From Lama glama (lineage: Eukaryota), in the NCBI GenBank assembly GCA_028534125.1, contig CM052816.1, positions 38,256,001 through 38,320,000 on the forward strand: DNA of 64,000 nucleotides, written 5' to 3'. Shown one piece after another: positions 1-64,000 of the stretch. Below the pieces are notes generated by a model. That model did not search any database, was not told the DNA's origin, and was given only the letters and a program-made list of their open reading frames with translations. The stretch's first letter is position 1; each line of letters begins with the position of its first letter. Position numbers and translations under genes: made by a program.

Positions 1-56
1 TGTTTGGGTATAGTGCTGTCTTTGAACACACAATTGTAATTACAAATAAAAACAGA

Positions 57-414
57 AGCTATGGTCTGAATGCTTGCATTTCCCACCCCCTACCATTAAA
101 TTCATATGTTGAAAACCTAATAACCAAGATGATAGGAGGTGGGGATCCTATCCAAGGTGATTAGGTGTGAGAGTGTAACCCTCATGAATGAGATTAATGC
201 CTTTATAAAAGAGGTACAAGAAAGTCCCTTGGCCCTTCTACAATGTCAGCGTTAATTAGTAGTCTGTAACCTAAAGAGTGTGTTCACCAGAACCTACTAC
301 ACTGGAATCCTGATCTTGGAATTCCAGCCTCCAGAACAATGAAAAATGTTTCTACTAATTTTAAGCTACCCAGTCTGTGTTATTCTGTTATAGTAGCCAA
401 AATGGACTGAGCCA
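57..414 (+). mobile_element. ERVL-MaLR solo LTR (MLT1A/MST-like)
   Basis: Starts gctatggtctgaatg...aattcatatgttgaaa; contains gatcttggaattccagcctccagaac and the 3' end cccagtctgtgttattctgttatagtagccaaaatggactgag, typical of MLT1A-type LTRs. Confidence 0.85.
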
Positions 415-2329
415 ATGAGCTAGACATATATCACTTCAAAAAGAAAAAATATATAGTTTCATGTAGTTGAAGACTGACAAGCTGACTCACGAAAAATATT
501 TTTTTATTTTAACTTCATAAAATCTTTAGATATTTTATATTGTGCACATATCTCAAAGAGTTACATAGTTTTTCAAATAATGTAATGTCATTGTTGATGT
601 CTGTCTCAAACTATTTTACTACTCATCAAATATTTAACAAAATATGTAAGTTTGAAATTCTTTTTATTTGTAGAAGGGATCTAGTCTAAGCTTTTACTTA
701 AAGACTATCTGTTGGATACACTGGTTTTCTAGAAATCAATAGTAGTCCACCAAGAGGGTCAATTTGTCAGTCAGATCATCTAGGTTTCAGAGAAAGCATG
801 AATTTACAGTATGCTTTCTCAGATTTCATAGGAGACTGCATACGTAATTGGAGAAGTGGAGCTACTATGTTAAAAAATATTACCTTTAGTTAATTTTTCA
901 TAGGATACTTTTTATTATCATGAATACTTGAAAAAAATCTTATTGCCTTTTACACATCTACATAGTACTACATTTCTTTGTATTTTAAAATGAGTAAATG
1001 CCAGTTTGGGGGTGTGCTTATTTATTGGTTTTACAATAAATAGTAGAAAGGCAAAGATAGTGGTAGCTTATTTTTTTGATACAAAATTAAGAAGCATACT
1101 TCTATGTAAATGCTCAGGATAGTCTGTGTATTACAGTGATTAATACTGTACACATAATCAAGTTGACCTCTGGCTACAGGGGAAACATCATTCAGATTTT
1201 AAGGCTTATACTTATTTTTTCTAAAATATAAATATTAAGAAGTGCCAGGAAATATAAAATACAAATTATATAATAAACCATATTATTATGTTAATATATT
1301 TTAAGGAAAAAAAAGGCAAGGGCAAACATGTTTGAGAAATTAACAGCAAAGGAGAAAGTTTACTCAGCTCTAACCCAAGTTTTAATTAAAGCCATGATTG
1401 ATGACAAATGCCATCTTGCAATGTGACCTCTAGAAAGATCTACAGCTGTTGAATCAATTGTGAAGATGGTCTCCACTCTTTTCAAAGTAAAACACAAAGA
1501 AGATAAATCACACTTAAAATTATTAATCACATAAACATGTTATTAATGATATGGAAATCCGGAGACAGGCAAAAAAGTAGTCCTAAAAAATGAAGCAAAG
1601 GAGTTTTGGGGATGCTTTATTTGGGAAGCCATAATTTCCAGATTATTAACTTATTCATTTAAAAAGAACTTTTCACTGCATTAATCCCATTTAAACTTAG
1701 ATGGAAACACTGAGCAGAGATGAAGCTCTATTAGCTGCACAATGTGAATCAAATGGGACTACAGACAGGGCTGGAGATAAAAAATAGGGCTGTAAGCAGA
1801 CTTTCAAAAGACATCATTAGCCAATAAATAGCGAGTTAGGAGGGTATTTGAGCTCCAGAAAGTCCTTATCCACCAAGAGTGGTTGTATCCATACTTACAC
1901 ACGATTAAGTTTTTAAAAGAAAGCAAGTGATTGGATTAGAATCACAAAAAGGGGGGAAAAACAACTACAAGAAGGGCTCATAGTGTTTTGACATTGTTGA
2001 TGAAGACCACAGGGCAGCTGTGGATTTTTTTTTAAAAAGAGATTTAAGCAAAAGTCTAAAAAAGTCAGCAAAACCAAGGTCAAACACCCTCTAGAACTCC
2101 CTGATCTGAGCCCATTAACACAAAAAGAAGGAAGAGAACTCTAGTGCCAGAAATAAAGTAAAAGATAAATCATGTTGTTGAAGAATGTGTTTTTAACAAA
2201 AGTTAAAGGCATGTGAATTATATAGTTTGAAGAAGAGACATTTTTCGAACCCATCTTTGAGTAAAGGAAATTCTGTTATTTAGACATCACTCTGTGTTCT
2301 CAGGAAGCAGAGCAAAAGGCAACACACTT

Positions 2330-2540
2330 AAATAGCAGAGTGGGATTTATGCCATAAAAAAAGATGAGATTTCCTGCACTAGGAGTTGTTAAATCCAGGA
2401 ATAAGAGACAGAAGGAAGCTGTACTTTTCTCTTGAAGGGGTAGAGAATTAAGGTAGCTCTTCATCTGTCAGGAAAGTTTAAGGCAGGGTGAATGGATTAG
2501 GTGACCTTTCAAAATTACTTCCATCCCAGGATTTATGATG
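2330..2540 (+). mobile_element. CR1/L3 (or MIR3-like) 3' end fragment
   Basis: tggattaggtgacctttcaaaattacttccatcccaggatttatgat resembles the CR1/L3 3' terminus; heavily diverged. Confidence 0.5.
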
Positions 2541-2654
2541 TCAATATAAACCAGCAGCCCCAAATGGAACCCTGGGCAGGAACCACAGCCTATTGCACTT
2601 GTTGTGCTGCTCCTCGGACACAGGCATAGGCAGGTTACTTGCTAGAGGAACTTA

Positions 2655-2806
2655 TGGTCAACAGTGCAAGCCTGGAGTCAGACAGCTTGGGTTCAAAGAC
2701 TGAGTTTCCACTTCTTCAGTTACAAAAGGTGGGTAACTATTGTACTTGTTTCACTGAATTGTTGAGATGACTAAATGAGATCATGCACATAAAGAAGACA
2801 GCACAA
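2655..2806 (+). mobile_element. MIR SINE
   Basis: ctggagtcagacagcttgggttcaaa head; gttgttgagatgactaaatgagatcatgcacataaag-like core/tail. Confidence 0.75.
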
Positions 2807-5154
2807 AAGAGGAATAAAATAAAAATTAGTCTCATTAAACTCTTCTGCCACTACATCAACCCTTGGTACAAAATGATGCTACTGCAGTGACAGTGCTGCC
2901 CTTCTTTCTTGTCTTATTTCCCTTTATATTTTTTGTTCTTCCCCACTTCTACTCTCAATAAAAAAAAGCCCTATGTGTATCACAAAAAAACTTGTAACTA
3001 CTAAATTTCATCACTGGATACCAGCAACAGACTGCTGACATATGAGGGGTAGATGAAGTGAACAGCTACACAGATCACTGAAATATTCAAAACTGTTTCT
3101 CAACTAAACTAAACTATGGTTTCTTTTGAATGAAATTGTATGCAACTATTAAAATACTTGGTAAAAATATTTAATGACGAGAGAAATTGCTTTCTTGTAA
3201 GCAGATAAAGTAGTGTAAGATATAAAAATAATATAAAACACATAAATCCACACAAAGGATTTTGGAAGGTAAAGTACTCCAAAATATCACAGTATATACT
3301 TCTGTATACCTCTCTGTATGCCAGCAACTTGAGTTTTCTCCTATAGTGTATTCTTCCTAGGTTGCAGGTTTCATTATTAGGAAAAAAGTAAAGTTTCTGT
3401 TTTATTTTGTAAAATCTGGCTTTTTAAACTTTCTCTTGTTTTTAAAGTTTTTCTCAAAAAGTTATCAGCTATTAGTTCTGATTCTTTTAGAAAGGAACTG
3501 GTTCTTGCATTTTTTGACATGTAATTTAGACATGACTTGTAAGTATACATAATTAATAATTGTAAATGTTTACAAATAGAGCATCTATTCATACATATGT
3601 AAGTATCCTTTGCAGATGCTATGACAAGATGGTGGTGGTGAAATAACCATAAACCTGAGCTTGATTCTCTTTCATCAGGCTTTTACTATAGTTCAGTATA
3701 AATAAATCAATCTTCATTCCCTTCTATACGCTTCTTTTGGATGAAATCCTACACTTCATTCAGAATTTTGCAAAATCAGTGATATTTTATTAAATAAATG
3801 AATGAATACATGAATATAGATATAAAAGATACATAAAGTTCCAAAACTAATGTTTTAAAATAATCTACTTTTGGTCACTATTCTGAATAAACTCATTCAT
3901 CTCCTGCTTACATGTACATTGCTCCCAAAGACGGTCAACATTTACTTATTTCTTTACTTACTAATTATTTATTGCTCAGTATGTAATCTCATTAAGAATA
4001 TTTTCTTCTCTGTGTCAACTATTTTAAAAGTGAATCATGTAAGTTTCTCTACACTCATCTTCCACTGATATCCAGATACCTCAGAAAAACACTATAAAAA
4101 TCATACCGATAAAACATGAGTGAAGATAAGAAAAGATGCAGCAAGCAATACCAAGGGTCTCTTTTTCTTTTTTTTTCCACCTTGAATACAACATCACTAA
4201 AGTTTATTCACTGCTTCCTTCATTCCAGGCACCACTAGGTTGAGAACACAAAGCCAAATATGATTTCTGAATTTCCAGAGCACATTGTATCTTTTTTTTT
4301 ATCCAAATTTTATTATATTTTTCCCAAATAGACTATAAGCTACTGGATGACAAATGCTATATTGACTTCTTATATTTGTATTTCTATTGCCTGACAAAAC
4401 ATTCAGCTTTCTGAGTAACTGCGTCAATGAATGGACATTGAACAAAACGAGTCTACCTCCACGAGAATTGTTCTCTATTTTCATAATAGACACCAAAGCC
4501 TTAGGTAAAAATATTAAATTTCTTATTCTCTATAGGAGTATCAGACCTCATTTTCTTTTAGCCATTGCCTCTACCTAAAAAAATTGAGGCAAACATAAAT
4601 GAGAGAGGCACAGCTACCTCTTGTTTAATTTTCATGTATAAGTTAATTGTATCTTTTTTATATTAAGCAACTTTGGAACAATCATCAAATCATTTAAATT
4701 GTCCTCGAATTACTTTGTCCTTTCTGGGTTTTTGTTTGTTTCTGTCTGTCTTTGTTTGTATTAAATAAACTCCAAGTAAATACTGTTGAACCATGTACCC
4801 ACATCTCTATCGGATGTTAATTTGTAAAAAAACATGTGCTTTAAGGGAGATAGAGACAATTCATCAAGTAAATCTTGTAATGTCCCTCCTCTAGTTAATC
4901 AGTTCCCCAGTTAACCATATCGTTATTGCTGTTTTCACAAGGAGACTAACACAGTGGAGGAAGCCACATGAATACAACTAACTGATAATAAAAGAACTGT
5001 TAAGAAAAAAACAAAACAATTCCGTCAGTCACCTTCAGAAATACCACCCCCAGGAAAATCAAATTGAGCATGTAGTGTGAACTGCATATATCTCCTTACA
5101 TCCCCTGGGCCAAAAAAATACCTCTTATTTATGTCTTTCACGGCTCTGGCTTAC

Positions 5155-5221
5155 TGATCTTCTCTGGACCTCTTGACTGTCAATATTTTTGTTTGGGGGG
5201 AATACTTTTTCTCTTTCCAAG
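5155..5221 (-). other. Candidate spliced exon, 67 nt, probably non-coding 5'UTR
   Basis: Minus strand: ttgtatttttctttcag|CTTGGAAAGAG...CCAGAGAAGATCA|gtaagc. Strong polypyrimidine acceptor, consensus intronic donor, repeat-free surroundings. Confidence 0.55.
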
Positions 5222-6931
5222 CTGAAAGAAAAATACAAGCTTGTTTTCTCCTTGCCTCCAGGATATAAAAGAAGAAAAACAGCAGTTAAAAAGAAACTCT
5301 TTAAAAAAGCAACTGCCATAAAAACAGGAAGCAGACACATGGCATGGGAAGAATTCAAATGTTTGCTTAGTTCATGAAAAAGTTAATTCCTCAAAATGAT
5401 GACTGCCTTCACCAAACTACGCTTGCTTTTATTTATCATAAAAATGAATCTTCTCTGATTAAAAAGGTAAAGGAAACCCCACGATTTTAGTAGATGGTAT
5501 TAAACAGAACCATCTCATATACGTATAATGACTTGAGTCTGATTTTCAGAAAGAGATGACAGCGACTTGGATGAGGGCTGCGCTAAGGACACCTGCTGAT
5601 TGGTGTGGTACTATCTTCTCTCCTCTCCAATCCAAACCAATTAAGGCTGTGGAATTGCCAGTCTGACATCTTTAGCAATTGTAAGTGCATCACCGTATTG
5701 CGGATTCACAAGTTTCCACATACCAATTCACTTCTAATCCGCACAAAAAGGTTATTTTAAATCTCTATCCATTCTAGATTAACATCTTGTTTGCCTACTG
5801 ATTCCATTTTTATAATGTTTGACACATTCTATATAATCAAAAGAACTGAGTCCGTTTACTCTGCTGCCTAAAATTCAACTAGCCAAGTCATAAAAATGTA
5901 ATTTCTGATCTTGCTTCTCCTTGATTCAAATACCTGGAAGTTGAAAAATATTCCAAATAAATACACATGAATCTGCCATGCAAAATAATAGGCGCATCCA
6001 TGCTTCCATTTTTTGAAACCGGCAGGCATGCTCGACTAATCAACCAGAATTCCCTGTGCTATGCATTCATATATAATATATTTTAGACACCACTAGGTTC
6101 AAAAGGTGTTTTTTTCCACTCGTCTCAAAATGTCACAAAGCTAGAGAGAAGCTCTGTGATTTGAAATACAAAACATTTTTAGTGTGCCTCTTCCCTTAAT
6201 CCACCATATTGTATGAAAGTTTTTACATTTCTTACTATTACCTAAAGTGTACAGCAAAAGCCAGCACATTTGAGTACATTTCCATCTTATGCACATGTGT
6301 ACTACTCTGAATTAAAAACAAATTACATACTTTAAATGTGAAAACCTGCTACCCCAGGAAAGATTTTTTTAAATGCTGTGGGTTTTTTTGTTTGTTTGTT
6401 TAATCCCACAGTATACTTGCTAACAAGTCAGAGTCTAAATTCTCCTGATAGAGAACATGAATGATGAAGAAAACAAAGTACAGTAGCATTTAATTGAATA
6501 CTTTGGTCTTAATGAAGCAAACACAAATATCCTACATTTAGCTCTCCACATCTATTCAAATAAAAATTGATTTAGAAATTTTATGAAAAAAGTTCAAATC
6601 GCAGAGGAACAATTATAGCTGAATAAGATGAGCCATGGCTGGAGCTCTGTACCTGTTGAAATTATTGCTAGGGTTTAATGGACCAAGATGGATAGCTTTC
6701 ATGGTAAAAATATTTTGGTGAGGAGTTTAATGAGCTCAATGAGATTCTTACATGCCCAAAAAAGCACATAGAACATCTGGCACTGGTTATTACAATAATT
6801 CAAGGATTGTTCTGAATGTGATGCAAAAAAGCCAGCAACCTAATCATATCCACTTAAACGGATAATTACAGAAGATGTTAGAGGTGTGGGGTGGATACTG
6901 CTCCCAATTTAGAGTCCATACTTTCATTTTC

Positions 6932-7018
6932 AAAAAAAAAAAAAAAAAGGTTATTTCCCCTAAATTCTCCAATTCAGAAGCTCTCTTACAACGACCAAAA
7001 AAAAAAAAAAAAAAAAAA
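6932..7018. repeat. Two poly(A) runs (A17 at 6932-6948, A22 at 6997-7018)
   Basis: Directly visible; no retroelement body recognised next to either run. Confidence 0.85.
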
Positions 7019-8860
7019 GTAGGTATACAAAGCAATTTGACATTTCTTAGCCTCTGGTAGCTTACATTTACACACAGTAGTCATTGAAAGAATCATTTGT
7101 TTTTTAAAAAAAAAACCACCATTAAGCATGAAATTATGAGGCACAACAATAAAAGTGAAAACATATGCCATTAATGAAATTAGTAACTATTTACTGGAAA
7201 TTAGGAAACTCATTTTTAGGCCAATTGTAAAATGCACGTGGAGAAGTAGTCTATAGTTGGACTACTGAGTTGGTAAATTGGATAAGATAAGGAAAAACAA
7301 CGTTTCCTCTTGCCACCAGCACTATCATTTTCACCTCTCTGAATTAGCTGCTGGGTTTACATCTCATTAACTTACACACACAGAATCATTAGCACTGGAG
7401 GGTTAATAGATGTTTCTGTGTCTCGCAATACCTATTAGAGCAGTCAACACATCTTTAATGTGGTATAACTTCCAATTAATTTTTCAAGATCAGCCTTTTC
7501 ACACTGTAGTCAGCAGTGGTACTCTCAAGTCTACCAGCCTGAGTGTATGTCCGGAAGACCTCTGTTCTCAAGTTTGCAACTGGGTCATAGAGGTCATGGC
7601 TATAATTTCCCTTGCTTTTTTCAGAAGATATATTTGGAAATATTTTATTATAATAATACATTATACATAGCACTAACATAAATATATATCAATATAATGT
7701 ATTTCTATCCAGTGCCTCTATTTTTAAAGCCTTGAATTTTAAATAGCAATTCCATAATACTGATTTTATATAGCAAATTATTTCTTTAATTTTTGGAAAA
7801 AACAGAAAAAAATTACTACTGTATGAGACAACCATCTTCACAGAATGTGTGGTGTTTTAGGCAACAAGGCGTACTGATGTGTCCTTCTATAAAAGTATGC
7901 ATTTATAAGAGGCAAAACAATGAGGCTGATATCTCATATGTATATGTTTGACTATTCAAGCTGAATAACTTAAAGGACACCCTTCTTAACTTCCAATCTT
8001 TGCAAATACAGTGTCAAAATAATTCTAATTTCTTGGAAAATAACTATTACAGAAGTATATTTAAAAATCAGTCTCAAATAATATGTGATGTACAAATATA
8101 AAATAATAAAATTATTTATCCAGTAAGATGTTTTCAAAAAGTTTGTGGTTGTGATCATCTATAAAAAAAGAAGGCCAAAATATGTAATGAGTTCTGGAAA
8201 GCAGTTTATTTTATGGTGAATGTTTATTTACCTTATTTATCTGCAAAATAACTAAAATCTTCTCATTAAAACAAGTCTTGTACTAAACGACAACATGTTT
8301 GTGATAACAAACCACAGCCAAGGCATTACCTTACATATACTTATCTATTTTTCCTGTAGCAACATTCAAATTGATAAACAAAATGGACTTTATACATGTG
8401 TTCATCACACATACACTGTACTTTTCCAGCAAAAGCTGGGATTCTTCTTGTGAGAGTGTTACTATTTTTTGCAGGGGTAGGCGGTTTCCCAGAGTGCAGA
8501 GAATGGAAAAGGGGCTCTCTTCTCTGTTGGTCCAAGTAGCCAAAACATGACATGTTTAGATCAGTCTACAAAAGAGTTTATTTTAATATGCATCATTAAA
8601 AAGATCCTGATCAAAGATCCTTGATGTGTAGTAGCAGGAGAAAATGAAGTAGGAAATGGAAATGAAATGATGTTTTATTAGGGAGGTTCAGTATCTTAAT
8701 TGACACTAGTCATTGACTGAAAGTTAAATATTGAAAGATACGATATTTCATATGTGTTAAAATACAATGATGAGATTCAACTTTCTGCAAAGTTGTGAGT
8801 ATTGGGCTAGTGGTTTAGAATAATCATTCCTTAAGCACAAATAGAATACCTTATATCTCA

Positions 8861-8902
8861 TATATATGTGTGTGTGTGTGTGTATGCATACACACACACA
8901 TA
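8861..8902. repeat. (TG)n-ATGCAT-(CA)n palindromic microsatellite
   Basis: 8873-8900 is a perfect 28-bp palindrome centred on ATGCAT. Confidence 0.85.
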
Positions 8903-9419
8903 AGTAATGCATATATTGTGTGTGTACAAACATAAGGATATTTAAATATGTGAAGGCAATGGGCATCTTCAAGGCAGTAAGGAATTGTGAGGCAAAGATC
9001 TATGAGAGTAAGGATGCACACGTGTGTACCCAGGATTTGGCACTTCTCTCCCTCAACAATATTTGGCTATGCATAGCAGGTAGCTGGCAGGCTAATAAGC
9101 TGAATAATAATTGTGAACAGAACACAAAATCTAAGCTGAGGGGGAGAACTGAACAAAGCATTATTCATTCCATAAGCTTTGGCTGGGAAGCTGAAGTGCT
9201 AAATCCTAGGAGTAAGATTAAACAGGAAATAAATCGTTCTTCCCCAAAGATAAAAATCCAGCTTCAATTTACCTCAGTCTTTTATTAGATTGGCATGATC
9301 TGGGATTTCTAGCAGTCAATCTCAGCCATGTTCAGAGGACGATAACTGAGAATCTCAAAGAACTTTTACATTTTTAACTTAAAATTCCAACACAAAGGAA
9401 ATTAAATTCTGAGTGTGAT

Positions 9420-11480
9420 GAAACAAATCAGAACACATAAAGAAATGACATGATGTAGATATTGAAGATTTCAGCCATACATTTAAAAATAACTGTACTA
9501 TATATATTTCAGAAATTAAAGGATTACACTAAGTAATACAAGAATAAGAAAAAAGAAACAAATGAAAATTTGATAAGTGAAAATACAGTAACTGAAATTA
9601 AGAATAATTTAGAATTGTTTGTAGAAGATTATACACAGCTGAAAAGAGAATTAGAATTAAAAGATAAATTGGGAAAAAATAACTTTCTGAGTGAAACACA
9701 GAGAAACAACAGAATGCAAAATAAGGTAAATACCATAATGGAAACATAGGATTTTAACTATGCTAAACAGCATTCAAAGAGATAAGAAAGAGACTGAGGC
9801 AGAAGCAATGCTTGAAGAGATAGTGGCAGGGAAAATTGACAAATTTATGGAAGACATCAACCCATATACTCAAGTTCTACAACTCACAAGAAGAAAACCA
9901 GAGAAAGACAGCCACACCCAGGCACTTCACAGCAAAACAACTGAAAGCCTAAGGCAGAGAAAATATTATTCAAGTGGTCAGAGGGGGAAAAAAAAGTCTT
10001 CTTAAAAGAGCAGTAAGACTGAAAGTTGAATCCTCAACAGAAACAACAGAAAGCAGAGGAGGAGAGAATGATATGCACCATGTGCTGAAAGAAAGTAACT
10101 TCCAACTTGAAATTCTGTATCTAATAAGTTGCCAACTTAGAATTCTATATGCAGCAAAAATACCATTCATAAAAAAAAAGGTGAAAGAAATTTCAGAAGA
10201 ATAAAAACTAAGGTAATTCATTACTAGCAAAATGGCACTATAGAACTAAACAGTTTTTCTCAAACAGAATATGAATGATCTCAGATGGAAACTTGTAGAT
10301 AAAGGAGGAAATAAAAAGCAACACAAAAAGAGTCCATGTAAAGAAATTTATACGTAAATATTAATTGTCTGAAATGAAAACAATACTCGGAATTGGATTG
10401 AAAGACAATGAAAAATTATATACTGTGAATATATTAACAAAAGAAAATCTGGTGCCACTTAGATGAATATTAGGAAAAGTAAACATTATGGCCAAATGTA
10501 TTCTTAAGAGAAAAAGAGGGACAAGTTAATGAAAGCAGAATTCGAAGGAAAAGAGACAAATGCATATCAATGCAGGGGATGTTAGCACATGTTATTTAGT
10601 AATAAGACAACCAGACCAAAAAATGCACCTTCCTTTCAAGTCACACAAAATTACCATAATTACCCACATTGTAAGACATAAAGGATATCTCTCCAAATTC
10701 ATAAAATATCACGGAAAAGTGAAGCTATATTCAGCAAAATAAAAAAATTACCCAGTAAATCATTTCATGCTTGGCAATCAGGAAATCGTTGCTTAGTTAT
10801 TCATGACTCAAAGTATAAAGCAAATGAAAATGGAAAATAATTAGCCAAAAACTAACTGTAATATGATATATCAAAACTTATAAGACGCAACTACATCTGT
10901 ATTAAGGCAGAGATTGATTCTAAACATTTTTAATTAGACAAGAAGTTTCAATTCAATTATATAACAATCTACTTATATGAGACAGAAAAATGAGAGCAAA
11001 TATAACTTGAAGAAATTGGTAGACCTAACATATAGAAGCAAAAATTAATAAAGCACATTTTTAAAAACTTTCAAGAGAGGATCAACAAAAATAATTTTTT
11101 GTTTTTGTGTCTCTGTAAAGATCAATAAAATTGCTAAAACTTGGATGAGGCTGACTTAAAATGCCAAGTTAAAAAGGAAACAGTAAAAAGGAACATCATT
11201 ACAAAATGCATGGCTATTAAAAAGAGACTAAGAAGATGTTACTTACTAGTTTATACCAATATATTTGAAACTATTAGATGAAATTTTTAAATATAGCATA
11301 GAAGTTTAATTTCCAAATTGCACAGGAAGGAATAGAAAATCTGAATCATAATTTAAAGAACTGAAGTTTGTAATTAAAATCTTTCTCACATTAGAAATGT
11401 CCAGCACAGATAGCTCCAGTAGTAGACTGCACCAGATGGTAAAGAGAAGACAGATCTGACACAAAGTCTTTCAGAGAAAG
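9420..11480 (+). mobile_element. Ancient LINE-1 (L1M/L1ME-like), decayed ORF1 and 5' ORF2
   Basis: ORF 9760-10005 (AMLEEIVAGKIDKFMEDINPYTQ) and ORF 9974-10204 (VRLKVESSTETTESR...VLKESNFQLEILY) resemble L1 ORF1p; A-rich ORF2-like sequence follows (gaaaagatcaataaaattgctaaaac-like, gaaatgtccagcacagatagc). Confidence 0.85.
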
Positions 11481-11591
11481 GGATAAATGTAGATATATCT
11501 CTGATGGCTCACAGATTCTCCCCCAATGAGGAATATATACAGTTTTTAAATAGTTAGACGTATATTGATCTGTAGCCTGTAGATCTGTGGT

Positions 11592-11770
11592 CTGTAGCCA
11601 CAAGTGGCATTTTAGGTTTAAATTTAAATTAAGTGAAATTAAAACAATAATTTCGTAGTCACAGTAGCCAGGTTTCAAGTGCCCAATAGCCACACAGAGC
11701 TACCAGGTACACACTGGACATAAAGAATACAGAATATTTCCATCATCATAAAAAGCTCTACTGGATAGGT
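11592..11770 (-). mobile_element. hAT-Charlie MITE (MER3)
   Basis: aaatttaaattaag...tagccaggtttcaagtgcccaatagccac...agaatatttccatcatcataaaaagctctactggatag matches the reverse complement of the MER3 consensus as I recall it. Confidence 0.8.
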
Positions 11771-14700
11771 TTGAATTAGAAAAATACAGCTTTAAATATT
11801 TTCCTATACTATTATAGTCATTCTAGACATTCAGTCTACTTATTTTTCTCATTTAAAATAACAAGGAAATTTCATAAGCATAACACTTTATGGGAAAAAT
11901 TTAACTCGTACCTTCCTCACAGATTGCTTTGACGCAGGGATTATCACTGTCATTACTATTATTATTACACAAAAAAAGATACTGAGGATAAATCCATAGA
12001 ACTAGTGACAAATCTTGGCCACCCTAGTAAGTTGCCTATATTCATTCTACTTTGCAGACTTTCACACAGAAAAGCAAAGAAATCCATCTAACAAAACTTG
12101 ATGCTTACCTTCCAAAATAAAGTTCAACAACTTTGCACCAATTCTGTTGTTCATCAAACAATATTCTGATATGCCCTTTTGAAAGTGACTATTCTATGGA
12201 AATATTTGGTGGCCTTATTCAGGGCAAATTTTGCTTTCACCTCCCTCCTTATTCCTCCGGTCACCACCAGCTTAAAATTTACAAATTAGTTTTCTAATAC
12301 AAATTTCTCTGTAGCAAGCAGTTCCCCTAGAGTCTGAAAGTTCTAGGTAAATGGGGAAAAAAGGAGTTTGGAAACATGCAAATCCAAGGACTTCATCGTG
12401 GATGTTGGCAACTCACTTAAAATGCATCAAGTCCCTAAGGCCATTCTTGAATGAATTGATGATGTGTTCAAGGTCAGTGTGACCAATTCTGAGGTCACAT
12501 TTTCATAAGGTATCCAATTAAATATTCTTTTTAAACTTCATTTGAGAGTTCTTTTTAAAATGTTTAAATATTAGAAGTATTTTTATCTTCTCCAAATTAG
12601 GGGTTCAAGCAAAAACACCTCTATTATTTTTAGTTTTGTATTTGATTACATAAAGCCTATAAATTCACTCTGAGTATTTACTAGAATATATGTATGCACA
12701 GATCATGCAGTGTGTTTTACGTATGTAATCCCAAGGCCTATGCGAATGGTTGTTAAAAATTTGTAGCTGCATAGATACAACTATGTACATAAATGTATTA
12801 GAAATAAAATAATCTGTGGGAATTTAGTAAAATAACTCATTCTAGGGAAAGAGTATTGTTTTCAAAAATATTCCTTATCTATCAGAATATTATATTTAAG
12901 ATGCTTGTGAAGACAAAAGAAGAAATTAATTTGGATGTTCAGAAAGAGAAAAGTTAATTGATCTATTTCTTCAAAGTATTTTAGAAGTAAAGATTTAAAC
13001 CACTTTAATATCAAGAACATTTTTAGAAAAGTGTGTTTTTGAATATTTTCAGACATTATTATAGGAGAAAATATCTAGTTGCTTTTGCCACTTGCTCTGA
13101 ATATCTCAGCATAAATAAAATAAGAACCAAAGTAATTTTTAAATTATAATGGCCCACTGCAAATGATAAATTTCCATTGAATGTGTTAACAAACAGAAAT
13201 ATACAAATTCAAACAATACTTGGGGTCTACAAGGAAAAGGATGATTCTCAGGTACGTAATAAATACTTATTGAATGAATGAATAATTGAATGAGAAGTCA
13301 TTTTGATGATCAAAAATCTGTAAAAATTTAGTATTTTGATCACTTCCAAAAAGTTATTGGATTGGTTTAATACTACTTTTTAGGATATAAGTAAAGTTGG
13401 CAGAAAATCATAAAATGATTAAAAAACAGTTTAGTTGCTTCTAGATTAGGAAATGAAGGAAAGAACTAGAGAGTATACATTAGAGAAACAAATTACATGA
13501 CATATTATCAGTGTTTTCATTGCAACTTAAACTAAGGAAAGTCCAATAGAGTATGATCATTTCTGAAAACAGAATTAATAAAATAATTAATGTCTACCAA
13601 TTAACTTCTAGAACCAAGATGCCCTGTCTTCAGATATTTATTTATCAGTCACAGAGGGCATGCAATGTCATGAAATGAACAAGAATTCTTTCAGATTTAT
13701 CCTTTAGATCTTTTCCTTTTGAAAGCTAAAACAGTAAAATGTAAGAAATTTTTCAAGAGAGTACTCAATAACTTTCAGCTATGCTATTCAAAATATATAA
13801 ATGTAGGTTGAAAATATTTCCTCTCTTTTCCTCTTTCATATAGTTTTATTTAATGTGGGATTCACTATCTTCAAAATTTTTTTTCTTAAATGGAGATAAC
13901 GCACATGCGAGTTGGAACTACACAAAATGATTATTAGCTATTTTGCTTTCTCTGACTTTTAAAAAACATAAAAACACATTTTCTAGTGAATTTTTTCTTA
14001 CCTTTTATTAATTCTTATTGTGTTATCCATTAGAAAATTTGTAGTAAGTCCAGGTGTTAAAAATTGAATAAAGAGGTGAAAAGAACATGCCATCTTTCCA
14101 CCATACAAAAATCCTCTAAATAGAATTTCAAGTCATCAACAAAATGTCAAACAAAAAAATCTAGACTTCTCCCTGAGGTTAGCATAAAGGCATTCTAGGT
14201 GTCTAGGGACAGCAGGGTCAAACAGAAAGGATGGCTCTTCCACTTCAGTATCAAAACTCTTCTCTGCCCTCTGAGGGGGAGCAGGACCAGAAGCACCCTG
14301 CCACTCTCCTGAGTTAGTCCACTGTGCTTTGGGTTTTTCATTTTTTTCCAACTTAACGGAATTGATGTTTACTTACAAACTGTTTCGTTTTTTTTTTTTC
14401 CCTAATATATCTGACTTCTGACTGACAGCAAGTTTATTCAGTATCTGAACTTGAATGTCACTGAACGCTTCAGATATTCTTTTCTTTTGCCAGGTCTCTT
14501 CTCAGAAGACAAGAATCTCTGGTGATTCTGAGAGAAGTGTTTTCTATGCACATGTGATTTTTACTCATTGAAATGCATGACAAATGTTGAATAAATAATA
14601 TCTACAGATACAATGTGTGCATTTGTTCAATGTATACAACACTGAAACTTCTAATATCGTTATGGTTCTTGAGCATGTTTATGTACAAATGAAGCATACT

Positions 14701-15536
14701 CAGTCAATCTCAGAAAACTGTTATTTAACCTCAAAAGCTTGACTGCAGCCAATAAAAGCAAGATAATTCACAATAACTAGTGAATCTCCATTCTGACACT
14801 TCTATTCATTCTATGGTATTAAACTTTCCTTTTTCATTTTACTTTTTAAAGTAGAGTTGTAGAAAGGTTTGCACATTTAAAATTCCTCACAGACAATAGC
14901 TCTAAAATAGTCACAATATAATAAACAGTCAGGAAGTTTAAGCATACTTCCCTGTGGTGCAGGTAAGTCAGCAAGTAGAAGATTAACATTTAATGTGACA
15001 GATCTGCATCTGTTTACTGTGCTTTAGAGCAATGGTACTTTAAGTAAGGATTTTTTTTCCCATGTAGAAATGCAGAAATGTCTCTGAAATTCACAAATTT
15101 TAAGAAGTGAAAACAGTAACCTTGGTTAATACGAAACTTTCTGGTAGATTTATGCAGCTCTTAAAGCACATAGCATGGTGAATATTCACAACGAGCATTT
15201 TGCACGCAGCATTCACCAAACTTATTTGAAGACAAGTCAGTGGAAACTATTGTTCATCTGAGCATAGTCTGTGAAACAGTGGACTAAAAAGTGGTGTAAA
15301 AGGATTTCACATCGCTGCTTATATTCTTTGCACATCTTACTTCTGGATTTTACTGCTCCTTCTCTAAGTTTCAATTACTTGCCTAGCATCATGGGAACAT
15401 ATGGGATAAAAAGGTCTCTGACAGACATATGGGTTGAAATGTCTCTGAGATGTCATACTTATATTTCTGTATTGGCAATTTTAAGTAGTATCTCATATTT
15501 CTGAATGATTAGAAAAATATAGTGTGTAAACACTAC

Positions 15537-15909
15537 TGCTATGGACTGAATTGTGTCCCCTCAAATCCATATGTTGAAGCCCTAATCCTCAGTGAATCTG
15601 TGTTTTGAGATGGAGCCATTAAGGGGATAATGAAGGTTAAATGAGGTTGTAAGAGTGGGCACCTATTCCAATAGGTTCTTGTATGAAGAGGAAGATATAT
15701 CAGAAGTGCACTCGGAGAGAAAAGGCCATGTGAGGACACAGCAAGAAAGTGACAGTCTGAAAGCCAAGAAAAGAGGCCTCAAGAGAAACCAACTCTGCCA
15801 GCACCTTGACCTTGGAACTTCCAGCACCCAGCACTGTGAGAAAATAATTTTCTATTTAAGCCATTCAGTCTGTGGTATTTTGTTATGGTAAGCATAACTG
15901 AATGATACA
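15537..15909 (+). mobile_element. ERVL-MaLR solo LTR (MLT1B-like)
   Basis: tgctatggactgaattgtgtcccc...ggccatgtgaggacacagcaagaa...ggtattttgttatgg...taca with TG..CA ends; 5-bp TSD actac/actcc with one mismatch. Confidence 0.9.
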
Positions 15910-16599
15910 ACTCCCAAACTGAAAATGAGGTACATATAAACACTTTTTTGCTCTGAATTTGTTATTAACATTTCCCCTATAATTGTTCAATTTCATTTAC
16001 TCCATGAGACTAAATGCTAGAAAGCTGTGTCCAAACAATATAGAAATTAAGATGATATTTCAAATGGAAGACAGGGAGATAAAAATTTTGCCCCGCTATA
16101 CTGTGTCCTTTAATTTGCTAGTAATGCCCATCAGAGGTAGTACAGCTTTTCTCCTGCTTATAAAACAATTCTTACTTATATAGCTATTAGGGCTTTTAAA
16201 AACATCTTGAAGATAAAAATCCTTCACTCAATAGATTTTCCTTTTCAGTAACATCTTTAACCTAAAGCTATTCTGCTAAACTTTACATAATTACTTCATT
16301 CAGTTCTTGGTAAAGATAGTGAACAATGGCTCACTAAATTGTATTAAGTTGATCAGCTCTTACAGATGAAACATTTCTACAAATGCAAAGCACTATAACT
16401 CCTCCTGTCTACTTCTGTTGCATCTGTTAATGGCCAAGGCCTTGGAGGGTGGGGAAGGGACTCCAATTCAACTTGATTCATTTCCTAAGTTGATCTAGTA
16501 GTTTTCTATTGATAAATAAGTATTGACCGTATGTAACATTTACTTAATAGCATGTCAGAGTTACTATTTTCTTATGGTTTCAAGTTTAGTTATTTAAAG

Positions 16600-16990
16600 T
16601 TAGCATACATTTATTGAATTTCAGATGCACGTAGGACATGACTATGTATTAGTAAATAAAAATTAAATAGGTCCTGCCATGTTGGATTTTAAATATAATG
16701 AGAAAGAGAAACAGTAATTAAACAGAATATAAATATATGACTAGGATAAATCAAGGGAGCAAGTTTCAATTTCAGGATCAGAGATGGGGAAAGGGTGTGG
16801 CTTCCGTGATATTAAAGAGAAATCAACAAGTAAGAAGGAGCCAGGCACCTAAGGAGATGGTGAGGCTGAGAGAGAGCTGTGGTTTCATGCTTGAGGACCC
16901 TAACATGAGGGACAGCTGGTCCTGTTTAAGGAATCCAAAGGAGGCCAGTAGAGCCAGGCAGCAGTGGACAAACGGAACAGTGCTTAAGAT
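16600..16990 (-). mobile_element. L2 LINE 3' region
   Basis: catttattgaat tail; tgtttaaggaatccaaaggaggccagtagagccagg L2 motif. Confidence 0.65.
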
Positions 16991-18495
16991 AAAGCAAAAG
17001 TGATGAGAAAGTTCTCAGAATGTTGTTCAAAGACATACAAAGAGCTTGGGTATTAATGAGAAGACAAATAGAGGCAAATTTTAAGAGCCACATCATTGTT
17101 GTGGGATAGGGCATGGGGAATCTTTCTTCTCAGGATGTAACAGTGAGAATGTCAATAAAAGAAAGGCTAATAACGAATTTTTGTAATTGTTAGATATTCT
17201 AATATTTTATTAATAGTTGATAATTAGACTTATTATAATTTAGTTTCAGTTGTCCCATATGATAAAAAGAGGAGGGGTGGGGAGAGGAGGAGAAAGACGA
17301 GGAAGTAAAAGAAGGGAAAATAAATGAAGCATTATTTCGTTTCTTAAGTTAACCCATCACAGAGCATTAAAGCCAGAGATGATACCACACTTTTTTATGG
17401 ATTGCATGTTATAAAACAGCTTCTTGCTCTACAGCTTCTATAGTATAAAGGATCTCTCTAAAATAAATTGCTATTTTCCTAGGAGAGAAAAAGAAGTCCT
17501 AATGCATGTGCACTGTAGCTTAACATAAAGCACACCATCTGGTGCTTGCTTTTTATTTGGCAATGATCTATAATGACATATTATAACAGATTTTATCTGT
17601 TAATTACTAAGTAGCAAAAGTGATTCCACTCTCAAACTCTACAGAGCAAAATAAAACAGTTACAGTAATGGGAAAATGTTCCTTAAGAATTGAAAAATTA
17701 CTTCAGAATTCATAAGTCTGTTTTGTGCAATACTACTATTACTCACTGGTGTACAAATTTATAGCAGAGGTTTAGAACATTTCTTACTGCCTGCACTTCC
17801 ATTTTCTAATCTGTAAATGTTTTCATGATAGTGAAGTCCTTACTATGCATTATGGATAACACACTAAAACATGTAAATAGCAAAAGAACTAAAAGTTGCT
17901 TTATTTTTTAAATGGGTTAAGTCCAATGGCTTAATTAGACTGCATCTCTATATTTTGAACATGGACAAAAAACAGTGCAAATTTATTTGAAAGTATTCTT
18001 CTCCCTCAGACATACCAAAAAGTGAAAGCATGTGAAGAATCAAATTAGAAATACAGGTGATATCAAGACACATGATCCAAATGGTCCCTCCTTAGAAACA
18101 TCTTTAAAGAACTACTTTGATCGACTAAACCTCCCAGAGCCCTGGAGGCTTGCTGTTTTATCAGAAATAATATACAGTTGGAAATATATTTTCTTCACAT
18201 GAAGCTGGATGGCCGGAGGAGCATTCATAGGAACACAGGTCAACATTTTCACTCTTTTAAAAGACATCAGTGACACTGATGGGTACCCTATCTGCTAGAA
18301 GTTGTCACTTGCAGGTTCAAGGAAAAGTAATTTTGTCCCTTAAACCTTTAAGTTAAAAGGATTGAAAGAGAAATTACAAAGTTATATAGACAAGTGGAAG
18401 GAGTTTTCAAAGATTGTATGTCCAATCAAGCTTAATTTGACACTGGATCTACATTGTATTGCAACAGTAGAGTGTAGAACACAATTTAAAAATCT

Positions 18496-18579
18496 GCTAA
18501 AAAATTGTGCTCTACACTGGAATTTGATACAACATTGTAAAATGGTTATAAATCAATAAAAATGTTAAAAAAATAAAAA
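18496..18579 (+). mobile_element. Young, extremely 5'-truncated L1 3' tail (camelid-like)
   Basis: tgtgctctacactggaatttgatacaacattgtaaaatggttataaatcaataaaa plus A-rich tail, flanked by taaaaatct direct repeats (18487-18495, 18580-18588). Confidence 0.75.
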
Positions 18580-19199
18580 TAAAAATCTTCTAGAACTGAA
18601 AAGAGATACGTACTTTCAATAACTGTGAATCAAATAGCAAGTGTGGTATAAGATTTTTTGCTTATTCTGGAATTACACAGGTACACTTTTAACCTAATTT
18701 GACTGTAGGCTATCAGACAGTACTTCTTTTTAATTTATTTGGATTAGCTATTTTCTTCTTAGTCACTGAACTCCCAATGCTCAGCTTGGAACAAAAATGC
18801 TTAGAAAGTAAACAGCATTGACTATCTTCTCTGGGAGTCAGGTGTAGCCATGACATTAAGTTCTCCTATTGCAAAGTAAGCCAGTCACTTCAGTTACAGA
18901 AGAAAAACAAATCATTTTATTCACTTTCAGAATATTTCTTATGATAATAAACTAATATAACACTGTGAACAATTTTTTTCTATATTGTGAAATCGGCTGA
19001 CTAAAGTCAAAATGAAGAAGAGTGACCTCTGCTGCTTTGGCATTAACTATATCAGTGCATTTTAAAAAATCTGGTAAGCTCCCCTAACCATAAACAAGAG
19101 CATCTATGTCTAGAAGTGGTGTACTGGTTCATTTTCATTCACAATAAATAATCAGTCATCACATCTTTGAATCACAGATATTCTATCCTGTGGAAGAGG

Positions 19200-19530
19200 T
19201 CTATCTGACACACATCCCAGTATTTATTCTCCACATATTCCTTTTAGAAATGAAACTACCCTTTCAGCTAGCTGTGACCTTAGCACTAGGCCCCAAGATG
19301 TAAGTAGAAATAACATGTCAGCTTTCCTAAAAAGCAACTGCCTTTCCCTCCATATTTGCCTTCCTCTTCCTGATGCCTGAAAAATTGTAACAACAGAAGC
19401 AGCCACCCCGGAGCTTAAATGGAAGCTACATGTTAAACCCGGAAGAGCCACTTCACCAACCCTTGACCTTCAGCCAGTGGCAGGGGGGAAAAACATTTTT
19501 TTTTTCATGCCACTACATTTGTAATACCAA
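19200..19530 (+). mobile_element. Old MaLR LTR (MLT1I/J-like)
   Basis: gctgtgacc...agatgtaagtagaaataacatg...cttcctcttcctgatgcctg...gcagccacc motifs. Confidence 0.55.
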
Positions 19531-19989
19531 CTTCCCTGCAATCTTAAAAAAGAAAGAAAACAGAAAAAAATAATTTAAAAAGTCCAGTATCTTATTTTTG
19601 CAATTTTGTAATTTTGTAATTGATTTCAGAATTAATGTCCAGGACTTCTCCAAACTCCCATAGTCCAGTTTTTAATACCTATTCTCCATTGTAAAATTCT
19701 TAAGCCAACCAAATAAGTGACTTATCTGCTGATCTTTAACAGTTAAGTAATAAATATCAATCAATATTTGAACTACAGAGTAATAATTCATTACTGCTTT
19801 CTTTATCCTCCTTATAATTAACTGATATTTTTAATATTCTCAAAAGAACAAAAGCAATACTTTCATAATTCATTTCTTAGATTAAGTATTAAAATAGCTT
19901 ATAGAATGATTGTAAGTGCTCTACTAATACTCCAAGGCTATAAACAACTTTGTTTAAAAGCACATGTCCATTGTCCTCACTCACGGTAT

Positions 19990-20492
19990 AAATCAGGTTC
20001 CAGGCAACAAACATATGATGCATCAAAACTGGGTGTGTTGAGGAGTTTAAAGAGAGAACTATTTATTCATAGAAAGGGATAAAGGAGACCAGCCAAGAAT
20101 AATGTGGTACTCCAGAGGATAAAAAAGAAGAGACAGTCTTCACAATACTTGGGCAAATAAGGTAGCTTCATGGTGTCAACTGCCTGACACAGCTATAGCT
20201 ATCTGTTAGGAGAAGGAAACAGCAAAAACAAAACAAAGCAAAACAAAACCAAAAACAAACAAAAAAACCCAACAACAACAAAAAAAAACAAGTATCAACT
20301 ACCAGGGAGAGAAACAGAAAAAGTTACCCCAATCCAGTCTTGTCCCTCTATTCCCTGTTCTCCATCTCCTGCAGGCTCCTGATTAGTCAAAACCAACAAG
20401 AAAACCAGGAAGGCAAAACAGCCCACTGATGTAGTTCATACAGTAAACATCCTGGGGGTGGGATCTGGGGGACACGGAAGAGATACACTACA
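19990..20492. mobile_element. Old ERV LTR (LTR78/LTR79-like) with internal A/C-rich microsatellite
   Basis: atctcctgcaggctcctgattagtcaaaaccaacaagaaaaccaggaaggcaaaacagcccactgatgtagttcata resembles LTR78/79; (aaaac)n tract at about 20222-20290. Confidence 0.5.
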
Positions 20493-22240
20493 TCCACACA
20501 AGTTCATATTACGGAAAAGCTTACAGTGAATATCATAACATCAAACAAAGTAAAAGCTCTGATCAGGGGAAAATTTTACAATAAATTAAGCATTATGTTT
20601 TCCCATGTTGCACCAAAGCATACTGTCATCAGATTTATTTCACATCTTCATTCTTTTCTGTTTTGCACAACTTCTATCCAATATTCCTTTAATTTTACGA
20701 CTGAAGACAGTAGACTTATTTGCAAGCTAATAGCGTTGGTGATAGGCAATATATGATTAGAATTGGAAAATGAAACTGCAATAATAGTATACCAAAACCA
20801 GTTCAGAATTTCCTGTTTCATTGGGAAGAAACCAACTTCCAAGGTATAAATATGTCTGAACTTTATTTTGCTAGTCATGCAGTACCAAAGAACTCTCATG
20901 CTCTCTCAACAAAGGAAAAAATAACTAACTAAACAGTAAAAAAAAAAAAGTCTAGTTTCTAACTGACTTTAAACTGAAAATGAAGATGAGAACAAGGTAT
21001 TTTATGACACGTAATACCCAGATAAATTCTATGCGATCTATATCACATGATTTCCAATTATTTAGAGTAATTTGTAATCCAGCCAAGATTATGAGCAGAA
21101 TAGGTAAAATTAAATTAAGGCTTCAGAAACTGGTTACAGACGAAAAGGTTGTTATGCCTACATTTGGGATATTGTTCTTTCTTAATGCATTATCAGTCCT
21201 AACATTTAATGCATTTACTACATACTATAGTTACATTCTCTTCTACTATTTTTTAAATTTATTTTATTTTATTTTAATCTCTCTAATATTTGCATATGTG
21301 AAACTGATTTGCACCAGACAAGTATGAACAATCTGTGCTCTGCTAAGTATTCCAAGTTGACAGGCAGATGTTTGACACGACAAAAATAACCCAACTGTAT
21401 CTGATGAGAATGTGCCAATTCAGCATTTGATAAGTAACTGATAATGCTTTCTATGAAGCTGGAATACAGAAGATACCTAACAATGCCTATACAAAGAAGG
21501 AAAGAAAGATAGTAGGCACATAGAAAACCAGCACTGTCATGTCTCCAATCTCTACTTTATTGATAAGACAAAAAGAATTTCTCTCCATTACTGTGTTTTT
21601 GTTGATAACAGGGGCTGATCACAGAGTAAGTTTGGGGTGAGGCTAGTTGCTGCTCCTCAAATGCCGCTCTATACTACATTCCACTCAGTAAAGCATGTGT
21701 GTCTCTCCTCTATCACTAAATGAATTTTCATCTGAAGGATAAATACGAAAGTCATGGATTATAATGAAGAAGCAGAAGTGCAGGCTATTATTTGTCTAGT
21801 GAATCCATTTCAACTGCATCATGTCATGAATAATTGTTACACTATATCAAACAATTGATAAAAGAATTATCCAAGGATAAAAATCTCAGATGTTACTCCA
21901 TTTAAGCAGTACTTCAAATACACAAATGTTCAAAGACTTTTTTTAATAGTATCATAAATTCTTTGTGGGGTATGTGTCTGTGTGTGTGTGTGAAGCACAC
22001 TACTCATAAGGATTTATGAATACTTCAATTTTCTTTGGAGATTTTAAGATGCAAAAAAAAGCAATTTACCATTTTACCTTTTATATTTCATTGAAGATTT
22101 GTATATCTTTATTGGTTATGTAGAGATACATCTTGACATAACAAAAGTTTCTCTGAGACGTTTTTCATGTAATTTGGCTACATAATCAAAGAGTAGAATA
22201 TGTATTTTACTATATAAAGACAATTTAAAAACAATATATT

Positions 22241-22243
<3 letters not shown>

Positions 22244-22271
<28 letters not shown>
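22244..22271. repeat. (CA)14 microsatellite
   Basis: Directly visible. Confidence 0.95.
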
Positions 22272-22610
22272 AAGACAAAGAGACTGAGCTAATTCATATT
22301 TCACCAGTAAGTGGAAAATAAATATGATTTAGCTTTTAGGCAAAAGCCAGAACCAACTACAGTGACATGATGGATTTCTATAGCATACACTGGCCCAACT
22401 TTATTTATGTTAAATAATGTAAACTTGGTCCAGGTGCAGCAGACTTGGCTTGATGGTGACGGAGGGTGTGTGTGGGAGGAACCCACACTGCTTCCTGCTG
22501 GCTACCATCAGATTTCCGACTTGCAGTTCATTTCGGTGTCCAGCACCTTAGGAGTTCTTCCGAATTTCACATATCAAGTAAAACCTTTGATAGGAGGAAG
22601 AGTTGCTCAC

Positions 22611-22635
22611 CCCAACCAAGCTGGATGAATGAAAG
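22611..22635 (-). other. Candidate micro-exon, 25 nt
   Basis: Minus strand: gcttttcttaccctttctgtcag|CTTTCATTCATCCAGCTTGGTTGGG|gtgagc. Strong acceptor tract and good donor. Confidence 0.4.
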
Positions 22636-22920
22636 CTGACAGAAAGGGTAAGAAAAGCTACAGATGCCCACTGGATAATCTATGCTAGCCTTCGCACCTA
22701 CCAGTGGACATATCAGTGCCTGCTGGTGGTCTCATCCCAAGATTTGAATCTGGGAAAAGGAGGAGAAAGGGAAGATAGAACGAATGACACTTGAATGACT
22801 GTGCAACATGTTCCAACTGGTATGAAATGTGAGACATCTAAAATTCAACAAGTGTCTTCAGGGCTTGAGGTAGAGAACAGCAAGAGTGGAGGAGAAAAGG
22901 GCTCCTTCCTGACTTCTCAC

Positions 22921-22974
22921 TAGACACCCGCCGCAGAGAGATCACTGGCCCGTGTAGGAGTTTTAGGGGGTATC
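22921..22974 (-). other. Candidate exon, 54 nt
   Basis: Minus strand: gtttgacgttgacatttcag|GATACCCCCTAAAAC...GCGGCGGGTGTCTA|gtgaga. Retains three CpGs in a CpG-depleted background; donor only moderate. Confidence 0.4.
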
Positions 22975-25900
22975 CTGAAATGTCAACGTCAAACATTGTT
23001 AATTAAGAATTTAAAGAACTAATTATTGGGTTAGGAATTCTACTGGACCTGGGACATGGTCAGTTCAGAGATGCTGACAGCACTCAGGAGTCTTGGTCAC
23101 TAGACTGTATCAGGGAAAGCGTCAGGAGCATGTAACAGCACCAGAAAACCCCGGAAGGACTGAAGAAAGGATAAATATATAAACAAATCCAAAGATCTTT
23201 TTCACATCAGGAAACACTGCAATAAGAGCTTGGGGACAGTCTCCAATTAATGGGCTTTGAGTAGATGAAGAGAGTAACAAAACAGGATTTAAAATCTTTG
23301 AAAGTTTGACTAAATAAAGAGAATGATAAAGGCTCATCCTTGAGGAGAAATAATTCAAGGAAAAATTAAAATTTGTATGTTTTTTTAAATTTACACTTCT
23401 TTATATGTCAGTTTAATTTTATAAACATATATTCATCAAAAAAGGTAAAAAAAAACTAGCTGCTGCTTTAAGATGAAAAAATTACATCTACACGATAATG
23501 CAACACACATACATATACATACACATACAGAAGAAAAACATCTAATAAATTAGGCTTTGAATTTATTTTGGGGACTATGTAAATAAAATGTTAAAAAGTA
23601 CCACCCAACTAGTGGGATGTGTCCCACAAAAGTTTTTTGTTTCGCAAACTTAAAAGTTGGAAATATGTGAGGATTTAAATATTGACTGGGTAAACATAGG
23701 CCCCAGTATTTTATTTTGCCTTAAAATATACTCAATTCAAACACTGCATCAGCAAGTCCCTGCAGACAGTTTAGATACTGACATCTAATTAAAATATATT
23801 TAAAAATAAATTATTAAAAATTAAATGAGGAGTTAAAGGAGCAGCACAGCAACAGATAAGAAGGAACCCTTACTAATGGGATGGCTGTACTGTTCTAGGT
23901 ACTTCAAAAGGAATGGTAAGATACGGGTAACTGAAAAACAAGGACCATTAGAAGTTTTCATAAATGATGAGTTTGCGTTTTCTTTTTCTGAAAATGAATT
24001 AGACAATATCGAAGAGTAGATCACGAAAACAAGAATGAATTGTGCTTACTGAAAACAAACAAGTCCACCAACAAATTCTATTATGAGAATATCACCTATC
24101 AAAAGTAAAACAAGGAGTGAAGCCAGCAATTGGGAATGACACACCTAGCCTTCCAGCAAGGTTTCCATGCCAGTTCTAGTTTAATCCAAGTAACTGCACT
24201 GGCTCAATGTCCAGGGCATGTGACAGCTATTCCAGGACTGACAAGCCAGGAGTGGGCTTCCTCACTTCAACAATTCTTTGCAGACAGGTGTTCAACTCAT
24301 GAAGACCATATCCAACATGCCCTGCCAATATCACTTAGAAGTACTCTATTCCATTCTTACCAACCAAATAACAGTATGTATTTAAATTAAGTCTACCCTA
24401 ATAGATTAAGAGTTTGTACAGCCTTTATAAATGAGAGAAAAAATAACCAAACTATGTCCTTGAAAAATAAAAAAATAAAACTAAGAATAACATTGTTAAT
24501 CCTGTTCAGGGACTTTGGCTTATCTCTCTTTTACAGACTTTTTTCCCCCAGTACTAACTTGGATTATCTAAACATGGGTCAAACTGTGACTGTTGTTAAA
24601 CATATTATCTGACTGGATGTTGCATATTAGAATTCAAGATTCTGCCAGGAATATAACTGCACTGGTATTTTATTAAGCAGCCCTAATTAAGAATAAAATC
24701 AGTGAACTAGTAGATATTGCTCAAGAAACTTCAAAAGAGATTTTCTACCGCAGAATTTCTCTGTGATGATGGCAGATTGGTGTATGATTCTGCAATGACA
24801 TCAAGAAATAAGACAACTTTGCATGGCCTGTCTGAAAAAGCACTCCCTCCAAAAATGGTCCACACATCTTTGCTTATTTTCTACATTACCAGGAAGGTCA
24901 TTCATTTATTTGACCTATTTTTAGGGTAAACATGGCTAGACATTTTTTTTTCCTCCTTCTCTCTTGAGAGCATAACTTCATAAAACAGGACTCTATCTGC
25001 AATTTATTGCCCTAATGTTACTTGCAGAAGAAACACTTCACACCGTATGCTCTCTAATACTGTGAATGTGAACTTGAACTTAAAAATGCAGAGGGAGGAT
25101 TTGAAATTCAGTGATCTAGCCCAGCTTCTGGTAAGCACCATTATATTCAGGAAAGAATTCAGAATGTAAGTTAGGTTGAAGCTATTCTCTGCAACAGTGG
25201 CAGTGAAATACAACAGAAAGTTGCAAGCACCCTACCTTCAAGCACATGCCAGAATGTTGAATCCAACATGAGAATATGTTTGCCCTACACAGGCACTACT
25301 CAAATGATGTATTCACCTCCTTCAACTCATCACTGCCATGAGGACCTTTAAATCTTCTCCCAGGCTAGATGCCATTCCTGAAAATATACCTTCCCACCTA
25401 TTTTTATCCCACATCCCCTAGATAAGCCATAATCATAGATTAATGATCTACTGGATGGATTGCCTAAAGCCTGTCCTTTAACACTGAATTTGCTGAGGTG
25501 CTACAGGTTAGATAAAATCTAGAAAGCTCAAAGGTCCAATTATTATCAGCATGTAAAAAGTTCTAGTTACAAGCTCTATTTTATTTTATTTTCCTGATTT
25601 AGACACTGCAGATGAAAATCAAAAGTATCTTTTGGAAAGAAAAACATACACACACATAAAAACACACTCACTATGAAACAAAAAAAAGAAAACCAATTTT
25701 TACCTAAACATTGTGTACTAAAAAGAGAAATCCCAAATGACCCAGGAAAGCAATAAAATGAAATTCAGTCTAGTAGTAATTGGCTTTGTCTTCTGCAGTA
25801 TGTTTGCAAGGTATTCATATGAGTTATACTCCACAGTTTTGGAGATTGGTAAAGAGCTGTGAGATTTTAATTAATGGGTTTACATAAACTTGGATATTTT

Positions 25901-26479
25901 ATGGAATATTTCAAAGAATAAAGATTTGTATATATAATACAAAATTAAATTTTAATATTTTAATAAAACTATACAATATATTTATAAGGTATGAGGATGC
26001 TTAACAAGAGAACTGTGTATTTCCCAACACTTATGTATATATTCAAATATAATTCAGACCAAAAATTAGCATCAGATGCCTATATTTTGGAACATCAGGC
26101 AAAAATAAACTCAAAAATATATTGTTCTAGAAACACAGGTGGAGATTTAGCTTTCCTATTTGTGCAGAAACTTGTCTTACATTGGTATTAGAGGAAGAAA
26201 TAATAATTTTTAAAAACCTCTGCATATCTTTAGAGACATTTAACTCTAACTTATCTGAGAAGTCCTCTCCTTCATTTGTGTTTCTCTAAGAATTACACCA
26301 ATTAGAAAATTCTTGCCAGATGCAGAACAACTAAATTTAACCTTATTTATTCTTTAACTCTCTGAAGGTATGGATTGCTTATGTCAATTGCTTGTCAATG
26401 ATTAAGATGAATTTAAGAAGCAAACATCAGCATTTCCTTCTCTAGGACAGAAAGCTGAAAATTCTGGACCATATGTATG

Positions 26480-26670
26480 CTGTTTATTCAACTGCAAATA
26501 TTTATTAGAAACCTATTGTGTGCCAAATACTACAAAAGTTCTCAACAAATGAAGATTAAGATGACAGTCCACCAACAAATTATCCAGATGAGTAGAAACA
26601 GAAACACAAGAAATAGTCATAATGTATTAAAATCCATAAAATAATAGAAGTATGGGAGAAATGATACTGC
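26480..26670 (-). mobile_element. L2 LINE 3' end
   Basis: tttattcaactgcaaatatttattagaaacctattgtgtgcc tail and downstream L2-like sequence. Confidence 0.6.
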
Positions 26671-26679
26671 TTGGCCTGA

Positions 26680-26888
26680 AGGTTTTCTCCAAGAGGAATG
26701 CAATTGGCATTTTGGGTGGAGTGATTCTTCCTTGTATTCTTTAGACTTTGTTCCTCAGACATTGTGGAATTTAGGCTTCCAGTAGCATTCTGCAATCACT
26801 ATGACATTCATCATAATAACTCAAAAGCCCCCTCTCATATTTTTAAATGCCTCCTGAGATAGCGGACAACCTTCTTTGAGAACCACTG
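26680..26888 (+). mobile_element. hAT-Charlie MITE (MER20/MER20B-like)
   Basis: attggcattttgggtggagtgattctt...tttaaatgcctcc...ttgagaaccactg terminus. Confidence 0.6.
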
Positions 26889-27090
26889 TTACTAGACAGT
26901 GCCTATTGACGTTGTCAAACCTAAATCGGTTCCATGAAAGGAAAGAATCTAGGAATGCATTTAGGTCTAACTAGATTTTCATGCGTTCATATGTAAGGGT
27001 ATACTGCTTATGGGCATTTTACTTAAAAGGCAAAGAGTACTGTTAAGGTATCTGTAATTCACTTTAAAATATTTCCGTATAGGCAGCACG

Positions 27091-27093
<3 letters not shown>

Positions 27094-27127
<34 letters not shown>
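27094..27127. repeat. (TG)17 microsatellite
   Basis: Directly visible. Confidence 0.95.
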
Positions 27128-27131
<4 letters not shown>

Positions 27132-28750
27132 ACTTACATTTAAATTAAATCCTAAGTGCAGTCACTTGCATTAGCCAAGAATCCACACAACAAATATTTT
27201 TAGTTATCCTTCTTATCAGAAAGGCAGTTACCTTTAGATCCCATCAATACAAAAGGCTTTGCTGAGTAACAGTGGCTTAAAGAAATGGGCTGTCAGTAGA
27301 GCAACTAGTGGTGGTCGACACAGTGGATTGGCTGAAATATTTGAGACACTTTCCATTTTTTCAAAATAGGAATGATCTCTATAGCAAATTTACCTGTGCT
27401 AATCAGGTCATGTCTCATGCAAACACTGGAGAATTTTGAGGAAGCCAAAGATTTAGCTATTTCACCACAATTTCCCAACTACATTGTAATGAAAGCATGC
27501 CTCAAAGCAAATTCTGTCACACATACAAACACTTATTAAACAATCAATCACTCCTCAGCAAGCAGGCACAAACAATTTATATTGTCAGGTATACTGCTTT
27601 CTAGTCTCTATCTTTTTATGTTCTCTGATCAACTCTTTTCATGAAATTTTCTCTAGAGTCAGATATGACAACATCGCAGAGGCAGAATTCTATTACATTT
27701 TATAGAAGGCATCAGGGAGACAGAAATTCTCTGACCCAATATTGGCAAAGGCACATTTAGGAATCAAGCTTCAGGCACTGGATGCTACGGGATGCTTTAC
27801 AACCTGGTCCTATGAAGTGGGGGACTGTCCAATGCACATATCTTGAATACCACTAATTCCACTTTACCATGTTAGGTAACAGTTCCACATTCATGATTGT
27901 TAACAGGCCACTATTTCCAATAATGAAAACCGATTTCTGACATTCATTCTTTTAATTTAAAATGCACAAAATGTTGACATAGATAACAGAGGCTCTGGAA
28001 ATTCTCTCTCATAAAACATAACAGTAGCTGATCACTCATGGAATACGGGTTAGGAAAATTATATCTGGAGATGAAATGGAAATTAAATAGCATATACATA
28101 GATATCACATTTTTCTATGTTGAATTATTTTAAAGTAAATTATTGAGATCATAGAAACACTTTAGAATTAATCCCTAATATTCCTGCATCCAGCCACACA
28201 GGTGGGCACTTTAGTTGTCTGATCTGAATGTAAAATAACGCTGATTTTAGAATATTTTTATATATTTCGTCAATGTAACTTTCACACAAATTGTAATTCA
28301 ACATCTTAAAAAAAAAAAGAAAGCTAAAAATTCACCAAAGTTACTAAACAGTTTGGATGACTTTTTTGTGTATGCTTGCTAATTAATACTTATATGTGTG
28401 GCAGAATGTGGTCTTAGTCTTAAAAACTGTAAAGTAAGATTGTAGAGAAACAGCCAGCACTTATCTACCTCTAATTGTTGGCACCAACTGTTCTCTAACT
28501 AAAAGAACCTAGATATGCATAACAAATTCCTTTACTATCAACCTCCTATTTTCTTGATGTAGAAGTCCCCAAATTTCCACATCAAGAATTATTTTTCCCT
28601 GTGTTCTTGGTCTCTACCTCCCTACCCCTTCTCCTAATCCTATAAACAAGGTCGAATCTTACTACTGAAAAAACATTCTCTAAATCCTGTCCCTATTAAA
28701 CAATTTATATTATTTATTTTATGCACTTTCAAACTTTCTAACTCTAAGAT

Positions 28751-28781
28751 GTATAGCTCAGTGGTAGAGCATTTGACTGCA
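28751..28781 (+). pseudogene. Tailless retropseudogene of the 5' half of tRNA-Cys(GCA)
   Basis: gtatagctcagtggtagagcatttgactgca matches mammalian tRNA-Cys-GCA from about nt 5 through the GCA anticodon; flanked by perfect 16-bp direct repeats caaactttctaactct (28730-28745, 28780-28795); no T-arm, CCA or poly-A. Confidence 0.85.
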
Positions 28782-29009
28782 AACTTTCTAACTCTCCAAG
28801 GTCTCCTAATTGTCAGATTTGGTAACCTCCTCCGGGTCTTTAAAAATCTTTCTTCATCTTCCCATAATGTTTACCACTCTAGTCTTGAAATGTTTTCCTT
28901 TTCCTGTCTTCCTTCACACAATCTTACTAATCTCTTCTACAGTTCAGGCCAGTGTTTTTCAGTTTATTTTTTTAACCTTGAAATGTGAGAACCCAGCCTT
29001 TCTCTTGCC

Positions 29010-29130
29010 TATTTATTTTTATTGAGGTAACATCGGTTTGCAAGACTATGTAAGTTTCAGGTGTACAATGTTGTATATCTACTTCTGCATACACTACCAC
29101 CAAAAATTTACTTTCTACCTCTCACCTGTT
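29010..29130 (-). mobile_element. L1 3' end fragment (L1MA-like)
   Basis: ttattgaggtaacatcggttt...taagtttcaggtgtacaatg...tatatctacttctgcatacactac. Confidence 0.6.
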
Positions 29131-29799
29131 TTTCAGTTTAAGTCCCCAACTGGTCTTCCTTTTCCCAACCCTGAAATCTTAGCACTCCCAAGTGGTTTTA
29201 ACCTCATCATTATTCTCTATACTTTATCTTCTCTTATCTTACCAACAACACATCAATGAAAACGGTTTTAATGTTTAACATTATGAAGACTTTTAAAGTA
29301 CTTCCTGTATCTTTTGAATTCTAGGCCTGTACTGTCCCCACTACTAAGCCTTTAAAACTCAAATAAACCAAACAGAATGTATCATATCTTAACCATGTCT
29401 ATTTTAAATGTCAAGCCTGCTCAGCAGTTGACAGGAAGCCAATCTCCAGTCTATAGGGGAAGTTAAATATCACTGTAAACATAACAAGATGGATAACTGT
29501 GTTTCCAGAATTCTATATGATTGGAAGTGATAACTGTATGAAACATTTGGGGATTGACGCAAGACTGCTATTAAAAATGCATTTTCAGTAGTAAATGATG
29601 GTTGCTATGCGCCGCCTGAGGTGGATGTGCCCAGCTAACTACAAAATCCATTTTATTCACTAGGATATGGAAGTTGAGGCAGTACCAGAAGGAATCTCCC
29701 TCTTCACTCTGTCTGAAGGCAACACTCAAGATCTTCTCTAATTAAAAAGTGGGGAAAAAATTTAAAGAATATCCATTTGAGAGGCTACCAAATTAGAAT

Positions 29800-30490
29800 T
29801 TTCAGATCTTGCTCTGCTATTTCCTCTGCCACAGGTCTTTTCTCCTTTAATTTTCTTTGTTGGAGAATGTCATCACCAGCCATCAAATCCACCAATACAC
29901 AAAACTGCTGTGTCTTCAGCTTTCATTTTCATCATTCCATATATATTTGTTTGCCAATTTTGTTAACTGTTCTTTTAAAAATTCTAATTCCTCTCCATTT
30001 TAATGAGTGATTTCTTAAAGTAGCTACTCATCACTGTAATAAGCTCCTTAATTCATTGTCCTTCCTTCATACCATCCCTCTAGGGCCCACTGTCATTTTT
30101 TCATAAATTTTATCTTATTAAGAAAAACATGCGGAATGCCTCCACTTAAAATGTGCCAATGATTAAATATTATCTAAAGAATTAAGTTCAGATTTCTTAG
30201 CTGTTCTCTGTAGTTCCTAACTCTCTGTGTGCAAATAACACCCTGATGTCATGTCTCAGCTTAAAAGTGCTTCCTCCACAGACTCATGTTTTCCCTCATA
30301 TTAGAAAATAATCTTTCCCTCTTCAAAACTCATAGGATTTATATTTACTTTCCTCTTCATGCTTTTCATTTTCAATCTTGTATTATGACTATTTATATGT
30401 ATATTCTATGTACATAAGTCAATGTAGTGGGCACCCTCAAGGACTGCATTTTTATTTTCTTTATGTACTTAATAATTTGTTGAATATTTA
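29800..30490 (+). mobile_element. Degraded L2 LINE
   Basis: Pyrimidine-rich L2-like body ending tacttaataatttgttgaat. Confidence 0.4.
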
Positions 30491-31883
30491 ATCCTACATT
30501 TGAGATATATACATATAGACTTAGAAACACTACTCTGACAACACACTGATGGGTATGCATGATAAGCAGAAAATTGTAGACACAGAGACCAGTTGGGAGG
30601 TTAGTATAACACTTCTGACAAAAGGTCATGAACAAATATATTAAAAAGTATGAATTTCATCTCTTCATATTTTATTGTTCAGCTGCTTAAAAAGAAATAT
30701 CATAAATTGTCTCATAAATTTATAGAACTGATATCATTATGCTTAGAAAGTTGACTCTAGTAAATTACACAGGTCTTGGCTGTCACTCTAAGATAGGTTT
30801 AAGTTCTGAGGAAATCCCATTTTTCCTGATGTTATATATCTTACTAACCAAAAGAGGACTGTAGTGGAAAATCATCATCCCTGTCTCAGACTCTGTAACT
30901 CTCTGAAGCCTGGCTCATCTTTTTTTCATCGCACAGCAGGCGAGAAAACTGGAAGGCTGAGTTGATGACTGTTATATCACAATCATTAAGAGGAAATAAG
31001 GCAAACTGTTCATCAAAGAAATGACAACAAAAATTACTGGGTTTCAAAATATCCAAAACTGAGAGCCCCAGTAGTACAGTCATTTTTCAGTAGTCTTCTC
31101 ATAAATTTTCACTTTACAATAAGTAGAAAGGCCAACCAGAATGGCCACCAGATTGGCAAGAAACCATCCTGCAAGTTTCATGAGTGCGACGTTTCTGAGT
31201 TACATATATTATATATTCACATTTTCCATATCAATGGTATGTGCATTAAATACTTCTGTTATAAGACGAATGCAGCTGGCTCTATTGAACTAGATATGCC
31301 ATGCTTAAAATGTTATACTAAAGCACAGATGCAAATATAAGTGCCACGAGTACACAAGTTAAACAGTAAACTAGAATCAGAGAACTGCATGGAAATGCTT
31401 CCTACCATACACATAATGTATTACTGGTCCAGAGCCAAATTTAAAATTACTCAAGTATTCATTTTATAATTATAGGACATTATAATAGTAGCTAGTTCTA
31501 AGATACATGTCAATTACCTATACCAACTCTGCATTTGTACGATTTCACTGGAATCAGGGAAAGTGCAGAAGAACTATGACCAGAACAGAGTGATTTCCTT
31601 CTCCCTAATTCCTTCTGCAAATGAGCTCGTATCTTCTGGTTTCAAAGACAGTGCCAGGCCTCCATTAAATGCTAAAATATTGCTATGTAATTATTATATA
31701 TTCTACTTCAGGATCTTTCTTTTCCCCCTTTCAATGATCTTAATGTTCATTGTCCTAATTCAGTGTCAATCACCACGCCTAAAGAGATACTCTGCTCTTT
31801 GAACCACTTTCTTACTTTTCCTATTGAAACATAGCTGCTTATGTTTTGCTTCCTTACATAGCCTGGGAATTTCTTAAATAGAC

Positions 31884-32320
31884 TGAGAAGCCGAATAATG
31901 GCCTTTTAAAGGTATCAGGTCCCAATCCCTAGAACCTGTAAATCTTATTTTATAAAGAAAAGTATCTTTGCAGATGTGATTAAATAAAAGATCTCAACAT
32001 GGGGAGATTATCCTAGTTTACATGGATGGGCCTTAAAGACCATAGTAAGTGTCCTTGCAAGAGAGAAACACGGAGATTCAACACTACACACAAATGAAGG
32101 AAGAATTTAGAGTGATTCAGCCCAAGGATGGGAACATCAGCAGCCATCAGACTAGAAGAGGCAAGGAATGGATTCTTCTATAGAGCCTCCAAAGGACGCA
32201 GCCCTGCCAACACCTTGATTTCAGACTTCTGATCTCCAGAACTGTGAAAGAATAAATTTCTGCTGTTTTACACCACCAGATGGGGGTAATTTATTACAAC
32301 TGCCACAGGAAACGAACACA
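31884..32320 (+). mobile_element. ERVL-MaLR solo LTR (MLT1C/D-like)
   Basis: gaataatggcc...ctttgcagatgtgattaa...gagattatcct...gaagaggcaaggaatggattct...gcagccctgccaacaccttgatttcagacttctgatctccagaactgtgaaagaataaatttctgctgtttta...ccacaggaaacgaacaca. Confidence 0.9.
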
Positions 32321-32381
32321 ACAATCTAATGAAGAAATCCCTGCAAAAATGGCCTCGACATAGTATGGATTGATAACTTAC

Positions 32382-32415
32382 CCTTGAAAGAAATGTATCA
32401 AAATGACAGAGACTC
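32382..32415 (-). other. PTPRD: Spliced micro-exon, 34 nt, probably non-coding 5'UTR; host tentatively PTPRD
   Basis: Minus strand: ttaaaggtttttctctag|GAGTCTCTGTCATTTTGATACATTTCTTTCAAGG|gtaagt, near-perfect splice sites. The gene symbol rests only on recollection that PTPRD has a series of tiny 5'UTR exons, one of 34 nt, in very large AT-rich introns. Not verified by alignment. Confidence 0.5.
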
Positions 32416-33249
32416 CTAGAGAAAAACCTTTAACTTAATGGAATATATTTCATTTTGTTGGAAGTTTGGCTACATTATTCATCAGTGTAGGAGTGTTTCC
32501 AAGTAGGAAGAAGCAAGTAGGTACCACTTAAACTTCTCCATAATCAAGCCTGGCAACAATCTTTTAACAGTTATCTCTACTCCTTCAAAGAGTTTGTTTT
32601 TTTCCCTATTATTTCTTCTTCCAAACTCAAAACAGCCAGAAAATTAAGTTAAAAGGTGACAATTGGAGACAAGATCCTAAAGAGTTTAGGGCACCAGATT
32701 ACTCTAGCAGCATTTAAACATTCACCCACCAGCTAAATTCTACTAGGTATTAACTCAGAGTACAGGATGCTTTCTCCAAATAGAAGGGTAATTTATCTTA
32801 CAGAATGAAATCAAGTTTATCAGAAGTATCTGGATGTCACAAGAGTCAAGATTTATTTTAAAAAATAGTTCTAAGGAAGAGGAAGTAAGAAGATAGAAAA
32901 TATACACTGGGGGTATTTTCTTCCAGAAAGCACATTTTTTGGAAAAAAAAAAAAAGTAAGATATTTTCCATGTGCATATTCTTAAATATCAGAAAAACTT
33001 TTCTTTAACCCTGATTTCTCTCCCTGCTATTAATTCACCTAGCTATAACTTCTGTGCCTTAAACATGCAGACTTTTATTCATAATTTTGTGGACCTGGGT
33101 CCTCTCTGAGCAGCTTCATTTCTTTTACCTATTCACATCCAAAAAGACAACAGGCCAGAGGGCATCACTCATTTTATATTTGCTATTACCAGATTAATAA
33201 TTTTGTAAGAAGAAAATTAGAAATGTTATAAATCATAATTTTGCCTGCT

Positions 33250-35830
33250 ATTTTATTAACACTTCTTAAAGTGTATTGTTTACTCAGAAAAGTGGACCAA
33301 AATAAGAATATAACCCATTTATGACCACAAAGCAGAGAAGTCTGTGTAGTGTGTAGATACCAATTAAGTCAATCAACAACATTTATCAGGACCTCAGAAG
33401 ATCTCTTCTGCATCCTCCCTACTTCCCTCCTTCTCTGTAAAAGTAATCACTCTCCTGACTTCTAAGACCATAGGGTAGTTTTGTCTGTTTCACACCTTAC
33501 ATAAATGAGACCAGCACGTCATGTACCACTTTGTGTCTGGCTCCTGTGGTTCAACCTTATGTTACTTTTATTAATTCATATCATTGTAGAAGATACAGTT
33601 GTTAAATTTTGGTGTTATATAGTAGTCCAGCAAATGAATTCACCATAATTTATATATCCATTCTATTGTTGATGGAGATTTTGTGTCATAATATTTTACA
33701 GTTTTGTGTCATAAACTTTCTTACACATGTATTTTGATACATTGCCTAAAACTGCCTTGGATGTGTGCATACCTTGATATCCTGGTATGGAATTGCTGGG
33801 TCACAGGGTGTGCATATCAGTTTTAGTAGATAATGCCAACTCCTATGCCAAAGGGGCTCTAACAATTTATACTCCCACCAGCAATGCATGTTTATATTAC
33901 TGTCATATTTTGTTTTCTGAATTTTATTTACCAGGACAAGTGCCATTTCCTCATATTGTTAATTTTCATTCTGATGAAGAAGTTGAGAAATTTCTCATAT
34001 GCTTATTAGCCATTTGGGTATCTTTGTTTGTGATAGTCCTGTTCAAACTGCAAGGCAATAATTCTCTTGGGTTATCTATGTTTTCTTGTAGTAGGAATTC
34101 TTTATATATTCTTGGTATAAACTCTCTTGGTGACATGTATTGCAAATAATCAATCATTGGTTAGCTATTCATTCTTTTAATAATGTCTTTTGATAAACAG
34201 AGTTCTTATATTTAATGTGGCATAATTTACTACATTTTCCCTTTATCGTGTTTTAATGTCATATTTAACAAAACTGCTTACCCAAAGATCAAGAAGACGT
34301 TCTTTCATATTGTTTTCTAGAAACACTGTTTTCACTTTTTAGACTACACTTTAAAACTGTAATCTGTATGGCATTTGTTTGGGAATTGCGTAAGGAAGGC
34401 ACTGTTTCATTTTATTATTTGCTAGATGGGTATCCAGTTATCATAATGCATTTAAATTGAGTCGACTAAGTTTCACCCATTGCTCTGCAATGCCACCATG
34501 TCATAAATCACACATAAGTTATATTCTGAACTCTCAGTTGTATTCCATTCTTATATTTGTCTGTCCTGTGCCAACACAGCTCTGTCTTAATTATTGCAGC
34601 TTTATAGTACATCATGCTATATGGTAGTATATTCCACTAAATTTAATATTTCTCCTAAAGAGTAATTCTACATTCTTGATCCTTTGCATTTGCCAGTTTT
34701 CACACAGCCACACATTGGTGAGGTTTTGATTGGATTAAGTTTAATTTGTAGACCAGTTCAAAGAAAACTGACCATGTAACCTATGGATATATAAGATCCT
34801 TTCATTTACAAGATCTTCTGTACAGAGTTTTTGCACATATTTCATTAGACATATTTCTAAGTACTTTATTGAAAATTATAACATATTGAAAAATTGTATT
34901 TCCCAACTAGTATGTCTGATGATAGATATAAAACCGGTTTTTGTATAATGACTCTGAGCTGAATTGACATATTTTAATAACTTATAGATTCTCTTGACTT
35001 TTCAGTATTTACTGCGAATAAGGAGAGTTGTATTCAATTCTTTTTAATTGTTGTACTATTATTTTTATGCCTTATTATATCACCTATATCCTCTAGTAAA
35101 ATGTTTAATAGAAGTAGTGGCAATAGGAATTAACCTTCTTATTTAGAATAAAAGAGATAGCTTTCAAAATTCTATAAACAATTACAATGTTTAACAGTAT
35201 GTTGTTCAATTAAGGTTTTTTTATCAGATCACTTTCTACTTCTAGTTCAGTAAATGTCTATAAAGAATAGATACTGATTTTATCAAGTGCTTTTTCTGAA
35301 CTAGTAATGTAATTTAATCAGAGCTTCCTTTTTCTGCTATTACTATAAAACACCTTAACTGATCTTCAAATGTTCAATTAATATTGCATTCATGAGAAAA
35401 CACAAATTGTGACATTATAAATGTATACTTTTTATAAATTATTACACTTGATGAGTTAATATTTTGCTTAGGATTTTACATCTGTGTTTCCTAGTGAAAT
35501 ATGCTTGTGTTATCTGAACTGTAACAACCTCGTCAAGCTGTTGTCAAAGTTTTATACTGATTTCATAAAATAAGTTGGAATTTTTCCCACATTTTTTATT
35601 CTGTGGAAGAATTTTTGTAGTATTTTCTTCATTTCCCTCTTAAACGTTTTGCAGAATATACTTCTGAAGCCATCTTAGTCTCAAATTTTCCTTATTTAAA
35701 TATTTAAGTCTTTGATATTATAGATTGCTCATATTGTATCTCTCTTCTTGTGTAAGTTTTGGTAGTTATAGTTTTTAGAGGAATTTGTTCACTTCATCTA
35801 AATCTTAAAATTGAACATGCTTCTCTCATA
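33250..35830 (-). mobile_element. Ancient LINE-1 (L1ME-like) 3'UTR and ORF2
   Basis: ORF 33746-33946 (HCWWEYKLLEPLW...PCDPAIP) and ORF 33966-34157 (FIPRIYKEFLL...DTQMANKHMRNFSTS) are L1 ORF2 C-terminal motifs; T-rich antisense body. Confidence 0.85.
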
Positions 35831-36679
35831 AAAAGATGAAACTGACACTTGTTTTCATCCAAAATATCTATTTTTATAGTTTCAAAAATAAATTTGTGTT
35901 CATTTTTTAGATTTCTGTTAAGTTTGAATTTATGTTTTTATCAATTACTAGGACTTATTGTGCTACTGGCCATGATTCTGTCCATTTATTCTTCCAAAAC
36001 CATAATAGTTTTCCTATTCTTAAACTATTTTCAATAATCTGAGAACTCATTAATAACTTTTCAACACTCTGGTTTTGGAAAAGTATGTGATCATTCTACT
36101 TTCTAATTTCTTTTTTTTGTATTAAATTCATCCCTTATTAGGCTTTTTAAAAATTTCTTATACACATATAAAAGTTGCTTAATTATCTCCAAGGTTTAAT
36201 AATTGAGATAGAAAATCAGATGCTATTTGTATTTGTGTTTCTAAACAAAAATACTCTTTTATTTTTTTAAACTTTGCTACTATTTTCTGGTTTCATTTTA
36301 TTTGCTTATCTGTATGATTTTGGAGACTTGAATGGCTTACTTTTTTTTCTTACAGTTGATTTTTATATAGAAACGATAAAACTAATATTTTCTATTTTTC
36401 TCCTATTGTTTCTTGTTCCAGTTATTCTATCTCCCATGCAGTTTAATTACTGCATATTATATTCACTCAGAGACACAGAAAAAAGAATTACTAATGGTAG
36501 ACTGAGAATATCATAAAAGATATGATAAAGTTCCTGGGCTCTAAGGTAATAGAAGCAAAAGGGTGTACCAGTTTAATGGTCTTGAACAATACCCGGTCTC
36601 TGGCATAGAGACAGGCATAAAAGTCAGATGAATTATCCTTTTACTATTCTCCACCCCAATAGGTTCATTCTGACTCAAG

Positions 36680-36880
36680 ACCTGCAAATAGTGTGTAAAA
36701 CCTGTGTTCCACTGTAAGTGACAGGAACTAGGGGGATTAAGAAAAAACAGAGTAAAACATACTGCCACTTTTTAGTAGTATGACCATGTAAAGTTACTTA
36801 ACTTCTCCTATAAAGCGGGGTGATTAATATTCTTACTATACAGTGAATAATCAATAAACATTGGTCATTATGTTTATTAC
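36680..36880 (+). mobile_element. MIR SINE fragment
   Basis: tgccactttttagtagtatgaccatgtaaagttacttaacttctc core. Confidence 0.5.
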
Positions 36881-37529
36881 TGTTACTATTCGATTATCTT
36901 CGTTCTTATTTCTGTTATCATCAACATAAAGACTACTATTTTAAATGTAGGTCTATTGTTGAAGTTTGCAAAGACCTGATCAGCAAGGTCGTTGGTCAAT
37001 CCCAGTTTTGATATGTACTATTATGAATGGTCTTCTTTTATTAATTTGGAGTATTTTAGTGCTTAGGCAAGTTGTAGTTTCTTAAAATAGAAAGTAGTTA
37101 ATTTAAGTTTTTGTTTCTTCAAATTTTGATTGTTTTTAATCTCACAACAGTTATTTAAACAAATTTCAATGCCTAAATAAATATAATTTATATTTAAAAA
37201 ATTATTTTTCATTAAAAAAAAGATTTTCACCCTTCCAATATCCTTGTTCTGGAGGAGCAGTGGAAAACTGAAGCTTTTTTCCCTATGGTTTACAAAGCTA
37301 TTCCCCTATCAGCTGCCATCATTCACATTACCACATTTACCTAATTCCTGAACTATTGTATCATTCAGTCTGGTCTCATCACTTCCAATGTCACCTTATG
37401 TAAAGCATTTTTGGAGTGATACCCCCATATGTTTCTACAGCAATCTAGATCATGACTCTCTATATTCTGCAGAGCAAACAATAACTACTGGGTACATAAC
37501 AATGTTGCTGATGCCTTACAGGCAGTTTC

Positions 37530-37685
37530 CAGGCTTCACGCTAACCCAAGAAGTACTACTGTAGTCCTACTGAGGAGTAAATGAAGACAAAAGTAGCTAG
37601 GCTATTCGCACAGCTAGTGAGCAACAAATCCAAGATGAAATCAAGTTCCAACTTCAAAGGCAGCACTTTTTCCCATGTTATGAAG
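37530..37685 (-). mobile_element. MIR SINE fragment
   Basis: cacagctagtgagcaacaaatccaagatgaaatcaagttccaacttcaaaggc resembles the antisense MIR core and head. Confidence 0.55.
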
Positions 37686-38916
37686 TCACTGGTTAAAGTC
37701 CATGATTCTGAACGGTCTGCATGAGTTGGCTCCAATTGTTTTTGTTTTTCTCCCAACTTTAATTTCATCACTTCATATTTCTTATCTTTAACTTGAAATG
37801 TACGCTAATCCTTGAGATGCTTTCCAATGTCTCCCTCCATTACTCTATTGTCATTATTCAGCTTTTACTGTCCCTCTTCATGATGTCTAACTTTTAGAAT
37901 CCTTCCCATGAGGGGTGTTTCAAATACTGCTTCTTCCTTGAAGAACTGACAGCCTTCCCTCTACAAAGTCTACAAAGTTATGAGCAAATAAGTAATTTTT
38001 ATTGCTTCTTAATATATTGTTTTACAGTAATATATTAGGTTTATTTATGTACAAGTGTTTTTCTCTAAAACAACTTACACAGTCCTTGAGAGATAATTTA
38101 ATTGCATGTGTGCCTAATTTTAGTAAATCAGAGTGACTTATCGAACGTGTGTTTAATAGGTTAAGTTTACTTAAAGTATCCAAAGTAAAATATCACATAG
38201 CTGTTCACTGGGACCACAGTTCAGGATCTCCCACACCAAAGTTCCTCCCCTTATATGTGACCTGCCTTGAAAATTTATTACTAAAATTTTATATAAGTTT
38301 AATGCAAATAATTTTAAAGGTAACTGGTAAAACTGAAAAAAGTTATAAAATAAATATAATATAAAATGTACTTTTTAGCTTCATTATTTAATACAAATAC
38401 TATTCTCCTTTTTATCTACTTTCAGAGAAAGTGAATGCTTGATTATTAAAGAACTGATTACACAGCTTGTAAATTATACAAGCCATTGAGTTTCCCTCCC
38501 TTCTGCTGAATGACTTTTGCCCATTTTCCCCTTAATTAGCATAGTGAAATTCAAAGGAATGCAAAAAAAAATGCAATTCAGGCCATTTGATTTTGCTTTT
38601 TTGCAGTAGAATAAATAGTAAAGAACAAACTTAAATTATTTGTCAAAATAATGCCGAGAATTTTTAATGTTACACCTCTGTCATTAATATAGGTAATTGA
38701 CAGCTGACTCTATATTTGGTATTAAAAATAAATCAGCATCTTTATTGCCCCTCCAGAGAAATATTTTTCATTTTGATGAGTGGCTATTTGTAAGACTAAT
38801 AACATAGATGTGCCAAAAGTTCTATAAATTACTGTGACATTCCTAACTAAACAAAAACTGTAAATATGAAAGCTGTTTCCAGCCACAATACCCCTCCTCA
38901 GTTACAGGGTTTTTAC

Positions 38917-38942
38917 CTTTAACAGCCGAAGAGGTCATCTTC
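38917..38942 (-). other. Candidate micro-exon, 26 nt, containing an ATG
   Basis: Minus strand: ttgttttactataaaatgtacctag|GAAGATGACCTCTTCGGCTGTTAAAG|gtaaaa. Donor acceptable, acceptor pyrimidine tract weak. Confidence 0.3.
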
Positions 38943-39475
38943 CTAGGTACATTTTATAGTAAAACAAGTATCACTTAAAGCAATATCTCATTGTATATGC
39001 ATGTTTCATTAAGTATGTGATGTAAGTTATACCCTGAATGTCCTAAAGAGTGTGAAGTGAGCACTGGTAGAAAATGAGAAAGTTAACCAGAGACAATTCA
39101 AATGCCCTTTTAGGTAAGTATTTTAATGTTCAGTCTATAATACGTTCAATAATACCTAATGCCAATCTAGTACTCTCTAAATGTAGAAAGAAAGAAGCTG
39201 AAGGATCTGATGCTTAGTGTTCAATTTCAAAGGAGCACTGTCAGTGGCACCAAGTTAACTGCATAAAAAAATTTATTTATTTTATTTATGTATCATTCAT
39301 TTATGATACATATTTGCCCTTACTACCTCTAGGATCATTGTGATTTTAATAAAAGCAGTTCCCCCACAAAAAAGCAGAATTTCTAACAAATGTTAATATC
39401 AGACATAGTCAGTGATTCTACTGAAATGTATGTGCCTCATCAATATGCAAAGACCTAAGTAAGATGCGATTTCCC

Positions 39476-40017
39476 TAGCCAAGACATGGAAACAACCAGA
39501 GTGTCCACTGACAGATGACTGGATAAAGAAGTTGTGGTACATTTATACAATAGAATACTACTCAGCCATAAAAATACAATAAAATAATGCCATTTGCAGC
39601 AACATGGATGGCCCTGGACAATGTCATTCTAAGTGAACTAAGCCAGAAAGAAAAAGAAAAATACCATATGATATCACTCATATGTGGAATCTAAAAAAAA
39701 AAAAAAGACAAATGAACTTAATATAAAACAGAAAAGATTCACAGACATAGAATACAGACTCGTGGTTGCCAGGAGGGAGGGGGGCAGGAAGGGAAAAACT
39801 GGCAGTTTGAGATTTGCAGATACTGACTGGTATATATAAAATAGATAAACAAGTTAATACTGTATAGCACAGCAAAATACATTCAGCATCATGCAGTAAC
39901 TTATGGTGAAAAAGAATAGGAAATTAATATATGTATATCCAGGTATGACTGAAGAATTGTGCTACACACCAGAAACTGATACAACACTGTAAACTGACTA
40001 TACCTCAATAAAAAAAA
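39476..40017 (+). mobile_element. Young 5'-truncated L1 (camelid-like), end of ORF2 plus 3'UTR and poly-A
   Basis: tagccaagacatggaaacaacc...atgccatttgcagcaacatggatgg...aaactgactatacctcaataaaa(A)n; 15-bp TSD aagatgcgatttccc (39461-39475) / aagatgtgatttccc (40018-40032). Confidence 0.95.
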
Positions 40018-40199
40018 AAGATGTGATTTCCCAAAATATAAATACATAAAAATGCACACAGAGTCTATCAGTGAACATGATTACATAAAATATAAACCAT
40101 CCACAAAAAGCATAATATAAGTTGGACAGAGGAGGGCCAAAAAAAAAAAGGAGTTAGACAAATAAATTTGAGATAAGATTTAGAACATTCATACACCAG

Positions 40200-40400
40200 A
40201 ATATGGTATCTGTATTTTTGCCTTAACTTTTGCTAACAGTCATGTTATACTTGGGACCTACTCCTCCCTCTGGCAGAATTGTTAATTAAGTCCTTTTCTG
40301 CCAGAGGGAAGTTACTTGACCCATTCTGGTCAATCAGAGTACTCAATTTGTGTGACCTAACAGAATCAATCAGAATTCTTTATCTAGAATTGAAAATGTA
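40200..40400 (+). mobile_element. Old MaLR LTR 5' part (MLT1K/L-like), interrupted by L1
   Basis: cttgacccattctggtcaatcagagtac...gtgtgacctaacagaatcaatcagaattc repeated-unit motif; an LTR-like 3' end resumes at about 42305-42453 (ttatgtgagtcc...tgcaactaaaataca). Confidence 0.5.
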
Positions 40401-40404
40401 GACA

Positions 40405-42302
40405 TTTTTTCCTAGGTTTATTGAGATATAACTGACATATATCTATATGTTTAAGGTATACAACATTTTGATTTAATATACATATATTGCAAAATGATTA
40501 CCACTTTAGCGTTAGTTAACACCTCCCTCACATCACATAATTACCAATTCTTTTTTATGGTGAGAATATTTAAGATCTACTCTCTAAGTAACTTTCAAGT
40601 ATACAATACAGTGTTATTAACCATAATCACCACACTGTAATAAGATCCCCCAAACTTATCCATCTTATAACTACAAGTTTGTACTCTGACCAACACATCC
40701 CCATTTCCTCCACCAACACCACCATCCCCCTCACTCCCAAGAAGCATCATTCTATTGTTTCTATTAGTTTAGCTTCTTCAGATCCCACATATAAGCCAAA
40801 TCACACAGTATTTGCCTTTCTTTGGCTGACTTATGTGACTTAGCATAATGCCCTCAAAGTCCATTCATGTTTCCACAAATGGAAGGATTTCTTTCTTTCT
40901 CATGGCTGAACAGCATTCCATTATGCATATACACCAAATAATCTTTATCCATTCGCCTGCTGACAGACACTTAAGTTGTTTCTATATCTTACATCTTGGC
41001 TATTGTGAATGCTGCTTCAATGAACATGAAGTGCAGATATCTCTTTGAGAACCTTTTCATTTCCTTTAGAGATACATCAGTAAGTGGGGTTGTAGGATCA
41101 TGTGGTAGTTTTATTTTTAATTTTTTTGAGCAAGTTTCTACCGTTTTCCATAGTGGCTGTATTAATTCACATTTCCATGGATAATGCAGAATGGTTCCCC
41201 TTTCTCCATATCCTCCCCAACATCTGTTACCTCTTTTTTCCCTTATAAGAGCCATCCTAACAGGTGCCATTTGATGTCTCATTGTGGTTTTGATTCACAT
41301 TTCTCTAATGATTAGTGATGTTGCACAACTTTTCATGCACCTCTTGGCCATATGAATATCTTCTTTGGAAAAATATCTACTTAATTCCTTTGCCCAGTTT
41401 TTAATTGGATTGTTTGCTTGTTTTTTAGTATTGAGTTATATGATTTTAAATATATTTTATACATTAACCTCTTATGAAATGTATAATTAGTAAATATCGT
41501 CTACCATTCCATAGGTTGACTTTTAATTTTGTTGATTGTTTCTTTTGCTGGGCAGAAGCTTTCTAGTTTGATGTAGTCCTACTAATTTTTCCTTTTGTTG
41601 TTTTTGTTTTTGGTGTCATATCCAAAAGAATCATTGCTAAGACCAATGTCAAGGAGCTTTTCCCTATATTTTCCTTCAGGAGTTTTACAGTTTCAGGTCT
41701 TATGTTTAAGTCTTTAATCCATTACAAGTTAACTTTTGCACGTGGTGGAAGATGGAGGTCCAGATTCTTCTGCTTGTGGTTATCCAGTTTTCTTACCACC
41801 ACCTACTGAGGGGAATGTCCTTTTCCCTTTGAGTTTTCTTGGTTGTCTTGTCAAATACTAGTTGACTGTATATGCAAGAATTTATTTCTGGGCTTTCTAT
41901 TCCATTCCATAAGTATATTAACCTATTTTTATGCCAGTATCATTATACAGCTTGTACTACAGTTTGTAATCAGAAGTGTGATGTCTCTTGCTTTGTTCTT
42001 TCTCAGTATTGTTTTGGCTATTTGGGGTCTTCTCTGGTTCCAAGCAATTTTTAGGATTTTTTTTTCTATTTCTGTGAAAAATGCCATTGGAATTTTGATA
42101 CAGATTGCACTGAATGTATAAGGTGGCTTGGTGTAATATGAATATTTCAACAATATTTTCTTTCAATCCATGAACATGGGTAACTTTCCATTTGTTTGTG
42201 TCATCTTCTACTTCTCTCATCAGTCTTGTAGTTTTTAGTGTACAGCTCTTTCAACTTGCTTAAATTTATTTCTGACTATTTTATTGTTTCTGACACAGTT
42301 GT
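40405..42302 (-). mobile_element. LINE-1 (L1MA9-like) 3'UTR and ORF2 C-terminal region
   Basis: ORF 40989-41282 (APVRMALI...RCWGGYGERGTILH...IQPLWKTV...KLPHDPTTPL) and ORF 41929-42153 (IKIPMAFFTEIEKKILKIAWNQRRPQIAKTIL) are clear L1 ORF2 remnants. Confidence 0.95.
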
Positions 42303-43514
42303 GTCAATAGGCATAATTCTCAATGATATTAATCTAATTCTACTTTAAGGGTCACAATGCCCATATTTAAACTTAGCAATTATGTGAGTCCATATATTTT
42401 GTCACTGATTAATCTGTTTTGAGGTCAATTTTGACCTTATGCAACTAAAATACAATTGTGCACATGAATGCATGAAGATGAACGGCAAAGGTAGCTAAAG
42501 TTGGTAGAATTGTTTATACACATTAGTGGGTGAAAAGTGCACAAGTCATGAGCAGAGAAACTACATAGAAAAATCCTGAAGAATAAATAATAAGATATAG
42601 AGAAAATTATGTTTAAGTTGGTAAGTAAACTAAGTAGAAGTGTAACAGACTCATACTTCTATATACATTTTTAAAAACATAAATACATTAAAAAATAAAA
42701 ACCACCTACAACTTTATTACCTAATGAAACCACTGCTGTCATTCATTAATATGTATCTATATTTACCCATTAATATAATTAACCACATTCCTATCTTGGG
42801 ATATTCTTAAAGCTTTTATTTTTCCCTATTAAAAGTAGTATTGTAATAAAGGTACTTTATTTCTATTAATTTCTTTGAAGTTGATTACTAAAAGAGAAAT
42901 TTTTCAATCAAATGTCAAACTTCTTTCAGATGACAACTGGAAAGATGAAAATAATACAATGTTATTATGATTTAGTTTTTCTTTCATTATTATAAAGGTT
43001 AAATTTTTAACATCATCGGACTTTTTTTCTTCAAGAGTTTTTTTTTTACTTGTGTGAAAATCTCTTAATATATTAGAGGTATTGACTTTTGGCCTATTAC
43101 ATTTTATATGTTACAATATTTTCAGTAAGGTTTCCTTTGCTATTTTATTTACAATTAGTTTTTATAAAGAAGAATTTTACATTTTGACTTGTCATATTGG
43201 AGTATATGAGTAAAACTCAGGGCTATAAAAACAGAAATGAAAGAAAAAACCTGAGCAACCAGAGGGAGGGGAAAAGGAAAATCCTGTAAAGCTTAGAAAA
43301 GAGAAAGAGAAAAATGACCTGAAATAATGCCAGGATAGCTTTGGGCACTAGATATTGCCATGGGCAGTAGAAAGTGATTAAAGAGGGGGAAAAATGAAGC
43401 AGTAGATGGCAGTTGTGACCATTCTGAAGTAAATATGACTTTTCAAAAAATATTGGAGAGATAATTATAATTAAGAGTGTAACTGAATTACTCTTTCAAA
43501 AGAAAACAATTTTA

Positions 43515-43640
43515 TTTCCTGTTCCTTTTCCCTCTCCCCCCTTTTTTCTTCCCCACCTTCCTTCCTTCCCTCCTCTAGCTCTCATTTCCCAGACTTCTCC
43601 CTTGCCCACTTCTATTCCTTCACCTCTTGCTCCTCCTTCT
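43515..43640. repeat. CT-rich low-complexity tract
   Basis: About 120 bp of almost pure pyrimidines on the plus strand. Confidence 0.7.
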
Positions 43641-44799
43641 GTACTCCTCCTCCTCATTACCCCAAAGGGCTTTGTATGGTGAATTGTGTACTGCCTTAGA
43701 TCTGAGAATAGATACTGTATATTATGATTTTATGGCTGTGTTTGCTTTATGGTCTGTCATCTGTATATCTTAGATCTGAACTCTTTCTCTGACTTCTGGA
43801 ACACATAAAGGGGAGAAATGAAAATCTTGAGTTTTCTTATGCAGGTAGATCTAGACCCTTGGTAATTTTTCTCTTAATTCATGTATCCCGTTAAAGACTT
43901 GGCTGTTCTTACACAAATATTCTCACCTTCATTCTATTCCAATACTCATTCTTATTTTATAATTGTCCCTAATGTAAATTTTGGCACAAGCCACTCAGTA
44001 CAAACTTTAACAATTTATATATTTATAGAAGTTCATTCTTCTAAAGCCTTTTCTATAAAGAAAAACCCATTCAAAGACAATATATCTAATTTGATTCTAA
44101 CACGATTTTAGATTTTGCTCACAGGAGGTAAAAGCTTTGGTATGGTTCCAAAGTAAATGCATTAAATCCCTCCTAGAAAATTTATATTCCCCTGCTTTTG
44201 CACATTTCAACTTATGTCATTTAGAATTGCTCTATATATTTAATTAGGGATGCTAATTGATCTCAACACATTATTTATAGAAAACACCTTTAGCCTACAA
44301 AGTTTCATTGTAATTACTTATTAAGATGTTACTTGCATTGTTCATAGCACCTTAGCTGGTACAAACTAAAATAGATGTCTAATTGACTTTTCTCTAAATC
44401 TTTTTTTTAGGCTCACTTAATTCTTAATTTCTACAAGAGTATTGTAACCTTCCAGGGCAAAGATAAATTCACAGTATATTATATATAAAGAGTATTCTTT
44501 TTCTGTTTTTGTAAATGTTGGATTCATAGTATTTCTGTCACTACCATTTGAAACTTTTTCAGAGTGTAATTGATTTTACTGTCAAAAATGTTTTTATGGC
44601 AATTGATACAAGTGTCTCAGGGCCAAAAGAATGATATATTCTTTCAAAAATCAGAAGGATTTGACTCTAATCATAAAGACATTTAGATGTAAGTTGTCTG
44701 ATTCATGATGTGACTGCAGAACTTAGTTGGTTCTCAGTCTTCATGCCAGTAAAACTGGGAGAGGTGAGGAAAGATATTCATTAGGAGAAGCAAGCAATG

Positions 44800-45040
44800 T
44801 TAATCCTAAGAATCCACAGACACTGGAATTAAGTTTGCATACATTTCTTCCACTTAATGATTGTGTGACTTTAACAGATTCATTTTGTGATCTAAGATTA
44901 ACCTGCATTTATTATAAAATAGTAATAGTGACTTACATGTCTTAAAAAGGATGTGTTAAATGCAAATACCCATAAAGAACTTAGCACAATATCTGGCATG
45001 TGGTAAATTTACAATAAGTGATAGCTATCATTATTATTTT
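44800..45040 (+). mobile_element. MIR SINE
   Basis: ttccacttaatgattgtgtgacttt...tataaaatagtaatagtg...taaagaacttagcacaatatctggcatgtggtaa...caataagtgatagctatcattattatt. Confidence 0.75.
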
Positions 45041-46067
45041 CATTCTATATAAAATAAATGTTAAAAAAAACCCAAAACAACCATATCATTGACTACTTTT
45101 GTCTGTAATCCTTTAGATAGGAATTTATTAATGGATAATTGTGATATAATCCAAGCTGTTAATACATCTTCAAGAGCTATTTAAGATAACAAATTTTACA
45201 TTATGTCCTGGTATCCCTCTTTTCAAGGTCACTAATCTAATAAACAAATATTTTATTTGATTATTTGCATTTTATAGGCAATAAGAACATACATATTCTC
45301 CTTTATACTGATCTTATTGTATTATCCTGACTGCGTGGTAGAGTTAAGAAGCAGGTAAAACTTGCTGGCCCATTCAAACAGGATATTCAAGAGGACATTT
45401 TAAAGGTCATTCATTTTGGTGGGACTTTAGGTTTTAACACTCTTAAAAATCAGATACTTCTCAACTAAGAATTAAATGTCTCTAAAACATGGGTTGACTG
45501 CCTGTCAATGCTCATCTTTTTAAGTCAACTAGTCACTTTCATACTAGACAATCCAACCTCTTGGGGTCTCAACTTTCGAAGTTCACAAGCTATTATGAAG
45601 TCACTATTGGAAGAAAATATCAAACCTAATTTGGGGTGATCTTAAGGTCATCTCTCTATAAAAGAAATATGATTTGTTTTGGAGGAAAGATAGAAACTGG
45701 ATTCCTAAACTGGCACAACAAATATCAAGTGAGCCTGTAGTGCACATATAAAATCAACAACACACTGACTGATATCACAACACTGGTGCCACTAACTGAA
45801 TGTACTTTTACAATCCTGAGCAGCCTGCTTACATGTGGCTCATAGACATGGTCACAAATATGTGAATTATTTCTTCTTCCTTTTTCACTAAGGTCTTTTC
45901 ATCTGTGTGTAAGACCCTCAGAAGCAATATTCTTGAAAAACACATATCATTAAATACCTATATTTTATAAAGTGGCATTATAAATAATGAGTGAAGGAAA
46001 AGGCATAAAAGTTTTGTTTGTTTGTTTGTTTTAAGTATCTCCTATAAGCTGTTTCTCTGTTGGGCGC

Positions 46068-46436
46068 TGCTTTAGACTGAATGTTTGTGTCTTCCCAGAA
46101 TTCATGTGTTGAAACTTAATCCCCAATGTGATGGTATCTGGAGGTGGGGCCTTTGGGGTGATTAGGTCATGAGGGTGGAACCTCGATGAATGGTATTAGT
46201 GCTCTTATAAAAGGGATCCTAGAGATCAGCTCCCTCTCCCCTTCTACCAAAAGAACAGAGTGAAAAGATGGCCATCCATGAATCAGGAAGCAAGCTCTCA
46301 TTAGACAAGTTGCTGAATCTGCCCACACCTTAATCCTGGACTTCCCAGCTCCAGAACTATGAGAAATAGATTTGTCTTGTTTATAGGCCACCTAGTCCGT
46401 GGTATTTTGTTAAAGTATCTTGATTGGACTAAGACA
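46068..46436 (+). mobile_element. ERVL-MaLR solo LTR (MLT1A-like), nested in a MIR
   Basis: tgctttagactgaatgtttgtgtc...ggaggtggggcctttgggg...ggactaagaca; 5-bp TSD ggcgc (46063-46067) / ggcac (46437-46441); antisense MIR sequence continues at 46441-46550. Confidence 0.92.
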
Positions 46437-49024
46437 GGCACCCTTTGCATAATCTCTCCCTTAACACAACAGCCCTCCAAGGTAAGTATTACTATATTCA
46501 CGTTATCACTGAAATCACTGAGGCAGAGATTAATAACTAGCTCAGGTTGAAGTTTTTCTTATCCTCGATCCTGTGATTTTTTTAATCATATGTAATAATA
46601 TGTAATCATATTTTTTAATCATATGTAATAATATTTTAAGACTCTTTCAAAAAGGCTTTTATAAATGTCATTGAGATAGACTGAAATGAGTATAAATGTA
46701 GGAAATCCATTTTTGTCAAATTTTTTATATGTCCACATATAAAAGCTTTTATAATTTTGCATTTCTCATAAATTAATTCTATATTTTACATATATTACAG
46801 GGAGATTTGTATAAAAATATAATGTGTGCCTTTAACACACACATACGTATGTGGACACTTCAAAGATAATCAAACATACTTTGATTTGGAGAAATACTGC
46901 AAATATATGTAAGGGCTGCTATATCAGATCCAATCCCTTGTAAATAACTAAGATGGAATTGTTTAGAAACCAACTTTTTTTTTTTCATTTTTAAGGAATT
47001 TTTGTTTCGTAGCACCATTATTCTCTCAGTTCTCTATCTTCTCCTGGTTGCTCACCATTCACAGTGATGTCTCCAAAGTTTGCTTAGACTCCAAGGAATG
47101 AAATATTTCCCTTGGCTATTGTTTACTTTCTCTGGAGGTGACACCTTATAGACTACACTCCCTAGGCCATTCATCTAACTTGGACTCATAATAGCAGCTG
47201 CTAATCAAACACAGTGGAATCAACTTGGAATCAAAATGTGCTCTCCTGTGTAGATTACGCCTCTTTACACCAGCTTCTAAAATAATGGAGAAAATCAAAA
47301 GGGCTTATTACCTGATAACTATTTCAAAAGCAATTATTTTCCATTTAATCAAATAATTTTGAAAACAGCTTGAATTATGTGCTTGTTGTGAATTTGAAAA
47401 TTACTGCTTCTCTTCAATCCATCTGCATACAACTCTGAAGTCTGTAAGTATATAACATCACACTCTAATAAGAATCTCCTACAATATCCAGAGAAAAGAT
47501 GCTTTCTAAAAGCTCCTGCATTTTGTAGCTATGGGTCTGCACAAGCAAGAGCACTGTGATTACTTCTGCAAGGAAGAAGGCTTTTTCATCGCCCAGATAC
47601 ACATGCTGGTAATATGTTTATAGAGGCTTTTATGTATCGCCTTTCTTATTTTGGGTACAAAAGATCTTTCTACTTCCTAAAATGGCCTGGGAAAGAATAT
47701 GGGGAACAGACCCTTTTAATCTATTAGAGAAACATCTTGTTCTGAAAATTAACTAGTTAGGGGCATCGTGATATTCAGGAGAACTTGTGGCTGATCAATC
47801 CTAACATTACCTTTTCTTTGGAAGTTATTCTATTGCATGAAGGACACAAAAATGCATGACAGTACAGTTTATCATATAGATGTCCAAACTGAAAAAATTT
47901 ATATAGCTTAGGAAGATGGTGCTTAAAATCTCAAAGAGTTTTTCATGACAGATTTCAGTTATACAATTTGTTATCAGGTACGAGGCAGCAGAGAAGTGTT
48001 AAAATTAAGAAGCACCACCAGGATGACTGGAAGAGAAATAAGGCAGAATGACTGCATATCAGTATTGACTCTCCTGGCTCCCCACCACCAACACTCTCAC
48101 ACATGTCAGATTAAATCAAATGACAGTTCCACTAAGGAGGGAGGGGATGGCATAAAAGTGCTGCATTGTTGAGGGGCTGTCCTTTTTATCTTGCCTTTAT
48201 TTCGTGTGACAAATGCAGAGTTAGATGTGCCTCCAGTTGTATTGTTCTTGTTACTGTTAATTGTTCTTCTTCCTTCTAATTAGCAAATCTGTATTGAGGG
48301 CTTACTGTGAGAAAACTAAACTTGGCACTTACGAACATCATAGGATACTGAATTAAAAGTAATACTCAAATAACTGCAATTTACAATAAGCATAAAAAAA
48401 GAAGAAAAATGAGGCTAACAATAGAGAAGGGGAAAGAGATGTTACTGTCAGGTAGCGTAAGATGCCCTCGCAAAGAAGGCACATTTCAGCTAAGTCCTGA
48501 TGAATAAGCAGGACCCAGTCACATCTCTACTGAGACACTTCACTGGGATCTATTCCTAGGAGCACTGTGAGCAGAAGGAAGCTCTCCAAGCCTGGATCTC
48601 TATCTGTTTTACTCAGTTCGGAGCAGTCAAGCTTAATTATTCAATTGACTTAGATTATCTTCATTGGGTTTCTTTTTCCATAGGGTATATATCATGACAC
48701 TTTGCCCTAAAAGTCTAACTCCTCTTGACTTGGGACTGGGCAAATCTAGTTTCTCAAACAGTGAGAAGACTCCATAAACACATCCAATATCTCAGTCTCT
48801 AGGATACATGATGAATTACTGAATGTGCCAGAGTCCTGCTATGAGTCCTGTATTTAGTACTGCAGGTTATGTTCATTTACTTCAAGATAATATATTCTTC
48901 CCACTCCAATCTCCCCTTGCCCTCTCCTTCTTTCCTTGTATTTTATCATGTGCATAAAGGAATATAAAGCTGCCTCCATAATCTGTTTTTATTTATTCAG
49001 ACTTCTTTCTGTACATGATCATGA

Positions 49025-49250
49025 GGATGGCAACTAATATTTATTGAATGTTGACTGTGCCCCAGGCAGAGCTAATTACTTAATAAGCATCATCTCAATA
49101 TTCCTCATATAAATCCTATGAGGTTGGACTTGCTATTATACCTATTTAACAGAAGAAGACGCGTTTTGGGCATTTATCCAAAGTGTCAGAGTTATCAAGC
49201 AAACAGTCCAAGAGTAAGACCTGCCCATCCAATTCCAGAGGCTGCACCCA
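49025..49250 (-). mobile_element. MIR SINE
   Basis: caactaatatttattgaatgttgactgtgcccaggca...cctatgaggtt...attatacctatttaacagaagaagac. Confidence 0.7.
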
Positions 49251-50136
49251 AAAAAGAAAACTGTGACATTTATCCAGGCAGTAATTTCTAATGCTGATTT
49301 TGAATAGGATACTGTGGAATTCATATCTTCCCTAAGATCTTTATACTACAAAGGAAAAAAAATATGGCATTGGTAAACTAATGAAAATATCACAACAAAG
49401 CTCTCTATGAAGGAAAATATATGAAATATAAACACTTAATTTTATATATACATATATACTACATGTGCACATATACACACATGCGCATATATACAGATAT
49501 ACATATGCATATTCCAATACCCTTGCCAAAAAAAAAAAAAAAGAAACAGAAAACCATCTAAACAATGGGGTCATCTTCTTGGAATAGAGAGAGATGGCTT
49601 GGAATTCTTAGGGAACAGACAGCTGATGAAGCAAAAAGCTCTGAAACTTCTGCCAAGCCTGGCACTAAATTCTGCTTTGATAACCCTAGAACAGAGGAGT
49701 TACAAGTTCTCTCTCATTGCAACATTTTGCCATGTTCCAACATGTTGCCAACATTTGCCAGTCCATTCTGCAAGCCTGCCAATCTTTCACAAAGCTCTCC
49801 ATTCAATTTAAGGGAAGAACATAGATGATGATGCAAACAGCATTACAGCTAATACATGAAAAGATTCAGAAGAAAGAAAATATAAACTGATTCCACAACT
49901 TCCATAGTCTTAACAAGAAAGACATCACTCAATCAAATGAGCATTTACCACAGCCTTGACAGCCAGAATCTGAAATAGTCACTAAACATTTTTGCACAGC
50001 CTATTAAAATATAAGTTCTCTTTCATACAATTAAAATGTGAATGTAACTTCAGTTTTCTAGTATTAATTAATAAAGTGTTAATTATACCATAATAAATGG
50101 CCTCAGCAGACAGGTGAAGTCATCTAGAGAGTTTGT

Positions 50137-50200
50137 ACAGAATGGTGGTTAAAGATGTGGATTCTGGAGTCAGAACTCCTGGATTTAAATCCCAGGTGGT
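50137..50200 (+). mobile_element. MIR SINE head fragment
   Basis: ggtggttaaagatgtggattctggagtcagaactcctggatttaaatcccag. Confidence 0.65.
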
Positions 50201-53200
50201 TAAGTCTTACTCTCCTGGGACTGCTAACTGATGGGTACATTTTTAGTACAGTACATAATTTTCTCTAATAACACCGGGCTTTTGACACACAGCCCAATTG
50301 AAAGGGCTCTGTTCTATGACCAAGCTGTTCCTGTTATACCTCAGATCCTCTCAGATGAATAAATGGGATGAAGGAGATGCTGAGTGGAAAAAGTATAACT
50401 TAGATAGATAACATATGATACAGAGGATTAGAATTGGGTGCCAACTTGAAGACACAAAAATAAAGAAATAGAAGCTACTGTTAGTATAGACACTATTCTA
50501 TCCTTCCCTCATGCCTTCTCTCCAGATGTTTTTTCTACATATAGATGAACTTTATGATGAAAAAAAAGTTGGACTCACTATGCATTAGCCAAATATATTC
50601 TTGTCAATAAACAACTTCCAATAATAAACTTGTTTATGTATTATAGAATTATCCCTTTTGTGTGTAACCAACCATCTGTGACCTAATAATTTTCAAAAAA
50701 ATTCATGATTAAATTACTACTTAAATATTATCTTTTCTTATGTGAAGTACTAAGCATTGGCTAAGGAAAGATATTTTATCCAACATTATTTAAGTAATCC
50801 CATTTTAGCTGAACTAATTTAGAATGAGGCCTTCATTATACCAGCAGAGAAAGAATTGTGCTGAGAATCTAATGTTATTGATCTATGTGAAAATTACACT
50901 GTGAGGCTCCCCTTAATTGTATGCCAAAATGTAGCTGGCTATAGAGGATATTTATTGTCAACTTCCACTGCAAGATGTTTTACTACCAATATTAAATTCA
51001 AGCTAAACACAGAAATATATACCTGTTCAGAAAATAGGCCAACCATATATAGCAAGTATTAATTTATATTTGAATGAATGCAAATATAAAAATTATTTTG
51101 ACACAGTGTTCACTTTGAGGCACTCAGAGACCATTACAATATATCATGTCTGTCACAAAATAATGCAGTTTACTATGTTAACAACAGAGTAACAATAATA
51201 TATGAAAAGTGAATATCCCTTTTTATCACAACAAACATTATTGGCTGTTGTATCTAGATTCTGTAGTGCTTCCTCAAATAAATCTGAACTCACTCCTAAA
51301 TTATAAATATAATTTAAATGAATTATAAATATAATTTAAATATACATTTCTTTAACAAATACTACAATTTATAGTTTAACTTAAATATAAATTTAGAAAG
51401 GTCTCTACACGAAAAGTTGCTATTTTAACTGTTATTACTCTTAATTTTTCTGTTATTTGTTACTGCCTTCAAGTAGGCAAGCTTTACATTATTGTGAAAA
51501 AACCCTGAGGTGTTAGCATCATCACCACGGCACAACAGTGAGGTTGTTTTAAGAAACAGGATTCAGATAGAGCTATATTCCTTATGCAATATTTTTCTTA
51601 AAAAATTAATTACTGAAAAAAGGTTTTGAAATTAGGCATGTATCACTGTGTATGTTTCCAAATGATTTAATTAGAAAAGGGCATCTCTAAATGGTAGGTA
51701 GGCAATAGATCATATTTCTAAAATAAGTCAGAGACAGTCTCTGCTATGGTTTCATTCCTGAGGTATATATGACTTGGAACTGTAAATGCATTGTTCAGGG
51801 ATTATTTATTCTGGCTACCTATCATTAGTTGATTTAAGATTAAAAGCTAAGAAAAAAGGGGAGTCATTACTGCAGCAATCATATTTTAGAGTTTACAGGA
51901 CATGAAGCAGTTTAATATGAAATATCTAGACTCAGGTTCTGATTCAGTTACTTTCCAAGCTTATTTATTTTTGTAATTTATCAGGCATCAGGTAAGTTTC
52001 TAATACATTCTTAAAACTTTAAGAAGATATTAATGATGCATCTCTGAAAGCTACTTTTTATTACAATAAATAAACCATATTATTTTATTAATTTTTTATT
52101 TTATATATAGAACATAAATCGAATTAACATTGCACCATTAGTCACATTTCAACTGAATTGGCATTACTTACTTGAGTATTGATCACAACATCCTTTCTGG
52201 TTTCCTGACACACAATATAATTGGCATTTGGGCCAAAACCCAATTGGAGACAAAAGTTAATTCTAATTGTCCTTGATTGATTTCAGCATTTAAAGCAGGC
52301 AACAGTCCAATTATTTTGTGACTTTTTTTGATCTTCAACTCCTTCTAGGATGAAGCTTTTCAGGTTATTATTATTATCACTTTTATTAATATAGACTTTT
52401 TATTTGAATATGGTAGGATTAATAAAATACACTATTTTAAAAAAATAATCATATGATGACAAAAATGTGAAAGCATATTTAACGCCTTTCAAGCCAGCAA
52501 ATAAGGGATTAAAAACATTAATAACATAAAATTTAATACTGAAAGACAAGCCACAATCTTGGAAGAACTGAATAAAGTGTTAAGGCTGATGAAGTTTGAT
52601 TGGAAAAAAAAAACAGCAACAAAACTACTCAGACTTAAAGTCCATGAGTCCATCCTATACTCAGTTCACAGAAGTAAACTAGATTATCTAGAAAAAAAAA
52701 TTATATATATAGATAGATAGGAAGATACGTCTTCAACCCCATCTGTTCTCTGATTCAGGGACCATATAAATGAGAAGTGTGTAGCTATTCTGTCTCCATT
52801 TCAAGCTACCATCCCCAAAACATGTACGTGCAGATCCCCACATTAAATTCCAAATAATAACTTGGTGAAAATAAGAGTGGTAGAGTGATAGTCATCACAT
52901 TTTTAATCTCTGGAGGTGAATTTTTCATAAAAATTCATAACAGTATAGGAAAAAGTAGAAATTCTAATTTTTCATGTAACTCTGTAATGTGAAACAAGGT
53001 ATGGGAGGTAGAAGAGGTAAGAAGTCATTAAAAAAAAAAGGTCTGTTTATAAACCTAAACTTGCCTTGGAATTGAGCCCATCGATTTGCTTTCCAAATAT
53101 CCACCAAGGCATCAGCAGTAAGGCCAAAGATAACCTACTCACTCTTACCTTTGTCAAATACTTAGCCTAGTATTATTACCTCATATTGAGTAATGAGTAT

Positions 53201-54562
53201 TGGGAGAGAAAAACAACAACATGGAATGGAGAAAATATTGAAGAACAAATTAACTAAATAACATGAATACTGTAAGAGGAACAGTATATTTCAAAAAAAT
53301 GATCTATTGTGAGATGCAGAAGAAAGTATTCAGATTATATTATCTTCTCAGGATTGCAATAAAATCTGGCCTTCATATATCAAGGTTTTCAATTAACAAA
53401 GCAAAAAAAGAGAAGATGAAAAGCATCTACATTAAATAAAGCAAGAGAGAGAACACTAAAAATATCTCCAATGGCTGTCAGTGAGTAGGGTGAAAATAGA
53501 GAGGGAAAAAAATTTTTAATCCTTTTGAAAAGCTGAAAGATAACCACTAGTAGAACTGAAAATGAAATATATAATTCCCAAAACATTAAATAATTTAACA
53601 TCATAAAAAACAATCTAGGAAGCAAAAGACAGAAAGCAAAGACATAAAGAAGGGAAATATAAATAAGAGATCATGCATAATTGAGAAAATATTTTGAATG
53701 TTTTATTTCCCAGTACTTGTAATTCTTTTATCTTCTCTGTTTATCCCATGTAGTCAAAAGAAAGAGTCCAGAACAGAGTAAAAACAATCCAGAGTTCTCA
53801 GGTTTTGAGCATTAAAAAACACTTTTGAGTGAAACAATAAGAGAAAGGATTTTTAAATCTCAAATGTGAAAGTTAATGCCAAAATCTATATATATTTGGA
53901 AGAACAAAAATTAATTTAATAGCCAATTTTGCAGGACAGGCTTCCCTGCCTTTGAATGAGAAAATAGAATCAAAGACACGTGTAGTCCTCATGTGGGACA
54001 TAGAAATGGATTCCTCCTACCACTTCCACTCTCAGGGTTGGCTTCAAAAGACAATGGTGAAATATAACTCTGCCTTGGAAAAGTCTGGCAAATCTGGAAA
54101 TAAATGAAACTCTCACTGTCTCTCCAGAGTACTGGTGAAATATCCTATATTACCAAGTGTGGGAAGAGTAGAGGAGATTCTAAATTTGGAGCCAGGAGTA
54201 AAGAGAGCTGAGGTCATTCCACCTCTGTCTCTGGCTCTGAACTCCTACAAGACAGCAGCTTTAGAGAAGAGAGTGAAAAACAGGTATGTTGGCTGCAGCT
54301 GGCTGAACTGGTACCATACTACACCAGTAATACTGATCACAAAAGAGAACTGGCTAGTTTGTTTAAGTATTCATGGAAAAGAATAACTGAGTCCTGAAAA
54401 GCAGGAACTCACAGTTTTAGAGGTAGTTTCTTCTCAGCCTGAACTAGTAAAAGAGTAAACTGAGAAGTCCTAAGACAGACAAAAGGCAAAATAAAAATAA
54501 AACCCCAGGATTTCACAAAGATCAAATGAAGTCTATGTTTATCTGTCCTCTCTGTGACAAAC

Positions 54563-55115
54563 AGGTGGTTAAGACAGAAGCAAATAATTTCTGCCTCTTG
54601 GTACTTACACCTTATATAATTCCCTTCCTTTCAGTCTGAACAGGGCCTGTCACTTGTATCTAAACAACGACAAAGGTGATGAGATGTTACCTGAAAGGTC
54701 AGATTTCATAAAATAGTAACTATCATCTGGCTTGCAGATTCTGTCTCTCTTGCAGGCTTTAGTGAAGTAAAGTGTCATGTCTGATATGCCCATAAGGCAA
54801 GGAACAGAGGGTGTCCTCCTCCCGCCAAGAGTCAGCAAGGAAATGGGACCTTTAGCCAAACAGCTTTGAGAAACCTGAATCCTTCCAATAACCATGTAAA
54901 TGAGTGTAGAACTGGATTCGTCTCCCAGTCAAGTAGTCAGATGAGACTTCAAGCACTGGCTGACAATATGATTTCAGCCTTTATATAAGACCCTGACTCA
55001 AGGGACCCAAATAAACCAGATTCCCGACTCACAGAAACTGTGAGACATTAAATGTGTAATGTTTAATTCACTAAGTTTGGGAGCAATGTGTTATGCAGCT
55101 ATAGATTCCTCTACA
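54563..55115 (+). mobile_element. ERVL-MaLR LTR (MLT1E/F-like)
   Basis: ggcaaggaacagaggg...cagcaaggaaatgggacc...gaatccttccaataaccatg...cagattcccgactcacagaaactgtgagac...cactaagtttggg...gttatgcagc. Confidence 0.85.
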
Positions 55116-55833
55116 ACAGCCTCTGTGAAAACATCTGAATGAATAAAGGCGTCTTGGAACACTACTAAAGTTATGCTACCAAGTAAATCATTTCAACTGA
55201 CAAAATAGCTCAGGGAAAAGAGGCTAAAAACTTGCCAAGAAAAGAAGTATTAACTCGAGGTAACTGCAACTAAGTGGTAAAAGTGAAAAATGGAGGTAAG
55301 AAAGCAAGAACTAAAGTTAGATAAATGTAAGAATGCTCATTATTACTATTCTTCATTGACATGACTAAAATTAAATGGATATGAAGCATACTACAGTTTT
55401 AAGAGAGTTATACTTCTAGAGAATGAGCTTAGACTCAAAAAGTCTGTGGTTCTTTGAACATTAAAATGACCCTTAGGTCCCAAGCTTGTACAGACAGGAA
55501 CCAAGCTGAGACAGCTGCCCAGCTCCCAAGGAGGGTCTATTTTCCAATGCTTACCTCACCTCAGATGTGGCCCAAAAAGATAATGAAGGGAAACTTCAAA
55601 ACAAAACAAAACCCCAGAGATCATAGCCAAGGTACTGAAGACCCCTAGAAAGGAGCAAAATTCAGACCCACTTAAGAAACTTCCTCTTTCCTCAACGTAG
55701 GGGTTCTCAGCATCTCTGTCGAGTAGGATTTCATAACCGTAGGACCAGTGAGTGCTAGTGTTTTCCATTCCTTCCCTGCAAAATAAGACTGTTGACTCTG
55801 GTTTACCCGTTACAACACCAAATTTAAATAGGT

Positions 55834-55934
55834 TAAATATGTATGTATATATACGACTGAAACATTATGTTGTACACCAGAAATTGACACAACATTGCAA
55901 ACTGACTATACTTCAATTTTAAAAAATGAAAAAA
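55834..55934 (+). mobile_element. Young, extremely 5'-truncated L1 3' tail (camelid-like)
   Basis: tatgtatatatacgactgaaacattatgttgtacaccagaaattgacacaacattgcaaactgactatacttcaa plus A-tail; 14-bp TSD aaatttaaataggt (55820-55833) / aaacttaaataggt (55935-55948). Confidence 0.88.
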
Positions 55935-55949
55935 AAACTTAAATAGGTA

Positions 55950-56540
55950 GGGGGTAGGGAGTTTGCCTTTTGAGTTCACAGGACTCCATATCAAATAGAT
56001 CTACATTAAACCTGATGTTGAGGCTATTGCATATCGTGTAAAAATACTAGATTTTGAGATGAAGTTGTGAATGAATGGGATATTTTGGTTTTGCCTCCCA
56101 AAGATGAGTGTATTTTGCCTATGTAAAGGTGAGCTGAATATTTGCTGACTAGAAGATGAAGAGAAGTAGTCATGTATGTTTATATCAAATAGTTTTTGCT
56201 CTCCTCTTTCCAGGAACTGGGTAGGACTGGACTTTCTTGCCCCTGGTGAAATTATACATGACTACAAGACTTTCTTTAGCCAAGGAAATGTAAGTGGTAT
56301 GTATTATTTCCCAGCTAAAGTTCTAAGAATCAGTGAGCAGCTTACAATGTCTCTTCCCATTTCTGTGGTGATCACAGAAGACTGTATAGGAATGAAACCT
56401 CTAACGGAACCAAGCCTTCATTAGCCTTAATCACTTTACAAATACAGGTAATATAGTACCCTGAGCTCATGCATCAAGTCAGTAAGATTACTGTAATACT
56501 TATTAACACAGTGTAATCTAGTCTATCCTGAAACATGCAG
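55950..56540 (+). mobile_element. MaLR internal 3' end plus LTR (MLT1H-like)
   Basis: gatgagtgtattttgcctatg internal-end motif, then ggactttcttgcccc...ttctttagccaaggaaatgtaagtgg...ctagtctatcctga LTR motifs. Confidence 0.6.
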
Positions 56541-56589
56541 GCATATTTGATTTCTGGATAATAATTTTAAAAGTATGATTCTTAGGTCT

Positions 56590-56790
56590 AATGGGAATGG
56601 TTTAGAAGAAAAGGTTTGGACTTTGTAACTGAACATGCCTCAGCTTTAATTCTGACTCAGTCATACACTCTAATTTCCAGAAAACTCCTAAAGCTCTTTG
56701 AACCTTTGTGTTCTTTTACAAAAGTGATATAAAAATGCAAACTGAATAAAGCTATTCTAAGGAAGAAGTGACAGAGCTCTGAAAAGGTAG
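56590..56790 (+). mobile_element. MIR SINE
   Basis: tggtttagaagaaaaggtttggacttt...ctctttgaacctttgtgttcttttacaaaagtgatat. Confidence 0.5.
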
Positions 56791-58738
56791 GACCATGAAT
56801 CATATGAGTACATAGTATGTACCTCATAACTTTCCTTCCCCCTCCTGATTCCTACTAAACCCACTATTTACTTTAAAAATTAGGACTACATTTACTTAAG
56901 GGATAAAATGCCATAAGTGTGTGTTGAGAAGAAAACTTCTTTAGAGTTTAATGCATGAGCTATACAAAGAGAAATAGAAACCTAAATTAGCTTATTTGGA
57001 TTAGAGTTTATTTACCATGATTGAGCCACTTTGACAGTGTGAAAGGACCTGATTGATACTAACTTATAAGGATGACTTTCATTGATTTGTTTACAATGAA
57101 CCTTTAGAGATCATAAATACTAACCTCTATGCATGCACATGCAGCTCATGAAAGTTTTTATATCTGCTAATTTTTAAATTCCTGCAAATCCATAACTTTA
57201 ATTTGGGTCCTTAAATAGTGAGCCCTAAACATTAACTTGAACCCATAAAAAGGCAAACTTTAACTTATAATATTTAATATCTTGGTTGACTATTATTCTA
57301 CCAATGGTCTTATTAAGAAATCATACTATTTTACTGCTATGTAAATTATGTTTAATTTAGGAACTAGTTTATTTATCAGATCAATGTCCAAATAATATAT
57401 TGCAAACTGGTGAGTTCAATGACATTTAACTGTTTTACAAAAAAGAAGGAAGAAAAAAAAGAGAACTTAACAATATGTAATGTATAAAATATTATAGAAG
57501 GAAGTAAATCCAAAGTTTATGACATATTCCTACAACCATATAAAAGTTTGTCATAGAACTTTTTATTTATTTTTGATACTCTCATGGTGCAAATTGAAGT
57601 GTTATTAAATTCACAGGACTGGCTGTCATTATGTGTTTTTCCTATCAATTAATGCCTACGACTAAAGAATTTACTTTAGTAGTAGACTTGAGTCATTAAA
57701 AGGGCTCCACAATTTTGAAACGGCCAGGAACCATGGAACCACTGTGATGGACTAAAGGGCTTGGCCTTGAGAGTTGTCATCAAACCTTTTACTTGACAAC
57801 CATTCTTTTGGTAACACTGCACAATTCCTGCCAAGTAGGCAACAAAAACCATTTACTGTTAATGTAGATTTCAAACAGCTATGTTGTAGTACAGACAATA
57901 AATGATTTACTTGATTTACTGGACAACTGATTTTAGAAAAATCAGAAAGAAAAAGAAAATAGAGCAAACTTGAAATAATTCTAAAACTCTCCATTTAAAG
58001 ATGATTTAGATGTAACTTCTTCCTGACATCACTTTAATTTCATCCTCTCTTCTGCACACAATGTGGACAAAAATAGTGGGCAAAAATAGTACTTTAGTTT
58101 TTATCTTATTTTATTAGTTTCATCTTGCTCTTTTCTCAACTTCATATTATTTTCCCCTAAAGCTTTCTGCCAAGATGAGGTATTATAAAACTTCAGAAAA
58201 AAGACAAAAATCACCAGTGGGTTGGCTTCAAATACCAAAGTATGTTCTTAGAATAAAAATACTTTTAGCTATATTTGGAAGCAAAAATGTGCATGTACTT
58301 ATCATAGAAAATTGATAGGCCTAGGTGTATTTGTGTTTTCTCAAACTTAAGGTCTGTTTGTCAGAATTTTTTGAATTATTTAATACATCATAGATAACTT
58401 TCTGCCTTCATATTTAAGCCCACTTATTTAAAGAAAGAAAATAGATGTATTACTGACTTGTTATTTCTCAATGTATATTCCTAAACAGCTAAGGGGATGT
58501 ATGAATGGATATCATATAACTCCCTAGGGGAAAGGTGTATTGCTCGAATCTTATTATGAGAGTTTTAATAAACATGCTGAAAGATGTCCTGTAGGAGTAA
58601 AGATAATTCTAAGTACTAATGGAAAAATAAACCACAGTAATATAAATTTCAAGGTGCTGGAACTTCCAAGATGTAAAAATTCCCTAATTTCATAAAAATT
58701 ATGATTCATGCCTCTGCTTTTTCTTAGAAGATAGATTT

Positions 58739-58870
58739 TATATATATATATATATATATGTCATATAATATCTTTCAGTGATATCTTATATATGACATGT
58801 CATATTGACTATGTATCATCTAAAAGATATATGCATATACATATGCACACACACATATATATGCATATAC
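58739..58870. repeat. (TA)n and degenerate TA/CA/TG microsatellite
   Basis: Directly visible alternating purine-pyrimidine repeats. Confidence 0.8.
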
Positions 58871-59211
58871 AATATTAGTGGGTTCAGAAAATATGAAAAA
58901 TTAAAACTTAATACAGAGACCCTTGCTTACTATTTTTCTGTGTTTTCTTCCACTGGACAACAGGAATACTTTAAAGAAATATTTGTGGACTGACAGAACA
59001 TCAGGCCTACAAAACAAAGTCCAACCCAAGAGAGGCAGAAGTGTTTCATGGAGGTCTATAAAAATACTCAAAGGGCAGCTCTAACCAAGTTTTATCTTTT
59101 TCTTTCCTGCATATAGATTACTTAGACATTTATATCAATATAAATAATATGATTTTTAAGCTTATTCATGTAAGGTTTTTGGACCAGAGTTAGATTTTGT
59201 ATTATGCTTAC

Positions 59212-59306
59212 AGAAATATCAATATCCAACTCAACACTGCAGTGTTGGTCCCCCATGCCCAGCAGCCCAACAGACAATGCAATGGGAACCAGCCGGAAAA
59301 GATGCC
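59212..59306 (-). other. Candidate exon, 95 nt, containing a strong-Kozak ATG
   Basis: Minus strand: cccctaactcatgtag|GGCATCTTTTCCGG...GATATTGATATTTCT|gtaagc. GC-richer than flanks; acceptor tract short. Confidence 0.4.
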
Positions 59307-59441
59307 CTACATGAGTTAGGGGTTCAATTTGTAGACAATGGATGGAGAAGTATGGTTTCCTCCATATATACGGCAAAGAGACCATATTCTCTGCTCCCCT
59401 TCTAAGAGAGTCTTTTTGGAGATTGGATGCAAGCACACTTA

Positions 59442-59912
59442 TTATGGTAGACTAAATAGTGGCCTCTCCAAAATATATTCTTGACCTAATCTCTCTAACC
59501 TGTGAATGTTAACTTACATGGTAAAAGCAATTTTGCAGATGTGGTTAAATTAAGAACATTTAAGCATTTAGTCAGGGGGATTCTCTGGATTATTTGGGTG
59601 GACCCTAAAAGTGATCATAAGTGCCCTGACAAGAGTGAAACAGAAGATCTGACACAGAGAAAAAGTCATGTGAAGGAAGCAAAGGGAAGCAGAGTCAGAG
59701 AGACAAAATGCTACACCACTGGATTTGAAGACAGAGAAAGAGACCACAAGCTAAAGGATGCTACCCTAGAAACTGGGAAAGACAAGGAGACACACTGTCC
59801 TCTAGACCCTCCGAAGAAAACACAGTCCTAAGAAAATCTTGGTTTTGGCTCAGTGAAACATTTTGGACTTCTGGCTTCAGGAACCAGAAGAGAGTTAACA
59901 TGCATTGTCATT
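59442..59912 (+). mobile_element. ERVL-MaLR LTR (MLT1D-like), 3' end missing
   Basis: acctgtgaatgttaacttacatggtaaaag...ttgcagatgtggttaaattaag...ctggatttgaagac...ctagaaactgggaaagacaagga...ttttggacttctg. Confidence 0.88.
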
Positions 59913-59914
59913 TG

Positions 59915-60385
59915 CATCAAAACATGGAGGAGGTCAAGCCTAGATGAACACTCAAAAAAACTGGAGGTTGCGTTAAAGGCAATTCAGAGGAGACATGCAG
60001 GTAAAATGGTAGGCCGTGAGTTTGTCAGAGAGAACTGGGGACTAAATCAACTAAGAGGAAACCTCCTGGGATCAAAACAAATATCTGATATGACCTCAGA
60101 TATTATTCCTTCAAAAGACTCACAATTGACTGGAATAGTCTGCAGAGCAGTTTACACTCCAGAGTACTGCTGAAATCAACTGAACAACAGGCAGCAACTG
60201 CTAGTGCTAGCCATATGGGTGTGGTGAGAAAAGGAGAGGAAGAGAACGCTACCAAAACCACTGCCATCAGAGGATGACTGTGGGCACGGCCAAGGCTGAG
60301 CTTCCCTGTGGGGTGACAAGAGGCTTCACTAAAGTAATGTAGCCAGTGACCAAACAAATGAAAAAGAAAATGACAATGATAAGCA
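59915..60385 (+). mobile_element. Probable old L1M 5' region fragment
   Basis: aaaccactgccatcagaggatgactgtgggcacggccaaggctg resembles L1MC/L1M4-type 5' sequence as I recall it. Confidence 0.45.
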
Positions 60386-60389
60386 ACAG

Positions 60390-61380
60390 ATACCATGAAG
60401 AAATTGTAAAGACAACCCAGAGGTTGGAATGATATATTTGCAAATTATGAATCTGATAAAGGACTTCAACCCAGAATGCATAAAAACTCTCGCAACTCAA
60501 TATTAAAAAGCCAACAAACCCAATCTTAAATGGGCAAAGGAGATGAATAGGCATTTCTTCAAAGAAATATAAATGCCAATAAGCTCAAGAAAAGATATTC
60601 AACCTCACTAGTCGTTAAGGAAATGCAAATCAAAACCATGAGATGCACAGCTTCACATTCACTAGGATGGCTAGAATCAAAAATTCAGAGAATACTGAGT
60701 GTTGGTGAGGATATGGAGAAATCCGAACACCCTCACACTACTGTTGGGAATGTAAAATGGCGCATCTACTTTGGAAAACAGTCTGTCAGTTCCTCAAATG
60801 ATTAAATAAGGAGGTATCATCTGACAAAGCAATTCCACTCCTAGGTACATACCCAAGAAAAATGAAAACATGTGCCCACACAGAAATTTGTACATGAATA
60901 TTTATAGAAGCATTATTCTTATTAGCCAAAAGACAGAAATAACCTAAGTGTCTATCACCTTATGAATGAAAAAACAAACTGTGTTATACACATACAATAG
61001 AATATTATTCAGCCGTAAAAGCGAGTGAAGTACTAACATCTTCAATATGGATGAAATTTTTAAACATTATCCTAAGTCAAAAAAGTCAGTCACAAAGATC
61101 ACACAATCTATGATTCCATTTATTTGACATATCCAGAACAGGAAAATCTATAGAAACTAAAAGCAGATGAGTGGTTACCTAGAGCTGGGGCTAGGGTGGT
61201 GGAATGGGGAGTGACTGTTAATTAACATGGAAGTTCTTTTTGGAGTGATGAAAACATTTTAAATTTGACTGTGGTGATAGCTGAACATATCTGTGAATGT
61301 ATTGAAAACTACTGAATTGTTGACCTTAAAAGGGTGAATGCATGTTATGTGAATTATAATGCAATATACTTATTAAAAAC
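60390..61380 (+). mobile_element. LINE-1 (L1MB7/8-like) end of ORF2 plus 3'UTR
   Basis: ORF 60623-60805 (MQIKTMR...SVGEDMEKSEHPHTTVGNVKW); 3'UTR ggaatggggagtgactgtt...ttctttttggagtgatgaaaac...gtgaattata. Confidence 0.92.
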
Positions 61381-62959
61381 ATTACAAGAAATTCAAGAAA
61401 CTATATATGAGCAGGATAAGGGTGAATGATGAGGAAGACACACAGGAGGCTTCAGAGTAATTAAGAATATTGTATTTCCAGCCTCCGTGGTAGGCATGTA
61501 ATTTTCTAAAAAAAGTATTTAGTTTTACTTTACTGTCATGTTTTATGTACATATATATTTTTGCAATTATCATAGATAGATAGTTACAGAGATAGATATG
61601 CAAATGCAGTGAATATCACGTAATTGAAAATTAACAAAAGAACAAATAAATTGGGTGCACTAACTTTAATTCCATTCTTACCAATATTTCCATCATGGTT
61701 TCCACTGTACCAGACTCTACTTTTAAAGTTGTATGTACCTGGTTTTGGTTTAAAATGCTAGTTGATAATTCACTAATGCAAATTTGACATTGGTTCCGGT
61801 GCAAGCAATGTTTCCTCTAACTCAAAGTGAAACTATTACTGATTTTAAATGTAGTTATATAAGAGTACATTTGGCATATTATAAATAAACCGCACAAAAA
61901 CAAAAAATGTTATGTCTTTAAATGGTTCTCATAATAGTTTATATGAACTATGTAAAGTTCTAAATGCAAATACTTTTTAAAAGCAATTACTTCCCAAGGT
62001 TTATAGGCTTTTCTGCAGAACTTTTTGGAGTCTAGTCAAAATACTAAATTGTGAGTTAAACCTTCCTAGTTACATTTATCAGCTTGATGTTCATCAACAC
62101 AATTATGTAATCTAATAATAGATTATATAACAGTCATTCCCTTTGCCTTAGAAATGGGATAAAGTCAGATGGAAAAAAATTACTAACAGAAAACCAAAGC
62201 ACTGACTCCACAATGTGAGTCTATCTGCATATTCCAACACGGCTGGTGATTCACTCTGTACAATGATGTGAGAGGAGGGCACAGGTGCATTTGCACAACT
62301 CTTTTAGACCCATCAAGAGCACCTTTCAGAAAGCAAAACATGTCTGTTGTCACTGGGGGGGTGGGGGGAGTGAGTAACTAGATTTGGAAACTGGCACCCA
62401 TGGGCAGTATAAAGGAGCATGGTTCACATTGTCTGAAATTGCTCATGCCCTGGTTCATCCAACCAGTAATGAAGCAGTCAGCATCCCATCTCTGGAGTGG
62501 AATAGGCAATTATTCTAGCTTGAAACTCTGCCCTTGCAAATTGAGTGTGGCAACAATTCACATTGGCTGTCATTATAAAGTCCCTCAAAACAAGGGAGCT
62601 ATTCCTATCAGTTCAGAAGGAAAAATCAGAGATGCCTAAAAAGTTTACCTTAACTCCAAATAGATTATTGTGCATTGACGATATGGATATTTAAACTGCT
62701 TTCTGAGAGACCTTTTTGTTTAGTTTTATTCTTCAATCTTACTCCAAATCGTTTCAAATAAATCTAAAATTCTAGTCACGTAGAATATTTCTGTAGATTC
62801 TCATTAACTAACCTCCTATCTTGCAATACATTTAGAGAACGAAAACATTTCTCATTCTCCTTCTGGTTACATTTTAATGCTGTTACAAGCAATCAAGAAA
62901 AGAAAAAACTCCCCTGGGAATCTGATTCTTGGATGAACAGGTAAAACATTTTGTACCTA

Positions 62960-63460
62960 ACAGCTCTCAAACCTAGCTCATGCCTGTATCTTCTGGGGAG
63001 CTTTCATAACAATACCTACGGCTGGGCCCCACTCCATGCCAATTAAATAAGAATTTCTAGGGGTAGGATCTACAGGTGGTTGGTTTTAAAAGCACCTATG
63101 ATGATTCTAGCATGTTCAAGTTAAGCATTACTAAAAATTTAATAGGCATACAACTCAGCTAGGGAAGTATTTAAGCTGCAGATTCTAATTCAAGTGTTCT
63201 GTGATTGGGACTAAAATTCTGGCACATTTCCAGATAACGTGGATGTTGCTGGTTTATGGACTGCGTTGTTAAGTAGCCTGAATCTAGATCAGAAATTCCC
63301 TAGTTTAATATTAGAATTTCCTAGAGAGCTTTTAAGAAATCCTATGCCCTTGACATACCCCAGACGTTACATCAGAAGCTGAATGGGTGCAACTTAGTTA
63401 TCAGCAGTTTTTAAAGTGTCCCAAGTGATTCAAATGTGCAGGAAATATTGAGAACCCCAC
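62960..63460. mobile_element. Cluster of about three hAT-Charlie MITEs (MER5B/MER5A-like)
   Basis: Units at about 62960-63132, 63150-63280 and 63290-63458 with ggggagcttt...gggccccactcc...ccaattaaataagaatttctagggg and tttttaaagtgtcccaagtgattcaaatgtgcag...ttgagaacc motifs. Confidence 0.75.
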
Positions 63461-63464
63461 CGAT

Positions 63465-64000
63465 CTTCTCATCATCCACTCTTCCCTGACCATTTACCCC
63501 TGACTTTTCTCCTTGACTTAATAAAACCAAAAATTTTCCAATAAACAAGTCTTGAAAAATCTGATTTCTGCTTTTTCTTTATCTACGTATCAGTTGCCTA
63601 TGTTTTATTCATTCAATAACTGAAATATCTGCTGACACTCATCTCTCCTTTACCAATAGTCAGCATATATTTAAGGCCTTCAAATACCCTTTGCTGACAA
63701 TGGCATACATTTGTTCCCAATAATTTCTATCTAACTCAAATTATTTAAAAATCTATTGGATATATTTTACCCAATGTGCTAAATTAGTATCTTTAAATCA
63801 CTACCCAAATAAGCATCTTCATGTTGACCTTTTGTCTATAAAACTTAAGCAAAATCCCTCAATATAATATTCAGTTATTCTCCATATTCAGATCTCTACT
63901 TAATTTTCACTTAAATTTTCATTCTAATCTCTCATTACGTATAAAGATCTCCTGGGGATCTTATTCATGTTTTTTCCCACCTACAACTTGTTCCTCAAAG
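63465..64000 (+). mobile_element. Degraded L2 LINE
   Basis: Pyrimidine-rich L2-like body (tctattggatat...agcatcttcatgttgacc...aaacttaagc). Confidence 0.4.

Follow-up and report, generated by a model that had tools for sequence, protein, structure and literature searches.

How did 31 bases of a cysteine tRNA, broken off at the anticodon, come to lie between two identical copies of a 16-bp sequence? An earlier note on this locus had proposed that the machinery of LINE-1 (L1) copied either a cleaved tRNA half or an internally primed tRNA at this site. The proposal was examined in the window, i.e. the whole stretch of 64,000 nucleotides in which the locus lies. On inspection by eye over its full length the window looked like repeat-rich mammalian non-coding DNA. 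Its G+C content is 29-39%, and among its 79 open reading frames no stop-to-stop frame exceeds 126 codons.

The tRNA-Cys copy and its flanking repeats

The A box, the D arm and the 5' side of the anticodon arm of tRNA-Cys(GCA) are present in the copy at 28751-28781 (Table 1), and the B box is absent. The same 31-mer was found without mismatch in 16 of 16 metagenome loci, which had been retrieved by that very pattern. ARAGORN called a tRNA-Cys(GCA) gene in 14 of them and the remaining two are truncated by the contig end. When these loci were aligned on the common 31-mer, a normal 3' half followed downstream and four further bases preceded it, which are GGGG in 14 of 16 cases. One of the loci (L001, 179-380) carries tRNA-Cys and tRNA-His genes 56 bases apart on a eukaryotic-type contig. 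A profile built from eight distinct full tRNA-Cys genes yielded the insert site as the sole significant match in the window (E 1.6e-9), aligned to model positions 5-37 with one mismatch; the runner-up had an E value of 4.2, and no second significant tRNA-Cys-like head was detected in the window by this search. Under an independent-base model about 1e-14 occurrences of the 31-mer are expected within the window, and comparison with viral contigs gave no match. The identity over positions 5-35 and the profile score bear out the earlier identification of the insert as the 5' part of tRNA-Cys(GCA) ending at the anticodon. The length of 31 nt given for it holds for the tRNA-matching bases, but two of these belong to the right repeat as well, so that the interval between the repeats contains just 29 of them.

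Table 1. Features at the tRNA-Cys copy and L1-like elements of the window (window positions)
Feature	Position	Strand	Observation
Left repeat of the target-site duplication (16 bp)	28730..28745	+	TT before it; end of an 82% A+T stretch
Additional 5'-junction bases (n=5)	28746..28750	+	no match to tRNA positions 1-4
tRNA-Cys(GCA) copy, linear positions 5-35 (from G5 through the third anticodon base)	28751..28781	+	31/31 identical
Right repeat of the target-site duplication (16 bp)	28780..28795	+	no poly-A before it
Putative priming microhomology	28780..28783	+	2 bases exact in tRNA and target; 3/4 if extended to tRNA position 37
L1-like 3' end with its own target-site duplication	28953-28966 / 29127-29140	minus	14 bp, exact
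5'-truncated L1-like 3' end (~540 bp) with A tail	39461-39475 / 40018-40032	plus	15-bp target-site duplication, one mismatch

The match might also be what remains of a longer tRNA gene or a tRNA-derived SINE that was broken by deletion, with a local repeat contributed by chance or slippage. A weak full-model Rfam match at 28747-28854 (16.1 bits against a gathering score of 29, E 8.6) points in this direction, as does a short stretch to the right of the repeat that resembles a tRNA 3' half. However, this resemblance was picked post hoc and was equalled by 3-13% of about 5100 random pieces of the window under six scoring settings. A perfect 5' part next to a wholly decayed 3' part is also unexpected, the repeat boundaries coincide with the end of the tRNA match, and ARAGORN calls no tRNA in the window. 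A remnant of this kind is extremely unlikely; the ARAGORN and Rfam searches, the random pieces and the profile leave both the SINE head and the broken gene unsupported; the SINE head had already been rejected in the earlier note.

Other candidates were rejected as well. A tRNA-derived SINE combines a head containing A box and B box with a body and a tail, and here the right repeat stands directly after the anticodon. A functional tRNA gene with a complete cloverleaf was not found among the ARAGORN calls, and no Rfam match in the window reaches its gathering score. Matches of Rfam snR73, Hrs1, SNORD25 and ceN47 near the site (E 2.8-6.5, below gathering scores) were taken as chance.

The direct repeats at 28730-28745 and 28780-28795 are exact over 16 bp and enclose 34 unique bases, giving a net gain of 50 bp of DNA. 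When the same flank geometry was slid along the window, an exact repeat of at least 16 occurred at 3 of 6355 positions, each 18 long; these three probably reflect a poly-A pair at 6931/6996. Target-site duplications peak in length at 14-16 bp, according to the accessible part of the source. The repeats, the absence of poly-A and the two last bases of the insert that are common to the right repeat (28780-28781) were all found as previously described.

At the 5' junction the oligo-G start of the tRNA had been described as replaced. Four of the five leading G residues are indeed gone and five extra bases stand in front, but G5 is kept. Only one of the four bases directly before the 28751 core is a G, compared with GGGG in 14 of the 16 loci. 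The five bases are presumably untemplated or locally templated filler. According to the available text of PMC2912911, 11.7-14.6% of Alu and truncated L1 insertions carry extra 5' bases, and thus a filler of five bases is nothing out of the ordinary. The final four of them equal tRNA-Cys positions 35-38, i.e. at or just past the break point, which is probably chance. Six bases at the filler resemble the L1 YY1 site, a match that is as post hoc as the former.

Comparison with tailless tRNA retropseudogenes

Schmitz et al. 2004 are said to have given an earlier account of tailless tRNA retropseudogenes than the study with which the insert was compared here. In the accessible part of that study (Noll 2015, PMC5322556), the class comprises near 5'-complete and 3'-truncated RNA copies with target-site duplications, no oligo(A) and 2-18 nt of target complementarity. 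The insert lies within the bounds of every sequence criterion of its screen, as given there, which supports the assignment proposed in the earlier note. The copy starts at position 5, so that four bases are missing at the 5' end (limit 5 nt or fewer), and ends at position 35 of 72 (at least 10 nt lacking at the 3' end). It is 31 nt long (at least 30 nt) and identical at 31 of 31 positions (more than 69%). Its duplications measure 16 nt (8-35 nt), are identical (at least 70%) and lie 5 nt from the element start (at most 20 nt). A tail is absent, and the two shared bases fall within the 2-18 nt of complementarity. The lost 5' bases and the five filler bases both remain inside the tolerances of the class.

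The target site fits the published consensus TT/WAAAAWW modestly. Read in sense, it agrees at 7 of 9 positions, against 4 of 9 in the opposite orientation; 4.1% of the sites in the A+T-rich window score at least 7 of 9. The consensus, as printed in the available part of Noll 2015, has W at the break position, whereas the insert site has C.

The insert also resembles the cases in the accessible part of PMC5322556 in consisting of a tRNA 5' part with its 3' end in the anticodon loop, in its target-site duplication without oligo(A), in its short target complementarity and A-rich site, and in its source, as tRNA-Cys is frequent there. Unlike the human cases listed in that part, it resides in a non-primate mammal. 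The supplement, as far as accessible, tabulates 72 human tRNA-Cys rows (71 GCA, 1 ACA), of which 37 are 33-38 nt long, 33 are 40-46 nt long and two are longer; the modal length is 37 nt with 15 rows. These lengths are given with neither start position nor strand and include genomic duplicates, and they approximate the end point only. The copy falls in the main human Cys length group (33-38 nt) of this supplement. The rarity of such copies that the earlier note had implied is not supported, given these 72 tabulated cases. The copy at 28751-28781 is a new example of an already well-described class of genomic fossils, and its membership in the L1-mobilised tailless retropseudogenes is highly probable, whatever RNA served as template.

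L1-like elements with duplications of their own are present in the window, and the two listed in Table 1 are putative L1 3' ends. The first is an insert of 160 bp that begins about 160 bases to the right of the tRNA-Cys copy. On the minus strand it consists of an L1-like 3' end (~29012-29126) followed by about 40 unrelated bases and an A run, an arrangement suggestive of a very short L1 copy that carried a 3' transduction. The second, at 39461-40032, is the youngest-looking L1 in the window; the single mismatch in its duplication is a CpG transition. The younger of the L1 ends have a camelid appearance. Related short L1 3' ends at 55837-55929 and 18477-18569 are 77% and 62% identical to 39929-40021. 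Together with the junction structure, the TSD-flanked L1 pieces lead us to infer that L1 ORF2p made the copy at 28751-28781. Local duplications are also seen at 46578-46634 (24 bp, 9-bp gap), 51299-51341 (21-22 bp, tandem) and 33679-33714 (13 bp, 10-bp gap), and are probably due to slippage.

End joining, too, leaves microhomology (here 3') and filler (here 5') at its junctions. The insert could accordingly have been patched into a staggered double-strand break from an RNA or cDNA template, independently of the L1 endonuclease, and the 3' microhomology of tailless copies has been reported to be similar to that seen in endonuclease-independent L1 insertions. The clean duplication of 14-16 bp, the L1-type consensus site and the expected orientation are instead the usual signature of target-primed reverse transcription (TPRT). 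A break patch is very unlikely on balance. A microhomology of two bases is common by chance, which counts against the reading of the junction as an L1 priming site.

RNA template and priming

The reading preferred here, with a probability of about 0.7, is LINE-1 target-primed reverse transcription for which an intact tRNA served as template and its anticodon loop as the priming site. LINE-1 ORF2p would have acted in trans in the germ line and left a dead tailless tRNA retropseudogene. Judging from the site sequence, its endonuclease would have nicked the bottom strand at the A-rich, L1-like site, and the T-rich 3' end thereby released may then have base-paired in the open anticodon loop of a tRNA-Cys, either intact or still a precursor. 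The microhomology is the observed part of this pairing, which would comprise two exact pairs and possibly four with one G-T wobble. If mature tRNA-Cys carries m1G adjacent to the anticodon (m1G37), the wobble pair would require an unmodified precursor. Reverse transcription would have proceeded from the anticodon toward the 5' end and halted inside the leading G run, where the copy ends four bases short of the tRNA 5' end. Five extra bases would have been added at the 5' junction, and a staggered second nick 14-16 bp away would have been filled in to give the duplication. For this last step the structure is what is observed, and the enzymology is carried over from what is established for TPRT and L1.

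The same L1 machinery could also have used a pre-cut 5' tRNA half, cleaved between C and A of the anticodon by an enzyme of the RNase A family and perhaps carrying a few added A residues that paired with the T run of the target. The junction cannot separate an intact from a pre-cut RNA because the shared bases hide the RNA end, which may have been at position 33, 34 or 35. RNase A-family enzymes prefer C-A bonds in anticodon loops according to the available text of 10.1101/815803, the Cys anticodon contains such a bond, and 5' halves of tRNA-Cys are a described species (PMC10468377). The human end points argue for internal priming instead. In the accessible supplement of PMC5322556 the modal length of 37 nt lies past the C-A bond, and 33 of the 72 human Cys rows have lengths of 40-46 nt, with ends beyond the anticodon loop; priming at A-rich spots would fit this longer group better than cleavage in the loop. 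The profile alignment of the insert likewise ends at 37, the same as the modal length in that supplement. Mouse-lung cP-RNA-seq found cleavage to be infrequent at np 37 and 38, a result that the accessible part of 10.1101/815803 gives for all tRNAs and not for Cys alone. The accessible part of Noll 2015 (PMC5322556) favours internal priming from tests on 5S rRNA and U2 rather than tRNA, and reports that oligoadenylated truncated intermediates of these two RNAs were not found. The earlier note had named both a cleaved half and an internally primed tRNA; the human Cys end points lean toward the latter, although the junction does not settle the choice. A pre-cut half is an unlikely template by comparison with an intact tRNA.

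Half-length tRNA pieces have also been described in 21 human tRNA/L1 chimeras, which the available text of 10.1101/2025.02.02.635956 attributes to tRNA halves and which would favour a pre-cut template. These chimeras (also PMC13174262, in its accessible part) share with the insert the half-length tRNA piece, a target-site duplication (9-19 bp there) and an L1 endonuclease motif. However, the tRNA is fused to L1 in the chimeras, as described in that text, and is mostly antisense to it, whereas the insert stands alone and is sense to the putative priming site. RtcB ligation of U6 to L1, reported in the accessible part of PMC6789731, adds nothing for the insert, because no L1 is joined to it, and PMC8605555, in its accessible part, does not deal with tRNA retrocopies. 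The 5' tiRNA-Cys with terminal oligo-G (PMC10468377) derives from the same tRNA and has a similar span. It is an RNA, whereas the insert is a DNA copy from which four of the five quadruplex-forming G residues have been lost and which has no B box to drive transcription.

Age, segregation and significance

A stretch of 1801 bases around the site is present in 20 sequencing runs from 10 studies with four organism labels; four further run rows with a share of 0.00 were left out. Runs X1 (organism A) and X2 (organism B) each hold 1.00 of 187 sampled words, and two more runs hold 0.98. If the words are drawn at random, all of them would miss the 34 unique bases with a probability of 0.0007, and thus X1 and X2 probably carry the insert. 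These two runs and the two at 0.98 are flagged as possible sources of the window DNA, and the word shares of X1 and X2 lend weak independent support to the insert. Such flags on all four best-holding runs would also be compatible with an artefact of the assembly or the library. However, X1 and X2 differ in study, year and organism label and each hold every sampled word, and a target-site duplication at an L1-like site would not be expected of an artefact, to which we assign next to no likelihood.

The other 16 of the 20 runs have shares of 0.89-0.95. Absence of the insert together with one SNP predicts a share of 0.946, and three SNPs predict 0.947. The 16 shares fit an empty allele and a few SNPs alike, and a presence/absence polymorphism of the insert is possible. 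The neutral rate is about 2e-9 per site and year. By a hand estimate, the perfect match over about 61 sites, with a tRNA part free of CpG, allows an age of about 20 Myr. Because a match this short allows such an age, the unmutated repeats, from which the earlier note had suggested a recent event, are a weak sign of recency. It is improbable that the insertion is young and still segregating, that a 5' tRNA-Cys half cut by a nuclease served as template and that copying stalled at an oligo-G quadruplex end. A limited search of the open-access literature turned up the class and the debate over halves and intact tRNAs, and found no publication on the locus or on such a 5'-end quadruplex block.

The copy most likely does nothing, judged from its lack of the B box and the 3' half. 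As a single locus it means little, as the genome probably contains dozens of such Cys copies; the accessible supplement of Noll 2015 tabulates 72 for human. Such copies can confuse the mapping of tRNA-fragment reads. If the insert segregates, it would provide a clean presence/absence marker for the lineage and point to L1 having been active in trans recently. If it should in addition be young and derived from a cut half, the locus would be a heritable DNA record of LINE-1 copying germ-line tRNA halves. The class as a whole could test if L1 draws on tRNA halves or on intact tRNAs in the germ line, a question on which the accessible parts of Noll 2015 (PMC5322556) and 10.1101/2025.02.02.635956 lean opposite ways.
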